The translations under genes and the position numbers were made by a program. Positions 1-64,000 of a stretch of DNA of 64,000 bases are shown piece after piece; position 1 is the stretch's first letter, and each line of letters starts with the position of its first letter. The notes beneath the pieces were generated by a model. The model saw nothing but the letters and a program-made list of their open reading frames with translations, ran no database searches and was not told where the DNA came from. The DNA is from a virus: IMG/VR virus record IMGVR_UViG_3300037826_000058, positions 32,001-96,000 of that record; one strand, given 5' to 3'.

Positions 1-750
1 ATCCTGCTATACACCAAGAAAATCGCCTCGCTGAAAGAAATTCAAGCCCAAACAAAGGTCTTCGACGGAGAACGGTCAGAGATTGACCATCTCCGAGAAG
101 AGGCGGTCAAGGCAGCCGAAGAGTGGGCAGCGCTAGAACAACCGTTGGAGAATGCCAAAGCCCTCCAACGGTTGCAAGAAGTCAACCGTGAAGAGGCCAA
201 CAAAGTCATAGACGGTGCTTCCAGGGTGCTCCGGATAGAGCGCCCAGAGGACACAAAGGTTGTCAATATGGCAACCGATGTGAAAGTGACGGGCACCTAC
301 TACAACGAAGTAACCTTCCAGACCTCGATGTCCATTGAGGTTCTGGGGGCACACCTAGAACCTATCCTGAAGGCCGTCAAGGAGAACAGCAGCCGTGGCG
401 GTGGTGATGGTGAAAAGGACTTCGAGAAGGAACGGGAACTGGAGGTTGTAGACTGGGGGACAGTCTGGTTTGACCCCCAAGACTTGTGGGAAGCGCTGAA
501 GCACCTAGGGGCCAACGACTCGGTAAGACTGGTTTCAAGCGACTTAAACACAGAGTTCGATGCCGTTATCCGCACCGGCAACCTGCGGGATTTCATCCGG
601 GTCGCCAAAGGACAACGGCAAGGAGTGGAGGCCACCACCAACGAGAGTGGCGCCCTTGTATTCAAGGGCGAAACCGACGACGGGATGCGTTACGTAACGT
701 CTTGGGTATCCCAAGACGAGGAACCCAAGGCAACAGTCACATTCAAATAA
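1..750 (+). CDS. hypothetical protein, 5'-truncated by window edge
   Basis: Frame of ORF 145..750 stays open back to base 1; a consensus promoter follows directly. Confidence 0.7.
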   Translation: MLLYTKKIASLKEIQAQTKVFDGERSEIDHLREEAVKAAEEWAALEQPLENAKALQRLQEVNREEANKVIDGASRVLRIERPEDTKVVNMATDVKVTGTYYNEVTFQTSMSIEVLGAHLEPILKAVKENSSRGGGDGEKDFEKERELEVVDWGTVWFDPQDLWEALKHLGANDSVRLVSSDLNTEFDAVIRTGNLRDFIRVAKGQRQGVEATTNESGALVFKGETDDGMRYVTSWVSQDEEPKATVTFK

Positions 751-751
751 C

Positions 752-780
752 TTGACAAACCGCCCAAGATGTGTTATACT
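752..780 (+). promoter_or_regulatory. sigma70-type promoter
   Basis: TTGACA-17nt-TATACT with TGn extension, then AAAGGAGAG RBS and ATG at 804. Confidence 0.85.
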
Positions 781-803
781 TGGGCAACAGAAAGGAGAGA
801 GAC

Positions 804-1244
804 ATGGCTCATATATTTAAGACGCCGTTTGGGGTAAAAGTAGACAACCTTCTGAAAAGACTACGCCGGAAACGGCGACCCCACCCTACGGCACAAGACT
901 GGTACGATAACAACACTTGCCCGGCGTGCGGGCGGGTGAACAACACGGGCAAACTGTGCCAGAACGTGACGCGCTGCAAACTGTGCGGCGCGGTTCAATG
1001 CCAGAATCCGGGTGGCACGTGCAAGCTGTGCGGGGTGGGTTTGCTAGCCGGGTACTACACCCACGATGACCCCTGCGATTATGCAGGGTGTGATAACGAG
1101 GGTGTGGCCCGTGGCAAACGCGGAAAGAAGCGGGTGTGTTGGAAGCACGCCCGACACCAGTATGGAGAGGATATACCGTCAGACGAAGAAGTCCAAGCCG
1201 CCATGCACACTTGGACGTGGAAGGAGGCCATCAATGAAGCCTAA
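804..1244 (+). CDS. Cys-rich zinc-binding hypothetical protein
   Basis: Multiple CxxC pairs; RBS-supported ATG start. Confidence 0.7.
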   Translation: MAHIFKTPFGVKVDNLLKRLRRKRRPHPTAQDWYDNNTCPACGRVNNTGKLCQNVTRCKLCGAVQCQNPGGTCKLCGVGLLAGYYTHDDPCDYAGCDNEGVARGKRGKKRVCWKHARHQYGEDIPSDEEVQAAMHTWTWKEAINEA

Positions 1245-1524
1245 AAAAGACATAGACATCTGGGACATCCTCATAGACGCCACGATGAGGGTTACTATCA
1301 GAACCCTCTTGGAAAACAACGAGGAAATTGATAAAGGCAAATTGGTGAACGCCATTCGCCAGGAGGTCAGGGGAGCAATCCCCCGCCTGATGGATGAGTG
1401 GAGCGATATGCTAGAAGTCAACCTGAACGAGTTATGGCTACGAAGGGCGGTCAACATTCAAGCCCACGAGCTGGCCGCCCAGTCCATTCAAGTTTACCAC
1501 GAAAGGAAAGGAAAAGATGATTAA
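1234..1524 (+). CDS. hypothetical protein
   Basis: AAGGAGG RBS before ATG (MKPKKDIDIW...), overlaps upstream gene. Confidence 0.65.
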   Translation: MKPKKDIDIWDILIDATMRVTIRTLLENNEEIDKGKLVNAIRQEVRGAIPRLMDEWSDMLEVNLNELWLRRAVNIQAHELAAQSIQVYHERKGKDD

Positions 1525-2386
1525 GGAGCTCGAAAATAGGTTTCCTGAAACGCAGTTTATCCTAGACGAGGGCGGACTAGCCGCCATGCGCGGGGATGAC
1601 CACGCCGAAATCCCCGACCCCAATTTTTACGGCGACCTAGACGCACTGGCGCGGGAAATCCGACGCCAGTTTGATTCTCAGACCTTGGAAGAATACGTCC
1701 GGAACAAATACCCTAGCCCCAAACCGAACGACAGCGACTGGGAGTTTTACTCCCAGTGGGGCTACAACGAGTGGTTAAAACGACGGTTTAAGAAGAACCT
1801 GGAACAGCTATGCATCTTGCATAGCCATGAGCACAACATGACGCAAGCGGGGCAATTCCTTGAGGGGAAGGGGGCAGAATCCCTCAAGGGTTGTCCAATC
1901 GTTAGGGCGAGGGGGATTGTGTCCCGCTTCTTAATGGGACGCGCCCATAAGGGAAGCACGGGCATCGCCCTGTGGAAAACCGCAGAAGGTGAAGTGTTTT
2001 GCTGGTTCCCTTCAGCAGCAGGGATGCTTTCCAAGGTCGGGGTGATGGGCCTGTTTGACCCCGACGAGGTAGAATTCGTTGGGGAGCACTTCAAGGACAT
2101 CCAGCACCTTGAAAGTTTCCATAGCCCCGTGGGCATTGCCCACAGGTTCGAGACCCACGAGAAATTTGTCACGTTCCCCAACGACGACGAAGTTTACTAC
2201 GTGTTTAGGTCGCACGGGGACTATTGCCAGAGATACACCTTTTGGGTGGCCCCCGCCGAAGAGGGCACCACCGTAAAGTATCTTGTGCCCCAAGTATCGA
2301 AAGGGAACCAGAAGCAAAAGTATCTGAAACTCAAGGATTTCCCTCAAATTGAGGTGGTCGCCGACAAGGGGGAAAGAAAAGATTAA
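1517..2386 (+). CDS. hypothetical protein (289 aa)
   Basis: Long ORF, GGAAAGGA RBS, coupled to both neighbours. Confidence 0.75.
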   Translation: MIKELENRFPETQFILDEGGLAAMRGDDHAEIPDPNFYGDLDALAREIRRQFDSQTLEEYVRNKYPSPKPNDSDWEFYSQWGYNEWLKRRFKKNLEQLCILHSHEHNMTQAGQFLEGKGAESLKGCPIVRARGIVSRFLMGRAHKGSTGIALWKTAEGEVFCWFPSAAGMLSKVGVMGLFDPDEVEFVGEHFKDIQHLESFHSPVGIAHRFETHEKFVTFPNDDEVYYVFRSHGDYCQRYTFWVAPAEEGTTVKYLVPQVSKGNQKQKYLKLKDFPQIEVVADKGERKD

Positions 2387-2583
2387 TGGAATATATAAAG
2401 GGTGAGTTTGACGATGAAAGAGGGGTGGCAAAAGTAGAGCTCACCGATGGAAGCGTCGGTGAATGGGACGGGACTTACTTTTTACCTTTAGAACCATCCC
2501 CGCTACGTTGCAAGTATTGCGGGGCGGACGTGGAGGAGTCCGCCCTGTGCCCCTATTGCGGGCACGACGTAGGGGCATACTAG
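2386..2583 (+). CDS. small zinc-ribbon protein
   Basis: CKYC...CPYC; TAATG coupling. Confidence 0.65.
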   Translation: MEYIKGEFDDERGVAKVELTDGSVGEWDGTYFLPLEPSPLRCKYCGADVEESALCPYCGHDVGAY

Positions 2584-2619
2584 TAGCAACCGGCCCACCT
2601 TCGGGTGGGCGATCACGAG

Positions 2620-2636
2620 TGTAACATGATGTTACA
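2620..2636. promoter_or_regulatory. 17-bp palindrome TGTAACAT-N-ATGTTACA, copy 1
   Basis: Perfect palindrome (21 bp with flanks); same core at 11779 and 39241. Confidence 0.6.
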
Positions 2637-2662
2637 CTAAAACCTAAAGGGAAGGGGAGTGT

Positions 2663-3718
2663 ATGGACGCCACAGCAATGAGAATCGAAGAGGTGTGCCG
2701 TGACCTTTACCGGCCCGTCACGGTGTTTGATATAGAACGTGGCCCACAGGCCACGACGTACTATATCAGCGCCGAAAGGCGCATCTTAGCAAGCGGTAAA
2801 CCCGGAAAACTAACACGCCTAAGCACACTGGGCCGCTACGCCGAGGACATCGGCGCGGCCTTGGGCGTGGCTGGTGTCCAAGTAACCGTGAACGGGCACG
2901 CCGCAATTATTGTGCCCAAGAAGCGGTCAGAAATAATACAACTTGAAAGCATCACTCCCCCCACGGGCTTCATTCCCATTGCCCTAGGGGTGGGCTTAGA
3001 AAATCAAACAGTGTCAGTTGACCTAGGGGGGAATGATCCCCACCTAATGGTCGCTGGGGCCACAGGTTCCGGCAAGTCGGTGGCGTTGCATAACGCCATC
3101 GGGCAACTGGCGGGGCGCTTCTCCCCTGACGAGTTAGGTTTCGTCTTCATCGACGTTAAGCGTGTCGAAATGGCGAGCTATCGCTATATGCCCCACAATC
3201 TGGCGCGGGGTAAGGCGATAGACACTGCCGAAAAAGCAGTAGAGGCGGTGAGTGCATTGGTAACGGAAACGGAAAGCCGTTACCAGAAGATGCAGCGCCA
3301 GGGAGCACGACACATTGCACAGATGCAAATGAAGCGTATTATCCTTGTTGTAGATGAGCTTGCCGACTTGCTCCTCTACGACAGGGGTTTAAGAAAAGAA
3401 ATCGAAGAAGCGCTAGTAAGGTTGGCCCAAATCGGACGGGCTGCTGGGGTTCACGTAATTGTTGCTACCCAGCGCCCCAGCGCCGATGTCGTAACAGGCA
3501 TCTTGAAGGCAAATATCCCCACCCGCATTGCCTTCAAGGTGGCAACTGGAGTAGACAGCAGGGTTATCCTTGACCAGTCCGGGGCTGAAAGGCTTCAGGG
3601 GGCTGGTGACGGGCTGCTGTTGAAAGAGGGTCAGTTAACACGCTTCCAAGGCGTGTTAGCTAAGCCTCAAGAATACGAGCGCCCTAGTTTTTTCAAGCGC
3701 ATCTTTGGGGGAGGATGA
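2663..3718 (+). CDS. FtsK/SpoIIIE-domain ATPase
   Basis: PHLMVAGATGSGKS Walker A, LVVDELADL Walker B, RAAGVHVIVATQRPS, SRVILDQSGAERL. Confidence 0.92.
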   Translation: MDATAMRIEEVCRDLYRPVTVFDIERGPQATTYYISAERRILASGKPGKLTRLSTLGRYAEDIGAALGVAGVQVTVNGHAAIIVPKKRSEIIQLESITPPTGFIPIALGVGLENQTVSVDLGGNDPHLMVAGATGSGKSVALHNAIGQLAGRFSPDELGFVFIDVKRVEMASYRYMPHNLARGKAIDTAEKAVEAVSALVTETESRYQKMQRQGARHIAQMQMKRIILVVDELADLLLYDRGLRKEIEEALVRLAQIGRAAGVHVIVATQRPSADVVTGILKANIPTRIAFKVATGVDSRVILDQSGAERLQGAGDGLLLKEGQLTRFQGVLAKPQEYERPSFFKRIFGGG

Positions 3719-3719
3719 A

Positions 3720-4061
3720 ATGAACAACATCGTCTACGAAATTAACGAAGACTGGAAAGAGCACTCTTGGGGGATGCTAGAATGGTTCCAAGCAAGCATA
3801 GAACCATTCAAGGATGACGCCCCCAGCACAGAACCGAACGACTATGACTATATTCAAGTTATACCTGATGAGTCAGCGTCGGCGTACCCATTCGGAAACG
3901 ACGGAGCACAGGGGTTCCGACACCGAGAAACAGGCTGGACGTTCCCCGACCATTGCAGACAAAACGGGGGACGCCCAGAATTATGGCACCAAGATGATAT
4001 GAACAAACCGCATCTATCAATTAATGGGCCTATCAGTAGTTTCATTGTGAGGGAACTATGA
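3720..4061 (+). CDS. hypothetical protein
   Basis: GGAGG RBS before ATG. Confidence 0.6.
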   Translation: MNNIVYEINEDWKEHSWGMLEWFQASIEPFKDDAPSTEPNDYDYIQVIPDESASAYPFGNDGAQGFRHRETGWTFPDHCRQNGGRPELWHQDDMNKPHLSINGPISSFIVREL

Positions 4062-4279
4062 TTGAAGAAAAGTGGGGTGAGAACTCAATAGCAATCCTAG
4101 ACGAGGAAAATCTAAACCCGGACGGTGAACCCATCATTCTAGCCATCGCTGACGCCGACCCAAGGACACTCCCTAGCGGTTTAGAGTATCCCCGCCGAAC
4201 ATTCAAGATTGAGATACGGACGGGGTGTCCAGAAAGCGTCCAAAAGAGATGCTTGGAATTCATTCGAGAACGAATGTAA
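4058..4279 (+). CDS. hypothetical protein
   Basis: ATGA overlap with upstream gene. Confidence 0.55.
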   Translation: MIEEKWGENSIAILDEENLNPDGEPIILAIADADPRTLPSGLEYPRRTFKIEIRTGCPESVQKRCLEFIRERM

Positions 4280-4288
4280 AGGAGAAAT

Positions 4289-4552
4289 ATGTTTCAAGAA
4301 AAGATTCTCGTAAGCGGTGATTTACATCAAGCACAGAATAGTGCTTGGTACGGAAACGTTAGCATCACTGTCAAAGAATTCCTCGACGGTGGTGACCTGG
4401 ACATCAAGGAAGCGGTTGACAAATTTATAGCCGCCTATCCAAATGTGTTCGGTGAGCACGCACCGGTCTACAAGATGGAAATGACCGGCAGCACCCACTC
4501 GCTCAGGGAATTGCTAGTCGGATACCTAGAGCGTATTACCGAGGAGGAGTGA
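4289..4552 (+). CDS. hypothetical protein
   Basis: AAGGAG RBS. Confidence 0.65.
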   Translation: MFQEKILVSGDLHQAQNSAWYGNVSITVKEFLDGGDLDIKEAVDKFIAAYPNVFGEHAPVYKMEMTGSTHSLRELLVGYLERITEEE

Positions 4553-4983
4553 TGAAGAAATTACCGAACGGTCTAAGGGTCTTCAACGCCACACCTCACC
4601 CCGTCCGCTTTTGGCGAGAAGGGTGGGAGAAGCCAGTCGAAGTCAAACCCGACGAGGTTATATCAGCCGACGTTAAAGAGAAACTGGCGGGGTACATATC
4701 CTGCCCAACGTGCGGGCGCAAGGTAGAACACGAATATGACTGCCCAAACAACGTGCCTAGCACCCCCATCAAGACCGTAAAAACGGTCTTCAATCCCACC
4801 GACGCCGGAGGAGAAATCATCCGGCGGGCCAAAGAGGGTGGCGCTGACGTGATTGTGGGGTCTATTATCGCCGCCCAAGCGTACCCAGGGCAGGTGATCG
4901 CAATGACACCGGCCCCAGGATACGAACGCGTACCGCCCGCCCAAAAGCGGGTAAACCCGGATAAGTTTACTGTATTTGAGTAA
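4549..4983 (+). CDS. conserved phage hypothetical protein (NxTPH motif)
   Basis: VFNATPHPV N-terminal motif and IVGSIIAAQAY; GAGGAGG RBS. Confidence 0.7.
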   Translation: MMKKLPNGLRVFNATPHPVRFWREGWEKPVEVKPDEVISADVKEKLAGYISCPTCGRKVEHEYDCPNNVPSTPIKTVKTVFNPTDAGGEIIRRAKEGGADVIVGSIIAAQAYPGQVIAMTPAPGYERVPPAQKRVNPDKFTVFE

Positions 4984-4992
4984 CCAACAAAC

Positions 4993-5276
4993 AGGCCCCG
5001 CTCGCCCACAGCGGGCGGGGCAATAGAAAGGGAGAGACAAGTGCCAAAAATTTCAATAGGAGATAAGGTCAGGATAAAGGAATCGCCCTTCGCAGAAGAT
5101 GAAGACCGAGTGCCTCTACCGGTAGATGAAGGATGGGAGGGGTACGTTGAGGCCAAAGGGGTTTGTGGATATACTTTCATAGTAGGCGGCTATGGCTTTT
5201 TCGCGGACGAGGTTGTCCGCGTAGAAGACTGACAATTTAGCATAGGCCCCGCTCGCCCAACAAGCGGGCGGGGCAA
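4993..5276 (+). repeat. two near-identical GC-rich hairpins (4993-5023, 5244-5276) flanking one small ORF
   Basis: AGGCCCCGCTCGCCCA(C/ACA)AGCGGGCGGGGCAA duplicated; no U-tract. Confidence 0.8.
5041..5232 (+). CDS. small KOW/SH3-like hypothetical protein
   Basis: ISIGDKVRIK start; GGGAG RBS. Confidence 0.6.
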   Translation: MPKISIGDKVRIKESPFAEDEDRVPLPVDEGWEGYVEAKGVCGYTFIVGGYGFFADEVVRVED

Positions 5277-5287
5277 AGGAAAAGAAC

Positions 5288-5485
5288 ATGATTCTTTCAG
5301 AAAACAAGTATCATTACATACAGGAGAACCGCTTGCTATGTGGTCTCCCCATTCCAAGGGGGGCAAACGGGCGAACGCTAATCGACAGAACAACCGTGAA
5401 AAAGCGTAGCGAACTTTTCCATGGAGAGATTTGCCCAAAGTGTCGCGCCCTCAAGAGTACCGCTGACCAAGTTATCTACCGATAG
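5288..5485 (+). CDS. small Cys/His hypothetical protein
   Basis: H...LCG...CPKC; AAGGA RBS. Confidence 0.55.
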   Translation: MILSENKYHYIQENRLLCGLPIPRGANGRTLIDRTTVKKRSELFHGEICPKCRALKSTADQVIYR

Positions 5486-5496
5486 ACACGAGAAGC

Positions 5497-5525
5497 TTGA
5501 CAAAGCAAGGCGCTTGGTATATCAT
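5497..5525 (+). promoter_or_regulatory. sigma70-type promoter
   Basis: TTGACA-17nt-TATCAT. Confidence 0.75.
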
Positions 5526-5536
5526 AGGGGGTGATT

Positions 5537-5968
5537 ATGAAATGCGATTGCTGTTACGGTGAAGCAAGCAGGTTACATCTAGTTTACACGGGGTGTCCCT
5601 CCCAGGCATACGAGAGATATTGCACCCCGTGTTGGGAACCCCTCAAAGAGGACATCAAAAACACCACAGTGCCAAAAATTCAAGCAATATTGGACGCCTA
5701 CGAGGACACCACCGGTCACCCCTACTATAGGGCGGGTGACTTGGAAGACATCCGGTACGTGAAGGGTTGGTATCCTCTTCGCATTGGAAACCTAGGATTG
5801 AGAAGGGGGTTAGTAGGCTTTCCCTTCGAGGGGGCAATCATCGAGGTCAGTATCTCCAACCCCGAAGCAGCGCAAAAAATAATTCAAGAAGAGCAGAGAA
5901 TCCGAGAAGGCATGGTGCAAGACTATCACAACTTGTGCCATGCCTTTTCGCATTCTTGCGAAAGGTAA
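5537..5968 (+). CDS. zinc-finger hypothetical protein
   Basis: CDCC...CTPC; downstream of promoter. Confidence 0.65.
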   Translation: MKCDCCYGEASRLHLVYTGCPSQAYERYCTPCWEPLKEDIKNTTVPKIQAILDAYEDTTGHPYYRAGDLEDIRYVKGWYPLRIGNLGLRRGLVGFPFEGAIIEVSISNPEAAQKIIQEEQRIREGMVQDYHNLCHAFSHSCER

Positions 5969-5974
5969 ATTAAA

Positions 5975-6525
5975 TATTAAATGGGTGGCGGCCCTTATCA
6001 CGCCAGCTACACGGCGAAGCTGCTTAAACACCGTGACTGTCTCTGAAAGCATCCCTTGGGAATCTCCGATTAACCTGGGGTGTAGGTGCCAACTAATTCC
6101 TTTCGCTTCCTAGCGGGAGCGAGCCGCGTTGGTCAGCGCTTTTTCTCTCAAGGACTAGAGTGTTCCTCTTCGGTCTGAGAAAAAGTGAACCGAAAGTGTA
6201 GGGCGCTTCAAGCCCCCCCATATCCTCCAACTAGATGGGGTTCGCCACAGAAGGCGATACAAGCGAGTAGGGGTGCAATGCTCAAACGACCTCACTTTGC
6301 AACGAGCCTTGTGTCCGCTATGCCTAGAGCAAAATCAATTGGCGGGGGAGATGGTATAGGCGGCGATTCTTGCTTTTTGTTTGCAAGAGAATCTGGAATT
6401 GGGCACAAATATCGCAACCGCAAACTGCATGGGAGTGGCTTAGGTAATTGAATCCAAGGTTTGAAGGGAGCGGTATTAGTGACACGGGTGGGCATAAAAG
6501 AGATAGGTTATAGCCCGCCCGACAA
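5975..6525 (+). ncRNA. candidate large structured ncRNA (GOLLD/ROOL-like)
   Basis: ~550 nt with no credible ORF; at least 6 stems including a long-range one (6309-6316/6401-6408); G-U wobbles work only on + strand. Confidence 0.6.
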
Positions 6526-6561
6526 TCCAAGAGGGTATAGCAAAAGGATGGTAAGACGCCG

Positions 6562-6990
6562 ATGGGTACAACGATAAGTTCACTCTTGATGATTTGTATT
6601 GCCTTGACAGGCAACGCCACCGTTTGTCTGGAGCAACAATCGGGATACATAATCCAACACGGACAAACGGCTTCTCAGTACGATGCGGGTATTATGCCTA
6701 CCGTCGTACAATATAGATTGGAAGCCGGCGAGGTTGCACCAATAGGTGTTGATGGTTATGTGGCGTACCATGAATGCCAACATATAGGTGCTCTTGTGTT
6801 CCTCAGATTCGACGAGACCGGCTATCGCCCTTATATGATAGCCGACTGCGGTTCACCAGAAGCGAACCAATGGATGAAGGGTGGTGGAATTGTGGTAGAA
6901 GTAGACCACCAAACGGCAAAGCGCCACGGCTTCGTGGGTCGTGGTGCTTCAGTTGATGCAATTATCGTGGAGCCAGGATGGAAGGAATAG
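6562..6990 (+). CDS. secreted RlpA/DPBB-like protein
   Basis: Hydrophobic N-terminus; ASQY...IADC...VEVD pattern resembles double-psi barrel proteins. Confidence 0.45.
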   Translation: MGTTISSLLMICIALTGNATVCLEQQSGYIIQHGQTASQYDAGIMPTVVQYRLEAGEVAPIGVDGYVAYHECQHIGALVFLRFDETGYRPYMIADCGSPEANQWMKGGGIVVEVDHQTAKRHGFVGRGASVDAIIVEPGWKE

Positions 6991-7394
6991 TGGTGTTACT
7001 TGGTATTATCCTCCTAGGCTGCGTACCCGCAGTCATATGGTGGTCAATAGTCTTTGATGGTAACCGCAGAGCGGGGGGGGAGATAGCGTGGTGGAAACCA
7101 TTGTGGCTTTTGGTGTTATACGAGGCTATGATGTCATTTCACCTGCTCGCTTGGGTTGCACAATATCGCCCCACAAACTTCGATACATTGTGGTTGAAGA
7201 TTGCGGTTATAGGGCCTACGGTAATGGGTATAGTGACCGCTGTGCCGGGCTTTGCTGTGGCTCGATTGTGGCCTTGGTACTGGAAAAGTGCGGTGCTTGA
7301 GAAATCCAAGAGAAAGGGGCGGTGGGGTATACTATTCTTAACGGTCGTTCTGGCATTAGGAATAGGGTTAATGGTAGTTGCGCTTAGCTTCTAA
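6978..7394 (+). CDS. multi-pass membrane protein
   Basis: About 4 hydrophobic segments. Confidence 0.7.
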   Translation: MEGIVVLLGIILLGCVPAVIWWSIVFDGNRRAGGEIAWWKPLWLLVLYEAMMSFHLLAWVAQYRPTNFDTLWLKIAVIGPTVMGIVTAVPGFAVARLWPWYWKSAVLEKSKRKGRWGILFLTVVLALGIGLMVVALSF

Positions 7395-7405
7395 GGAGAG
7401 AAAGA

Positions 7406-7699
7406 ATGAACAACTTGGGTCGCTATATCGATAAGGATGAAGTCGTGGTCATCGAGTACGACACCATGGAGGATGAGTACAACAAGGTGTCCGAAAGGTG
7501 CTTTGTCGTCAAGAAGGGGGGAGGAATGACCCCCGACATGCGAGACGAAAGGTTGAAAGGACACTGGCTGGATGATGAATTTCGTCGCTCGACCCTCACG
7601 TTCGGGGGGAATATTTCCCAGAGCGAAACCGAGGCCCTGCAGTCTGACTTAGGGAAAACCCCCTCGATAGAGGAGGTTGAAGACTGGGAACGAGAGTAG
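7406..7699 (+). CDS. hypothetical protein
   Basis: AAGGAG RBS. Confidence 0.65.
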   Translation: MNNLGRYIDKDEVVVIEYDTMEDEYNKVSERCFVVKKGGGMTPDMRDERLKGHWLDDEFRRSTLTFGGNISQSETEALQSDLGKTPSIEEVEDWERE

Positions 7700-7743
7700 G
7701 GAGGACGGGGGGGGGAGACCCCCCGATCATTGTATCGAATCAC

Positions 7744-7772
7744 TTGACAAGGCTGATGTCTTAGTGTATAAT
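7744..7772 (+). promoter_or_regulatory. consensus sigma70 promoter
   Basis: TTGACA-17nt-TATAAT. Confidence 0.88.
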
Positions 7773-7783
7773 AGGTGGTGATT

Positions 7784-8254
7784 ATGAAAACTAAATGGAT
7801 GGAAATGGGACTCACAGAAGAAGAGTTTATCGAAATTTTGGAAGATCGCTCCAGGTGGGAAGAAATCATGGGTGACGGGGGGTATACTTCTGATGGTATA
7901 CATTTCCACTGTCGCCGCTATGGGGTGTCTCACCCTACCGGCCCGTACTCTCCCGCTCAGGATATGAGCCGTGAGGAGTGGGAAGAGTTGCTTGAAGAGG
8001 GGCTAACCGTCTCCGCTATGGCAGATCGGTTGGGTTCGTCGGAGGGCACAATCAGGAAGTATATGGAGGAGGCGGGTCTAGAACCCCCCTCAACCAAATG
8101 GCAAAGGGCGGGATTATCGGAGGAGGAATTGCGGAATCTGTTGGCCCGTCCAATGGATGCTGCAATCCAAGCGGTTCAGGAAGCGACCCGTCATCTTCCT
8201 GACGGGCCGTACTCTTCTCGCCAAGTTTATCGCCTTAAGAAAGAGTTTGTTTAA
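7784..8254 (+). CDS. HTH-containing putative DNA-binding protein
   Basis: LTVSAMADRLGSSEGTIRKYM HTH-like segment; internal repeat KWxxxGL[TS]EEE. Confidence 0.6.
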   Translation: MKTKWMEMGLTEEEFIEILEDRSRWEEIMGDGGYTSDGIHFHCRRYGVSHPTGPYSPAQDMSREEWEELLEEGLTVSAMADRLGSSEGTIRKYMEEAGLEPPSTKWQRAGLSEEELRNLLARPMDAAIQAVQEATRHLPDGPYSSRQVYRLKKEFV

Positions 8255-8374
8255 CCCCAACGCCGAGAGGTTTTTCCTTTCCTTTCCCCTCTCGGCGTGG
8301 AATAATTTAGTTTAATAAGAAAACCACGAGGTAGGCTCCCTGTTTGTGCTTTCAGGAGTCCTAAAGGAGAAAAA

Positions 8375-8626
8375 ATGAGAATTGATTGTGAGTGTGGTGA
8401 CCGAGAGTGCGACTTGGTGCTGGATTTGGAAGCAAAGCGGTATGCTGAGTTAGCCCTGCACAGCTGCCTGGTAGTGCATCCAAGGTGTGCTGCACCACTA
8501 GGGGAGCACAGAAGTGTGTTGGTGTCGTATGAAGATGCTATCCTGGTTGAGGATGAAAGGCTGGTTGAAGTGTTGACCAACCTTGATAAGCAATTTGAAA
8601 AGGTGTATAATATTCTTGGCTTGTAG
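8375..8626 (+). CDS. hypothetical protein
   Basis: AAAGGAG RBS; CECGDREC. Confidence 0.65.
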   Translation: MRIDCECGDRECDLVLDLEAKRYAELALHSCLVVHPRCAAPLGEHRSVLVSYEDAILVEDERLVEVLTNLDKQFEKVYNILGL

Positions 8627-8637
8627 GGGGGGGCAAA

Positions 8638-8808
8638 GTGAAAAACCGTAGTGAACAGCAAGAAAAATGTAAATACTGTGACAACCCTGTGACCGGCAAA
8701 CGTGAACTTTGCCAATACCATCGTGACATGACACAAGCGCTTCAGGATTGGAGGGTAGAAAACGACGAAGAATGGATTGGGCGTTTCGCGAATCTGATGA
8801 GACCTTGA
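8638..8808 (+). CDS. small zinc-finger protein (56 aa, not in ORF track)
   Basis: Read by hand: MKNRSEQQEKCKYCDNPVTGKRELCQYH...; G-rich RBS. Confidence 0.5.
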   Translation: MKNRSEQQEKCKYCDNPVTGKRELCQYHRDMTQALQDWRVENDEEWIGRFANLMRP

Positions 8809-8834
8809 CCAGAGATTAATACCTCTGGTATAGT
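8805..8834 (+). promoter_or_regulatory. promoter upstream of RNR/replication operon
   Basis: TTGACC-18nt-TATAGT with TG extension; spacer carries inverted repeat CCAGAG/CTCTGG. Confidence 0.55.
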
Positions 8835-8853
8835 GAAAGGAGTTTGAGATTAT

Positions 8854-8885
8854 AAGCCCGCTGGCATCCCCGCCGGCGGGCTTTT
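8854..8885 (+). terminator. intrinsic terminator in nrdJ leader
   Basis: AAGCCCGCTGGC/GCCGGCGGGCTTTT stem plus U-tract. Confidence 0.7.
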
Positions 8886-8912
8886 ACCCCCCTAATAAAG
8901 AGGCAAAAAAGT

Positions 8913-11783
8913 ATGAATGAAAAATCGTTACTGCAACAACGCTATCTTCAGCCTGGCGAGGAGACCTTCGCTGATCTGGCACGAAGGGTTGCTGACTGGG
9001 TTGAAATCAAAGAGGTCTATGAAGCCATAAAAAGCAAGTGTTTTATCCCCTCTCGGATGCCCTACATGGGCACCGAGTTTCCTTTTTCCAGTAGCTGTTT
9101 CGTCCTCGGCCCCATTGAGGACGATTTGGCGTCCATTATGAATACGCTGAGGGACGCGACGCTGGTGCAGAAGATGGGCGGGGGCTGTATTGGTGGTGAG
9201 AGTGTTGTTATCACCGACCAAGGCCCTATGCCAATAAAGCAGCTAGTAGCTAGGAAAGACCCTGATATTAAAGTTCTTTCCTACAACCCAGACAGCAAGA
9301 CCATGGAGTATTCCACGGTGACCAAGTGGCACACTGTGGACACAGAACCGAAACGAGTTTACAAAATTAACTTTTCTCATGGTAATGGGCATGGTGTTCA
9401 GGCTAGCATGACGGTTAGTGATTGGCACCCGTTCTTTGTTTTTGACGGTGAACAAGTGATACAGGTAAGGGCTGATGACTTAGAGCCTGGCATGGTTATT
9501 ATAGGTTCGTCAGAGTATCGTCATGAATATGACGAGTGGGGTTGGGCTTTGGGTTACATAGCTGGTGATGGTGCTATTGACTACAGCAAAAAGGAAAAAT
9601 ACCCAAGAGTTAGAATATGTGACGACAGTGAGGAGGCTGTTAGTCGTGTTGCCAAGATCATGGGGGTTCCATATTCTCGGTCTAAGGATAAACGATTTCA
9701 GGTTGATATGTGGGAGTGTGCTAGCTACTCCGATGTGGCGGGTAGGATTAGAGACAGTTTTGGAGGATACAAGACTTGTTACGATAAATGTATCCCCGAA
9801 GAAGTTTGGAGCAGCTCACCGTCATGTCGGTTTTCATTCATAGTGGGGCACCTAGATGCAGACGGATGGTATAATGAGGGAAAGAGCCGCTTCCAAGCCT
9901 CGACTGTGAGTAAGAAACTTGCCTTTGGTTTAATGGCCTTGGCTGGAAGCCTCGGCATACGCACCAAGGTCAGGTTTAGAGAATCACGCCATGAAAACGA
10001 ACAGCCCATTTGGGAAGTACGATATATGACCACTCAATCTTTCATTGAATCTGTAATGGACTGCAGTGCTAAGTACAATGACATAAAACCTCCGTGTCAG
10101 GTAATGGGGTCGCTACAATTATCAATGACGTGGCGAAAGGGTTTGTCAAGCAACGGAATAGAACTAGGTACTCAAGCATGGCGTGCTCGAACCCCACTGC
10201 TGGGCAGAGAGCAATCGCTTATAAACTGGCTACAAAACGGGATTGCCACAAGGGACGTTGCTGGTGATATAATTGAGGCTTGCAACGAGCCTGAGCTGGC
10301 TCAGTCTGTGCGAGCATGTCAAATTGTCCATTCTGTGGAGCAAGAAGATGGTGACATCTTGTACGACTTAACTGTTCCCAGCAATCAAACATATCTTGCA
10401 TCTCCTCCAGGTACAGGGGCTTTTGTAGTGGTACATAACACTGGATACAGCTTCTCTAGGTTACGTCCAGAGGGTGATCTTATCCGAAAGAGCGGTGGAG
10501 AGGCGTCCGGCCCAGTCTCCTTTATGAGACTCTACCACGAGGCGATGACCGTGGTGAAGCGGGCTGGCAAGAAGCACGCCGCTCAAATGGGAATACTCAA
10601 TGTATCTCACCCTGACATCGTGAAATTTGTCAGGTGCAAGGAAGAAGAGGGTCGCCTTAGCACTTTCAATATCAGCGTGGCGGTCTCCGATGATTTTATG
10701 GAAGCTGTTCGCAATGATAGTGATTGGGACTTAACCTTTGGCGGGAAAGTATATGATACCATCCCCGCCAAGGAGCTATATCATTTGATCGCAGAGCACG
10801 CCTGGAGGAACGGTGAGCCGGGTGTGATATTCATAGACGAGATCAATCGCCAGAATCCATTCCCCGTGCCTATTGAGGCATGCAATGCGTGCGGAGAAAA
10901 GCCTCTGCCGTATAATTGCAGTTGCAACCTTGCATCAATAAACTTGTCCAAGTTTGTTGATGATAATGGTATCATAGACTGGAATGGAATAGAGGAACAC
11001 ACCCGCTTGGGTGTAAGATTCCTTGACGTTGCCATTGATAGGGCGTGGTGGCCCCTTGAGGAAGTAGAAAGAAACACCAAGAAGTATCGTAACATCGGCC
11101 TAGGAGTGATGGGCTGGGCCGATATGCTCATCAAGATGAGAATCCCCTACGACAGCGACACCGCTGTCGCCTTGGCATCCGGCTTGATGGCTTTCATCAA
11201 TGACGTAGCCCACGATGAAAGTCAGGGGCGTAACACCACCTTAACATCAATCGCCCCGACGGGAAGCATATCCATGCTTGCCGGTTGCTCCCCATCGATA
11301 GAACCCCTGTTCGGGTTGGTCACAAACAAACAGACCAATCTAGGTCTATCCCAAGAGATACATTCTGAGTTTAAGAAGCGTGCCGAGGAATTGGGCATTG
11401 CATCGGAGGCTTTGTGGGCCGATGTATCAGCCCAGCAATCTGTCCAACATTTAGACATACCTCAGGGCGACAAGGAAATTTTCAAAACCGCAATGGAAAT
11501 TCCTTGGGAGAGGCACCTTATGATGCAAGCCGCTTTTCAAGAAAGCGTTGATTCGGCGGTCTCCAAGACGATCAACTTGGAAAACTCGGCTACAATCCAA
11601 GACGTAAAGGACGCCATTATGTTGGCCGAAGCACTGGGGTGCAAGTCCTTAACGCTTTACAGAGATGGTAGCCGTAGTGAGCAGGTATACGTGCGCACCT
11701 GCCCCGATTGTGAGGCTGAACTTGTGTCAGAGTCGGGGTGCTGGTCGTGCCCTGATTGTGGTTATTCGCTCTGCAGCTTGTAA
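8913..11783 (+). CDS. nrdJ: class II (AdoCbl-dependent) ribonucleotide reductase containing an intein
   Basis: SSCFVL, GGG|TG, SGPVSFM, GEPGVIF, NACGEKPL, CNLASINL, SIAPTGSISM, SAVSKTIN, YRDGSR, C-terminal Cys cluster; no nrdB nearby. Confidence 0.9.
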   Translation: MNEKSLLQQRYLQPGEETFADLARRVADWVEIKEVYEAIKSKCFIPSRMPYMGTEFPFSSSCFVLGPIEDDLASIMNTLRDATLVQKMGGGCIGGESVVITDQGPMPIKQLVARKDPDIKVLSYNPDSKTMEYSTVTKWHTVDTEPKRVYKINFSHGNGHGVQASMTVSDWHPFFVFDGEQVIQVRADDLEPGMVIIGSSEYRHEYDEWGWALGYIAGDGAIDYSKKEKYPRVRICDDSEEAVSRVAKIMGVPYSRSKDKRFQVDMWECASYSDVAGRIRDSFGGYKTCYDKCIPEEVWSSSPSCRFSFIVGHLDADGWYNEGKSRFQASTVSKKLAFGLMALAGSLGIRTKVRFRESRHENEQPIWEVRYMTTQSFIESVMDCSAKYNDIKPPCQVMGSLQLSMTWRKGLSSNGIELGTQAWRARTPLLGREQSLINWLQNGIATRDVAGDIIEACNEPELAQSVRACQIVHSVEQEDGDILYDLTVPSNQTYLASPPGTGAFVVVHNTGYSFSRLRPEGDLIRKSGGEASGPVSFMRLYHEAMTVVKRAGKKHAAQMGILNVSHPDIVKFVRCKEEEGRLSTFNISVAVSDDFMEAVRNDSDWDLTFGGKVYDTIPAKELYHLIAEHAWRNGEPGVIFIDEINRQNPFPVPIEACNACGEKPLPYNCSCNLASINLSKFVDDNGIIDWNGIEEHTRLGVRFLDVAIDRAWWPLEEVERNTKKYRNIGLGVMGWADMLIKMRIPYDSDTAVALASGLMAFINDVAHDESQGRNTTLTSIAPTGSISMLAGCSPSIEPLFGLVTNKQTNLGLSQEIHSEFKKRAEELGIASEALWADVSAQQSVQHLDIPQGDKEIFKTAMEIPWERHLMMQAAFQESVDSAVSKTINLENSATIQDVKDAIMLAEALGCKSLTLYRDGSRSEQVYVRTCPDCEAELVSESGCWSCPDCGYSLCSL
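9186..10439 (+). mobile_element. intein with LAGLIDADG homing endonuclease (418 aa)
   Basis: Starts CIGGESVV, block B SDWHPF, ends VVVHN followed by Thr; LAGLIDADG-like ALGYIAGDG and IVGHLDADG. Confidence 0.92.
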
Positions 11784-11795
11784 CATCATGTTACA
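11779..11795. promoter_or_regulatory. 17-bp palindrome copy 2
   Basis: TGTAACATCATGTTACA overlapping the nrdJ stop codon. Confidence 0.6.
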
Positions 11796-11806
11796 ACGGG
11801 AAGGGG

Positions 11807-12274
11807 ATGGATAAGATAGACGAAAGGTACGTGTCTCAGCTTCCTTTGATTGAAATGGATTTGGAAGAACCAGAACCAAAGGAAGAAGAGAGGGTTGTTA
11901 GCCCTGTCCACAGTCTGGCGGCGTGGTTCTGGGCTAATATCTTAGAGCGCGAGGAAGACCCGTGGACGTGTATGGGTACGTTCAAGCGCTATCTTAAAGA
12001 AGCGTCAATGGTGTTGAAGCAATACAATCTTGACCCTGAAATCGTCAAGGTTGCTCTCAGAATGATGAAGTCCAAGGGTTTAGAGGTAAGGTCGATTCAC
12101 CTTCCGATAAACTGGTCTGTTACCACGAACGGGCCATCGTGGTATGACAAGGCTAGGCAATGGTACGAGAACGGCCCCCCGATCTATCAGCGGCACGACT
12201 TCAAGGTCTGGTGCAAGATGACAGATCGGATGGATTTGTGGGAGGAGGTGCATGGCAGACAAGACGCTTCTTGA
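11807..12274 (+). CDS. hypothetical protein, possible replication initiator or helicase partner
   Basis: GGGAAGGGG RBS before ATG; directly upstream of helicase. Confidence 0.6.
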   Translation: MDKIDERYVSQLPLIEMDLEEPEPKEEERVVSPVHSLAAWFWANILEREEDPWTCMGTFKRYLKEASMVLKQYNLDPEIVKVALRMMKSKGLEVRSIHLPINWSVTTNGPSWYDKARQWYENGPPIYQRHDFKVWCKMTDRMDLWEEVHGRQDAS

Positions 12275-13691
12275 ATCCCAACAAGTCATCGTTAGAGCAA
12301 TCATTGATGACTTGTCAAGTGGGCATGACAAGATAATCCAACGCCTGACAGATGACGTAGGGTTATCGGCTGACGTGATGCCCAACCATCATCTGAGCAC
12401 GTTTTATCGTGCCGCGCAACGTGTGTGGCTCGACAGTATAGGTGGTGACGCATCCTACACGATACCCAACGTGCTCACAGAGGTAGAGCAGGTCTATCGG
12501 CACAATGGGTATGCCAAGGAAGCCGAGTCCTTGGTGCAAGGATGGCGTGCTAAGATGGGGAGTGTTGACATTGGTGGTGATCCCGTGAAGCACGCCAAAA
12601 TCCTCAAGGATGCCAAAGCCAGAGAGAAGGCCAAACAAATTCTAAAAAAATACCAACCTAAAATCCACGAAAGTCGAAACATTGATCTCGTAGTGGCTGA
12701 TTTGATTGAGTCGCTACGGGGGTTATCTTCTGAGAGGGGGCACGCCATGACCCTCGATGAGGTTATTGAACAGGAGAGGGCTGGACACTCTGCTCCTCAG
12801 TCCTGTGGGTATAAGCGCCTAGATGGCAAGGGCATAACTGGCCCATTGGCTGTCAAGGGTTACCCTTCTGGGGGTTGGACTGCGGGCAGGCTAGTGACCT
12901 GCGTCGGTGCTCCTGGTGTGGGTAAGTCTAGCCTGGGGGCAAACTTTGTTGCCCGAAGGACAGAGATGGGAAAGCCCAGTGTTGTCCATTCGTTCGAGTT
13001 GGATAAAGCCTCTATCTACCGAACGATTATTTGCTCCATGTCGGGGTGTACTCCCAATCAGGCCTTTAGCCCAACTGATGATTTGGACAAAGAGATTGGG
13101 GCTGCTGTGGAGTGGTCAAGGGAAGTCATACGTGAGTTAGTTGTGGTCTATGACGAGCCTACTAACATTGCGGGCTTGAAGCGGCGGTTTCAAAGGCACC
13201 AGACGGGCTTCTCAGGTGAGTTAGTTCTGCATGTGGTAGACCACCTGGGGGCCTTTGCTGGGCGTCAATCCGGTAGGATTTGGGAACAGTTCATCACGCT
13301 AGGGCGAGTCTTCAAAGAGGACTTAGCGTCAGCTCATGACGCGGCTGTTTTCCTTTTGGCTCATGGTTCCCCGAAAATGGAAAACGAGTTCAGGGAAAAC
13401 AATCGTGTCAGTGGTAATACAGTGGACGCCTACGGCGGACAGGCTATCCGACAGTGGTCGGACGTACTGTTTGCTGTAGGGCGTCACAACGGTGACACAG
13501 AGTTTGGTAAAGACCCAAACCTTGCTACCGCGACGGTGATTCAAGGAATCAAAAACCGTCAAGGTAAAGGGCATGATGATACGTGGGTAGTCTTCGACTA
13601 TGACCCACGAAGTGATTATCTCAGCAACAAGGTTCTTGCTGATGACCATGCTGAGTTATTCGAGGAGAGACCCGATGACCCGGCTTTCTGA
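12252..13691 (+). CDS. dnaB: DnaB-like replicative helicase (divergent)
   Basis: GAPGVGKS Walker A, SFEL, VVDHL, IRQWSDVL, IKNRQG arginine finger. Confidence 0.75.
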   Translation: MADKTLLESQQVIVRAIIDDLSSGHDKIIQRLTDDVGLSADVMPNHHLSTFYRAAQRVWLDSIGGDASYTIPNVLTEVEQVYRHNGYAKEAESLVQGWRAKMGSVDIGGDPVKHAKILKDAKAREKAKQILKKYQPKIHESRNIDLVVADLIESLRGLSSERGHAMTLDEVIEQERAGHSAPQSCGYKRLDGKGITGPLAVKGYPSGGWTAGRLVTCVGAPGVGKSSLGANFVARRTEMGKPSVVHSFELDKASIYRTIICSMSGCTPNQAFSPTDDLDKEIGAAVEWSREVIRELVVVYDEPTNIAGLKRRFQRHQTGFSGELVLHVVDHLGAFAGRQSGRIWEQFITLGRVFKEDLASAHDAAVFLLAHGSPKMENEFRENNRVSGNTVDAYGGQAIRQWSDVLFAVGRHNGDTEFGKDPNLATATVIQGIKNRQGKGHDDTWVVFDYDPRSDYLSNKVLADDHAELFEERPDDPAF

Positions 13692-14154
13692 TCTGGAATA
13701 CGAAATAGAAAACCTACGTGCTGGTTTTGCAAACCTTCAGGACGAATGTCGCGATAACAATGAATACCCCCCCTTTTGTCGTGTAAGGCAGGCCAATGCT
13801 GTGAAGGCCCATCGTGCCTACATGAAGAGCGCGGCTAAGGTTGCTGATGATTGGGAAGAGAAAAAAGAAACCCCCTGTCGCTGTGGAGGCGACCATAATC
13901 TCATTCGTTTTCAGGGGGATGGGGTATGGTACAGTATATGCCCCATCAAATATTACATACTGAGGTGTTGGAAAGCCGTTCATAGAAACATGCCAGTGCC
14001 ATCCAGAGAAGAAATCCTTGGCAATATTATTAGTGATGAAAACGAGAAGGGGCAATGCCAAGTGTGCAAAGGGATGGGATACGTCAGACGAGATGTAGCA
14101 AGAGACGATGAAGACTTTGGTAAGTTGCACAAATGTTCCTCTTGTGCAAAATAA
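13675..14154 (+). CDS. Zn-binding protein resembling DnaC/IstB N-terminal region
   Basis: CQVCKGMGYV...DFGKLHKCSSC motif; GAGGAG RBS. Confidence 0.5.
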   Translation: MTRLSDLEYEIENLRAGFANLQDECRDNNEYPPFCRVRQANAVKAHRAYMKSAAKVADDWEEKKETPCRCGGDHNLIRFQGDGVWYSICPIKYYILRCWKAVHRNMPVPSREEILGNIISDENEKGQCQVCKGMGYVRRDVARDDEDFGKLHKCSSCAK

Positions 14155-14181
14155 TTAACTGCACGGTATTGAATTTTACGA

Positions 14182-14332
14182 ACCCCATATATGGGGTCAG
14201 GGCTTTCGACACCCCCATATGTGGGTTGCGAAGGAGTAATTAGATTGCAAATAAGTATGCTGTAATCTCAGTGCTGTTTTATACCCCCATATATGGGGGT
14301 ATAACAGGGTCGATACCCCTACATATAGGGGT
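14182..14332. repeat. four palindromic NrdR-box-like sites in two pairs
   Basis: ACCCCATATATGGGGT (14182), CCCCCATATGTGGGTT (14212), CCCCCATATATGGGGG (14284), CCCCTACATATAGGGG (14316); centre spacing 30 and 32 bp. Confidence 0.7.
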
Positions 14333-14409
14333 TTAGGTCAAGTCTGTACTACGACGTAGTACAACCCGCGTTGTGAGAGAGACCTTCTGGTGGCTCCACT
14401 TGGTTTGAT

Positions 14410-14438
14410 TTGCAAGTTTGATGTTGTTATGATATAAT
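14410..14438 (+). promoter_or_regulatory. sigma70-type promoter
   Basis: TTGCAA-17nt-TATAAT with TG extension; TAAGGAG RBS downstream. Confidence 0.75.
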
Positions 14439-14470
14439 GCATCTATCGCTAGATAAGTAAGGAGAAAAAA

Positions 14471-15604
14471 ATGAGTGATGAAAAAACGTTAGACTGGTTG
14501 CCTGCGGTGACGGGGGTTCTTCGGGAAGACATGCCCGAAGAAGCCTTAAGCTCGGACACGTCTCGCGGGTTTGAGCTGACAAGCATTAAGGCGGCGTTCG
14601 TCATTGAACGCCTCAATGAGTCTTTCGGGCTGGCAGGTTATGGCTGGCGGTATGTTCACTGTCCCGCCAAGGTCACGGATGGTGGAGAGCTTATCATTCA
14701 AGTGGCATTGCAGTACCGCGTCGGTCAAGAGGTAGGTATTTGGCCGATATTTTGGAATAGACCGCAGAGTCAGTGGGAATATGTCGAATCTGGGGCAGCA
14801 GTTTGGAGCGAACCAATTTTTGCCTTTGGTGGAAAGAAGCCCAGGGGTGGCGGTTCCCCGCAGGCTGATGCCCACAAATCGGCCCTGACGGACGCCCTGA
14901 CGAAGGCCGCCAGCATGCTGGGTGTAGGGCACAAGATATTTAAGGGGCAGGTCAGGTTGGGGTCAGGGGCTTCGTCACGTCATGAAGCACCTGTAGAAAA
15001 CATCGATGACCCCGGCAAGGTCAAGATTCCTTTTGGGAAGCATAAAGGGAAAACCCTAGCCCAGGTATGGGGTGAAGATGAGCAATACTTTGAATGGCTG
15101 GCTGGGGAAGCGGAAATCCGAGACCCCAAAGTGAGAAAGGCGGTGGAGCTATTCAGTGCCCCGGCCCCGGTTAAGAAAAGCGAGAAGAAGACCAATACAC
15201 CCCCCCTGACCAGCGAGGAATTGCAACAGGCACAAACTGCCGAATTCATGCTGACCGCCCGGCAGGCGGCAGACAGAGGGATTAAGGTGGGTAAATACGT
15301 AAAGCACATACTTAATCTTCTCTTGGAGGCGGGCTATGAGAATGAACACCACCGAAAGAATCTGCGTGAACAGGTCTTCGGTGAGACTGACATGAAGAAA
15401 TGGCATATGGGGTGGTTCCAGTTGTTGGAACAATATGCTCTTCATGTTAGGAATGAATTGAAGGAGGGGGGAGAACCCCATGAAGTGAAGGAAGAGGGCA
15501 AAACCATCGTGGCAATTGGGGTGACAAAACAGATTTCGTGGTGGGATGCCCTAGAGATTTACCAAGACAATGAAAGACAAGAAACTAACGAAATACCTAT
15601 CTGA
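14471..15604 (+). CDS. Rad52/Sak-like single-strand annealing protein
   Basis: VIERLNESFG..GW, DAHKSALTDALTKAASMLGVG; IPFGKHKGKTL motif. Confidence 0.8.
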   Translation: MSDEKTLDWLPAVTGVLREDMPEEALSSDTSRGFELTSIKAAFVIERLNESFGLAGYGWRYVHCPAKVTDGGELIIQVALQYRVGQEVGIWPIFWNRPQSQWEYVESGAAVWSEPIFAFGGKKPRGGGSPQADAHKSALTDALTKAASMLGVGHKIFKGQVRLGSGASSRHEAPVENIDDPGKVKIPFGKHKGKTLAQVWGEDEQYFEWLAGEAEIRDPKVRKAVELFSAPAPVKKSEKKTNTPPLTSEELQQAQTAEFMLTARQAADRGIKVGKYVKHILNLLLEAGYENEHHRKNLREQVFGETDMKKWHMGWFQLLEQYALHVRNELKEGGEPHEVKEEGKTIVAIGVTKQISWWDALEIYQDNERQETNEIPI

Positions 15605-16511
15605 GAAAGGTCACAAGGCAAATGCATTGGTAGCCGATTGGCATGCTCCGTATCCTCAATCTAATATCGACGTGAACCTAAACAGCTTTGCCCAAGCGTG
15701 TCGATACATGAAAGAGAAAAAGATGGAGGCCCAGTTCTGGTTCTCTCATCTAATTCTGTCTCAACAATGGAAAGAAGCCAAGATATGGTATAATCACGTC
15801 CTAGACGAAGAGTACGAAGAAGAGGGCGCGATACCAGAACACGTGAAGGTAACGACATCTTTGCGCCAAAGATGGACTTCGCAGGAACAGTTCATCAAAT
15901 GGTGCGAGAATAATATTCCTGGGTTTAAGCGCTCTACATTTTGGAGGAGGCACGTCCACATTGACAAGTTCATAGAGCTGGGGATGAGCTTGCCAACCGC
16001 CACGAAAATCGTGGCTGGGCTGTCAGTATGGTCGGCTTCCGAACAAATCCAGAGAATATTTCAATACACCGATGAGCACGTCGTGGTAGGGGTAGACTCA
16101 GAGAAAGCTAACCGTCTTCCTGGGCTAGAGGACAATCCCATCGAAGAAGACGAAGACCCTGATGAGGCACTAGAAAGAGCGAAAGAAGCAGCGATAGAAT
16201 ATGCAATAGAGAAATCTATCGCAGTGGAAGAGGGTGAGCACGCTAGGAACATAGCAACAGAAGTGAAACGAAAAATTCACCGTCGCCCTCAAATTGCTAT
16301 ATTTCGGTCAGAGCTACCCGAATTCCATTACATTGTAGAGCTGACAACATACGATGATGACAACGACAACGGATATGGGGATGGGGAGGTGGAACATTTT
16401 GCCATCCTGTTGACGAAAATGGATGGCACTGTTTTAGGGAAAATACCGGATAGGCTCGAAGTGCTAGAAAATCGCCTAAGGGTAAGAAAACCGCCTGGCA
16501 TAAAAAGCTAG
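15570..16511 (+). CDS. hypothetical protein (313 aa)
   Basis: Long ORF overlapping upstream gene, ends at terminator. Confidence 0.75.
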   Translation: MKDKKLTKYLSEKGHKANALVADWHAPYPQSNIDVNLNSFAQACRYMKEKKMEAQFWFSHLILSQQWKEAKIWYNHVLDEEYEEEGAIPEHVKVTTSLRQRWTSQEQFIKWCENNIPGFKRSTFWRRHVHIDKFIELGMSLPTATKIVAGLSVWSASEQIQRIFQYTDEHVVVGVDSEKANRLPGLEDNPIEEDEDPDEALERAKEAAIEYAIEKSIAVEEGEHARNIATEVKRKIHRRPQIAIFRSELPEFHYIVELTTYDDDNDNGYGDGEVEHFAILLTKMDGTVLGKIPDRLEVLENRLRVRKPPGIKS

Positions 16512-16520
16512 TAGAAACAC

Positions 16521-16555
16521 AAAAGCGCGGCTCGTTTAATCAAGCCGCGCTTTTT
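16521..16555. terminator. bidirectional terminator between convergent operons
   Basis: AAAAGCGCGGCT...AGCCGCGCTTTTT. Confidence 0.85.
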
Positions 16556-16570
16556 GCATGTCACTGCTGT

Positions 16571-16858
16571 TTATTGCTTGCGTACAAGATTTGCTACAAC
16601 TTCATCACGGCCCACGGAGAACCAACCTGGGATAGCCGTAGCATACGATAAAACCCTCACGATCATTGTCACAATCTCTGTGGCTTGATTGCTTAGGTAT
16701 CCGGCACCCAGCACTTCTGCCGTTGCCAAGAGAACCGTTCCAACCAGAAGCGCAATTCCCATTGTTACCTTGGAATCAGGCTCCCAAAACAGCTTTATTG
16801 TTTGCACGATCCCAACGACTAGAGCAGCGACCTCTACAGTTCCAATTGTAATATCCAT
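16571..16858 (-). CDS. putative holin
   Basis: 95 aa, 2-3 TM segments, basic C-terminus, last gene of lysis cluster. Confidence 0.65.
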   Translation of the reverse strand: MDITIGTVEVAALVVGIVQTIKLFWEPDSKVTMGIALLVGTVLLATAEVLGAGYLSNQATEIVTMIVRVLSYATAIPGWFSVGRDEVVANLVRKQ

Positions 16859-17631
16859 CAGAACCCCCTATCCCGAATCACCTTCGGGATTTCGTTTAAC
16901 GCCCCACTTTCCCCTCGCCATGTTTCAAATTTATGTTCTTCCAATGGTGACGAGATGCAAAACGAGAGAGCGGCAAATACATTCTCTCGGTTGTTCAGCT
17001 CTCTATAGAATTCCAGATACTCACTTGCTTTATCTTCTTTACTCACGATTGCCGATGAGTTTGAGAAGATAACTATTACCGGTATATCAAAGTGAGCTAG
17101 ATAGGAATCTATTCTAAAAATCGCCTGACGCATACCACCACGCTGACTCCAGTGAGCGCGTAGTTGGTAGTAATCGGCTGTATCCTGTGCTTTGTAGATA
17201 GCCTCCGAATGCAGCTTCCACACCTCGTTTATCTTCTTGGCGCTACCGAACAGGCTATTATCTTGCCTGCCATACCAGAAAGGCGGTAAGATAAACTTGG
17301 CTTCTGGGAAGTGCTTTTTCATCTGAGACACAATACCTGCCCACCACGCCCCGTATTGCTTCCCATCCCACCACCACTCTCTGTATCCTCCTCCTAGAGA
17401 GTTGGGACATTGATGTATCACGAAATAGCGAAAGCCCTTGTCATACGCATCCGCTACTCGCAATGCACATTTATCGTCCGCCTCAGGGTGGTAAATCAAG
17501 CGTGTATCTGACAGAGTAGGATTATATGATGTTTGCACTATGTCCAGGTGAGCAAAGGTTATAACGTCTTTGTCTAGATCATTGAGTGGCTCAGACTGTC
17601 TCCCCATCGCTCCCACTAGCATGTTTACCAT
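16858..17631 (-). CDS. glycoside-hydrolase-like (TIM-barrel) protein
   Basis: Pattern resembles the GH-like domains of the upstream 1108-aa protein; lysis position. Confidence 0.45.
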   Translation of the reverse strand: MVNMLVGAMGRQSEPLNDLDKDVITFAHLDIVQTSYNPTLSDTRLIYHPEADDKCALRVADAYDKGFRYFVIHQCPNSLGGGYREWWWDGKQYGAWWAGIVSQMKKHFPEAKFILPPFWYGRQDNSLFGSAKKINEVWKLHSEAIYKAQDTADYYQLRAHWSQRGGMRQAIFRIDSYLAHFDIPVIVIFSNSSAIVSKEDKASEYLEFYRELNNRENVFAALSFCISSPLEEHKFETWRGESGALNEIPKVIRDRGF

Positions 17632-17649
17632 TATACCTTTTTCGACACG

Positions 17650-20600
17650 TCAAGCAAGGTTTTGTATAGCTTTCAGGATAGCGTGTTGATTTTCAAGCCC
17701 AAACGGGGCTTGGTCACCCGCTTCTTGGTAACGATAGAACACTGCGTCCATGCCAAGTGACCTGATATACACACCAGCCTCTTCAACCCACTCTGTGTTG
17801 TCGTTTTCCCACCCCAATTCACCGTTTCCCTTGCGTTGGGGGTTTAGCTCTGTGACTATGACTGGCAAGCCATGCCATTTAGGGGGTATCCAAGAGACCT
17901 GATCTTCCAGCGTCTTTAGATGTAGATACCTGCCCAACAATGGCGCATGGCTGAATTGTTCCTCAGACCATACTTGCGCAGGGTCATTGCCCTGTGTTTT
18001 GGCGTGAAGTGCTATGAAGGTCATTTTAATTGCACCTTCATAGATTACCCTGGCCCAATCAGCGGGGTCTCCTGTAACCCCAAACTCCTGTGCTACCACA
18101 TTGTAGGAGTCTAGTGATGCTGGCGTTACGTTGGCATCTAACCCGTTGACGATATTGTTGTATACCGATAGATAGTGTTCTGGTGTGATGACCTCGGATG
18201 GGTTGGGGTAGCCTCCCGGCCACTCGGTCGGGTTGTTAATCTCGTTGCCGATAATCCATCCGGCAACTCCTCTAGAGTGCTTGATACTTTCTCGCACCAC
18301 GTCAATCCAACGAGACACCTTGTTTGACGGTGGGATAGTGCCTGTTCCAGCGTACCCCCAGTTAATGCGCACATAAGTTTCAATGCCGTGGTCTTTGAAT
18401 TCTCGACAATCAATTCCCACTGGTGTATCTGTAACTTGATGTAGAGCCAAACAAACCCCTTTCATATTATGACGTTGCATCCATGCGCCACCAGCTAGGT
18501 CGTGTAAACCAAACTTAGACTTCCCAACTGGTGGCGTTGGACTAGGGTTTGGTGTATGCCCTGCTATGTGAACAGCCCTGATTCCTCCAGCCTGATTCCA
18601 TCTCCACGTTTTATCCCTACCATCCCAAGTGTCTGTGATAATGAGATTCCCGTTGCGTATCTCTTTCAGATAAACATAGTGCTTGTAGTCTGAGCGTGGT
18701 AAGATGATTTCCCACCCGTTATCCATTAGAGATTGCAGTTCTGATGCGCTGTGTGCTCTGTTTATGTGCTTGACATCATCGAAATACGATGGGAACACAT
18801 CAACGATATTACCCCAAAGCATGAAATGGTCATTGTCAAACATCATTCGGCTATCTGTGAAGAGTTTATCCATGAGGTCGGGTGTAATATCTATACCGTA
18901 TCGCCGGCGGAAAATCATGGTCACACCAGTCATGAAGCACCCGTAGGCTCCTATAGTACCACCTCCTGGGTGCTCACCAAAGTCGTAGTCACGCCATGGC
19001 AACCAGTTTTGCCCCACTCGCCAATCTTCACCTTCTGGTAACGGGGGCAGTATCATCATTGCAGCTTCCCAGGGGGTTTCAGCATAGACGGGCACGAAAA
19101 TTGTACCTGGGTAGTGCTTGTCGTACCATGCCTGTGTTAGCCCTGTACCAATCTCATTTGGGTTAATAGCTAGAACCCTGCGGGTCTTTGGCCCCCATAG
19201 CCCAGCGTCATCGGCGCTCATTCCAACCGTGCGTTGTGTCTTGCTTGCGCCTATAGACACACCTTGATACCATTCCTTGTCGTGCAACAGAACATAGGTT
19301 CTATCATATGGCACTCTTGGTTCGTGTGGTTGTGGCGGTGGGAGTGTAGTTGTAGTGCTCGACGGTTTCTGAGCATAATCATCATAGTTGAATGGTGTGG
19401 TTGGAGAGGATTGAATGGTAGCAATCAAGTCGTCAGCAGCCTCGGTTCCAGCCACGTCGAAGTCTGCCCATGCCCCTCCATAATTGCCCCAACAGAACAG
19501 ACAGCACCCTACAACATACGGGTCTTTTGCCAACTCACTGGCGTACCAGCGAACTTGTTCTGCATAGTATGAAGCGGCGTCACCGGTATAGGGTATAGGC
19601 CCGTCATGATTATTTTTCCAGAAATCTCCTAACCCTTTCCACGTACCAAATGGCACATTGTCATATTTGTTAGCAAGTGGGTCAACCCCACACTCGGCTA
19701 TCACAATAGGAACAGTTAATCCTTCTGGCTGAAACCACTGTCGGTAAACCTTGCGATACCGAAAGGTCAACCACCCCTCGTCGTCTTCATTCCCCCCATC
19801 GGGTTGATAAGGCCCATAGCAACCCCATATCCAGGGGTGGGAATATTCGTGCAGACCTAGTATTGCTTTGTAATCCCAAGCAGCCCTGATTGCTGGCATG
19901 AAGTGTTCCCAGAGATGTAGTGGTGGTGTACCTGTAGAGAAGTTGCCAATGCAGCACCGCATACCCAAATCATCCATCAATTTCATACGCTCTATCTCGA
20001 ATTGAGCGTACCATGCCATAGCATCAGCGTCATCGTAGTCATCGCCCCACAAAACCGGCTCGTTGTGCGCTGTCATGTAAACGATTCCGGGGTTGTTCTC
20101 CCAGATATGTTTGTCACGCTCGACAATCTCTCTCGCTGATTCCTGTGGTGATTTTCCGGACTTATATTGTGCTTGTGCGGATGGATTGCCCTGCGCTGGG
20201 GCACCTATACAGAGGGTATTAGAATGGGCTTCATTTGATATACCCCAAGTCCCATTCAGGAGTAACGTGGCAGCCCCCGCTTTAGCCATTCTAAGCGTGT
20301 CTGGGTGCTCTTTAAGACAATACCCACCTATCTTAGTAGAACCCGTGATAGGGGGTAACGTTGTGGTTGTCGATGTGTCATCCTCTTTCTTTTTTAAGGT
20401 CAGGCCGTCTAGGAAAAACCCGTTATTGTCAAGCCCCCACTTTGCTTCCATTTCTATTGCAATAGTGACCTGGCTGGTAGTAGGAGTGAACTCAAACTTT
20501 AGGTGGTGTTTGTTTAGATAGAAGTTATCTACCTCACCTTCGCTATACCAATCAGTTGCATTCAAATCAGAAAGACTAGCGTTGCGAGGCCCATATAGTA

Positions 20601-20976
20601 ATCGAACACGCGCTGCGTAACTTCCTTTTTCTGGCTTTTTCTTTTCCCCAACCCACCTGAATGTATCCACGAACACAGGGATAACTGCGGTATACGTCTG
20701 GTGTGGCTCCAAGGATATAGATTGTTGCAGCCAGACGTGTATAGGTGCATGAGCTTTGAATACTTTGAAACAGTGTTCACCGTCAGTAAAATAGAGATGA
20801 TGCTCGCTGGGAGGAACATCTACCTTGCGTTTTATATTGGTTTCTGGTTGTTGTGTCCTTCCCCCTCCGAGGTTTTCCCCTTCAGTGAAGTTAAACCCCC
20901 AGTGAACGGGCACCTGCCCCGTTACTTCATCACGGTGCCCTTTCTCAAAGGAGCCGTTTAAGAATAAGTTGGTCAT
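17650..20976 (-). CDS. multidomain putative lysin: CBM-like + GH-like + C39-like peptidase + GH-like
   Basis: NLFLNGSFE CBM-like start; HNEP/GLHEY/IAECG and GNEIN/VTELN GH acid motifs; TIGAYGC...HYV...D C39-like triad; STTTTLPP linkers. Confidence 0.6.
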   Translation of the reverse strand: MTNLFLNGSFEKGHRDEVTGQVPVHWGFNFTEGENLGGGRTQQPETNIKRKVDVPPSEHHLYFTDGEHCFKVFKAHAPIHVWLQQSISLEPHQTYTAVIPVFVDTFRWVGEKKKPEKGSYAARVRLLYGPRNASLSDLNATDWYSEGEVDNFYLNKHHLKFEFTPTTSQVTIAIEMEAKWGLDNNGFFLDGLTLKKKEDDTSTTTTLPPITGSTKIGGYCLKEHPDTLRMAKAGAATLLLNGTWGISNEAHSNTLCIGAPAQGNPSAQAQYKSGKSPQESAREIVERDKHIWENNPGIVYMTAHNEPVLWGDDYDDADAMAWYAQFEIERMKLMDDLGMRCCIGNFSTGTPPLHLWEHFMPAIRAAWDYKAILGLHEYSHPWIWGCYGPYQPDGGNEDDEGWLTFRYRKVYRQWFQPEGLTVPIVIAECGVDPLANKYDNVPFGTWKGLGDFWKNNHDGPIPYTGDAASYYAEQVRWYASELAKDPYVVGCCLFCWGNYGGAWADFDVAGTEAADDLIATIQSSPTTPFNYDDYAQKPSSTTTTLPPPQPHEPRVPYDRTYVLLHDKEWYQGVSIGASKTQRTVGMSADDAGLWGPKTRRVLAINPNEIGTGLTQAWYDKHYPGTIFVPVYAETPWEAAMMILPPLPEGEDWRVGQNWLPWRDYDFGEHPGGGTIGAYGCFMTGVTMIFRRRYGIDITPDLMDKLFTDSRMMFDNDHFMLWGNIVDVFPSYFDDVKHINRAHSASELQSLMDNGWEIILPRSDYKHYVYLKEIRNGNLIITDTWDGRDKTWRWNQAGGIRAVHIAGHTPNPSPTPPVGKSKFGLHDLAGGAWMQRHNMKGVCLALHQVTDTPVGIDCREFKDHGIETYVRINWGYAGTGTIPPSNKVSRWIDVVRESIKHSRGVAGWIIGNEINNPTEWPGGYPNPSEVITPEHYLSVYNNIVNGLDANVTPASLDSYNVVAQEFGVTGDPADWARVIYEGAIKMTFIALHAKTQGNDPAQVWSEEQFSHAPLLGRYLHLKTLEDQVSWIPPKWHGLPVIVTELNPQRKGNGELGWENDNTEWVEEAGVYIRSLGMDAVFYRYQEAGDQAPFGLENQHAILKAIQNLA

Positions 20977-20986
20977 TTTTACCTCT

Positions 20987-21794
20987 TTAATCCATTAACA
21001 CTTGTCCTAGAAACTCCCCAAATGGTTGAACAGATTCACCGCAAGCATTAGTACCACCCTTTACCAGGATTTCTCCGGCTAGTGGTGTAGGATGGTTGTC
21101 TGACACGGTGTACGCGGAATAAACTGAATTCTCACTTCCGCATGTCATATACTCAAAGACATCGTAAACGTAAACATTATCAAATTGCGGTGCCCACGTA
21201 TTCACCATCCACTCTGAGAACTGGCGATCATAGGCTGTATCGTTCATGTGAGGTCACAGTGTCCAGAACACAAACTTAACATCAGACTGAGCAAGCACGG
21301 AGCCGAGGTTGTTGTAAGCACCCTGATACGATTGCAATTCATTAGCGCTAATCTGACTATTTACGAAACAGTGTTTGAGTACCACAGTGTCATAATCACC
21401 GAACTGGTCAGGGTTGCAAACTGTCCCTACTTCACTGTGGTCACTTCCATTGCTAGGTCTGGCTTCACTACAGGCTCCCCCCGCCAGAATGTTGTTATGG
21501 TCTGTTGGATAATTACCATCATATCCAGGCCACCAAACCTCACCTATCGTAACATCACCCCCGTAATTGTTGTATAACCAACGTGGCAGAGCTTCACACG
21601 AACCGTCTGAGCAATCGCTGTCTACATATTCGTCAAAGTCGTACAAATTCCAAATAGGGTCATGGTCATGTGCATATACTCTGTCACCGGTGCTATGGTG
21701 TGTGGATAAGATGCGCTCACTCACTTCCCCGCTTGGCGTTGGTGCAGGCGTATACGATTATCCCGGCTAGGATATATAATGTGTGCTTATGCAT
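20987..21794 (-). pseudogene. degraded SGNH-like lipoprotein gene
   Basis: Signal-like MHKHTLYILAGIIVYAC (ATG 21794) out of frame with ORF 21254..21724, whose TGA is in frame with ORF 20987..21247 (DNHP motif). Confidence 0.6.
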
Positions 21795-22158
21795 TTAGTT
21801 CTTCCTCCATATTCATATCTAGTTGCTGATAGATGTCTGCAATTTCTTCATAACGTCCAGCTGTCCATCCTTGGAACGACCTCACAGATTGTTGCATGAT
21901 TGCTTTGCATTCATTCGGTACTTCTACAGTAAAGACTCTTTGAGTGTCATCCCAAAACACTCTTCCCCTATCGTCAATCTGTAATCCTACTTCTTCTGTT
22001 TCTTGAGGTGTTAATTCTAGCGCTTTAAGTATCTTATTCCCCAAGTACATAACTTGTAAGTTTCCTTGCACTTGCCCTACAGCTATCGACAATGTTACTC
22101 GTTGCCAGGTGTTTAATTTGAGTTTCACTTTCAACCCTCCTAGTCTAATTGTACCCAC
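21787..22158 (-). CDS. putative tail-fibre assembly chaperone
   Basis: Small acidic protein directly after the fibre gene; likely start at GTG ~22128 after GGAGGG. Confidence 0.5.
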   Translation of the reverse strand: MGTIRLGGLKVKLKLNTWQRVTLSIAVGQVQGNLQVMYLGNKILKALELTPQETEEVGLQIDDRGRVFWDDTQRVFTVEVPNECKAIMQQSVRSFQGWTAGRYEEIADIYQQLDMNMEEELNA

Positions 22159-25100
22159 GATGAACCATTATACCATTCAATATGAGTACCATTTCTCCTT
22201 AATCTATATGTGCTACTGTTAAAATGAATTTCACCAGCATTAGGCTCGTCTGACGATGACCCTCCAACATTAAGACCTCCGCTAATAAAAGTGTTTCCCC
22301 CTGTAAGAAACATTGCTGTGCTTCCATCAAGCGAAAAACTTATAGAAGGCGCTGAACTTAAAGTAATTAAAGCCCCAGCAGTTGATGTATTCAAACTAGT
22401 TGCCTGTATTCTTATTGACGATGTGTTGTCACCTGTAAGATAAGCGTTTACAGAACGAATATACATTGTTTGGCTACCGGTGTGTCGGCACTGAATGTAT
22501 GCAGAGGCGTCTTCTGCGCTTCCCCATCTGATGCTATTATATGGATATAGGTGGTCGTTTGCTAGCTTGATACCATCTTCGTCTAAAGTAACAGCTCCTC
22601 CCCCACAATATGCTTCACCGTTACTTGCGTTGATGTAGAACTGTCTTACATTGTTACTGTCATATCCCGCTATTTGGGTATCTGTAATCTCTATTCTAGC
22701 ACCACTAGTTGAGCTTCGTAAATCAAAAGCGCCATCTGTAATTGTCAAATCAGCACTGGCTATGTACAGATTGCCTTCGGCGGTGACCCTGAATTTCTTA
22801 CTGGCCTGAGTCCCCAGCCAGAATAGGTCTTGTGCTCCTGTAGCCGTAGGAATAACGCTACCACGAACATTTCCGCTGTTGTCCCACCACTCTTGTTCTG
22901 CACCGTATATTGCCAACCTGTAGTTGCTCATCACAATATGGTTGGCTGTGCTGCTACTCAAATCACTGCTTACCGCTATGCCATACTCATCATCAGGCTG
23001 TGTCGGTGGCTCGGTGAATATCCCCAAACCGCTTAGAATACCCATTCTAACGTGCAACGTCGCGTCTGTCCAAGGCTCTCCAGAATGTGTGGCTATGTCG
23101 ATGTATGGAGAATCTGCTGCATCACTGGTCATTTTGATGTACCCGCTTCCAGATTGACCATAATTGACAACGGCAGTACCACTAGGGAATGTACCAGCAG
23201 TGCCATCCATGCGCTCTACAACATAAGAATGGTAATCGTCTCCCCCAGATTCTACGCTATGAATCTTCAGCCAATTATCAAGCACGTTGGTTCCATCGAA
23301 AGCCTTCATACGCAGTATGTCACTGACCGCAAAAAGCTGTGCGCCAGAAACGGAGTCTTTCACGTCCATACGGAATTGCCCAGAAGCAAGCGTTGTGGTG
23401 GTTGACGTGGTAGTTATGCTGGTCGTGGTCGTGGTGGTTGTGGTTGTTGTGGTAGTTGTGGTGCCTGTTGCCACTGGCCCAATGGCGTCACCGTCGTCGT
23501 TGGCCCTGATCTCGTCAACGGAGACAGTACCGTTGAAACGCCGGGCGTTTTCTGGTCCTACTACGAAGACATCGGTGCTCTCAAATAGGTTATAATTCTC
23601 CAGCCCAGTAAGGCTCTCCTGAAGCACGTCGTGAATGTAGAAATCCACCTGTCCGTCACTAGCACCGTCAGAACTTTCACGCTGAATATAAATCTCTACG
23701 AATTCTTCAACATCAGTGTCGGTCTGATACGATGATGATGATACTGATGAAAGCCCACCATCTTGGTAAGCTGTGACTCTGAGCTTGGTGATTCCAGTGC
23801 CTTCGTCTGACGAAGCAAAGATAAAAAATCTCAACAGCAGGTTGACGACCCCACCACTACCATCCCCCTCACCCACCCATATTGGGAAGGACTCGACCAA
23901 CTGATAATCGCGTATCGTGTCGTGCGGGTGGAAATAGAGCCTGAATCTGAGATCGGCAGAGGGGTTAATGTCCTTCCATACTCGGCAGTCTGTTCCACCA
24001 TCACCATCACCTAATATTTCCAGTCCATAATTAGTCCCTGCTAGGGCTGAAGAAGCATTTATGCTGATGTCACTACCGGCAGACCCATCCCACCAATCTG
24101 AAACGTTGCCATATTCGTGAGTGATGTTAAAGAGCTCGCCAGATGCAAGGGTTGTTGTTGTGCTGGTGGTTGATGTGCTGGTAGTTGTTGTCGTTGTAGT
24201 TGAGGTTGTGGTGGTTGACGTGGTGGTTGTGGTCGTAGTAGTTGTTGTTGTCGTTGTGGTCGTAGTAAGAGGCCCAATCTCTGTACCAGTAGTGTTTCCT
24301 ACGACCTCATCCATATAGAGTGTACCAGATGTTCCCGCGTCGATGCCCCAGATTGGGCCAACCCAGATACCATCAATAACACCAAAAGCATCATAGTTGT
24401 CGAGATTGGAAATCGTATCTTCAAGTGACCCGTCAACCCACATGCGCAACCTGCCATCGCCAGCAGTGCTATTTGATGCTCTTTCTAAGTGAATCTCTAC
24501 ATAGTGTGAAGCATCGGTAATCGTGACCCAGCTTCCGTAATGCTCGGTGTAATCATCTTCTTCAGCATAGGTTCTAATCTGGTAGTCAGAACCATTGTAA
24601 CCCAGTGTTATATCAGCAATCTCGTGTGGAGCTGAGCTACAATGCACCTGGAATGTCCAGAACCATTCATCGGTTCCGAAGGTCATCGAGTTGGGGTCAA
24701 TATAGAATCGGATACGCAGGTCGGTTGATGGAGCGGAAAAGTTCTTTATCCCATAGATATTATCTGTGTTGTCTATGAGTATGTTCAATCCATAATTTGT
24801 ACCCGCAAGCGCGGCGGCTGCTGCGACTGTTAGGTCACCCCCACCCGTTTCTGTAACGTCATAATCTGATAAATCACCCTCTTCGTGATCTATGCAGAAT
24901 ATCGTGCTTGTTGTCGTGGTGGTCGTAGATGTTGTTGTGGTTGTTGTAGTGGTGGTCAGGCTAGTGGTCGTTGTGGAGGTGGTTGTGCTAGTTGTGCTTG
25001 TTGTCGTGGTAGTTGTAGTCGTTGTCGTGGTCGTGGTGGTTGTCGTGGTCGTCGTGGTCGTGGTAGCCTCTCCAATGGAATCACCGCTACTGTTGGCATA

Positions 25101-27710
25101 TATTTCGTCAAAGTAGTAGCTTCCATATTCGTCCATCGCGCCAGAGCCAGGCTTGCCAAACTTGGCGCTTACCAGAGATGAGCTGCTGTTGCTCAGGCTT
25201 GTTAGGCTTAAATCAGGGCTACCGCTCACGTCATCAACCCAGAGCTTCATAAACCCATCGCCATCACCAGCGTACCAATCTATCTCAATCCAGTGGGGTT
25301 CATCTGTTATATTATGCCAGTATGCCCACCCTCCGGCGCTTTCGTAGATTGCCAAACGATGTGTTGAGGAAGCATAGTCTATTTGCATCCTGACAATGCC
25401 CGTTCCACCAGAGTTTTCCATTTGGAAAACAGTGTTCTCGTCAAAGTCAATGCTGTTGGGGTCTAGGTAGAAGCGTAATCTGACTCGTGTTTGACTGCTG
25501 AAATCCACCTGTCCAAACACAACACCCGACCCCGACGGTGCGACATCCATACCATAATCTGTGCTTGCCATGGCTGCCGTGGCATTTGCCGCAAGCGTAC
25601 CGTCTGTGGTGTCAGTGGAGTCAAATTCTGAGAGATCACCCTCCTCAAAATCAATATCGAAAAGGGATGCTAGGGTTGTTGTGGTCGTGGTGCTCGTGGT
25701 GGTGGTGCTTGTTGTTGTTGTCGTCGTTGTGGTAGTTGTCGTCGTTGTAGTTGTAGTGCTTGTGGTAGTCGTCGTCGTACTTGTTGTGGTCGTAGTGGTT
25801 GTTGTCGTGGTTGTGGTGGTTGTCGTGGTCGTCGTGGTCGTAGCGATACCTATCTCATCCCCGCTATCATTTGCCTCGAATTCGTCCATGTAGAACGTAC
25901 CAGATGTACCCGTGTCGATACCCCACGAAGGGCCAAAGTTCATCCAGGTAATACCCTCGAATCCAGCGTAGTTGTCTAGGCTGCTTATGCTATAATGGAA
26001 AATACCATCTACATATAGTCTTACTTCACCGTCTTCTGAGCTAGACGTACCAGCTCTTGAGACCCATACTTCTACATAGTGTGACGCATCACTGATGTTT
26101 CTCCAGCTACTGGTGTGATAAGTACCATCATCTTCTTTGGTTCTTGTTGCTATGCTATGTGAACCACTACCACTACTATCGTAGCTCATCAAAACCTCTA
26201 CGAAGTCGTGGTTGTTCGCGTTGGATGAACGAACGAGCACAATGGTAAAGTATTCTCCGTCAGCCATAGTCAAGCTGTTGGGGTCAACATAAATTCTGAA
26301 CCGCAAGTTTTGCGTGTCTACGGTGACATTTTTGCGACCATACATTGTTTCTTGGTCATCAATGACATATTGAACACCGTAATTTGTACCACCTAGCGCG
26401 GCCCCAGCAGCAACGGACATATCACCGCTCGCCGTATCGGCGCTGTCATATTCGCTTAGATCATTACCTTCGTGGGTAATGACAAAGAGTCGTCCTGTTG
26501 GAGCTAGGGTAGTTGTTGAAGTAGTGGTTGTACTGGTGGTTGTTGTCGTGGTGCTGGTGGTCGTTGTACTTGTCGTGCTGACTGTAGTAGTGCTGGTGGT
26601 GCTAACCGTAGTCGTGCTAGTGGTTGTTGTCGTGGTGGTTGTTGTTGTAGTTGTCGTTGTGCTAGTACCGCTTACATACTCATAGGCCCCAATATCATAA
26701 GCGTACCCTTGGGGGCGAGAATAGTCGTCGTAATCATCCGTTACTTCGGCTATGGTATCACCGCTGTCAATAGCAGGAGAACTAGACTGCAAATGATAAT
26801 CGCTACCCACACTTACAAACTGAGGATTGATGTATTGTGAGTGATCGCCATTGCTGGTGTTGGCAACATATTGAGATACGCTGTAGTAGCTGCCACCCCA
26901 GTAAATGGGGCTACTCACACCATAATAAATGTTGTAGTCGCTACTGACCTGACCCGTGCTGTGCGAGCCGACCTTCAATCCAATCTGTCCACCCGTTAGA
27001 TAAAAAATGTTGTTCTTGATGGTGGCATTGGTCACACCATCGATGCCTGACCCGGCTTCGTAGAAATCAATCGCCACATCGCAATCATAGAAAGTGTTAT
27101 TATAAATCTCGATGTCTTGGGCACCATCCGTCATGATCACGCCCCAATGTCCACCTTCGATGATGTTATTGTAAACCTTCAGCCCGTTGACATTGGTGTC
27201 GTGCCAACCGTGGATACTACCAGCGGTCGTGTTCCAAAAGTGGCAGCCCCGGATAGTCACATCGCCTACGTTGTTGCCCCCGGTGTAGATATGGTGGTCT
27301 TGATTGGTGTCGCTTCCGTTGTCGTGCATATCGAGGTCTTCGAGAATGATATGCCATGCACCGTTGTTGAGCAGGATTGCCCCGTTGCCCCACTGGTCAT
27401 CGTAGTTCCTAATTGTAAGACCAATGATGTGCAAATAATTCGACTGTAAGTATAGACACTCTCCTATGGAGTTTTGTCCATCGAAGATTGGTGTTTCACC
27501 GGGATAATTACGGAAGGTGATATAAGCACCACTTGTACCATCACCGCTTGACCAATCAGTTCCTCCTTGTCCATAGTACACACCCCCACGCGCATATAGA
27601 GTGTCACCTGGGCTAAGATATGTTGAGGCGTGCCCAAAGGTTCTCCATGGGTCATTGATTGTCCCGCTTCCACCGTCGTTCCCGCTAGGGGATATGTAAT
27701 AATTAGCCAT
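22140..27710 (-). CDS. 1856-aa tail-fibre-like protein: beta-helix + 4 lectin-like repeats joined by poly-Thr tracts + fibre C-terminus
   Basis: YYISPSGND...PWRT and PGDTLYARGG beta-helix start; DYHLQSSSPAIDSG...DIGAYE; four related ~200-aa repeats; C-terminal fibre motifs and WYNGSSWV end. Confidence 0.8.
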   Translation of the reverse strand: MANYYISPSGNDGGSGTINDPWRTFGHASTYLSPGDTLYARGGVYYGQGGTDWSSGDGTSGAYITFRNYPGETPIFDGQNSIGECLYLQSNYLHIIGLTIRNYDDQWGNGAILLNNGAWHIILEDLDMHDNGSDTNQDHHIYTGGNNVGDVTIRGCHFWNTTAGSIHGWHDTNVNGLKVYNNIIEGGHWGVIMTDGAQDIEIYNNTFYDCDVAIDFYEAGSGIDGVTNATIKNNIFYLTGGQIGLKVGSHSTGQVSSDYNIYYGVSSPIYWGGSYYSVSQYVANTSNGDHSQYINPQFVSVGSDYHLQSSSPAIDSGDTIAEVTDDYDDYSRPQGYAYDIGAYEYVSGTSTTTTTTTTTTTTTTSTTTVSTTSTTTVSTTSTTTTSTTTTTTSTTTTSTTTLAPTGRLFVITHEGNDLSEYDSADTASGDMSVAAGAALGGTNYGVQYVIDDQETMYGRKNVTVDTQNLRFRIYVDPNSLTMADGEYFTIVLVRSSNANNHDFVEVLMSYDSSGSGSHSIATRTKEDDGTYHTSSWRNISDASHYVEVWVSRAGTSSSEDGEVRLYVDGIFHYSISSLDNYAGFEGITWMNFGPSWGIDTGTSGTFYMDEFEANDSGDEIGIATTTTTTTTTTTTTTTTTTTTSTTTTTTSTTTTTTTTTTTTTTTTSTTTTSTTTTTTLASLFDIDFEEGDLSEFDSTDTTDGTLAANATAAMASTDYGMDVAPSGSGVVFGQVDFSSQTRVRLRFYLDPNSIDFDENTVFQMENSGGTGIVRMQIDYASSTHRLAIYESAGGWAYWHNITDEPHWIEIDWYAGDGDGFMKLWVDDVSGSPDLSLTSLSNSSSSLVSAKFGKPGSGAMDEYGSYYFDEIYANSSGDSIGEATTTTTTTTTTTTTTTTTTTTTTSTTSTTTSTTTTSLTTTTTTTTTSTTTTTTSTIFCIDHEEGDLSDYDVTETGGGDLTVAAAAALAGTNYGLNILIDNTDNIYGIKNFSAPSTDLRIRFYIDPNSMTFGTDEWFWTFQVHCSSAPHEIADITLGYNGSDYQIRTYAEEDDYTEHYGSWVTITDASHYVEIHLERASNSTAGDGRLRMWVDGSLEDTISNLDNYDAFGVIDGIWVGPIWGIDAGTSGTLYMDEVVGNTTGTEIGPLTTTTTTTTTTTTTTTTSTTTTSTTTTTTTSTSTTSTTTTLASGELFNITHEYGNVSDWWDGSAGSDISINASSALAGTNYGLEILGDGDGGTDCRVWKDINPSADLRFRLYFHPHDTIRDYQLVESFPIWVGEGDGSGGVVNLLLRFFIFASSDEGTGITKLRVTAYQDGGLSSVSSSSYQTDTDVEEFVEIYIQRESSDGASDGQVDFYIHDVLQESLTGLENYNLFESTDVFVVGPENARRFNGTVSVDEIRANDDGDAIGPVATGTTTTTTTTTTTTTTSITTTSTTTTLASGQFRMDVKDSVSGAQLFAVSDILRMKAFDGTNVLDNWLKIHSVESGGDDYHSYVVERMDGTAGTFPSGTAVVNYGQSGSGYIKMTSDAADSPYIDIATHSGEPWTDATLHVRMGILSGLGIFTEPPTQPDDEYGIAVSSDLSSSTANHIVMSNYRLAIYGAEQEWWDNSGNVRGSVIPTATGAQDLFWLGTQASKKFRVTAEGNLYIASADLTITDGAFDLRSSTSGARIEITDTQIAGYDSNNVRQFYINASNGEAYCGGGAVTLDEDGIKLANDHLYPYNSIRWGSAEDASAYIQCRHTGSQTMYIRSVNAYLTGDNTSSIRIQATSLNTSTAGALITLSSAPSISFSLDGSTAMFLTGGNTFISGGLNVGGSSSDEPNAGEIHFNSSTYRLRRNGTHIEWYNGSSWVQLD
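23391..26666 (-). repeat. five poly-Thr/Ser coding tracts (23391-23462, 24150-24266, 24903-25064, 25674-25841, 26508-26666)
   Basis: ACN runs of ~24-56 codons using all four Thr codons. Confidence 0.95.
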
Positions 27711-27722
27711 ACTTGCCTCTTT

Positions 27723-28406
27723 TTAGTTAGTAGGTCTTAATGTTTCCCAGTTTGTAGGGAGAATAGAAGGGCGCCCTTTATATATTCCCCCTGTGAGAAC
27801 GGAGTTTTCTCCGAAATGATAGCAATATACACCTTTGATGTATCCCACCTGGTATCCTAAACGCCTAGCCCAACTGCACATTGTCATTTGCGGAGCTGTT
27901 CCTAAATCATGGCGGTGAGGGGTGCTCATCTGCCTACTGCATTTGCGTCTGATGAAGCTAAAGGTTCCCCCCACCACCTGACACACAACAACATCACCAC
28001 GATCTTCCTTTGTCACACGCTTGGCCCCAGGGTGGTCGAGGGCCATAATGCCTAAATCTTTGTGTTTTCTAATGGTTTGAATACCCTGTGATAACCAGTC
28101 CGGTTCGACATTAGGGCATAACATGTCATCATCAACATGTACGTAAACTGGTGATGCCCCAATGCGTGACTCTTGCATCAGGTTGTTCATCTGCCCCTGT
28201 TGTTCCTGATGCAACGTGATTGTTTCGAGCACCCCCTGTTGAAACAGACTAATTACATATTCTGTTGTACCGTCGCTTGATGCGTCATCAATAATGTGTA
28301 GCTTGTACGGTGACTTTGTGCAACGCCTTATGCGATTGAGTGTTCGTTTGAGATAGTCTATACGATTGGTTGTAGTGACAATGATGTCAATTGGTTCTAC
28401 ACCCAT
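27723..28406 (-). CDS. glycosyltransferase family 2
   Basis: DIIVTTTNR, IIDDASSDGT, HVDDD (DxD). Confidence 0.88.
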   Translation of the reverse strand: MGVEPIDIIVTTTNRIDYLKRTLNRIRRCTKSPYKLHIIDDASSDGTTEYVISLFQQGVLETITLHQEQQGQMNNLMQESRIGASPVYVHVDDDMLCPNVEPDWLSQGIQTIRKHKDLGIMALDHPGAKRVTKEDRGDVVVCQVVGGTFSFIRRKCSRQMSTPHRHDLGTAPQMTMCSWARRLGYQVGYIKGVYCYHFGENSVLTGGIYKGRPSILPTNWETLRPTN

Positions 28407-29041
28407 CTGCTTTCAAACAACTGTTTGTTATGCACATATATTTCGTGTTGCCCCTTCAACTTCCCCCAGCTGGCGTTACCGACATGATTGACATGCCCCA
28501 CCTTCCGAAAGCGATATCCAGCTTGTTCGATGCGCTCCCACAAATCACGATCTTCAAACATACCCATCTGGTATCTTTCGTCTAGGATACCCACACGATT
28601 GATAACTTCACGCCTAGTCATCCACAGGGCTCCGAACATATGCCCCTTGGGGGCCTCCTCAATTCCCACCCTCCGCTTGGGGTCATGGTCTAGCAGATGC
28701 GAACTGATAGCACCAATACCGTCAATCCAAGCATGCTGTGCTTGTTCTATCCAATTATCTAGTATCTCGATGTCGTTGTTGGAAACTACTATCCAGTGAG
28801 AGGAAGATGCTTCTATGCCTTGATTAACCGCTGGCCCATATCCCCTGTTGGTTTTGTTTCTGATGTAAAAATCACTTACCGCTTTCATATAGGATATGCC
28901 TATAGTGGATGCGTTGTCAACAATGATAATATTGTGCTGGGGGCAATATTCTCTGAAACTGTCAACGCATCGCTTGGTATAACCTAGCAACTCCCTGTCT
29001 ATAATCCAGCATGGGATTATGATGTCAGCTCGGTTGTCCAT
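28397..29041 (-). CDS. glycosyltransferase family 2
   Basis: DIIIPCW, IVDNAS, NRGYGPAVNQG, SNNDI, FEDRD. Confidence 0.9.
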   Translation of the reverse strand: MDNRADIIIPCWIIDRELLGYTKRCVDSFREYCPQHNIIIVDNASTIGISYMKAVSDFYIRNKTNRGYGPAVNQGIEASSSHWIVVSNNDIEILDNWIEQAQHAWIDGIGAISSHLLDHDPKRRVGIEEAPKGHMFGALWMTRREVINRVGILDERYQMGMFEDRDLWERIEQAGYRFRKVGHVNHVGNASWGKLKGQHEIYVHNKQLFESRWV

Positions 29042-30293
29042 GAACCCCCTCGATAGCGGAATGTAAGTTGTGTCGCCACACCGCATCTAGGCTGCGTGTA
29101 AGCCTTGCCCTTTGATGCGCTTTCATTATGGGGCTGTGTTCCATTTGTCGTTTAATGCACAACGCTACCCAATGCATATAGTCATTGCGGTTGCCGTACT
29201 CGGTTATTGTATCCCCTGGCATACCGTTGTTCAAATTGATGGATGAGCTGAATTTTGCCATTTGTGCATATCCTGCGTATTGATGGAATACAGATAGGTC
29301 GTAGTTGAGCATCAACCCCATACGTTTCCACATAGCCTCATGCAATATCAAGGGGTCGCTCTCGCTACGCGAGGGGTGTACCATTACGTCACCTACTTCC
29401 ATCAAGTCCATGACTACCCTGTGAGGTACGCTGTATCCTTTGTGGTCAGAGGTAAACAATACAATGTCTCCATAGTCCTCCTTGATTTTTTCACGGTAGC
29501 GCTTCTTGTCGCCCGCCGTGCTGTGAAAGTCACATATTACCACCTTTACACGCGCCCCCATTTGTTTAAGATGTTCAAATATTTCACAGATAATATGAGG
29601 TTGCTTGCCCCGATCTAGTCTACAGGGATAAACAGCGATAATGTCCATTTGCATCAGATCACTATCGTGTACAATTTCTTGTGAAAGGGGGTGCATCTCT
29701 CCCAAAAAATCAATTGGGTTTGGAATCACCAATACTTGGTCGCGTTCATATCCATACAATTGGCGCTTTCGCTCTATTTCCTCAGCATGCATCGCCACTA
29801 GATAAGAATACGGAAATTGCCCTACCAGCTCTTGCCCTAGTGTTTTGTCTAGTTGCATAACGCGGTCGGGTGTGCCCATGTTGGTTGCGCTGTGTACCCA
29901 ATGCAACCAGCGCATATCGGGTCGCTTCTTGGCTATTCTTCTTGCTGCTATATGGTGTTTCCACATATCTGGCTGATAAATCAGGTCGTGCGTCAAGACT
30001 ACATTAACATTAGATAGCGCATTCCCCATTTGCTCTTCGATGATGTCTATCTCCTTTTCGCTTTGTTGTGATATAACCTCAACACGGTTTTTACCAAAGC
30101 GACCAGATTCTATTTTGACAACCTCGGCACCGGGATAGTGTTTTGCATCATTATCGTTGAAATGCTCTCTTACCAGTAATTTATATTGATATCCTGCACG
30201 GTGGAGCATCTTTCCTTGGTCTCGTACCACTCGACACAGCGAGTAAGCGTTATCAAAATTAACGAAATCAGTTACTATTGCTACCTTTTTCAT
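29025..30293 (-). CDS. GT-B (family 4-like) glycosyltransferase
   Basis: VIPNPID, RLDRGKQ, PSRSESDPLILHEAM. Confidence 0.85.
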   Translation of the reverse strand: MKKVAIVTDFVNFDNAYSLCRVVRDQGKMLHRAGYQYKLLVREHFNDNDAKHYPGAEVVKIESGRFGKNRVEVISQQSEKEIDIIEEQMGNALSNVNVVLTHDLIYQPDMWKHHIAARRIAKKRPDMRWLHWVHSATNMGTPDRVMQLDKTLGQELVGQFPYSYLVAMHAEEIERKRQLYGYERDQVLVIPNPIDFLGEMHPLSQEIVHDSDLMQMDIIAVYPCRLDRGKQPHIICEIFEHLKQMGARVKVVICDFHSTAGDKKRYREKIKEDYGDIVLFTSDHKGYSVPHRVVMDLMEVGDVMVHPSRSESDPLILHEAMWKRMGLMLNYDLSVFHQYAGYAQMAKFSSSINLNNGMPGDTITEYGNRNDYMHWVALCIKRQMEHSPIMKAHQRARLTRSLDAVWRHNLHSAIEGVHGQPS

Positions 30294-31150
30294 ATAGTAG
30301 TTACCTCATTTTCTAATACCCCAGCCTCAAGTACCATAAACGTTCCTCCAGCCGCGTGTATCTCTTCCTTGACAAAAATGGACGCTCGAAGCTCGCCCCT
30401 GATGGTTACATCATGCAACTCGGCTGTTCCATCAGCGTTGATGCGCATTCCCTTCAAACCACTTGTGAAGTTGCTTGATTGAATACGCTTGTTGGGGCCA
30501 TCTATCTGTATCACCGGGGAACCTGTTCCCACAGTTACCACACCATCGACATCCAGTGTGCCTATGTGTCCAGCATTGGCGTCGATAGTACCTGTTATGT
30601 TCGCATTTGTTGCAGTAAAAGCTCCTCCTTTGGTTACTCTAAACGGTGCCGAACCCGCTGTGCTGTGTCCAACCCAGATGCGATATGTGGCATCTTGAGC
30701 GTCTAACCTCACAATATCTGTACCGCTACCAAGCTCTAAATACCCGTCGGAATGTAGCGTGGCATTGTTCTTTGCTAGGTTGTCAGAGTTGATTGTCCAC
30801 CCACCGATTGCACCGGCGGTTGCGGTAATTGTACCTGTAATCGTTGCACTTGATGCTACCAGGTTCCCGTCGCTATCTACACGGAAGGGAGCTGACGCGC
30901 GGGTGGCGTTACCTGCCCAGAACCTCCAATCTGTACCCGCTGTGACCTCGGAATTTAGGCCAACCTGTCCGTTATCTGAAATCAGAGTGTAGACGCCAAT
31001 CTCAAAGCCACCAACATGCCCCCCTAGCAGATTGTTACGACCGCTTCCAGTAACAGCGGTGTAACCACCCGTCTTAGAGCGTGAAGCTACATAGGGTCGC
31101 AATGCATCTACGTCCCCCCTGACATTCCTTTTGTGTGGTCTAAGTGTCAT
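30290..31150 (-). CDS. tail fibre/tail tip protein (apparent N-terminal part)
   Basis: Repeated APFRV...G and GAIGGWTI motifs; ends VTIRGELRASIFVKEEIHAAGGTFMVL...ENEVTTI. Confidence 0.75.
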   Translation of the reverse strand: MTLRPHKRNVRGDVDALRPYVASRSKTGGYTAVTGSGRNNLLGGHVGGFEIGVYTLISDNGQVGLNSEVTAGTDWRFWAGNATRASAPFRVDSDGNLVASSATITGTITATAGAIGGWTINSDNLAKNNATLHSDGYLELGSGTDIVRLDAQDATYRIWVGHSTAGSAPFRVTKGGAFTATNANITGTIDANAGHIGTLDVDGVVTVGTGSPVIQIDGPNKRIQSSNFTSGLKGMRINADGTAELHDVTIRGELRASIFVKEEIHAAGGTFMVLEAGVLENEVTTI

Positions 31151-33123
31151 CGTAAATCACTCATTCGTGCTACTAATGCGTCCAACGAGTCATCCTCTAG
31201 ATCAAGAACTATTCTGAGTTGATTATTGGTAGAACTATACTCCATAGAAGTCGCTTGTGAGCACTGCAATCTATCCCAACTTGAAGTTAATAAATCGGCT
31301 GTCGGTATTAAGTCTGAAATCTTGAAATAGCTTTTTGAATACTTTATAGGTGACCACAAGGGATAACGTTTATTGTAACTATCGAGAATATAACCTGACG
31401 ACAAAACTATACTCTTAGATAAAAGTGGGTTACTGAATTTTTCCCGATACAGCTCTGCGTAGTTTTCAGCAATAGCTCTTGTTGCGTCGCCTGCAGACAC
31501 GATAATTTCTCTTCGCCAGTAATCCGATATACTGGTTGTATCTGTGAGATAAGATATTTGCGGTTCTATGCTTATCACCCCATCATTTTCCATGTCTCTA
31601 TAAATGACTTTAACCGCATTCCTCATTTCTTGCACTGAACGCTCCATTACTCTAGAACTTGGTGCTAGCATGGAACGGTAGATACTCCAATCATACGTAC
31701 CATCATTGACCTGTGCTTTGAAATATGGTATTGGTTTCTGAGGGCTTGTACCATCAAATGCGGCGTTTTTCAACCAATAATTCCACTGATTATTTGAACT
31801 GTCGCTCCATGATGATAGCTTGTCAATCAATTCCCCTGGATACATTCCACCCTGTTCAATAGGTGGTTCCCAAAACCCCACTACGGTGTTTGTCTCATCT
31901 ATGTTGCTCTGATTGTCGCTAGCAAAGGGAACGTCATTTGTTAGAGCCTCTTTAATAACTTCGCTGGTGGTTTTATAGGCGTAGTTCTTTAGCGCTTGGT
32001 ACGAGTAAGGAGTTAGGTCTGAGAAATCTGTGTCACCGAGCCAGCCCTGTGTGTCATCATCGCATTCCCAATTGCGATACACTTTTATATAGGTATTCCC
32101 CCCCGTCCCCACATCTCCCATAAAACCCCAAGTTATAGACCCAACGTTACTTGTATAGATGCTGAACGTCATGCTATGTCCTGATCCCACACTAGTCCAA
32201 TTGGTGCTAGCGTCAGCATCGTATTTGAACATAACATTGGCTTCCTCGCTACGACCATCAGAATCGGAACCTATGACAACCTCTGTTACTCCATTACTGT
32301 AAGTATAACCGCTTGTTTTTATGACTAAAAAGTAATCAGTATTTGCGTCAAGTGTGGGGCCATTGCTAGCCCATGTAAAAGATATGTCACTGTAACTTGT
32401 TCCTAAACTACTATTTATATTCAGAGACTGAGAGGCATTACCAACAATCTCTCCGGGCCTTCCTTGAGACTCTGTATAAACACTGGCGGTCATAGTCCCC
32501 GCTGGTGTGCCAACCTTTTTCATCTCCACGTCTGCTCTTACGATTTGGCTATTGATGTCTACTCTAAATCGTTCAGCATACCACTCACGGTCAGCGTTTC
32601 CATCAGATGACGTTAGATGATTGTCGGTATCAGTTACATTGCTATACTTTGTATCCGGTTGTCCTGTGTTAAAAACCTCTATTTTGTATTGTGCATCACC
32701 GCTTCCCGTGTTCCAATCGCTAAAGTCTTGTCCTGTATCCCTAAAGACCCCCCCGGATTCATAGCTTAGTGTACCCTGCTGATAATCCTGTGCTGTGGTG
32801 TCGAAAGCATATAACTGATCGAAATGCCTAAACCATGCCCCGCTAGCTAGTATTTGTATCCCTGTGGGGGTCATGGCAAGTCCAGTAATAAACCCGTCTG
32901 CAACAGGTCTGTCACAAAATTGGTCAACAACAATTACACGATACCCAATGTATCTTCGGTAAAACGTGTATGCTTTTTGCCAGTGACCAATCCAATCCAT
33001 TTCTATGGATTGTAGTCCTCCATTTAATTCCCATAACAAACGTATGTTACCAGTTGGCATGAGTATGTTTGTTATCGGTGATGGAGATGATAGATTGTTA
33101 TCGTATAGATATGCTCTTAGCAT
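31147..33123 (-). CDS. baseplate hub/tail tip protein with inserted beta-sandwich domain
   Basis: Position after Dit-like gene; internal domain similar to N-terminus of 42203..43240. Confidence 0.6.
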   Translation of the reverse strand: MLRAYLYDNNLSSPSPITNILMPTGNIRLLWELNGGLQSIEMDWIGHWQKAYTFYRRYIGYRVIVVDQFCDRPVADGFITGLAMTPTGIQILASGAWFRHFDQLYAFDTTAQDYQQGTLSYESGGVFRDTGQDFSDWNTGSGDAQYKIEVFNTGQPDTKYSNVTDTDNHLTSSDGNADREWYAERFRVDINSQIVRADVEMKKVGTPAGTMTASVYTESQGRPGEIVGNASQSLNINSSLGTSYSDISFTWASNGPTLDANTDYFLVIKTSGYTYSNGVTEVVIGSDSDGRSEEANVMFKYDADASTNWTSVGSGHSMTFSIYTSNVGSITWGFMGDVGTGGNTYIKVYRNWECDDDTQGWLGDTDFSDLTPYSYQALKNYAYKTTSEVIKEALTNDVPFASDNQSNIDETNTVVGFWEPPIEQGGMYPGELIDKLSSWSDSSNNQWNYWLKNAAFDGTSPQKPIPYFKAQVNDGTYDWSIYRSMLAPSSRVMERSVQEMRNAVKVIYRDMENDGVISIEPQISYLTDTTSISDYWRREIIVSAGDATRAIAENYAELYREKFSNPLLSKSIVLSSGYILDSYNKRYPLWSPIKYSKSYFKISDLIPTADLLTSSWDRLQCSQATSMEYSSTNNQLRIVLDLEDDSLDALVARMSDLR

Positions 33124-35003
33124 TAACTGGTTCCTAATAAGAACTCGGTTCTTGGTCGAGCCTTAATATACACCTTTACTGAACCTTGTGAAAAACCATC
33201 ATCACTATTTGTGCTTGTTATCACAAACCGTTGCATAATATCTGGTTCTATTTGAGGCACTTGTCCTAGTATTGCATAGTGTCCAATGTATCCCTCAGCC
33301 CCGTCTGCTTTCAAGACCATATTCATGGGTACACCGTTTCTTTCATGTATAAAGCATGTTGCATAGTCATCTGGGGCGTTGAATATTGTGTATTCTTCAT
33401 CTACGCTTACTAGCAAGAAGAAGTCTGCAGTTACTGTAGCGGCGCTTTCTAAGTTTACTAATACCCTAATGTTTTCTTGATAGTCCACTGCATAGTCTCC
33501 CCCAGGCCATCCCGCTCCCTCTGGAATTAAAGAAACATGGTCGTCTGGATTCATGCCAAAGTAAATAGGCCCAATTGCAATCATTTGGGAGGTTGTGGAA
33601 AGCGATATATTTACTACCTCTGTACTGGCGCTGTCAGTTTCGTCGTAAAAAGCAAAATCATAGTAGGGGCCACTTGTTAAGACCTTTGCTTTTCCATCTA
33701 CAGACCCAGACGAAATGCTCATAGGGGCCAAGAGCATGTATGTACCGGGGTACATATCTGGTTGGTTTACAATGGTGGTTTGGTGTGCTTTTACTGTTTC
33801 CCATGTATTAGGCGAAACGCTAATATCAGTTGCTCCGCTTATATGATAATCGTAACAGTTGTAGTCATTGGCATTTTCTGTAACGCGATAGGAGAACTTG
33901 CCTATATGGTATTCTGTAAAAGTATTGCCTTCTATTACCCAATGTGTTTCCATAGGAGCATCACCTGGAGCACCGTGAACATCGATATATGCTACAGCAC
34001 CACTATCACCGTCGTAGTTTGATATATTGCTTTGACTACACCACGTTGTGTGGCTGTTGCTTATCGCTGTTGAGTTGAATTGCAGATAGCATTTGTTTAC
34101 ATATACTGTCATGCCAGAAGTAGCCGTTATTCGCAACCTTACATCTTTTTCAGCTGGGACATTTGCACTCAAAGACAGCTTTACACCTTCATCTGTGGTG
34201 CTTGTTGTATCGCTAGTAATATCTGTACCGTCTGTATGGTTTCGCAGGGTCGCAGTGATTGTTCCGCTGTCTGTTGTATAGACATAGGCATAGGCTACGC
34301 ACGCTTTTTCAATATCATTGGATGAAATTGTATCACTCTCGATTCCTTCACCGTCTGCATCTGTAGTGAAAAGACCGGCAGTACCGTTGACAAAAGACGA
34401 TATTGCTCCAACACCGCTAGTTGTTCTCTCGAATTCTGTGGGGCTGCCCACTTCGTTCCAACCATAGGTGTTTTTGTAGAAATCCGGATTTGTTAGCTCG
34501 TTGTAAATATATTGCCATGCTCCATACCCTAGAGGCTCGGTAATTAAATCAAAGCTTATAGCATCACCAAATTTTACATCTTGGGTTTGCCTGTTGAAAT
34601 ATTCAAATAGATCAACACCCCCGAAATTAGCATCTATTACAGTGTACCTTGTCCAATTAGTGGCACCCTCTAACTGTATCTCTAAGTAAACCTCGCTTTC
34701 ATCTTGGTGGGTTTGATGTCTTCTAGCTCTCTTGATAAGTCGGTTGAGAGTTATCAACTGGTTTGCAATAGCGTCGTCAGAAGAATTGCTTTTGAGTGCA
34801 ACCTTCATAGGCCATGTTCGGTTGCCCAACTTCTCTCTAATGATTCTCTCACCATCTTGCCAATCCGATTGGTGATACAAGTGTTGGTGTTCAGGTAACC
34901 CTAAGGAGGCCCCAGAGGCCAGCATCTGAAACCCAGCTCCGGAAGCATCAAAGGAAAGATCAACAGAATCTGTTCCATTGGATATTTTTATTACATCTGT
35001 CAT
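33123..35003 (-). CDS. distal tail (Dit-like) protein with CBM-like insertion
   Basis: Immediately after tape measure; NELTNPDF...GW CBM-like motif. Confidence 0.6.
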   Translation of the reverse strand: MTDVIKISNGTDSVDLSFDASGAGFQMLASGASLGLPEHQHLYHQSDWQDGERIIREKLGNRTWPMKVALKSNSSDDAIANQLITLNRLIKRARRHQTHQDESEVYLEIQLEGATNWTRYTVIDANFGGVDLFEYFNRQTQDVKFGDAISFDLITEPLGYGAWQYIYNELTNPDFYKNTYGWNEVGSPTEFERTTSGVGAISSFVNGTAGLFTTDADGEGIESDTISSNDIEKACVAYAYVYTTDSGTITATLRNHTDGTDITSDTTSTTDEGVKLSLSANVPAEKDVRLRITATSGMTVYVNKCYLQFNSTAISNSHTTWCSQSNISNYDGDSGAVAYIDVHGAPGDAPMETHWVIEGNTFTEYHIGKFSYRVTENANDYNCYDYHISGATDISVSPNTWETVKAHQTTIVNQPDMYPGTYMLLAPMSISSGSVDGKAKVLTSGPYYDFAFYDETDSASTEVVNISLSTTSQMIAIGPIYFGMNPDDHVSLIPEGAGWPGGDYAVDYQENIRVLVNLESAATVTADFFLLVSVDEEYTIFNAPDDYATCFIHERNGVPMNMVLKADGAEGYIGHYAILGQVPQIEPDIMQRFVITSTNSDDGFSQGSVKVYIKARPRTEFLLGTS

Positions 35004-38000
35004 GCCGGTTGCCTCCTAGCGTTAATCATGTTGCCAATCTCAACTGATAAATCCTTAGCAAATTGTCTACCAACTTGCATGTTTGGTACTACCAACGTAC
35101 CTACCAGCGATTCATTAAATTGAACTGTGCTGGGAGCGTCGGCTGGTGCTGGTGTAGAAGATGCAACGGGTGCTCCTATTGGTCGTGATGTTCCCACGCT
35201 ACGCATCAATTGCCCCATTTCCCGCAACTCATCATTGACCATCGAAACAGCCGTTGCTAACGGTGGGGGCGAGTGCATCTCTAGGTTTTCAGGAATGCTA
35301 CCTGATTGTTGCACCTGAATTCTAATAGTCACCTTGTTTTCATCAGCCCACTTCTTGAGTTCCTTGACCTTCTTTAAGATTTTGGCAAGGGTGTCTTTTA
35401 CCCCGTTTAGGGCTGCGCACGTCTCGGCGGCAAATTCCCTAAATAAGTTAAGCAAGTCACCTAGTCTTTCTTCAGCAATCTCTTCAAAGTCGTCAAACAT
35501 TACTGGTACAATGCCACTGTCACCTAATAGCTCCTGGCTTAGCGCTTCAAATTGTTGTTGTGTACCAGAAGACCAAGATGCAGTATCTCCCTTTATAGTG
35601 TCATACGTTTGATTGAATTGCTGTGTTGTTTCTGTTCCCCATTGTGCGGTTGCTTCCCCCGTTGAAGCATACGTACCCCCCAGCTCGCTTTCTATGCTAC
35701 TTGCCATCTGAGGTACAATCTCTTCTGAAATGCGCGTGCTCATTCCAGACATTTGTGCTTCCATACCAACACCGAAATCATCAGTTTCGGTAAGCCATCT
35801 GTTTAGGGTTGCTGACCACCCGCTAAGTGCTTCATCTGTACCTTGGGTTACGTTGGATGTGCTTGCTCCAATATCCTCAAAATGCTTGCTAGCAACATCA
35901 CTTGCTTCACCTAAATATCTGTCAGCCTGAAGCGCATATCGTTGTGCCGCAGCCCCCATTTCGTTTTGCTTTCTGATGTTTTCATCGGCAGCCTCGGCTA
36001 CATTGTTGATGTTTAATTCAAAGTCATCTGCCCATTTATTGTACTCTCTGCGAGTTTCCAACATTGTGTCAATCACAAGGTCGTTACTTTTTTCAAATGA
36101 CCTGGCAAACTCTTCAAGACCGCTTCCTTGGCCGCCGATCTTTCCCAACCAGTCCGCCACTGATTGAAAACCCTGTGCCATCTTTATAACCGGTATGGCA
36201 ACCAACCCGTGAACTGCCCCTCGTAAGTCAATTATGACATCGCGTGCCCACTCCGCTATCCGCCCCATAACAAGCAAGCCTCTTTGTACAGGGCTTAATG
36301 CGGCATGTAGGTGGGGCCACTTATTCCTGGATTGGTCATCAACCGTTTTGCCCAACAAGGTCATCATGGCTAAAGCAAGCCCCGCCTTGGCACCAAATAG
36401 AGCGGTTGCCCCAGCACCTACAAGCAATACAGTGTTGTATTCCGAAAAGAAGTCTGGGATATTGCTTTTATTTAAGGTCTCGGAGAGATCATTCCATGCA
36501 TCCATCATCATAGCAACGTTAGTGTTGAATGATTCCCGTACACGGTTGAAAGGTTCCTGCAATATTTCGCGCACTGTTTGCGCAAATCCCCCCATCTTTT
36601 TCTTGAGACCCTTGATGACTGATGGGCCACCAGCTGGGAAGTCAAAACCTCGTGTAATCTCTCCTAATTTCTTGGCAGCCCCACCAGCAGCCTTGGCTGC
36701 TTTTTTCATCTTGTCAGCTGTGCTACCAATACCTTCATCAACCTCGTCTATCATACGGTTGAGCATTCGGAACAGCTCTAGCTGTTCTTGGATAGCACTC
36801 TTGCGATTTTCTAGTACATTAACCTGTCTCTCTTGCTCTTTGACCGCCGCTCTAGTGGCTTGTACCTGTTGCAGCTGACCACGAATGGCATCCTCATCTT
36901 TGCCCAATACCTGCATTTCAAATAGAGCTGTCTCTTCCCCTTTGAGCTTGCCTTCCATACGCTCTAAAGCCTTGCGAGCGTCTTCCAGCTTCATCTCTAC
37001 TTGCTTTTCCAGTAATTCAAGGTCAAAGATGCTTAATCCCTTGGCCCAAGATGCAATGGCCGAAACCCCCCATTCCATTAATTGCTTCTTGGGTTTGGCT
37101 TCAAACTGCTTCTTTAGCTTCTGAAGCACACCGCTGAATTGGGGGTCATATTCCTCCATAGCGCCATACCATTCGGCAATGGCATCCATACCCCAATTGA
37201 TAATATCTGGTGCAACACGAGGAGGAGACCCAGGGGCCAACCAGTTTTCCAAAATGGCACTGATTGTGTTCATCACGGTGACAATCGCGTATGTGAAGCC
37301 CTCTAGGATACCAACAGCTAAACTACTACCAATATTAGCACCCCAAGACGCTGCGTTTACAGCCCATTCTCCTGCCCTTGTTCCCATTCGCTGGGCACCA
37401 TTAGCAACAGCGCTTTCTGCTCCTAAGACACCCTTGGACATACTGTGAGGTAACTCATCGCTTACTTTGTAAAACACATTCATAAAGGATTCTGCAAAGA
37501 CACTGGCAAGAGGAATGGTTTTTGTTACAAATTCTCTGACGTAGCCCATCGCGACCGTAAGGGCTGGGCCAAGGGCCATCAATATGTTGTCTTTGAGATC
37601 AACAAAACTAGCCTTAACGGCTCCTGTTTGAAAAGCCAGCAATGCCTCTGTATCACCCATTGCGGCGACTAGGGCTTCACCCTGTCTTAATGCCTCGTTT
37701 AACAACGCTACGGACTTTTGTTGGCGTGACATCTCCTGTGTAGTAATGCCCAATTGCTCAGCGTATTTTTCTTGGGCGTAGTTGAGATCAACCATCAAGC
37801 CCAGCTGGGCGAAGTACCTGGTATATAGACGCCCAGCACCCATGACGAGAGAGCTTACCATTTTCTCCACGTCTTTACCCATGATGTTGGCAGCGGCAGT
37901 AGCAACCTCAAATACACGGGGTAGTTTAGTTCCCACCTCGGCCCCCATCAAGGCAAAGGCATGGTTAGCCGCCTCTGCCATATCGGTATAGGACATCATA

Positions 38001-38443
38001 CCCCTAGAAGCGACACGAAGCTTGTTCACAAAGACATCTATATTGGGGGCCATTTCAGCAAAGGCTTGATTGCCGCGTCGTGCAGCCTCTACAAAACCCT
38101 CAAATACAACACGTTTGTTCTGTATAGCACCAATGCTTTCAGATAGTTTATAGAATCCAAACGACAACCCAGCAACAGTGGCGGTTAAACCAACCGCTGC
38201 TTTCCCGATGGTTTTAAGAGCACCTAGTACGCCCCCAATCAACCCTCGCGTGAGTTTGGTTGCAGCTTGGGCTGCTGTGTTAAAAACCTTGTCGAATACT
38301 GGTCTTAACCCAGCACCTGCTTTACCTATTTTGCTTGCCGCTTTAACTATTTTCTTTAATTGTCTTTTCAATCGTTCAAGATGCTTACTGAAACCATCTT
38401 TAACGTTGATAGCAATTTGTCGTGCTATTTCACCCTGAGCCAT
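35000..38443 (-). CDS. tape measure protein
   Basis: 1147 aa, Ala/Gly-rich helical, follows chaperone pair. Confidence 0.88.
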   Translation of the reverse strand: MAQGEIARQIAINVKDGFSKHLERLKRQLKKIVKAASKIGKAGAGLRPVFDKVFNTAAQAATKLTRGLIGGVLGALKTIGKAAVGLTATVAGLSFGFYKLSESIGAIQNKRVVFEGFVEAARRGNQAFAEMAPNIDVFVNKLRVASRGMMSYTDMAEAANHAFALMGAEVGTKLPRVFEVATAAANIMGKDVEKMVSSLVMGAGRLYTRYFAQLGLMVDLNYAQEKYAEQLGITTQEMSRQQKSVALLNEALRQGEALVAAMGDTEALLAFQTGAVKASFVDLKDNILMALGPALTVAMGYVREFVTKTIPLASVFAESFMNVFYKVSDELPHSMSKGVLGAESAVANGAQRMGTRAGEWAVNAASWGANIGSSLAVGILEGFTYAIVTVMNTISAILENWLAPGSPPRVAPDIINWGMDAIAEWYGAMEEYDPQFSGVLQKLKKQFEAKPKKQLMEWGVSAIASWAKGLSIFDLELLEKQVEMKLEDARKALERMEGKLKGEETALFEMQVLGKDEDAIRGQLQQVQATRAAVKEQERQVNVLENRKSAIQEQLELFRMLNRMIDEVDEGIGSTADKMKKAAKAAGGAAKKLGEITRGFDFPAGGPSVIKGLKKKMGGFAQTVREILQEPFNRVRESFNTNVAMMMDAWNDLSETLNKSNIPDFFSEYNTVLLVGAGATALFGAKAGLALAMMTLLGKTVDDQSRNKWPHLHAALSPVQRGLLVMGRIAEWARDVIIDLRGAVHGLVAIPVIKMAQGFQSVADWLGKIGGQGSGLEEFARSFEKSNDLVIDTMLETRREYNKWADDFELNINNVAEAADENIRKQNEMGAAAQRYALQADRYLGEASDVASKHFEDIGASTSNVTQGTDEALSGWSATLNRWLTETDDFGVGMEAQMSGMSTRISEEIVPQMASSIESELGGTYASTGEATAQWGTETTQQFNQTYDTIKGDTASWSSGTQQQFEALSQELLGDSGIVPVMFDDFEEIAEERLGDLLNLFREFAAETCAALNGVKDTLAKILKKVKELKKWADENKVTIRIQVQQSGSIPENLEMHSPPPLATAVSMVNDELREMGQLMRSVGTSRPIGAPVASSTPAPADAPSTVQFNESLVGTLVVPNMQVGRQFAKDLSVEIGNMINARRQPA

Positions 38444-38804
38444 CCTTAGCCTCTTTGTTTACCTGCTTCATAAATTCTGCTACTTTTTCAGTTTGACTTT
38501 GCGGTTCAACCTCCATATGCAGGGCGTCCATCTTCCCCGACATTAGCAATCGTAACCTCATACGGTCTTCTCGCGACACGTTGTGAGGGTCTTCACGGAA
38601 GTTTTGTGCTACGTTTCGCCAGCGACGTAAATTGTACATTCTCATGCATACCCATCCATCTTCTTCCTGCAACTCGGATGGGCGACAATGAAACATCTCG
38701 CATAACGAAAGCTCAACAGCCTCTATGGGAACTGGGGGTATATCAACGCCACGGCTCCCGCCTAATATATTTAGGACGAGAGCCGTAGCTGCATCTAGTT
38801 TCCC
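38430..38804 (-). CDS. tail assembly chaperone, -1 frameshift extension (gpGT-like)
   Basis: -1 frame is open from the slippery site into ORF 38430..38696. Confidence 0.75.
   Translation of the reverse strand, partial: GKLDAATALVLNILGGSRGVDIPPVPIEAVELSLCEMFHCRPSELQEEDGWVCMRMYNLRRWRNVAQNFREDPHNVSREDRMRLRLLMSGKMDALHMEVEPQSQTEKVAEFMKQVNKEAKDGSG
38748..38804 (-). promoter_or_regulatory. programmed -1 frameshift signal
   Basis: G GGA AAC heptamer (38798-38804) before TAG; long stem-loop at 38748-38789. Confidence 0.85.
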
Positions 38805-39190
38805 TCTTCTGGCAACGCTTCTGGTGCTGTTCCCTCAAGCCACTTTTCTAGCAAGTATTGTAGCTCTGTAAATGCATCTAACTCCCTCAACGTATCAGCA
38901 CTTGGAGGGTTGTCTAGTTCTTCCCCAGTGTATGGATCAGTCCAGTCCCACCGGATGATAGCCCGCGCCAATATAGGGCAGACATCATCGTAGTAAAAGC
39001 GAGCCATCTTTCCTTCATCGTCGCCTTCCTGTAGCTTAGTAGCCTTCGCTACGACCATCATATCGCGTGGACTGATACGCTTGCGGAAGGATACTTCTTC
39101 GCCCTCATGAGGGTGATATTTTTCCCCCCCACTTTCTATCACTAAATCATCTGACTTAACAACTATCACTGGGGCGCGTCGCTTACTCAT
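38795..39190 (-). CDS. tail assembly chaperone (gpG-like)
   Basis: Between tail tube and tape measure; IIRWDWTD motif; ends at slippery site. Confidence 0.8.
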   Translation of the reverse strand: MSKRRAPVIVVKSDDLVIESGGEKYHPHEGEEVSFRKRISPRDMMVVAKATKLQEGDDEGKMARFYYDDVCPILARAIIRWDWTDPYTGEELDNPPSADTLRELDAFTELQYLLEKWLEGTAPEALPEEGN

Positions 39191-39240
39191 TTATGTACCT
39201 CCTCGCCTCCGCCCGTTTGGGTAGGAGAGGCCAGATTGTG

Positions 39241-39257
39241 TGTAACATCATGTTACA
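39241..39257. promoter_or_regulatory. 17-bp palindrome copy 3
   Basis: TGTAACATCATGTTACA directly after the tail tube stop codon. Confidence 0.6.
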
Positions 39258-39644
39258 TTAGCTAAAACCGGTTGATGTCAAGGCTCCATCTATGATTCCA
39301 CTGAAGTCGATTGTCCAGAAGCCATCGGCAGGCCCATCCACTGACCAGCTTGTGAAATAACCCGTGAAGCTCCAGTAATCAGACGTTGCGTTCGTTGGGT
39401 AGATTGCTACGGTGTGCGATGAACCAGTGGTTGTGTAATCGATCAATGTGCTTTCTGTGTCGTCTGCTACTCCCCCACCTGAGAACTCACCTGAGTAAGG
39501 CCCTACAGCTTTCTCGGTGTAGTTCTGTCCTTGGATTAAGACCTCCGCTACCGATCTATCCAGGGATATTGACAGCGTGGTTGAAGACGAATAGTGGGAA
39601 CCATCGACGTACATCATACCATTCAAACCATCTAAACTTGCCAT
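39258..39644 (-). CDS. tail tube protein
   Basis: 128 aa beta-rich, YWSFTGYFTSWSVDG...FSGIIDG; GGAGG RBS; upstream of chaperones. Confidence 0.75.
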   Translation of the reverse strand: MASLDGLNGMMYVDGSHYSSSTTLSISLDRSVAEVLIQGQNYTEKAVGPYSGEFSGGGVADDTESTLIDYTTTGSSHTVAIYPTNATSDYWSFTGYFTSWSVDGPADGFWTIDFSGIIDGALTSTGFS

Positions 39645-39684
39645 GTTATGTACCTCCTATCGTGAATTTTAGAATTCATCATTA

Positions 39685-40707
39685 TCAGTTGTCAATAATG
39701 CTCAATTTCCTCAACAGGTATTGAGCGCGGTGGAGGTACGAGTGATTAGCTACAGCGCTTCTCGCGCCTCGACCTATGAGCATTCTATCGTTACGTTTTT
39801 CATCTCGTATCCATTTTCTCAAGATGCCTTCTAATTCGTTTGGCGTTGCAAAGGGCAAATAGTTTTCCCCAAGCAAATCGCTCAGCTCCGGTATTGTATC
39901 TTGTGAAGCAATCGTTGCCCCACAAGCCGCTGCCTCGTAAATACGTGGGCCAACAGATTCTCTTCCTGGTATAGTCTCCTGACCTTGAAAATCTACGCTT
40001 ACCCGATCTAAGTTAAGAACTATTTTGGCCCCGTTATAATACTGCGCTGCTTCATCATTCCTCAATACAACATCATCTTGGTTAAAAAATTTCTTTAATG
40101 GACTATCATCTAGTTTCCAGTATCCAAATAACTTGAAGTCGATACCACTCCAATCTACTTGTTCTAGAAAGTGTTGTCTTTCTGGAAAACCACTCCCTAC
40201 GAATACCACGTCGCTTCTGTACTTGCTGGATACAATCATAGGGTGATGTATCTCTTGACTGTATGCCAATGGTAGAAAATCTATTCCCATTACTTCCGCG
40301 CTACTAAGGTCATTGGCGAACGTGTGTGTTGCTCTCTCGACTATGTACGAGTTTGTTTTATCTCTATAAGGACACTCCGTAAGTATTGCTACTGTGGGTA
40401 TATTCAATCTATGCATCCAGTCCCAAAATATATCGTGAATAGACGTTCCGTCCACGATGAACACAATATCTGGCTGACATTCTACGACCTTAAACACTAC
40501 ATCAGCTGTGGCTCGCTCGTATGTTGTTGCCGTGTTGAGACTGGTAGACTGAATGACCTTCTCCCATTGCTCCCAAATTTCTTCATAGTGAATGTTGGTG
40601 CAATGGACGTTGAGCTGTTGAAAGGCTCTAGAATATCCTACAGCACAGTCCCTTGTACTCGCTGCATGTGGTGGAAAGATCAGAGCTACGTGTTTATTTT
40701 GATGCAC
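39685..40707 (-). CDS. CgeB-family (GT-B) glycosyltransferase
   Basis: DVVFVGS..R, YNGAKIVLN, RIYEAAACG, HSYLHRA. Confidence 0.85.
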   Translation of the reverse strand: MHQNKHVALIFPPHAASTRDCAVGYSRAFQQLNVHCTNIHYEEIWEQWEKVIQSTSLNTATTYERATADVVFKVVECQPDIVFIVDGTSIHDIFWDWMHRLNIPTVAILTECPYRDKTNSYIVERATHTFANDLSSAEVMGIDFLPLAYSQEIHHPMIVSSKYRSDVVFVGSGFPERQHFLEQVDWSGIDFKLFGYWKLDDSPLKKFFNQDDVVLRNDEAAQYYNGAKIVLNLDRVSVDFQGQETIPGRESVGPRIYEAAACGATIASQDTIPELSDLLGENYLPFATPNELEGILRKWIRDEKRNDRMLIGRGARSAVANHSYLHRAQYLLRKLSIIDN

Positions 40708-41014
40708 CGACGATACCCGCGATAAGTGCTCCTAGGAAATTAACGATGTCGATAGTGTTGCTTTTATCTCGCAAGCTTTTTATTGCCCCCTCGATGTTTT
40801 CCATCTTAGCTTGCGTGCTGGATTCCCGACGCTCTAATTCCCTTACTCTTCTGTCTAACTTATCATGTGTTGCTTCTACTTTACCGGTAAGAGATTGAAT
40901 TTGCTCACCTAGATCGTTACGGGTTCGCCTCATCTCCTCGGTAAGTGCCTCTACATCTCTGCAGAGCACTGCTACTACCATATCACCATCATTCTTCTTC
41001 GCCCCTGTCATCAC
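40694..41014 (-). CDS. coiled-coil protein with C-terminal TM (XhlA/holin-like)
   Basis: Heptad region followed by hydrophobic tail. Confidence 0.5.
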   Translation of the reverse strand: MMTGAKKNDGDMVVAVLCRDVEALTEEMRRTRNDLGEQIQSLTGKVEATHDKLDRRVRELERRESSTQAKMENIEGAIKSLRDKSNTIDIVNFLGALIAGIVGASK

Positions 41015-41186
41015 CGTCCTCTTCTAATCTGGTTCCAATGTGTGGAATGTCTTCATAACCTACCAGAACCAGTCCCCCTCCCCACATCGCGAAGGCCACT
41101 TGCATGATTTCGTGTGTGTTGGAAAACTGCTCTAGCTTGTGGCACAACTCCTCTGGACTTCCTCCTCTAATCGATTCAAATTTCAT
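40989..41186 (-). CDS. small hypothetical protein
   Basis: Coupled to neighbours. Confidence 0.5.
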   Translation of the reverse strand: MKFESIRGGSPEELCHKLEQFSNTHEIMQVAFAMWGGGLVLVGYEDIPHIGTRLEEDGDDRGEEE

Positions 41187-41187
41187 C

Positions 41188-41622
41188 TTAAGTGCTAACC
41201 TCCTCTGTTACCTCTAACCTCAAGTCAAGTCGCATATAATACGGTTCGTCTACCCGCAACTCAATACCACTGGAACCTGTTACTACGGCTCGCCTAACCC
41301 CCGTGGCGCTGTCTAAATGGGGGTATGCATTTAGCTGTGCCATTACATTATCAACATCCGACAGCAAGTTTTCATACGTTGAGTTGCTATCCATGCGGTG
41401 GTAAACGCCCACTGTAATAACGTGATCGCTCGCAAATCGACCATGCCCAGCTACTGGTATGTTTCCAGGGCCATGTGAACTCGGTTCGTATTCTAATATC
41501 ACTGCCCTCGATAAACCTGTAGTTAATATCGACCAGTCACCAATCGACACGTTGCTAGCACTATAGTTGGCATGGTTAGTTATGACTGTTTCAGTTGCTT
41601 GTAATACCGATATAATACTCAC
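41188..41622 (-). CDS. putative tail terminator
   Basis: 144 aa, position before tail tube. Confidence 0.55.
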   Translation of the reverse strand: MSIISVLQATETVITNHANYSASNVSIGDWSILTTGLSRAVILEYEPSSHGPGNIPVAGHGRFASDHVITVGVYHRMDSNSTYENLLSDVDNVMAQLNAYPHLDSATGVRRAVVTGSSGIELRVDEPYYMRLDLRLEVTEEVST

Positions 41623-42203
41623 TATTCACCTGGTAACCCTAATCGTTGGCTGGGTGAATGCCATCCAGACCCGTCACCCGCTAACTGCATAATAATATTA
41701 ACCGCCAGTTCAGAAGCTGTTCCTTCCAATACATCTTTGGTCATTTCGTCTTTAGCAACACGGTCAACAAATGGGTTCTCACCATGTGTTCCCCAACCCT
41801 GTCTTGTTGCCCAAACAGACGTACCGCGAAGCCTGATACCATGCCAAATCTGCCACGCCTCTCCCTCTGTGACACCAAGCTTGCTCTTAGCCCACATATA
41901 GATTGGTATAAACGGTGGGGTGTGTGGGTCTGTACCATCCAACACATAGTTTACATTGTCGGCCTTGCTTGGGTCGGGGCCTACGACAAATCCTTTTTTG
42001 TGTTCTTCTAGTATTCTCACAGAGTCTGCTAAAACCCCGCGCCATCGTACAAGGTTGGCCTCGTATTGCAACCGTTTGGTGAAATAGGCTTTGAGCTTTT
42101 TGAGCGCTGTCTCAAGTACGTGCATTCCCCCACTCTTCGCTACCTTAGCGGCACGCTCGGAAAGCTCTGTTATATCTTTAGTCTTTACTTCAATAGTCAA
42201 CAT
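41622..42203 (-). CDS. neck/tail-completion protein (HK97 gp10-like)
   Basis: GVLADSV...YVLDGTDPHTPP...IYMWA motif. Confidence 0.6.
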   Translation of the reverse strand: MLTIEVKTKDITELSERAAKVAKSGGMHVLETALKKLKAYFTKRLQYEANLVRWRGVLADSVRILEEHKKGFVVGPDPSKADNVNYVLDGTDPHTPPFIPIYMWAKSKLGVTEGEAWQIWHGIRLRGTSVWATRQGWGTHGENPFVDRVAKDEMTKDVLEGTASELAVNIIMQLAGDGSGWHSPSQRLGLPGE

Positions 42204-43240
42204 TATTCGTTGTCCCACATATCGCGTGTGAATCGGGGCTTAATTAGTGTGTCGTCGTCATCCCAGCTATCCCTATCACTATCCTCTACTCCACCAGCCG
42301 TTAATCCCCTTGCTGATTTTATTGTATCCTCCTTTGCAATACCCAGCGTCACGAATGCATCTACAATCTCACCACCTTCTCTAAGTTGCTCTTGTAGCGA
42401 TTCGTACAAAGTACGGAACGCCCCCATACGAGTACCAGCTCCCTGTGCTCCTCGGAAACTGGCGGTATTGCTGGTCAGCTCACACCACATTGCTGTCCCC
42501 GCATCAGCATATGGTCTTAGCATGCGCTTTGCCATAGTGTCAGTGATAGGTGTCTCAAACCCAGCTCCTTGCAACCATAGGTCTATCTGGTCTGAAACTT
42601 GGTCAGCGTAGTCATAAACCTCTGTCGGTGATAGTTTGGAATCAGCGCTATAGTCAATTGTACCGCTGTTGGTATGTTGCTTGACTGCGTGAGCTACGCT
42701 TCTTATCGATGGATAGGATACATCTGTTCGCTCACCAGTGTATATTTGAAAGCAAAAGTCGGTGTCGGTGCCGATGTCTGACCATATGGTTCCGTTATAC
42801 GTTTCCCCTTCCCCGTCAACAAAGTGGGGGGAAGATTGATCTGCACCCCAAGCAATCTCTGTGGTTCCATCAGTATAAGAATATGATGACGATGCCAACA
42901 ATACTAGGTGATATGTCGTTGAAGCATCCATTTCCGGTCGCCCATCCATGTCGTAAGTAAAATCAACATACCCCCAAGATGTATCTACAGACGCCATTGG
43001 CAACCCATTAGAATCTCCGTTGGTCAAAGGGGTATCTGGTAACCCAGCGCCATCGTCGGCTCGAATACTGACCTGTAGATACCCAAGTGGTGCACCAATT
43101 TTCCTGAGGTATAACCGCACGGTGCCCACAGTCCCAGATTGCTTTAATTGAAACGACTGTGCTAACATCTGATTAGCACCACTGCTGGTCAAATCGACAG
43201 CTGTAGACCTGTTATCGCTGGCGTATTCTAGTATCTTCAC
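42203..43240 (-). CDS. head-tail adaptor fused to N-terminal beta-sandwich domain
   Basis: C-half IDLWLQGAGFETPI (Mu gp36-like); N-half LAQSFQL...RLYLRKIG. Confidence 0.55.
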   Translation of the reverse strand: MKILEYASDNRSTAVDLTSSGANQMLAQSFQLKQSGTVGTVRLYLRKIGAPLGYLQVSIRADDGAGLPDTPLTNGDSNGLPMASVDTSWGYVDFTYDMDGRPEMDASTTYHLVLLASSSYSYTDGTTEIAWGADQSSPHFVDGEGETYNGTIWSDIGTDTDFCFQIYTGERTDVSYPSIRSVAHAVKQHTNSGTIDYSADSKLSPTEVYDYADQVSDQIDLWLQGAGFETPITDTMAKRMLRPYADAGTAMWCELTSNTASFRGAQGAGTRMGAFRTLYESLQEQLREGGEIVDAFVTLGIAKEDTIKSARGLTAGGVEDSDRDSWDDDDTLIKPRFTRDMWDNE

Positions 43241-43600
43241 TATGACCTCAACACAAACACCAAGGTTCTCTCTGCCCCCTGTGTCGTTGCCCCTCCGCTA
43301 GTACCAGAGCGTACCTTGAGGTAAGGAAACGCCGACAATGCTTCCATACCTACAGTCGTAAACCCAATAGCGCGTGAAGCCGCAGCAGATACCTGAACCT
43401 CATTTCCCTGACTGTCATATACATTATTGTATGTACCACCTGTTTCATGGGCAGCCTGGAAGGTTAAATCAGCGGTAGTCCAACCCGCAGGCATAATCAT
43501 GCCCCGAACAGACATTCCCTCGGTATCTACTTCGTCAGAAAGCGATGCTCCTGCGTCAATGGTGGCTTCTTTACCATGAAACTTCTTGGTTGTTCTCATC
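43240..43600 (-). CDS. small virion structural protein
   Basis: ATIDAGASLS...MPAGWTTADLTFQ...LKVRSG jelly-roll-like pattern. Confidence 0.55.
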
Positions 43601-44296
43601 ATAAACCTCTTTCCATTCTTTCGTGCGCCTGAAATCCGCCGCACCTATAGCATACGTCGTTAGATGCCCCAGTTGTACCCTGAAGTCCGCGTGTATCTTG
43701 AACCTGTGCTTGCGTGCCTTGCGGCAAAAGATGATGTCTGAAGTCATCCCATACACACCTTGCCCTGTCCAAAACCACGGTGAGGGTATAACCTCAAAGA
43801 CCTCTCGTTTTACCATCAGGCATCCAGTACCAACCTCATCTACCTCGAAAACAGATTCATCGTCGGGTATCCCGCTTAGCACTTGTGGTTGATAAAATGT
43901 TGGTATGTTTTGTTTATCGAACCACGCTTGCACCTCCTTCGCCATAGGGAAGTGTAGCTCGTTATTTTGGGGTGCCAGCTTGTAAACACACGGTGCGAAC
44001 GGGCGCTCACGTTGATATACAACACCACTCACAATATCGAGGTCAAGGTTGTAAAGGTGCTTTGCGGTATGAGGATGAAATACCTCGTCACTATCTATAA
44101 AGAACAGGTGGGAGGCCCCTTCGATTTTTAGAAACTTCTCAGCAATGTTCTGACGCCCTTTGAAGATATTTGTGCATCGTTGACCTATCACCAGATTGGG
44201 AATGTCGTTTTGTGCTAAATGAATGCGCATGTTGTCCAACGCATCCTTAAATTCCCATTGACCAAACCTTTCTCTCAAAACCCCTATTACAATCAT
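43571..44296 (-). CDS. GT-A (family 2-like) glycosyltransferase
   Basis: HLFFIDSD, VGTGCLMVKREVF, SDIIFCRKA, LGHL. Confidence 0.8.
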   Translation of the reverse strand: MIVIGVLRERFGQWEFKDALDNMRIHLAQNDIPNLVIGQRCTNIFKGRQNIAEKFLKIEGASHLFFIDSDEVFHPHTAKHLYNLDLDIVSGVVYQRERPFAPCVYKLAPQNNELHFPMAKEVQAWFDKQNIPTFYQPQVLSGIPDDESVFEVDEVGTGCLMVKREVFEVIPSPWFWTGQGVYGMTSDIIFCRKARKHRFKIHADFRVQLGHLTTYAIGAADFRRTKEWKEVYDENNQEVSW

Positions 44297-44526
44297 TGGT
44301 CACTATCCGCCAAGGGGTCGGTGACAGGATTCCCACCTGCTGTTTCCGCGATTGCGTTAGCAATATGTTGTAGCTCTTTAATAGCACCATTGTGCCTCTC
44401 TCTAGCGGCAATAGCCTCGTCTATTTTCTCGTTCAATTGCATAATTGCCATTGTGAGGTTATTGACTTCTTGTTGGTGCCATTCTAAACGTGCTTTCAAC
44501 TTGTTGAAAGATGCATCATTTTTCAT
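44293..44526 (-). CDS. small coiled-coil protein
   Basis: Heptad pattern; coupled between the two GTs. Confidence 0.6.
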   Translation of the reverse strand: MKNDASFNKLKARLEWHQQEVNNLTMAIMQLNEKIDEAIAARERHNGAIKELQHIANAIAETAGGNPVTDPLADSDQ

Positions 44527-45169
44527 CTTTCTGTTCCTCCCATGCTCTTATTCCTTCTTCCCGATTTTCTACCCAGTCTCTTTCAGTGATGGATTGTGGA
44601 CGTATGTGTCCGCATTTGATACTGGTATCACACCAGATATTTACCTTTGCTTCTGTACGAGCCTTGAGACACAACCTTAAGTCGCTACCTACTAATGGTT
44701 GGTCTCTAAACGGCCCCAACTGGCTCCATGGTCTTTCCATAGAAGCCAAAACGCTCCTGTGTATCAATAGACAACCATGCCCACAAGCGCCTACTTTGAT
44801 AAGCTGATTATCTGGATAGTAGAAATACCTTGTCTTGGGCCACTGGTCAATCGGTTCTGTCTGGAATATTGTAGGAAACGCCATGTCACCGCGTGAAAAG
44901 TACAAACCAGTGATAAACCTCTTTCGGTGACTAAGGAGTTTAGGCAAGGCATTGCTGGGTATCTCCATATCAGCATCGATGATAAATACAAAGTCAGAAT
45001 CGCCACGCATAAACTCTTCAAGCAAAACCTCACGGGCGTACTCACTTCGCATTCCTACTCGCGCTAGAACGCGAGAGACCACTGGCTGATGAGTTACTGG
45101 CAACAATGTGCTTGTGACAAACCTTGATACGATAATATCAGGAAAGCACACTAAAACGTCAACCTTCAT
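44516..45169 (-). CDS. GT-A (family 2-like) glycosyltransferase
   Basis: FIIDADM, CGHGCLLIHRSVL, SDLRLC, CGHI; paralogous to 43571..44296. Confidence 0.8.
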   Translation of the reverse strand: MKVDVLVCFPDIIVSRFVTSTLLPVTHQPVVSRVLARVGMRSEYAREVLLEEFMRGDSDFVFIIDADMEIPSNALPKLLSHRKRFITGLYFSRGDMAFPTIFQTEPIDQWPKTRYFYYPDNQLIKVGACGHGCLLIHRSVLASMERPWSQLGPFRDQPLVGSDLRLCLKARTEAKVNIWCDTSIKCGHIRPQSITERDWVENREEGIRAWEEQKDEK

Positions 45170-45222
45170 ATGTCCCCCTAGCTGGGGCTACTATTCCCCA
45201 GCCCTGCGGCTGTAGCAACCTA

Positions 45223-45786
45223 CTAAGCTGTGGTTGTGGTTGAGAATTCGACGTATCTGTATGTACCAGAACCAGTGTGGATACCAATCCAGTATTTGCT
45301 GTTTTGGTTTACTACTCGGATGGCACCTGTATCAGGTTCACCACTAAGGGCGCTTGTGGTGTACCCGATGTCGCACCAGTTGTTAGCATCAACAGCCAAT
45401 GCCGCTGTAGCGTCCTGTTCTACGGTAAGAGCGGCCTGATCGTCGCTTGCGTTGTCCTGCTTGACCAGTACCACCGGGCTGTTGGTTGCCCCGCTTGTTA
45501 AGTTGCGAGCCACTTGAACTTGACCAGCCTCTGCGATGTTGACCAACAATTGAGAGTTACCACTATCCCAATCTACAATCACATCGGATGAGTCACCAAA
45601 TTCAAGTTGGTCATTATCCTTCAACCACAAGTCACAACCGTCGAAGTATAACTCATCTGCGCTTGCATCAAATTTGACAACAGCATTCGATGTATCACCA
45701 TACCATGTGCTATCAACGGGGTCGTCTTCTGTGCCGAACTTAGTTGGGCCTCGAAAGTGCTCTGTCATTCTCCATTTTCTTGTCAT
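45223..45786 (-). CDS. putative head fibre/decoration protein
   Basis: Beta-rich; GGAGG RBS; ends STTTTA. Confidence 0.55.
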   Translation of the reverse strand: MTRKWRMTEHFRGPTKFGTEDDPVDSTWYGDTSNAVVKFDASADELYFDGCDLWLKDNDQLEFGDSSDVIVDWDSGNSQLLVNIAEAGQVQVARNLTSGATNSPVVLVKQDNASDDQAALTVEQDATAALAVDANNWCDIGYTTSALSGEPDTGAIRVVNQNSKYWIGIHTGSGTYRYVEFSTTTTA

Positions 45787-45867
45787 GTCTTCCTCCGTGA
45801 CTGTCCTCTCGCTTAAAGAGAGGGTTTGAGGTCTTTGCCCCTAGACGCCAGTCTGCGCCCAAGTAAT

Positions 45868-45891
45868 TAAAAACCCCCTTCGCAGGGGGTT
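45868..45891 (-). terminator. intrinsic terminator after capsid genes
   Basis: AACCCCCT-GCGA-AGGGGGTTTTT on - strand. Confidence 0.75.
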
Positions 45892-45966
45892 AGAATAGGT
45901 ACTCACCCCTATTAGGTATACGTAGGTACTGACCCCCACGTGGGTCTATATATATTTTTTAGGGGG

Positions 45967-46239
45967 CTATGGAGCTACAATCTCTGCTGGCTCCTCTTTT
46001 TCCCCAGCGTGCCTTTTTACACCGTGTACGGTGCGGGCATCTTCTGTGAGGAACTTTGCCCCACAGCGCCCGCACTCGTACAATTCGGTGTTTTCATCCG
46101 GCAATGGTTTGAACAACCCGTGCCGTAACAGTTTCTCATCGTTTCGTAAACCTTTCAGTTCAATGACTTGTCGCTGGTCTAATTGTTCACCAGCATATCC
46201 AAACGACTTACTGGCATAGACCTTATCACCGATTGACAT
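45967..46239 (-). CDS. C2H2 zinc-finger small protein
   Basis: YECGRCGAKF...HGVKRH; GGAGGAG RBS. Confidence 0.7.
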   Translation of the reverse strand: MSIGDKVYASKSFGYAGEQLDQRQVIELKGLRNDEKLLRHGLFKPLPDENTELYECGRCGAKFLTEDARTVHGVKRHAGEKEEPAEIVAP

Positions 46240-46259
46240 TGCTCCTCCTATTAGGTTGT

Positions 46260-47228
46260 TTATGCGTCTACTGCATCCTCAAGCCAAGCACCTGCGTTGG
46301 AAACCGTGGCTTTCTGGTCGTAGCAAGTTAGCCCCTCTACATAATCACCACGTTTCTCAGCGTCGTGATATTTACGTATCCATTGTGGGCCTGAACCTGC
46401 CTCTGGGCCAGTCTTCCAAACAAAAGTATATCCTGCGCTTGGTGTGAACAGGGATGGGCGCTGTGCTACATAAAGCAACAGTGCGTCGTCATCCCAGTTA
46501 GCCGAATACGTCTGACTTGATGCTCCCTCATCGGCACTGGCGTAGATTGAACGCCCTACCAGTACACGCTCAAGGTCAAACAGTGCAGCTAGCAACTCGG
46601 TGGTTGCAATGCCGCGCTCTGTGTACTTGATGCGGTCTAGTACATCGGGGTGATCCATTAGCTTGTCATAGGTCATATCACCTAAAACAAGGGTGTTGGG
46701 ATCACGTCCAATCAATCGACGAACGGTTCGCTTATAGTCTCGAACGTCCGTGATAGGGTCAGAGCTACCAAAGCTCGACCATTTTACAAAGTCTACACCA
46801 CCGTCTTTATCTGTACCCCATACGGTATCGGTGCAGAATGAAGACACAAATGCTCGCTCTCGACGGATGAACAACTTCTCTGTCACAAGCATCGTTGCTT
46901 CACGATCAGCATCGAATGGGGTGTCCTGATTGGCTCGACGCTTATCAGAGATAAAGTGTCGCGCACCATATTCCTGACAGTAATACGTCGCTGAGGTATC
47001 AACCTCATAGCCGATGTCAGGTGCTACACCACCCTCTGGGATAAGCGAAGCGTCATCCCTGAACCAATAGTCCTGCGTATAGGCCGGGATGATGTCCGAC
47101 TGCTTGTCTACCATCACGATAGGGAATACTTGGTCAGCGATATACTCCTCATTGCTGTATCCAATCGAGATGTTAGACAACATTTTATTAACATGAACGT
47201 CTCCAGCTGTTGGGCTTAGAATAGGCAT
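46260..47228 (-). CDS. major capsid protein
   Basis: 322 aa; LSNISIGY...IADQVFP, PNTLVLG, PSAGYTF; follows scaffold and decoration genes. Confidence 0.88.
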   Translation of the reverse strand: MPILSPTAGDVHVNKMLSNISIGYSNEEYIADQVFPIVMVDKQSDIIPAYTQDYWFRDDASLIPEGGVAPDIGYEVDTSATYYCQEYGARHFISDKRRANQDTPFDADREATMLVTEKLFIRRERAFVSSFCTDTVWGTDKDGGVDFVKWSSFGSSDPITDVRDYKRTVRRLIGRDPNTLVLGDMTYDKLMDHPDVLDRIKYTERGIATTELLAALFDLERVLVGRSIYASADEGASSQTYSANWDDDALLLYVAQRPSLFTPSAGYTFVWKTGPEAGSGPQWIRKYHDAEKRGDYVEGLTCYDQKATVSNAGAWLEDAVDA

Positions 47229-47243
47229 TATTATCCTCCGTTA

Positions 47244-47633
47244 CTACGCTGCCCTGGCTGGGCCACCTAACAGAACCATCTCGGCGTTCTCGCCGCTATC
47301 GGCTCCGACTACCACGACACCAGCTACATAGGCTGTAGTGTCGCTACCGGGGGTGAGCGCTGTGGCTGACCCGCGTGCGTTTGGGCCTACCAGATTGCCA
47401 GCCGTAAGTGTTTCTCCGGCTACCACCTTGGAATGACCCAATACTCTTACCAGTGCCGCCCTGCCTGACGATGCAGGCTTGTTTTGCAAAATACCAAGTG
47501 CCTGGTCTGTAGCAGCGTTGCACCGACTGACCTGCTCGTTGGTGCTGTCCTGTTCTACAAAGTAGTATTGGTAATCGCTCAAATCTCCTGCGGCTTTGGC
47601 ATTAACGTTAATTCCGTCCTGTTGTTTTGCCAT
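47244..47633 (-). CDS. capsid cement/decoration protein (DUF2190-like)
   Basis: AAGDLS..QYYFV, GILQNKP, KVVAGE. Confidence 0.75.
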   Translation of the reverse strand: MAKQQDGINVNAKAAGDLSDYQYYFVEQDSTNEQVSRCNAATDQALGILQNKPASSGRAALVRVLGHSKVVAGETLTAGNLVGPNARGSATALTPGSDTTAYVAGVVVVGADSGENAEMVLLGGPARAA

Positions 47634-47635
47634 TA

Positions 47636-49252
47636 TTAGTCCTCCTGCTTAGGCGAACCGTTGCGGGTAACAGCCGCGTCATACTCGGCGTAGATTTCTG
47701 GGTGGGCTTCTGCTACAGCCACCGTCGCCTCTGAAACGCTTGCCCCATGCTCTTTTTGGTGTTTCTCAACCAGTGCCTCAAACTTGACCACAGGGTCAGT
47801 TGGGGCGGGGCCACCACTACCCATCTCATCGAACAAACGACCCGTCTCATCAATATTTCCCATAGCTTCTAACAGAGACTCCAGCTCAGCATAGCGAGCC
47901 TTGTCTTCCGTGTCATCCGCGTCGTGGAAATACATCAACAGATCGCCACCATTCTCAACCGGCAGCCCAAGCTCCTCTGCCTTATCTGAGAATTCTTTTG
48001 CCCTTCTTTTGCGCTCAACCATCTTAATCTCTTCCGCGAACTTAGCCGCTTCAGCCTCAGCCTTTTCTTTCTCTTCTCGCAATGCGGCTACTTCTTCTTC
48101 CAGTTCTGTTACCTTGGCCTCGAAGTTGAATACACCGCTTTTAAGCTGCTCAGATAAGGCTTCAACATCAATCGACTGTTCGGGAAAGCGCTCAGATAGA
48201 TGGTCAGCGATATTTTGGGCTAACTCTTCTACCTTGATGTCACTCATATCATCTTTCTCCCGATATTCTCCTACTTTGAATTTTTTCTTAGCGTCTTCGA
48301 TACGTTTCTCGACAACGTTTTTACCTTTGTATGAAAAGTCTTCCTGTGCAAAGCGCGAGGATGCGTTTTGGACATGAGACTTGTCATGAATGGGATAACG
48401 ATAATTCACCGGGTCGGCAAACTGATCGTCGCTGAGGTCTTCCCACTTGGCGGGCTTGGTTAAATGCCCGTGTTCAAGAATGGCGATATTGTATTTCTCA
48501 GAGCGAGTCTTCTGTGCTTCGTGCTTTTCCTCTGATTCATTGTTGCCAAACATATCTGAAAGGCGCTCGTAAGCGCGTCTTAACAAATCTATTGCTTTAT
48601 CTTCTTCCCCTGTTTCCCACCCTTGATCGTCAGAGAAAATTGCTGTTGCACGCCCCAGACGCGGGCGAGGGGTAAGCGCAATACCAAGTGCTACGTTGTC
48701 GTAGTAATCTCCATCCAGTGCCTGGTATCTTCTCAATCGTACTTCCGGTGAGGCGTAACGATAACCCTTGTCTTTAATCTCCTCGATTTTTTCTTCTCTG
48801 AAATGGGGTTTCCACTGAACCTCGTTTCCCGTGAACCTTAAGTCATCTATATATCCATAGACACCATATTCGTCACGGTGTAGGATATTAACCGGCAGGT
48901 CATAGTCGGGAATGTTATGCACCTGAAAGTTTGTTACCATCTCTTGCGCGTCTTTCTGTGTAAACTCTATCTTTTTCCCGTAGTGATAGACGGTTCCTAC
49001 TGGAAAGTACAGATACCAACCGTCTTCACGCTCAGAGAATGGGACAAAATAAGTTACATCTTCAGCCTTTACCCACTTACCATCCTCTTTCTTGTAATTT
49101 TTCTTGATGACGCCCCACGCTTTCTTGAAAGCCTTTTCCTCACTATCGCCACTGTCTAATGCGCTGTTGACGACTTTAAGAAATTGCTTTTGTGCAGCTG
49201 TAGGAAGTGTTTTTACCCTATCGGGTAATTCAGAAATTTTAGAATATGGCAT
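47636..49252 (-). CDS. ChaB-domain / Mu-like prohead protease / scaffold fusion
   Basis: MPYSKISELP...AWGVIKKNY (ChaB); LPVNILH...YASPE...IALTPRP (protease); FADPVNYRYPIHD domain; acidic coiled coil. Confidence 0.78.
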   Translation of the reverse strand: MPYSKISELPDRVKTLPTAAQKQFLKVVNSALDSGDSEEKAFKKAWGVIKKNYKKEDGKWVKAEDVTYFVPFSEREDGWYLYFPVGTVYHYGKKIEFTQKDAQEMVTNFQVHNIPDYDLPVNILHRDEYGVYGYIDDLRFTGNEVQWKPHFREEKIEEIKDKGYRYASPEVRLRRYQALDGDYYDNVALGIALTPRPRLGRATAIFSDDQGWETGEEDKAIDLLRRAYERLSDMFGNNESEEKHEAQKTRSEKYNIAILEHGHLTKPAKWEDLSDDQFADPVNYRYPIHDKSHVQNASSRFAQEDFSYKGKNVVEKRIEDAKKKFKVGEYREKDDMSDIKVEELAQNIADHLSERFPEQSIDVEALSEQLKSGVFNFEAKVTELEEEVAALREEKEKAEAEAAKFAEEIKMVERKRRAKEFSDKAEELGLPVENGGDLLMYFHDADDTEDKARYAELESLLEAMGNIDETGRLFDEMGSGGPAPTDPVVKFEALVEKHQKEHGASVSEATVAVAEAHPEIYAEYDAAVTRNGSPKQED

Positions 49253-49270
49253 AATCTATCCTCCGACAAC

Positions 49271-49306
49271 AAAAAACGGGTGCGAGATTTGTAATCTCAC
49301 ACCCGC
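49271..49306 (-). terminator. intrinsic terminator in late-operon leader
   Basis: GCGGGTGTGAGATT-ACA-AATCTCGCACCCGT + TTTTT just before the GGAGGA RBS. Confidence 0.75.
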
Positions 49307-49385
49307 TTAGATTCAGGTGAGCTTAGTTATATCATATCATTTGCATCGCGGCGTAGTTTCCGCGAGCTAAGAATTGTACGTTAGA

Positions 49386-49415
49386 AGTTTACTTTGGTGA
49401 GGTATCAATTGTCAA
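49386..49415 (-). promoter_or_regulatory. candidate late-operon promoter
   Basis: TTGACA-18nt-TAAACT on - strand, divergent from the 49456 promoter. Confidence 0.55.
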
Positions 49416-49455
49416 GGTTGGCGGTGATTGCACATAAAGATGACTAACGAATCGC

Positions 49456-49484
49456 TTGACAAACCTAGGTATATGGTGTATAAT
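49456..49484 (+). promoter_or_regulatory. consensus sigma70 promoter, probably leaderless mRNA
   Basis: TTGACA-17nt-TATAAT; ATG 6 nt downstream, no SD. Confidence 0.85.
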
Positions 49485-49490
49485 TGCTGT

Positions 49491-50063
49491 ATGAAAAACC
49501 AAAAAGCCCATGTTCTGGCATTTAGTAGCGAAAGCGTTGAGTATTATACTCCCTCAGAAATCATCGAGGCTGCGCGGTCTTTGATGGGGGGAATAGACCT
49601 CGACCCCGCCTCCTGTGTGGAGGCACAAGAGACTGTTAGGGCCAGAACGTTTTATACCCAACAGGACGATGGCCTTAAACAGCAATGGGAGGGGCGAGTC
49701 TGGCTTAATCCTCCTTATGGGAAGATTGGGAACGAATCATCTCAGGGGTATTGGGCCGAAAGGCTCATCGTAGAATATGATATGGGGAATGTTGGGGCGG
49801 CGTGTCTCTTGACGCGCTCCGCCTTGGGCTACGAATGGTACGAATCCCTGCTAGATCGACTACCTGTTTGCTTGTTTCGCAAACGAGTTGAGTTTGTCAT
49901 CCCAGGGGGAGGCACCAAAGGCCCCAGTAAACAAGGGGTGTCGGTTTTCTATCTGGGAGAGAACAGAGCTGGCTTTGTAGAGCACTTCGGGGAATTCGGA
50001 AGAATCATTTTCCCTGAGGATTATAAGGGGGGCAAGGATGTATGGCAAGCTAACCTTTGGTAA
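49491..50063 (+). CDS. phage DNA N6-adenine methyltransferase (Dam-like)
   Basis: EYYTP, IDLDPAS, DDGLKQQW.GRVWLNPPY. Confidence 0.88.
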   Translation: MKNQKAHVLAFSSESVEYYTPSEIIEAARSLMGGIDLDPASCVEAQETVRARTFYTQQDDGLKQQWEGRVWLNPPYGKIGNESSQGYWAERLIVEYDMGNVGAACLLTRSALGYEWYESLLDRLPVCLFRKRVEFVIPGGGTKGPSKQGVSVFYLGENRAGFVEHFGEFGRIIFPEDYKGGKDVWQANLW

Positions 50064-50307
50064 GGTTGGTGCTGTTATTATGGTGGTGCTGTTAACGATT
50101 TTCATCATAGGGGTATCAAATGTTTTCAGGGTACGAAGCCAAAGAGGAAAATGGCGCGTCGTAGTAATAGACAGCCAGGTGGTCTATTATTGTCAGAAAC
50201 GAGAAAGCAAGACTGTTTTCAGAGATTGCCAGCAAGGGTTAACTTCTTACAAGTGGATAGATTTTGATAAGGATAGTGTCAACATCATGTTAGAGGGGGG
50301 GCAATGA
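50038..50307 (+). CDS. membrane-anchored hypothetical protein
   Basis: N-terminal TM segment. Confidence 0.55.
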   Translation: MYGKLTFGKVGAVIMVVLLTIFIIGVSNVFRVRSQRGKWRVVVIDSQVVYYCQKRESKTVFRDCQQGLTSYKWIDFDKDSVNIMLEGGQ

Positions 50308-50675
50308 GCAACACGCTATTTGATACCGCGCTGGAAATTGCCAGCAAATACCGCGATACCCAAGAAAAGCTCATCGCGTTAGAAATGGATATGGTAACCC
50401 TGAGAGTAAAAGCTGAAAAATTCCAAACACGCGCAGTTAGCAATGGGTATCGAACTGGGTTGATTAACGACCGAAACTCGGACACCCGTGCAGCGGGGGA
50501 ATCGTTGGTTTTGCAGAACGACCAAGCATACCAAACAGTGCTTGAACGTAAGGCTGGATTAGAAAGCGAGATAAAGAAAACAAAAGCCCTTTTGGACTAC
50601 TGGCACAACGTGTTGATGATTCACCGGTCTGTTTTGTCACCAGATACATGGAGGGCAAAAAATGAACATAGCTGA
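50304..50675 (+). CDS. coiled-coil hypothetical protein
   Basis: ATGA coupling. Confidence 0.6.
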   Translation: MSNTLFDTALEIASKYRDTQEKLIALEMDMVTLRVKAEKFQTRAVSNGYRTGLINDRNSDTRAAGESLVLQNDQAYQTVLERKAGLESEIKKTKALLDYWHNVLMIHRSVLSPDTWRAKNEHS

Positions 50676-50976
50676 CTACGCCCTTTCACACCATCTCCAC
50701 AGGTTGTCTGACTCTCTCTATTTGCCGTATGTGGAGAGAGCAATAGAAGACCCGCACACGGGGGCCTGTCGATGTTCTAGGTGTGAAGGTATAGTATATG
50801 GTCTTAAATACCTAGTGTGGTATAACAACGGTACAGGGTGGTACGACTGCGCGTCGGCTCACCCCAGTCTAGAAGATGCTATACAAGCAGCTAGGAAACA
50901 AGGATGCTCTCGCATAACTCGTGTGGGGAAGGATGGGAACGACAGTGATGGTGTAATCTGGAGGAAAAATGAATAA
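50662..50976 (+). CDS. hypothetical protein
   Basis: GGAGG RBS. Confidence 0.55.
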   Translation: MNIADYALSHHLHRLSDSLYLPYVERAIEDPHTGACRCSRCEGIVYGLKYLVWYNNGTGWYDCASAHPSLEDAIQAARKQGCSRITRVGKDGNDSDGVIWRKNE

Positions 50977-51112
50977 TGATGACAAGGTGTTTAGGGTGTT
51001 GTTTGTGGCGTTTGTTCTAATCTTTTTGTGCGCCCTAGTCAGTACAGTAGTCACATATGGCGGCGGGGCGTATGTTCTCGTTCGCGTTCTTAGTAATCTA
51101 GGACTTTGGTAA
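50969..51112 (+). CDS. 47-aa membrane protein (not in ORF track)
   Basis: MNNDDKVFRVLFVAFVLIFLCALV...; GGAGG RBS. Confidence 0.55.
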   Translation: MNNDDKVFRVLFVAFVLIFLCALVSTVVTYGGGAYVLVRVLSNLGLW

Positions 51113-51113
51113 C

Positions 51114-52202
51114 ATGATTAAAGTTGAAAGAGAGAAACTGTATTCAGCGGTAGAAATGCTTAAGGACGTAGTGTCAAAACGTCCTATCGTACCCATTTAC
51201 GGGCATATCTTAATCAGGGTCGAGGAAGGAGAGATGCGCCTCACCGCAGCCTCAGGGACAATGGGAGCGCATTTCTGGATTGATGATATAGAAACAGATG
51301 GTGAAGAAGTAGAAGCAACGGTGCCAGTCAAAGAGGTTCACGACTGGCTTAACACACAACAATCTTCGGAATTTGTTACTGTCATTATAGAAGGTGATAG
51401 GGTCACACTAAGCACTGACAAAGCACAGGCGAATTTGCAATCTATGAACACCGAGCATTTCCCCAACGTATCAACAAAACCAGATGGGGAAGACATCGTT
51501 ATTGGAGAGGAGGATTTCAAACGAGCAGTTGGTCAAACCATCTTCGCTACAGTTGACGATATTGCCCGCCCTATGTTGTCAAGCATCTTGGTTCAATCGA
51601 CAGATAACGGGAAGCTGTGTTTCCAGGGTGCGGACGGTAATAGACTTTCCGCGACTTACATCGAATATCACGGAGGCGACTTTCGTGCCTTAGTACCCAG
51701 AGAGACAATCAGGGTTGTAAGCCGTGCTTGTATGGGTACGGTTCGGATAGGATGGGCTGGTGGTAACATAGTATTTACGTCTGGTGATTGGGTGCTAAGC
51801 TCGCAAACTACAGAGCAGAAATATCCAGACTTTTCACCCTTCACAGAACGCAAGGAGGAAGACGTAAACACCATAGTGGAAATAGGAAAAGGTGCAAAAA
51901 ACCAGTCAAGGGCTGTAATGGTCTTCGCAAAGCAGAACGACAATCTACTCAAGGTGAAGATAACTGCAGACCAAATAATCCTGTCGTCGTATGTAGAAGT
52001 GGGTTCGGGAGAGGCTAGCTTTCCTTGTTTCATTCACAAGGGGGATGAGTTAGAGTTCATGATAAACGGAGCGTATTTTGTTGACGCTCTCAAGGCAGGA
52101 GACAACCTGTCGCTCTGGATAGTTGACGAAACAGAAGCGGTTCAGTTTGTGAATGAAGACCAGACATTTGTTCATTTCATTATGCCGATGCAACTCAGAT
52201 AG
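51114..52202 (+). CDS. dnaN: DNA polymerase III beta sliding clamp
   Basis: 362 aa; PIVPIYGHILI, ARPMLSSI, GADGNRLS, YPDF, FIMPM end. Confidence 0.9.
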   Translation: MIKVEREKLYSAVEMLKDVVSKRPIVPIYGHILIRVEEGEMRLTAASGTMGAHFWIDDIETDGEEVEATVPVKEVHDWLNTQQSSEFVTVIIEGDRVTLSTDKAQANLQSMNTEHFPNVSTKPDGEDIVIGEEDFKRAVGQTIFATVDDIARPMLSSILVQSTDNGKLCFQGADGNRLSATYIEYHGGDFRALVPRETIRVVSRACMGTVRIGWAGGNIVFTSGDWVLSSQTTEQKYPDFSPFTERKEEDVNTIVEIGKGAKNQSRAVMVFAKQNDNLLKVKITADQIILSSYVEVGSGEASFPCFIHKGDELEFMINGAYFVDALKAGDNLSLWIVDETEAVQFVNEDQTFVHFIMPMQLR

Positions 52203-52212
52203 GGAGGGGGGT

Positions 52213-52764
52213 ATGTTTAAGCGCGTGTTGATGTTGGTATTGCTGTTGTGGGTTGTTTCCTGCGTCCCCGAAAAAGAACCAGTTGAGAGGGCAAGCGCGG
52301 GGGTAGAGGGTGAAGTCCTGGTATCACCCGAAACAGACAACGAGCATGGGTGGAGCGTAGGGTCAAAAGTCCGAGTGAGTACCGAAACATATACTTTAGA
52401 GGTGAAGATGATAGACTCTATGGCTTCCCACTCTGAAACAGAAGCGAGTGGTTCTGTTTACGGGTGGGGTAGCGGGGGATATGGTTCCTACCGCATGGAA
52501 CAAAACGGAAAGGGGATTATGCCTGTGGAAGTCAAGAGCGTCTCACCGGATTTCCACAACGTCGAGGTTGGTGACTTGATTATCATCAAGGTTACTGACC
52601 TTAAGGCTATGGCTATTCCAACAGGAGCAGTTTTCACAGTGGTGTGTAACGAGGACGTAGAAGTGGTTAGTCCTAATGTGTCTGGGCAGGTCTTGACCAC
52701 GGACAGGCTCACATACGAACTAGACGATTGTAGGTTAAAGTCACCGGAATTTAAGTTGGAGTGA
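52213..52764 (+). CDS. lipoprotein
   Basis: MFKRVLMLVLLLWVVSC lipobox-like; GGAGG RBS. Confidence 0.65.
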   Translation: MFKRVLMLVLLLWVVSCVPEKEPVERASAGVEGEVLVSPETDNEHGWSVGSKVRVSTETYTLEVKMIDSMASHSETEASGSVYGWGSGGYGSYRMEQNGKGIMPVEVKSVSPDFHNVEVGDLIIIKVTDLKAMAIPTGAVFTVVCNEDVEVVSPNVSGQVLTTDRLTYELDDCRLKSPEFKLE

Positions 52765-52772
52765 ACCACGGC

Positions 52773-52818
52773 AAGCAAAAAAAGAGGGAGGGGGTGTCAT
52801 ACCCTCTCCCTTTTTGCT
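52773..52818. terminator. bidirectional terminator
   Basis: AAAAAAAGAGGGAGGGG...CCCTCTCCCTTTTT between convergent genes. Confidence 0.75.
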
Positions 52819-52839
52819 TGTCAGTCAGATCAGTGCCAT

Positions 52840-53124
52840 TTACTTGTCGCTCCCCCTTGCTTTACGGATAGCAGCCTCTACTTTGTCGTTGCACGAATAT
52901 ACACCGTCTGACCACTCACGTTCTTCAAAGAACCATTCGGGCAGATTGCAGGCGAGGGCTGCAATAACCTCACAAACCTCCAGTAAATCAGGTGCCGCAG
53001 CTTGTAATCGTGCATTTGCTTCCGTTTTGGGCAAGGGGTTATTGCTCCTGGATGGATAGACAACCCAGCTATCGAGCGCGTTGTCGTTACTCGCCCGCCA
53101 CGGCCCCCTTGTGTGTTTACTCAC
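52840..53124 (-). CDS. conserved phage hypothetical protein
   Basis: KHTRGPW...EANARLQAAAPDLLE motif. Confidence 0.75.
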   Translation of the reverse strand: MSKHTRGPWRASNDNALDSWVVYPSRSNNPLPKTEANARLQAAAPDLLEVCEVIAALACNLPEWFFEEREWSDGVYSCNDKVEAAIRKARGSDK

Positions 53125-53144
53125 TTGCCACCTCCTTTACTTAA

Positions 53145-54002
53145 TCAAATCAACACCATTTGTCTTGCGTCTTTCTCATCTTTTGCTTTGTCCCGATGCA
53201 TGGCTCGCATAATCGCTGGCCTCGACCAGCACCTTGCTAGGTTTTTCCATTTCCGTGAATATTCTATAAAGTGATCTGGGGGCTGATAAAGCTGTGCGAA
53301 TGGTAATCCACCCAGCTCCCATACCTGTTCTAGTCTAGACTCGGCCTCATTGATAGTCTCATCACCATATGCTATCAGGACATACACACGCAGCTTGTTC
53401 CGTCCCAAAGCCGATAATTTATCAAGTGCCTTTTCCAATGGATGCAGGGCCGCTTCTGTGTCAGCGGCTAGGAATAATTCTTTAACGGTGATGCTCTGTA
53501 ACTGTTCAACAATCCAGTCATCAACCAACCTTGCGTCTATGCCCCCAGCGAATACTGCCGCCTTTTGCGTTTTGAGCATTTCAATCACGCCACGAATATG
53601 TGATTGACTTGCCTGCAGAAGATTGTTGTCCTGTATAATATACCCTGGTGTAAAATCCTTAATCTCCCGTAATTTGCCTTCACGTTTTGGTACAAAGCAC
53701 CATGGGCAATTATTGTTACACCCCCTAGTGGTGAACGTGACTCCGTGTTTTACATACAAACCAGGGGTGAAATTATGGCAGGGGCTATCGAAAGCAGGCC
53801 CGCCTATAAGCACATCTATGTCATTATAGGCATTGCTCCATGCTTGATATAGGCGTTTTGCCCTATCAATATCCCAGGTGAATGTTGCTGATATATGCAC
53901 CTGGTCTACTTCTGGTGGTAATAGAGGGGGGTAATCGTCAAAAACCAAGGGGTCTTGAGGGGTCATCGACGTTACTCTAGGGAAAACTCTTGCTATTTTC
54001 AT
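53145..54002 (-). CDS. radical SAM protein
   Basis: TTRGCNNNCPWC (CxxxCxxC), IQDNNLL, PFAQLY. Confidence 0.85.
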   Translation of the reverse strand: MKIARVFPRVTSMTPQDPLVFDDYPPLLPPEVDQVHISATFTWDIDRAKRLYQAWSNAYNDIDVLIGGPAFDSPCHNFTPGLYVKHGVTFTTRGCNNNCPWCFVPKREGKLREIKDFTPGYIIQDNNLLQASQSHIRGVIEMLKTQKAAVFAGGIDARLVDDWIVEQLQSITVKELFLAADTEAALHPLEKALDKLSALGRNKLRVYVLIAYGDETINEAESRLEQVWELGGLPFAQLYQPPDHFIEYSRKWKNLARCWSRPAIMRAMHRDKAKDEKDARQMVLI

Positions 54003-54015
54003 GGTTGCAATTTCA

Positions 54016-55209
54016 CTACATACAATCAAACAGGCTTTTCTGAACTGGTTTTTCGTAGTGATGCTTCAGCCTCGCCTCGCCAATCAGGACGTAGCTCGGT
54101 TCTAATTCAATCCCTATGAAATCACGGTTCTCTTGGATGCACGCTACTCCTGTAGAGGCACTACCAGCAAAGGGGTCTAGCACAACACCACCGCTTGGCG
54201 TTTTGGTGAGACGTACCAAATACCTCAAAATGGCAACCGGCTTGACCGTGGGGTGAATGTTTCCCCTTGCTTTCTTCTCGTCTGTTTCTAGCCATTCCTC
54301 TCTAGTTGCTGGTCGCCACTCTATAGAAGTGTCTTCGTCTTTAATCCAGTAAAGGTGGTCGCACCCCTCATTCCTCTCTGATGAAGATGCCTTAGGTGTG
54401 TAGAAGAAGCGTGCGGCGGTGCCTGTGTCGCCGTGATACTTGCTGTTTTCAGGCTTTCCTTTTGCCCATCCGCCATATCCCCCACTGCTGTCATTCTTGT
54501 TGCCCTTGGGTGACCACGGCCCAGGTCTCTCCCCACTCTGCTCTGCCAAAACCTTAACGGGACAATCGGGGTAGCAGTCCCAATCGGCTACAGTTTCTTT
54601 GCCATCGCTATCCACAAAGCTGGGCTCCCAGGCGTCGGGTCTTACTTCTTGCCCTCTACTCTCTTGGTCGGTATAGTGCATCGACTTACCCCCAGGCCCA
54701 TTCGGGTATCCGCTATGCCCCTCAACCTTTCGTGTCCCACGCCTCTGGCATCCTGGTATCACCCCGTCCCCACCACAGTATGGGCATTCGGGCCAATCAC
54801 CGCCGCAGAAGCAGGGCTGGTCTAGAACGTGACTTAGGATAAGGTTCGCGGGCCATCGACCTTCCGGTTTAAGCTCCAATACGTCTTGGTGCCGCCCAGC
54901 CTGTTGATATTTTCCGCCTCCACTCATAACGTCTTTATCATCTTGGGCACGCATCATTTTACACTCTTCGTTGTGTGCAATCCTCCCCCCATCAATCCAT
55001 AGTCCAGAAACCCCCCACTTGAGCGCATTGTTGACGAACGTCCCGTCACGCGGGTTCACCGCCACGATGATTGGCTCCCACGCTGGCTTGAGGGCAACAT
55101 TGAATCCCTCTAGTTGCTTGAGAATATCCGGCTTGATGAACTTGCCATCATCGCGTCGCTCAATCTCTATCGTCTGACCCGCCACTTCAACTTGTATTTT
55201 TTCTGTCAT
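54016..55209 (-). CDS. N4/N6 DNA methyltransferase, C-terminal part
   Basis: ALKPAWEPII, GRWPANL, HPTVKP, VLDPFAGSASTG (FxGxG); lacks DPPY. Confidence 0.85.
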   Translation of the reverse strand: MTEKIQVEVAGQTIEIERRDDGKFIKPDILKQLEGFNVALKPAWEPIIVAVNPRDGTFVNNALKWGVSGLWIDGGRIAHNEECKMMRAQDDKDVMSGGGKYQQAGRHQDVLELKPEGRWPANLILSHVLDQPCFCGGDWPECPYCGGDGVIPGCQRRGTRKVEGHSGYPNGPGGKSMHYTDQESRGQEVRPDAWEPSFVDSDGKETVADWDCYPDCPVKVLAEQSGERPGPWSPKGNKNDSSGGYGGWAKGKPENSKYHGDTGTAARFFYTPKASSSERNEGCDHLYWIKDEDTSIEWRPATREEWLETDEKKARGNIHPTVKPVAILRYLVRLTKTPSGGVVLDPFAGSASTGVACIQENRDFIGIELEPSYVLIGEARLKHHYEKPVQKSLFDCM

Positions 55210-55215
55210 CGTGTT

Positions 55216-56452
55216 GTGACTACTCCCCTCGCTAAAGCAGGGGGCTTCTAGGGCTTTTGCCCAGGGACGATAGCCCTCGTCCCAAAATGTTTAGACTAGC
55301 ATTAAGATCACGATCAATCTCAAGACCACAATGAGGACACTTATGGACACGTTCGGACAGAGGCTTTTTGACAATCTTGCCACAACCAGAACACATCTGC
55401 GACGTGTTACGTGGGTCAACAGTGACGACCGTCCGCCCGGCCCATTCTGCCTTGGCTTGGGTCAATCTCACCAGTTGTCCCCACGCAGCGTCGGAGATGC
55501 TCTTGTTCAAGCTGCGCCAATTGCCTTCCTGTATGTCCTGAATGTCCAATGCCTCAAATGCAATGAATTGAAATTCGTTCACCAGTCGCCTACTCAGCTT
55601 GTGCGCGAAGTCTTTGCGACGATTAGCGATGCGTTGGTGAATGTGCTCTACCACCCGCTTCTGCTTGCGATACTCAGGCGTGCCTTTGTCACACTCCGAG
55701 AGCTTGCGTTGTGCTTTAGCAAGGGCTTTCTCGTCTTTGCGGAAGAAGCGGGGGTTGTCAATCTGCGTACCGTCGCTGAGGGTAGCGAAGTGCTTACAGC
55801 CGAGGTCAATGCCAACTGTCTTGTGCGTGGGTTCAAGCAGTTCTGGTTCAAACTCTACCACGAAGCAAGCCCACCAATTGCCGAGGGCGTCTCGCTTAAT
55901 ATGAAGACGCTTGACCTCTCCCTCGATGGGGCGGTGAAGCACAATCTTAACATTGCCAATCTTGGAGAGGTAAAGTCTATCATCGCTAACTATCTTGAAC
56001 CCGCTTTGCGGGAACGTAAACGACTTATACCAATTACCCTTGAAGCGCGGATACCCTGGATTCTCACCACCATCCTTACAACGTCGAAAGAAATGCTGAA
56101 AAGCCAAGTCAACCCGTGTGCAAGCATCCTGCAAGACTTGAGAGTGTGCTTGTTTCAACCAAGGGTGCTCTGCTTTCCAACCAGGAAGCATATTGATTGT
56201 ATCGTACAGCGAAAGCGATTCTTCTCGTTCTTCCCAGGCTTCCTTGCGCACTTCAAGCGTTTTGTTGTAGACCCATCGGCAAGCATCTAAGACGCTCTGC
56301 ATAGCTGTGCGCTGTGCAGAACTAGGATAGAGCCGATACTTCATTGTCTTGGTAGCCATATTAAATATTATACCACGTTTTATGTGTCTGTCAAGTACAT
56401 AAAACGCCATTCATCTCCTCGCTAAAGCAAGGAGTTTTCTGGCTTAACCTCT
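55216..56452 (-). mobile_element. IS200/IS605-family element, tnpB only (IS1341-like)
   Basis: Left-end hairpin CTCCTTGCTTTAGCGAGGAG after TTAT; right end CCCCTGCTTTAGCGAGGGGAGTAGTCAC; no tnpA. Confidence 0.85.
55232..56359 (-). CDS. tnpB: RNA-guided nuclease TnpB
   Basis: KYRLYP HTH, GIDLG, FEALD, CSGC/CPHC, DRDLNAS; own TTGACA/TATAAT promoter at 56367-56394. Confidence 0.93.
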   Translation of the reverse strand: MATKTMKYRLYPSSAQRTAMQSVLDACRWVYNKTLEVRKEAWEEREESLSLYDTINMLPGWKAEHPWLKQAHSQVLQDACTRVDLAFQHFFRRCKDGGENPGYPRFKGNWYKSFTFPQSGFKIVSDDRLYLSKIGNVKIVLHRPIEGEVKRLHIKRDALGNWWACFVVEFEPELLEPTHKTVGIDLGCKHFATLSDGTQIDNPRFFRKDEKALAKAQRKLSECDKGTPEYRKQKRVVEHIHQRIANRRKDFAHKLSRRLVNEFQFIAFEALDIQDIQEGNWRSLNKSISDAAWGQLVRLTQAKAEWAGRTVVTVDPRNTSQMCSGCGKIVKKPLSERVHKCPHCGLEIDRDLNASLNILGRGLSSLGKSPRSPLL

Positions 56453-56492
56453 ATAATTAGGATGATTGAGACACAGTGCTAAAGGGTTGTCG

Positions 56493-57272
56493 ATGCTTGA
56501 AAAGACCAAACTTGAAGAACTTTACATTGAGCAACAGATGACTGGTACAGAGATTGCCACCCTTGTTGGTGTCAAGTCCTCTCAAACCATCTACAACTGG
56601 CTCGACAAGTATGGAATACCACGCCGCCAAGGACGCAGGGCGCAACGCCCTGTCACCCCCAGCAAGGAAACCTTGCAAGAACTTTATGTGGAACAGAAAT
56701 TGAGCATAGACCAGATTTGGCGAATGCTCGGTTCGTCTGAGTCCAGTGTCTCCAAGTTGCTTGACCAGTACGGTATCCCTAAACGCGCACGATGGGAGCA
56801 AATGGCTGGATGGAACAAGGGGCAGCCACTTCCCGAAGAGCAACGCCAGCATCTTAGCGAGATTGCCAAGCAACGTACTGGCCCAGACAGTTCGCGCTAT
56901 GGCGTCGAGCTTTCGGATGAAACCAGACAGAAAATCTCCGATAGTCTCAAAGGGCGATACCGTGGCCCCGACAATCCGCAATGGAATGGCGGTAGTAGCG
57001 ATGAGCGCCACAAGTGGCATAGCCGCTATGAGTACAAGGAATGGCGTGATGCAGTGTTCAAACGTGACGGATACGCCTGCCAGATGTGCGGTAAGCCCAG
57101 CGAGGGCGATATAGAAGCTCACCATATCTATCCCTGGTGCGACTATCCCAGCAAGCGATTTGACGCTGGCAATGGAATTACACTTTGTCAAGAATGCCAC
57201 CTCTCAATCAAAGGCATAGAGCTTGAGTACGCAGAGCAATTCTTGAGTATCATTCGTCAACCCACTCCGTGA
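56493..57272 (+). CDS. HNH homing endonuclease with HTH and NUMOD3-like repeats
   Basis: Two ELY.EQ...YGIP repeats, SDETRQKISDS, VFKRDGYACQMC...HHI...NGITLCQECH; antisense to its surroundings. Confidence 0.85.
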   Translation: MLEKTKLEELYIEQQMTGTEIATLVGVKSSQTIYNWLDKYGIPRRQGRRAQRPVTPSKETLQELYVEQKLSIDQIWRMLGSSESSVSKLLDQYGIPKRARWEQMAGWNKGQPLPEEQRQHLSEIAKQRTGPDSSRYGVELSDETRQKISDSLKGRYRGPDNPQWNGGSSDERHKWHSRYEYKEWRDAVFKRDGYACQMCGKPSEGDIEAHHIYPWCDYPSKRFDAGNGITLCQECHLSIKGIELEYAEQFLSIIRQPTP

Positions 57273-57744
57273 ACTCATAGCCCTGCTCTTCTATCGCTGT
57301 CTCTAGCTTCTTGCGCAACCCCTTCTCTAGGCTATACCCCTTCGGAAACCCCTGGCCCTGCACCCAAGCCATCACACACCCTGGATAGTGCAAATCCAGA
57401 TAAGCCCTCTTTTGCTCTGCATCTAAACTGTCTAAAAATGCACTTCGCTGAAAGTCACCGCTATGCAAATGAGTTATCGTGTCCCGAATCTCCCACCCCG
57501 CGTCCTCAATCGCCACCATTAGACGGTGGTGTGTACGCGTCCCACCGAAGGCTAGTAAGAACGCTCCCGGCTTGGCAACCCTGCGAACCTCTTCCCAGAA
57601 GGCAACCCCTGGAACACCGTGATCCCAATCCCTCCCCATAAAATGTAATCCGTATGGGGGATCAGTGATAACGGTGTCTACGCTGTTTTCTTCCATCTCT
57701 GAAAGAACGTGTAAGCAATTCCCTGTATGTAGTTTGTATTCCAT
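57250..57744 (-). CDS. N4/N6 DNA methyltransferase, N-terminal part
   Basis: GNCLHVL, ITDPPYGL, FGGTRTHHR, GQGFPK; lacks FxGxG. Confidence 0.85.
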   Translation of the reverse strand: MEYKLHTGNCLHVLSEMEENSVDTVITDPPYGLHFMGRDWDHGVPGVAFWEEVRRVAKPGAFLLAFGGTRTHHRLMVAIEDAGWEIRDTITHLHSGDFQRSAFLDSLDAEQKRAYLDLHYPGCVMAWVQGQGFPKGYSLEKGLRKKLETAIEEQGYEFTEWVDE

Positions 57745-57960
57745 CTATCTATCGGTAGACACTCTCTCTAACAAGTCGAAAAAGTAAACAACTTCTCCGT
57801 GTGGGGCGTCCTCAGCACACACCCAGTTGTTTCCGACAACATAGGCTTCATCGTATCCCAGAACCTTACAGGCTCGGTTTGCCAGCACCAGTTGCCCCAT
57901 TGCAGCGCCAAGCAATATTAGGGAACCTACAAATATGACCAACAACATGATTTCAGGCAT
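57745..57960 (-). CDS. membrane-anchored hypothetical protein
   Basis: TM segment then ACKVLGY. Confidence 0.5.
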   Translation of the reverse strand: MPEIMLLVIFVGSLILLGAAMGQLVLANRACKVLGYDEAYVVGNNWVCAEDAPHGEVVYFFDLLERVSTDR

Positions 57961-57961
57961 T

Positions 57962-58513
57962 TTATTCTTCAAAGTAAATCCTCCATTCATCTGGATATTC
58001 TACCACAACCACTCTACCCCTGGGCTTTTTAGGTTCAAACCTAAGAGACATACCAGCCTCATGGGGCATACGGTTTCCTTTACGGTTGTTACAATACCTG
58101 CAACAACATGCTACGTTCCCCCAGTTGGTCTTACCGCCTCGGCTCTGGGGAATGATGTGCTCTATAGTAAAATCAGAATGGCGAAGGGGGCGACCGTCAT
58201 CATCCAGATCACCCACCCGCCTTCCACAGTAAACGCATTGCCATTTGTCTCTGCGGAAAACGTTTCGCCTTGTAAACGGTACTGATTGCTGGGGGGCGTC
58301 GTGGTAAACACTTAGCATCAATACGCTCGGTACTTCATACACATCATCAACGGTATTTAGTTTTGCAGCCACACCGTCGATTGCAAGCACAGGCACGTTG
58401 CCTTCATCGTCCTCTCGCATCATTATCTCGATAGCATCTCTTACGGTGATGATGCGAAAAGGGCGTCCTGTCCTGTCGAGCAATAAAACTTTACGGTTTA
58501 ACTTTTCAGTCAT
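57962..58513 (-). CDS. HNH endonuclease (McrA-like)
   Basis: FTRRNVFRRDKWQCVYCG, TIEHIIPQSRGG, NVACCCRYCNNRKG. Confidence 0.9.
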   Translation of the reverse strand: MTEKLNRKVLLLDRTGRPFRIITVRDAIEIMMREDDEGNVPVLAIDGVAAKLNTVDDVYEVPSVLMLSVYHDAPQQSVPFTRRNVFRRDKWQCVYCGRRVGDLDDDGRPLRHSDFTIEHIIPQSRGGKTNWGNVACCCRYCNNRKGNRMPHEAGMSLRFEPKKPRGRVVVVEYPDEWRIYFEE

Positions 58514-58540
58514 GCTTACTCCCCCCCCAAAAAAAATGAA

Positions 58541-58612
58541 TACCCCCAGCTGGACTCGAACCAGCATCTACGGTTTAGGAAACCGTGGCTCTTTCCATTG
58601 AGCTATGGGGGC
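58541..58612 (-). tRNA. tRNA-Arg(CCU)
   Basis: Cloverleaf; ACGGT-TT CCT AA-ACCGT; GTTCGAG T-loop. Confidence 0.9.
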
Positions 58613-58618
58613 ACTGCA

Positions 58619-58894
58619 TCACGAATACAAAGGATTAAGTTCCTCTTCCTCTTCCTCTGCAACCCATACCGCAAACCTCATTGTTTTGTTGAGGTTACGG
58701 AAGGAAACATCACCGTCATACGGCGCGGTGTCTCGTTCCCATCTCCCTTGTGCGTTCACCAGCACAACACATCTCATGTCGTACTTGGTGATATACTCTA
58801 GGGCGTCCTGTGGCGTCCTAAATACCAACGACCCTTCCTTTTTGATGATGGTCTCGTGGTCACCCACAGCGTCGGAACAGTAACTTGCTAGCAT
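58619..58894 (-). CDS. hypothetical protein
   Basis: TAATG coupling to thyA. Confidence 0.55.
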   Translation of the reverse strand: MLASYCSDAVGDHETIIKKEGSLVFRTPQDALEYITKYDMRCVVLVNAQGRWERDTAPYDGDVSFRNLNKTMRFAVWVAEEEEEELNPLYS

Positions 58895-59739
58895 TATTCC
58901 CCCTTATACTTCTTGGCCTTCTCCAGGATACTTGGAATGGCTTCTTCCATATACGGTTTCATTTTGTCGTAACGATAGGTTCTATCGGTAAATCTTCTGT
59001 TTGTTATTGCCTTGAGGAATACATTATTTACCTCTTCCATGTAGGAGCCATAGATGTGGTAGCTATCGGCCTGATGAACATAGCGCCCCACGCGAACCTC
59101 ACGCCCAGCATGCTCGCTGACTCGATCAGCGATTTTTTCCTGTAACTTCACAAATGCGAACATATTCATAAAAGCGGCTTTGTAGGCATCGTTTGAACGC
59201 ATTCGGACGTTGGTGTTCAAATACCACACCCCATCCGTATCAGGGAGAATACGACACCAGATGCTTTGTAAGCACGCTGGGTCGTGGCAAAACGGGTCTT
59301 CCCAAGGTTTCCAGGTAATCGCCTGGGCGCGACGCGTGTAGGGAGCTTGGGCTAGCTTGCACGCCATTACTTCTATTTGATTGTAAAGCTCATCAATCCC
59401 CGGTACAGAGTATGTAAACAAGCGCTCGTGGTACGTATACTCCCACCGAGTATCGTTAGGGTCATCAGGGTCGCGAACCCAGTGGTCTTTAATGCCATCC
59501 CTGACTTCCATTGTGTACTCTTGTAGGTCTTGTAATCCGCATGGTATCATGCGGCTTATCATGGGTTCAGCTAGGGGGCTGTCTACCACGATAGTCATTG
59601 TAGCGTCTAGCGATGGGGGGTCTTCAGGTTTATCATACTCCGTTTGGATTGGGGTTCCGCTATGATAAACCTTTAAGACAGACTTCTCCCAAGCAGAAGG
59701 AAGATTACTCCCCTGAACGCGAAGAACTGGTATATACAT
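58894..59739 (-). CDS. thyA: thymidylate synthase (ThyA family)
   Basis: YTYHERL, TRRAQAITW, PACLQ, RMRSNDA..A..N, SYHIY. Confidence 0.88.
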   Translation of the reverse strand: MYIPVLRVQGSNLPSAWEKSVLKVYHSGTPIQTEYDKPEDPPSLDATMTIVVDSPLAEPMISRMIPCGLQDLQEYTMEVRDGIKDHWVRDPDDPNDTRWEYTYHERLFTYSVPGIDELYNQIEVMACKLAQAPYTRRAQAITWKPWEDPFCHDPACLQSIWCRILPDTDGVWYLNTNVRMRSNDAYKAAFMNMFAFVKLQEKIADRVSEHAGREVRVGRYVHQADSYHIYGSYMEEVNNVFLKAITNRRFTDRTYRYDKMKPYMEEAIPSILEKAKKYKGE

Positions 59740-59744
59740 TAATA

Positions 59745-60932
59745 TTATTTCCCCTTGTAGTGATTGCATCCCATTTCAGGGTAAACTACCCTGTGAATAG
59801 TAGGAACACCCCATCCAAATGTATTGTCCTTTCCTGGTTCTCCTAGGTCACAAGCACTGTCTTTAAGCGCATCGTAAACCTCGTCAGGGGAGAACTCTGG
59901 ATATAAAGACTTGATTACTCCAGCCGCCGCAGAAACGTGTGGGGTCGCCATTGATGTTCCCGATTTATACCACGTTTCCGCGGGGGACGTGTAGGCATAC
60001 ACACAAAACGAAGGTGCTACAAAATCTAATTTCTCACCGTAATTACTGAAGTATGCGAGGTCTAAGTCTTCATCGATCCCGCCTACCGATACGACACTAT
60101 CAAATCCAGCGGGATATACTAATACATCAATATGATGATTACCAGCCGCCGCCACTGGTAACACACCATTTTCCCTTGCACGCTTCAGTGCGTTTTCCAC
60201 CATTGACCACGCTTCGCTTTGAGGGTCTCCATATCCCCCAAACGACATAGACATTACATCTACGTCGTTCTCGGTACACCAATCGATTGCCAAAATGATT
60301 GCCCTGAGGGAGCACCTTCCTCCCTCACAGACTTTTAGATGTACCCCCTCACAGTGCGGGCAAATCCCTGCAATTCCCGTCTCATTATGAGGGGCGGCAC
60401 TAATGCTTTGCACATGGTAACCATGTGTATCATCGTCAGTGGTGTCAGCATTCCCCGTGAAATAGTTCCAGCCCGTAATGTCATTGGTGGGCTGGTCTTC
60501 AATTGGTGACCAACCACTGTCCAGAAACGCAATACGGGCCACTTGGGTATAGGAACGCGTGTAAACAGACGGAACTTCTTCTACCCCCATCATCTGAGGC
60601 CCGTACTGGAGCTCTATGTGTTCGTCGTTTAGCGTAGGCCTTGGTGTGGGGGTAGGAGTAGGACGTGTTGGTACAGGAATAATCTCACTTGCTTTGAAAA
60701 CCAACGGGAGGTAGTGGTAGTAACGCCCTTCTTGCTGAGTATAGATTTCTGGCAAGGGAAAACATTCTTGTAAGCGAATAACTTCCTTCTTTTCAACAAA
60801 CCGATACCCATACCGAGCATTGCTGTCTTCAACCAACACATAATCGTCATCGATAAACCCTCCATCCGCCTTAACAGGGGTAAAAATCAAGAGGGTTACT
60901 AAGACAGCCAAAACCAAAGATAACCTGCGCAT
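59745..60932 (-). CDS. secreted subtilisin-like (S8) protease
   Basis: Signal peptide; FLDSG, HGYHV, AAAGN, SGTSMATPHV; YLPLVFK + PT-rich linker. Confidence 0.9.
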   Translation of the reverse strand: MRRLSLVLAVLVTLLIFTPVKADGGFIDDDYVLVEDSNARYGYRFVEKKEVIRLQECFPLPEIYTQQEGRYYHYLPLVFKASEIIPVPTRPTPTPTPRPTLNDEHIELQYGPQMMGVEEVPSVYTRSYTQVARIAFLDSGWSPIEDQPTNDITGWNYFTGNADTTDDDTHGYHVQSISAAPHNETGIAGICPHCEGVHLKVCEGGRCSLRAIILAIDWCTENDVDVMSMSFGGYGDPQSEAWSMVENALKRARENGVLPVAAAGNHHIDVLVYPAGFDSVVSVGGIDEDLDLAYFSNYGEKLDFVAPSFCVYAYTSPAETWYKSGTSMATPHVSAAAGVIKSLYPEFSPDEVYDALKDSACDLGEPGKDNTFGWGVPTIHRVVYPEMGCNHYKGK

Positions 60933-61216
60933 ATTACGCCTCCCCAGATAGCAACCGTCAACAGTTGAATGAATAAAGCTACAGACGCGGTAACCCACCA
61001 CCCCCACAAAATATCAGGGTAGCGTCGCTTTATTAGCTTCCCCAGCCCATAAAGAACCACGGGAATAATAACCTTAACAGCCACGAGGGGAAGATACCCA
61101 TAAGATTGCCAAACCGAGACAGCAAGGGGGTTAGCCTCAGCACCAACCCCCCACGCGTAGGTGACAATTAAGTCAACTGCTTGCAAGAACAAGTATAATA
61201 GAGTTAATCCCACCAT
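60899..61216 (-). CDS. DUF5658-like membrane protein
   Basis: LQAVDLIVT...EANPL motif, 3 TMs. Confidence 0.65.
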   Translation of the reverse strand: MVGLTLLYLFLQAVDLIVTYAWGVGAEANPLAVSVWQSYGYLPLVAVKVIIPVVLYGLGKLIKRRYPDILWGWWVTASVALFIQLLTVAIWGGVICAGYLWFWLS

Positions 61217-61683
61217 TGCTCGAACCCCTTCAACAGGCTAATAATCCTCTCTTTGTCTTCTTGCCTCTTTATCTCCGAAATGTACCGTGCTATGCGGTAT
61301 ACACGCTCGGCGGCTTCTTGCCTTCCTGGGCTGTTGACCTTGGAGAATTCTGGCCCAGTATATTGGTATAGCCCGTTCTCTATCGGCTCGAACCCCATAG
61401 AAATATCCCCAAAATGCTCCTCGAAGGATATAGACCTCAATGTTTCGTCTAGGTAATCGTCTGCTATGTATCTATCGATAGCATCAGCCAGCTCTTCAAG
61501 TTCGTTGGCAATATCGTCGGCTGATGTTGATAAACCGCTTTCCCTGAAAGAACGAGCCATCTTTCGAGACTTAAAGGATATAATCTCGAAAAGATAAGCC
61601 CAATCCCAGTCTCTGTCTCCCCAGATAACAGGAGCCCAAGCGATTAGGTTCTTTATCCCTCTAAATATCTTATCAAACAACAT
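61204..61683 (-). CDS. conserved phage hypothetical protein
   Basis: WAPVIWGDRDWD...WWD end. Confidence 0.7.
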   Translation of the reverse strand: MLFDKIFRGIKNLIAWAPVIWGDRDWDWAYLFEIISFKSRKMARSFRESGLSTSADDIANELEELADAIDRYIADDYLDETLRSISFEEHFGDISMGFEPIENGLYQYTGPEFSKVNSPGRQEAAERVYRIARYISEIKRQEDKERIISLLKGFEQWWD

Positions 61684-61888
61684 TGGCCTCCGAGTTATCA
61701 CCAACGACGTTTCCGTCTCCGGTGATACTAACATTGCGAGGTTGTGCGAGCGCAAGCGCGGAATTCTTGGGGTATAGTTCACCGCACTTGGGGCAAGCCG
61801 TGGGCTTTTTCATAACAGCATATCCATTCCCCTCTTCAGCATGACTTGCATAGAACTTGGCTTTACATTTGTCGCATACAACAATCAT
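61673..61888 (-). CDS. zinc-ribbon protein
   Basis: CDKC...CPKC; GGAGGG RBS. Confidence 0.55.
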   Translation of the reverse strand: MIVVCDKCKAKFYASHAEEGNGYAVMKKPTACPKCGELYPKNSALALAQPRNVSITGDGNVVGDNSEANVV

Positions 61889-61899
61889 TTCAGACCCTC

Positions 61900-62448
61900 C
61901 TAGCTTGTCCAATTAGCGTCTTCTTTAACGCGTTTATCCCAACACTTCTCACAGTAAATACCAGCAAAGTGTCGCCGGTTCTGTGCTTCACTAGCATCTA
62001 TAAGCTTACCACAGGTGCTACAATGCACCTGACCTTCTCGCCACTTCTGCGTGGCATCGAGAATACGGTTTACAGTCTCTTTTGGCATTTTCTCGTCAGG
62101 GTCAGATAGAAATCTGACTCCCACCAACTTTGTCTGTGTAGGTGACCACAGCGTCAGTCCCCACAAATTGGTATAGACGTATCTTGACTTGGGCTTATCC
62201 CCCAGCATCTCAAACCCATCGAATTCCTCCGACAAACGATGCTCTTCCGTCTTTCCTGGTATGACCATCTTCTGGGTCACCATCAGGGGGTATTCCCTAT
62301 GCCCATCCCTAAACCTTAATCTAGGATTATCATAGGGGTCTCCAATAGCGGCCCTCAATCTTCTTTCCACCTTGGGCAGTTCTTCGGTGAACCACTCCAT
62401 ATCCAATCGGTGAAGGTCGTTTCTATCAATAATAACCTTAGCGTCCAT
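61900..62448 (-). CDS. hypothetical protein with C-terminal zinc finger
   Basis: CSTC...CEKC; GAGGAGGTG RBS. Confidence 0.65.
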   Translation of the reverse strand: MDAKVIIDRNDLHRLDMEWFTEELPKVERRLRAAIGDPYDNPRLRFRDGHREYPLMVTQKMVIPGKTEEHRLSEEFDGFEMLGDKPKSRYVYTNLWGLTLWSPTQTKLVGVRFLSDPDEKMPKETVNRILDATQKWREGQVHCSTCGKLIDASEAQNRRHFAGIYCEKCWDKRVKEDANWTS

Positions 62449-62471
62449 AATCACCTCCTCACTCATTGCCA

Positions 62472-62500
62472 ATTATACACCAAAACCCCCTGGCTGTCAA
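62472..62500 (-). promoter_or_regulatory. consensus sigma70 promoter
   Basis: TTGACA-17nt-TATAAT on - strand. Confidence 0.85.
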
Positions 62501-62516
62501 GGGGGTTCAAAAAAAA

Positions 62517-62690
62517 TTAAGAGGGTTTTTGCTTTTCTCTAACCGCCTCTTCAAGAGTACGATCATTCAGACAGTCATTACATACGTCACACCCTGCTTG
62601 GATAGGTTTAACTTTATCACATCTAGAACACCGTTTTTCTATGTACGATGCTCTATAAATCCCTTCAATTGTATGGTATTTTCTTTTCAC
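62517..62690 (-). CDS. 57-aa zinc-finger protein (not in ORF track)
   Basis: CSRC...CNDC; GGGGGAG RBS before GTG. Confidence 0.5.
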   Translation of the reverse strand: MKRKYHTIEGIYRASYIEKRCSRCDKVKPIQAGCDVCNDCLNDRTLEEAVREKQKPS

Positions 62691-62718
62691 ACTCCCCCCT
62701 GTTTTCTTAACCTACAGA

Positions 62719-62791
62719 TATGCCCAGCGGGGATCGAACCCGCGACCTCTGGCTCTTCAGGCCAGCGCTCTACCAACTGAGCTACAGGCAT
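62719..62791 (-). tRNA. tRNA-Phe(GAA)
   Basis: CTGGC-CT GAA GA-GCCAG anticodon arm; GTTCGAT. Confidence 0.9.
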
Positions 62792-62801
62792 ACGTCACCG
62801 A

Positions 62802-62875
62802 TGACCGTGGTGGGAGTCGAACCCACAACATCTCGGTTTTGAACCGAGCCTCTCTGCCAATTGGAGCACACGGTC
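62802..62875 (-). tRNA. tRNA-Leu(CAA), short variable arm
   Basis: CTCGG-TT CAA AA-CCGAG; Leu-type D-loop. Confidence 0.8.
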
Positions 62876-62876
62876 A

Positions 62877-62947
62877 AGCTCTGAGCAGGATTTGAACCTG
62901 CGTCTTCGGTGTACGAAACCGATGTACTTCCACTGTACTATCAGAGC
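62877..62947 (-). tRNA. tRNA-Thr(CGU)
   Basis: TCGGT-TT CGT AC-ACCGA; GTTCAAA. Confidence 0.85.
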
Positions 62948-62950
62948 AAA

Positions 62951-63023
62951 AGCCCCTAGATGGAATCGAACCATCGACCTCACCCTTACCACGGGTGCGC
63001 TCTGCCAACTGAGCTATAAGGGC
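62951..63023 (-). tRNA. tRNA-Thr(GGU)
   Basis: CACCC-GT GGT AA-GGGTG; GTTCGAT. Confidence 0.9.
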
Positions 63024-63026
63024 ACA

Positions 63027-63098
63027 AGCCCCTACCTGGAATCGAACCAGGGTAACCACTTTACAAGAGTGGTGGTTTGCCGATTAACCTATAGGGGC
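63027..63098 (-). tRNA. tRNA-Thr(UGU)
   Basis: CCACT-CT TGT AA-AGTGG; GTTCGAT. Confidence 0.9.
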
Positions 63099-63102
63099 AA
63101 AA

Positions 63103-63174
63103 AGACTTGGGCGGGATTTGAACCCGCATACAAGGGTTTTGCAGACCCCCGCCTATCCATTCGGCCACCAAGTC
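63103..63174 (-). tRNA. tRNA-Cys(GCA)
   Basis: GGGGT-CT GCA AA-ACCCT; GTTCAAA. Confidence 0.9.
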
Positions 63175-63176
63175 AT

Positions 63177-63223
63177 AGAATTTAGCGCAGGATACTCCCC
63201 CGCTTTAGCGGGGAGAAGTTGAC
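63177..63223 (+). mobile_element. 47-bp IS200/IS605 fused-end remnant (PATE-like)
   Basis: AGAATTTAGCGCAGGATACTCCCCCGCTTTAGCGGGGAGAAGTTGAC: left-end-like start, shared GCTTTAGCG hairpin, right-end-like finish. Confidence 0.6.
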
Positions 63224-63519
63224 CGTTCTTCACAATCAAAAAATACGGGGATGGTCTGTGGGCCATCTACTGTTTCGATGTATTCTCCATCCTCGTAGAT
63301 GTCTACGTACTCTTCCTCTGGTACATACCACCCTACAGCACTCGTGTAAGCACCGCTCACACGCCACTCTCTATCCGTGATGCTGTTGTAGCATACCAAA
63401 GCAACCTTTTCGCTGGGCCTAGGCCAAGGTGTGCTTGTAGGAGGTTGAGTGACACTATACTCTGGACTAGAGCAAGACGTGAAGATCAAAAAAAGCAATA
63501 CAATTAGTTTTTTCATCAT
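63205..63519 (-). CDS. lipoprotein
   Basis: MMKKLIVLLFLIFTSC lipobox; its stop lies within the IS remnant. Confidence 0.65.
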   Translation of the reverse strand: MMKKLIVLLFLIFTSCSSPEYSVTQPPTSTPWPRPSEKVALVCYNSITDREWRVSGAYTSAVGWYVPEEEYVDIYEDGEYIETVDGPQTIPVFFDCEERSTSPR

Positions 63520-63531
63520 TCTCCTTATTAG

Positions 63532-63616
63532 CGGGGCCGGTGAGACTTGAACTCACAACACCGAAAGGTGCAACGCCTTAGCAGGGCGCTCCAATGCCAA
63601 TTATGGTTACGGCCCC
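63532..63616 (-). tRNA. tRNA-Ser(GCU)
   Basis: GCGCC-CT GCT AA-GGCGT; long variable arm CACC-TTTC-GGTG. Confidence 0.9.
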
Positions 63617-63621
63617 CAATC

Positions 63622-64000
63622 TTAAATTTTGAACTCATCTGGCAACTTTTCTCCTTTCAACCGCTCGACTAGTCGCCAGCACATCAAGGCAGTCTCTCTG
63701 TTTCTGATTTCTATGTAGTCGGGCCACCCCCCTCCCTCGTTTAGCGTATACAGTGCTTCGTTAAGGTCAAGATCAACGCTGGGTTCTTCATCGCCCAACC
63801 ATTTTATTAAATTACTTGCTTTTTCGCTTGCAGTTGCCATACTGCCTCCTTTACTATTGCAGCTCTGAAAATCAAAATCAGGGGTGCTGATTCTGATGAA
63901 CGCATCCACCATTTTCTTGCCGCCCAAGACAACCTTAGTCATCGTGACTTTAGTATAGTTTTCTGCGACACTGTTTACAGCATCGCCAAACCCCAATTTG
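63622..64000 (-). CDS. hypothetical coding region, start uncertain (window edge)
   Basis: Open frame; internal GGAGG-ATG at ~63840 may be the true start. Confidence 0.45.
   Translation of the reverse strand, partial: KLGFGDAVNSVAENYTKVTMTKVVLGGKKMVDAFIRISTPDFDFQSCNSKGGSMATASEKASNLIKWLGDEEPSVDLDLNEALYTLNEGGGWPDYIEIRNRETALMCWRLVERLKGEKLPDEFKI

Follow-up and report, generated by a model that had tools for sequence, protein, structure and literature searches.

A gene-free stretch in the early region of an uncultured phage very probably encodes a conserved structured RNA of a family absent from Rfam 15

A stretch of DNA without genes in the early region of a phage genome very probably encodes a real, conserved and structured RNA, as judged by comparing it with two relatives. 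The RNA would be read from the + strand, from position 5979 to about 6371-6395 of the window, the 64,000-nucleotide stretch of DNA that was analysed (bases 32001-96000 of a 119-kb IMG/VR phage contig with a CheckV completeness of 91%). Comparison of the three copies points to at least nine helices within ~300 nt of RNA, and the invariant blocks GGTGCCAAC, CCGAAAGTGTA and ACAAGCRAGTAGG occur in this order in all three. At roughly even confidence, we favour the reading that this is an RNA of an uncatalogued family that forms the tail of an early transcript and acts in trans as a discrete folded RNA.

The gap (5969-6561) lies within a + strand block of early and replication genes, which includes those for an FtsK-like protein, RNR with an intein, DnaB and an exonuclease. 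It is bounded by two + strand ORFs, and its immediate setting is as follows.

5497-5525, + strand: nearest upstream promoter, of sigma-70 type (TTGACA-17-TATCAT)
5531-5968, + strand: upstream orphan ORF of 145 aa, its stop codon ~11 nt 5' of the RNA
6562-6990, + strand: downstream orphan ORF of 142 aa, secreted-looking, with a signal-peptide-like N-terminus

The flanking proteins have no relatives in IMG/VR and match only themselves among 5.8 billion proteins. Near-identical DNA was found in tidal-flat metagenome runs only, the eight matches listed all being DNA runs and none RNA, and the aligned DNA contigs differ from the gap at just three single bases (6075, 6347 and 6396). Other features of this genome are also of note. 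Further upstream, 5019-5297 looks like a population-variable cassette, where contigs of four other tidal-flat runs diverge or break off (breakpoints at ~5019-5023, 5246 and 5275-5284) and one contig omits 273 nt (5023 to 5297). An intein with a LAGLIDADG homing endonuclease interrupts the gene for the RNR large subunit (8913-11783, + strand). Near-consensus sigma-70 promoters (TTGACA-17-TATAAT) occur by the dozen across the genome, for example at 5497, 7744, 8583, 49456, 56394 and 62500 of the window; GTG often precedes the -10 element, and many of these promoters carry a TTTTAGG/TTTAAGG element ~10 nt upstream of the -35.

The gap is non-coding, in keeping with an earlier note on this DNA, which had seen no credible gene there. 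Both its period-3 power ratio and its longest ORF are at the level of shuffled sequence: the ratio is 1.55 (shuffle mean 1.51 ± 0.58; genome median 3.26; 6% of genome windows as low), and the longest open stretch is 90 codons (shuffle mean 90.2; 45% of shuffles equal it). A sole sizeable ORF is present (6185-6451; 88 aa), with a translation rich in R, G, P and S. Its codon log-odds of -0.08 are intermediate on a scale where coding sequence scores 0.16 ± 0.06 and non-coding frames -0.36 ± 0.17, and a search of 5.8 billion proteins matched it only to itself, through a 57-aa gene call made on this sequence. Furthermore, the homologues described below do not conserve a reading frame. The segment between the conserved blocks B3 and B4 measures 96, 36 and 80 nt in the three copies, which therefore have no reading frame in common, and the frame that is open in the copy on contig G003 meets a stop immediately 3' of B3 in the window copy. 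Coding readings of the gap were dropped in view of the missing period-3 signal, an ORF length at chance and the lack of protein relatives for any ORF.

The folding energy of the gap is not above background. Its + strand folds with a z of -2.17 (2 of 100 shuffles as good) and its minus strand with a z of -0.30. Eight 593-nt coding controls, folded on the sense strand, gave z values of -2.68, -3.67, -6.85, -2.44, -2.75, -1.73, -3.04 and -1.43, six of them lower than that of the gap. Neighbouring genes show the same asymmetry between strands, so that it is a compositional effect and not informative about the gap in particular. Sliding windows of 150 nt reach -3 to -4.6 in the flanking genes and are near zero at 6150-6350. 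No local fold in the region is more stable than that of a 25-nt inverted repeat (z -4.56), 84% complementary (5897-5921/5932-5956), in the 3' end of ORF 5531-5968. These values carry a methodological caution, in that homologues alone, and not folding energy, set the RNA apart from neighbouring coding sequence.

Relatives of the gap are few. Neither the gap nor either homologue had a blastn match among 50,697 phage records, and no paralogue of the gap was found in the phage's own genome. No IMG/VR loci came from peptide patterns of the FtsK-like protein or of DnaB, and the major capsid protein led to seven, among them G003. Five or six of the records of these capsid loci were searched with the gap DNA, both flanking proteins, the FtsK-like protein and covariance model R2 (see below), with nothing found save G003. 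This 64-kb IMG/VR phage contig has a capsid protein 62% identical and a DnaB 28% identical to those of the window phage, as well as local synteny. Its copy of the RNA lies in a 405-nt ORF-free stretch upstream of DnaB, between a radical-SAM gene and an SSB gene, and has exact blocks in common with the gap, with hairpins between them that differ in sequence. Two of the common blocks were combined into a pattern, which found a third copy on L021, a 1.8-kb metagenome contig, where the neighbours are small orphan ORFs. On that contig, near-identical hairpins at 44-64 and 888-910 (CATCCTTTAC-A/G-TAAAGGAT) flank an ORF-free stretch of ~820 nt, of which the RNA occupies the first half only (the second half being ~530-890). 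Further pattern scans gave chance matches or none. In viral contigs, the pattern of blocks B4 and B6 matched G003 singly, that of B1, B2 and B3 matched G003 and five chance sites in GC-rich coding DNA, and that of B3 and B4 gave two chance matches; in genome contigs, a strict B4 and B6 pattern gave none and a 19-mer common to G003 and L021 gave five chance matches. The family found in this way has three members, two of them on IMG/VR contigs.

Covariance models were trained on G003 and L021 alone, aligned as two halves with hand-written helices (alignments A5 and A6), giving R1 (146 positions, 24 pairs) and R2 (110 positions, 20 pairs). The two training copies are close to each other, with 80-82% column identity. 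In a search of 139 kb on both strands (window, remaining phage genome and the two source loci), R2 matched window 5979-6093 on the + strand with 50.6 bits and E 2.1e-11 (next non-training hit E 0.065), and R1 matched 6190-6371 on the + strand with 32.0 bits and E 9.7e-9 (no other non-training hit at E<=10); these E-values are rough, owing to a short calibration, though the margin is large. The three copies were then compared for compensatory changes. A plain MAFFT alignment of the 5' domain (A3) has 20 pairs in three helices, 95% paired, with 10 double changes, against 3.6 ± 1.5 in shuffles (0 of 500 reach it) and 0-2 with the partners slid, and a model-fitted alignment of the 3' domain (A7) has 24 pairs in five helices, 98.4% paired, with 14 double changes, against 5.1 ± 1.7 in shuffles (0 of 500) and 2-4 with the partners slid; these counts come from three sequences only, A7 leans towards the structure, and the shuffle count is not a probability. 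Changes on both sides that keep the pair were thus seen in 24 of the 44 proposed pairs, over eight helices, a count that includes helices Pi and Pj, which are seen in G003 and L021 only; for Pa, Pb, Pc, Pf, Pg and Ph the figure is 21 of 34. The parts of the window copy are these.

5979-6093, + strand: 5' domain, comprising hairpins Pa, Pb and Pc and then block B3; matched by R2
5986-5990/6001-6005, + strand: hairpin Pa (TGGCG/CGCCA) with the 10-nt loop GCCCTTATCA; 3 of 5 pairs double-changed
6010-6014/6031-6035, + strand: hairpin Pb (CACGG/CCGTG); 2 of 5 pairs double-changed, 100% of cells paired
6049-6059/6074-6083, + strand: hairpin Pc, ~10 bp with an internal loop; 5 of 10 pairs double-changed
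6085-6093, + strand: block B3, GGTGCCAAC, invariant in all three copies
6085-6093/6128-6133, + strand: proposed helix P3, B3 with GTTGGT; one-sided changes, no double covariation
6103-6110/6115-6122, + strand: hairpin Pd, TCGCTTCC-TAGC-GGGAGCGA, in the variable domain that P3 would enclose
6134-6189, + strand: long hairpin, CTTTTTCTC/GAGAAAAAG with an inner stem; inverted repeat I4, also in the MFE fold
6190-6200, + strand: block B4, CCGAAAGTGTA (invariant CCGAAAGUGUA in the RNA), invariant in all three copies
6201-6204/6212-6215, + strand: hairpin Pf
6216-6221/6235-6240, + strand: hairpin Pg, with a 13-nt loop
6243-6246/6253-6256, + strand: hairpin Ph
6259-6271, + strand: block B6, ACAAGCGAGTAGG (ACAAGCRAGUAGG in the RNA), invariant except for one R
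6272-6346, + strand: divergent stretch in place of the relatives' hairpins Pi and Pj; R1 deletes Pi and inserts 72 nt
6347-6371, + strand: possible 3' conserved block, GGCGGCGATTCTT, weakly indicated by its high-posterior alignment to the 3' end of R1
6365-6393, + strand: hairpin that may be the 3' end of the RNA; it has no U-run and was not scored as terminator-like
6394-6561, + strand: perhaps a spacer or the 5' UTR of ORF 6562-6990, with no promoter-like site

Within the 5' domain, the Pa loop is GCCGATATAA in both G003 and L021, and the Pb loop begins with a conserved CGAAGC. One position of Pc is a U-G wobble in both relatives and C-G in the window copy, where this hairpin has two unpaired cells in the MAFFT register. 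The adjacent, tightly packed hairpins Pf, Pg and Ph have double changes in 11 of their 14 pairs. A kissing contact of the Pa loop (CCGAU) with that of Pg (AUCGG) was considered and rejected: it fits G003, L021 in part, and the window copy not at all.

The P3 strand GGUGCCAAC is proposed to pair ~35-95 nt downstream, enclosing a variable domain. Its partner strands in the three copies are GTTGGT, ATTGGTGCC and GTTGTCGCC, which pair at 6, 8 and 8 of 9 positions, respectively. At the site of Pd there is a different small hairpin in G003 and a longer insert in L021, and the hairpin at 6134-6189 is inserted in the P3 3' strand of the window copy only, being absent from G003 and L021. The window copy also has a weak terminator-like hairpin, GCGTTGGTCAGCGC followed by T5 (6126-6144), which overlaps the P3 3' strand and the 5' arm of the 6134-6189 hairpin. 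It has GTTGG in common with the P3 3' strand, so that two exclusive folds are possible, in the window copy only. Blocks B4 and B6 may also face each other. In the sarcin-ricin/loop-E (S-turn) motif, one strand reads AGUA then GG and the opposite strand CC then GAA, and AGTA-GG of B6 set opposite CC-GAA of B4 would have this layout. This is a local motif rather than a family, all positions of the B4/B6 pairing are invariant, and the CC of B4 might have the GG of B3 as its partner instead. The counterparts of the 6347-6371 block are GGGCGAACTT in G003 and GGGGGCGAACTG in L021. The positions behind helix P3, the loop-E reading of B4 and B6, and the block at 6347-6371 are invariant or change on one side only, and all three remain tentative.

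The core measures ~390 nt in the window (5979-6371), ~270-350 nt in G003 and ~340-400 nt in L021. A terminator-like hairpin follows it at ~40-55 nt in both G003 and L021, and the window copy is without a good one. No significant similarity was found between 6394-6561 and the 3' parts of the relatives (z -1.2 and 0.0).

Part of what the earlier note had proposed from the letters of this DNA agrees with these results. Its multi-helix non-coding RNA is upheld by homology and compensatory changes, and not by the folding-energy and G-U arguments given for it. Covariation among homologues, which it had named as a check, was found in the double-changed pairs of the three copies, and its assignment to the + strand is borne out by both covariance models, which match that strand only, and by the Pc wobble in two of three copies. 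Its stems at 6103-6122, ~6137-6147/6177-6187 (6139-6147/6177-6185 in the sequence), ~6216-6240 and ~6242-6257 are present as parts of the RNA, the last two covarying in the relatives. Those at 6309-6316/6401-6408 and 6485-6493/6513-6521 fall in a part without detectable similarity to the relatives, and the extent of ~550 nt was an overestimate, as the conserved element spans only ~5979-6371 and the 3' third of the proposed ~550 nt lies outside it.

The setting of the RNA suggests how it could be made. No promoter-like site was found between the promoter at 5497-5525 and the RNA or anywhere inside the gap, nor was there one just upstream of the G003 and L021 copies. In the window copy and in G003, where the upstream gene is visible, the RNA starts ~6-11 nt after the upstream stop codon. 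Since it would lack a promoter of its own and starts just after a stop codon, the RNA is probably made as the tail of the early sigma-70 transcript from 5497. Its 3' end would then arise by termination or trimming at a hairpin downstream of the core, and the discrete folded RNA would act, probably, through its invariant unpaired blocks, as possible sites for a bound protein or for tertiary or quaternary contacts. The neighbours differ for each copy, with orphans in the window, a radical-SAM gene upstream and an SSB gene downstream in G003, and small orphan ORFs in L021, which argues against control of one particular gene. We think that a discrete RNA acting in trans is more likely than a switch for a single gene, and the promoter, the start, the terminator-like hairpins and the differing neighbours are the reasons for favouring a folded particle in its own right.

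Different explanations can be proposed for the same observations. The RNA could act in cis as a leader (a riboswitch or attenuator, for example) in which the core senses a ligand, protein or RNA and sets read-through of the downstream hairpin. The terminator-like hairpins past the core in G003 and L021 are consistent with this, as is the absence of a promoter-like site between the G003 hairpin and the SSB gene. The window copy continues into ORF 6562-6990 with no promoter between, and its 6126-6144 hairpin and P3 are possibly mutually exclusive folds; without a good terminator after the core, this copy may simply be a long leader of that ORF. We nevertheless consider a cis-acting leader rather unlikely, given that the three copies have unrelated genes downstream (a secreted-looking orphan in the window, SSB in G003, small orphan ORFs in L021) and that the L021 hairpin is ~450 nt from the next gene, which has a promoter-like site at 921-948. 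Rfam riboswitch and T-box models match none of the three copies, and a core of ~300 nt is large for an aptamer. It is distinctly improbable that the RNA serves in processing or stability, as a catalytic RNA that cuts the early polycistronic transcript or as a nuclease-resistant 3' structure that guards the upstream message. Its start within ~6-11 nt of the upstream stop codon and its lack of a promoter would suit such an element, and ribozyme cores typically have invariant unpaired blocks amid covarying helices, as seen here. Against this, known ribozyme families match none of the three copies, and the upstream genes are unrelated (an orphan in the window, a radical-SAM enzyme in G003).

The proposal that the gap acts at the level of DNA (as a replication origin, packaging site or protein-binding site), or is a decayed gene, with incidental hairpins, is very hard to sustain. 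In its favour are the large size of this gene-free stretch, its place in the early/replication region and a GC content of 50.6% against 48.2% for the genome. Compensatory changes, though, preserve Watson-Crick and G-U pairs on one strand only, and a decayed gene is at odds with the lack of a period-3 signal and of protein relatives for any ORF. The gap has no iterons or other significant repeats and no paralogue elsewhere in the genome, and the cumulative GC skew has its maximum near 47 kb of the genome, with a local minimum near 24 kb, at the site of the largest gap. A replication origin was rejected, since there are no repeats in the gap and the skew extremes lie elsewhere.

The RNA does not belong to a catalogued family that we could recognize. 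Rfam 15 was searched by cmscan (4227 models), at E<=10 with window 5800-6700 and the G003 copy and at E<=5 with that of L021, and the three copies gave only chance rows for microRNAs, snoRNAs and riboswitch fragments. One such row, for preQ1-II in G003 (20.2 bits against a gathering score of 47; E 0.88), lies on the terminator hairpins and the SSB ribosome-binding site, off the core. At gathering thresholds the window contains tRNAs only, and ARAGORN likewise found tRNAs only and no tmRNA. As there is no Rfam 15 match in the three copies, GOLLD, ROOL, introns, RNase P and the known riboswitches are all excluded as its identity. Group I and II introns, RNase P and tmRNA were rejected because they gave no Rfam rows and the flanking ORFs are separate genes that differ between copies; resemblances to fragments of cobalamin, lysine and glycine riboswitches, of RNase P, of group I introns and of 16S rRNA were considered and rejected because no Rfam model matches. 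The earlier note had described the RNA as GOLLD-like, and the Rfam search that it suggested does not bear this out, as the models for GOLLD (RF01998) and ROOL (RF03087) match none of the three copies. Of the two segments that it likened to the GOLLD 3' domain, GCGAGTAG falls inside B6, the most conserved block, and GCAAACTGCATGGGAGTGG is not conserved. Its remark that no tRNA is adjacent is correct: the nearest, at 58540, is 52 kb away, and the stretches searched around the G003 and L021 copies showed none next to the RNA. The window has eight tRNAs (58540-63616, minus strand), including a minus-strand cluster at 62717-63616, and a further 29 Rfam tRNA hits lie downstream (L011 27-9618, minus strand). 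A HEARO RNA hit (RF02033; 91.7 bits, gathering score 83) lies outside the window on the minus strand at L009 120-341 (genome C1 120-341), 120 nt from the contig end. It is directly 3' of a 548-aa minus-strand ORF (L009 347-1993) that has no Pfam match, HNH and RuvC domains included.

A divergent GOLLD or ROOL, or some other large RNA already catalogued (group I/II intron, RNase P, tmRNA, OLE or HEARO), is thus scarcely credible. In its favour, the RNA is phage-borne and large with many helices, the earlier note pointed to GOLLD-like segments, and the genome has many tRNAs and a HEARO RNA elsewhere. Set against these points are the chance rows in Rfam 15, the absence of a tmRNA in the ARAGORN search, the distance of 52 kb to a tRNA, and size. 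In the available part of a recent preprint, many GOLLD members are given as longer than 800 nt, with a 3' region that is universally conserved, and the ROOL example as 659 nt (bioRxiv 10.1101/2024.12.08.627333). The same part describes ROOL as often near tRNA islands and forming an octameric cage, and GOLLD, ROOL and OLE as RNA-only assemblies by cryo-EM (bioRxiv 10.1101/2024.12.08.627333).

Large, intricately folded RNAs without an assigned function are rare, and each further one is a candidate for a new RNA architecture or chemistry. The window phage and G003 are distant (capsid 62%, DnaB 28%), and three perfectly conserved unpaired blocks despite this distance point to strong selection on the fold. 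It is possible, as a tentative suggestion, that the RNA represents a new class of ornate phage RNA, a defined three-dimensional and perhaps self-assembling or catalytic particle, made early in infection and built by its invariant junction strands and packed hairpins. If so, it would be of the same sort as GOLLD, ROOL and OLE, yet unrelated to them. Its size is within the reach of in vitro transcription, chemical probing and cryo-EM.

Several known systems offer points of comparison. Riboswitch and T-box leaders resemble the new RNA in having a folded core and then a terminator-like hairpin, as in two of the three copies, and differ in that the RNA has no Rfam match, unrelated downstream genes and a core above the usual aptamer size. 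The candidates of a structured-RNA survey of IMG/VR are similar as conserved intergenic regions of uncultured phages identified through covariation; that survey, in its available part, retained only motifs with matches in three or more unique IMG/VR regions (Fremin et al. 2023, PMC10690425), whereas the new RNA was found in two IMG/VR contigs. The family is absent from Rfam 15 and, as far as the available part of the survey goes, may already be listed among its candidates (PMC10690425). ROOL (RF03087) is likewise a phage or prophage RNA of several hundred nt; its model has no match here, and the octameric cage, in the part of the preprint cited, belongs to ROOL. GOLLD (RF01998) is similar in being phage-borne, large and multi-helix, with conserved unpaired blocks between covarying helices. 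The new RNA differs from it in a core of ~320-420 nt, against more than 800 nt for many GOLLD members in the available part of the preprint, in not lying beside tRNAs, and in being conserved in both halves, with the far 3' part the least conserved.
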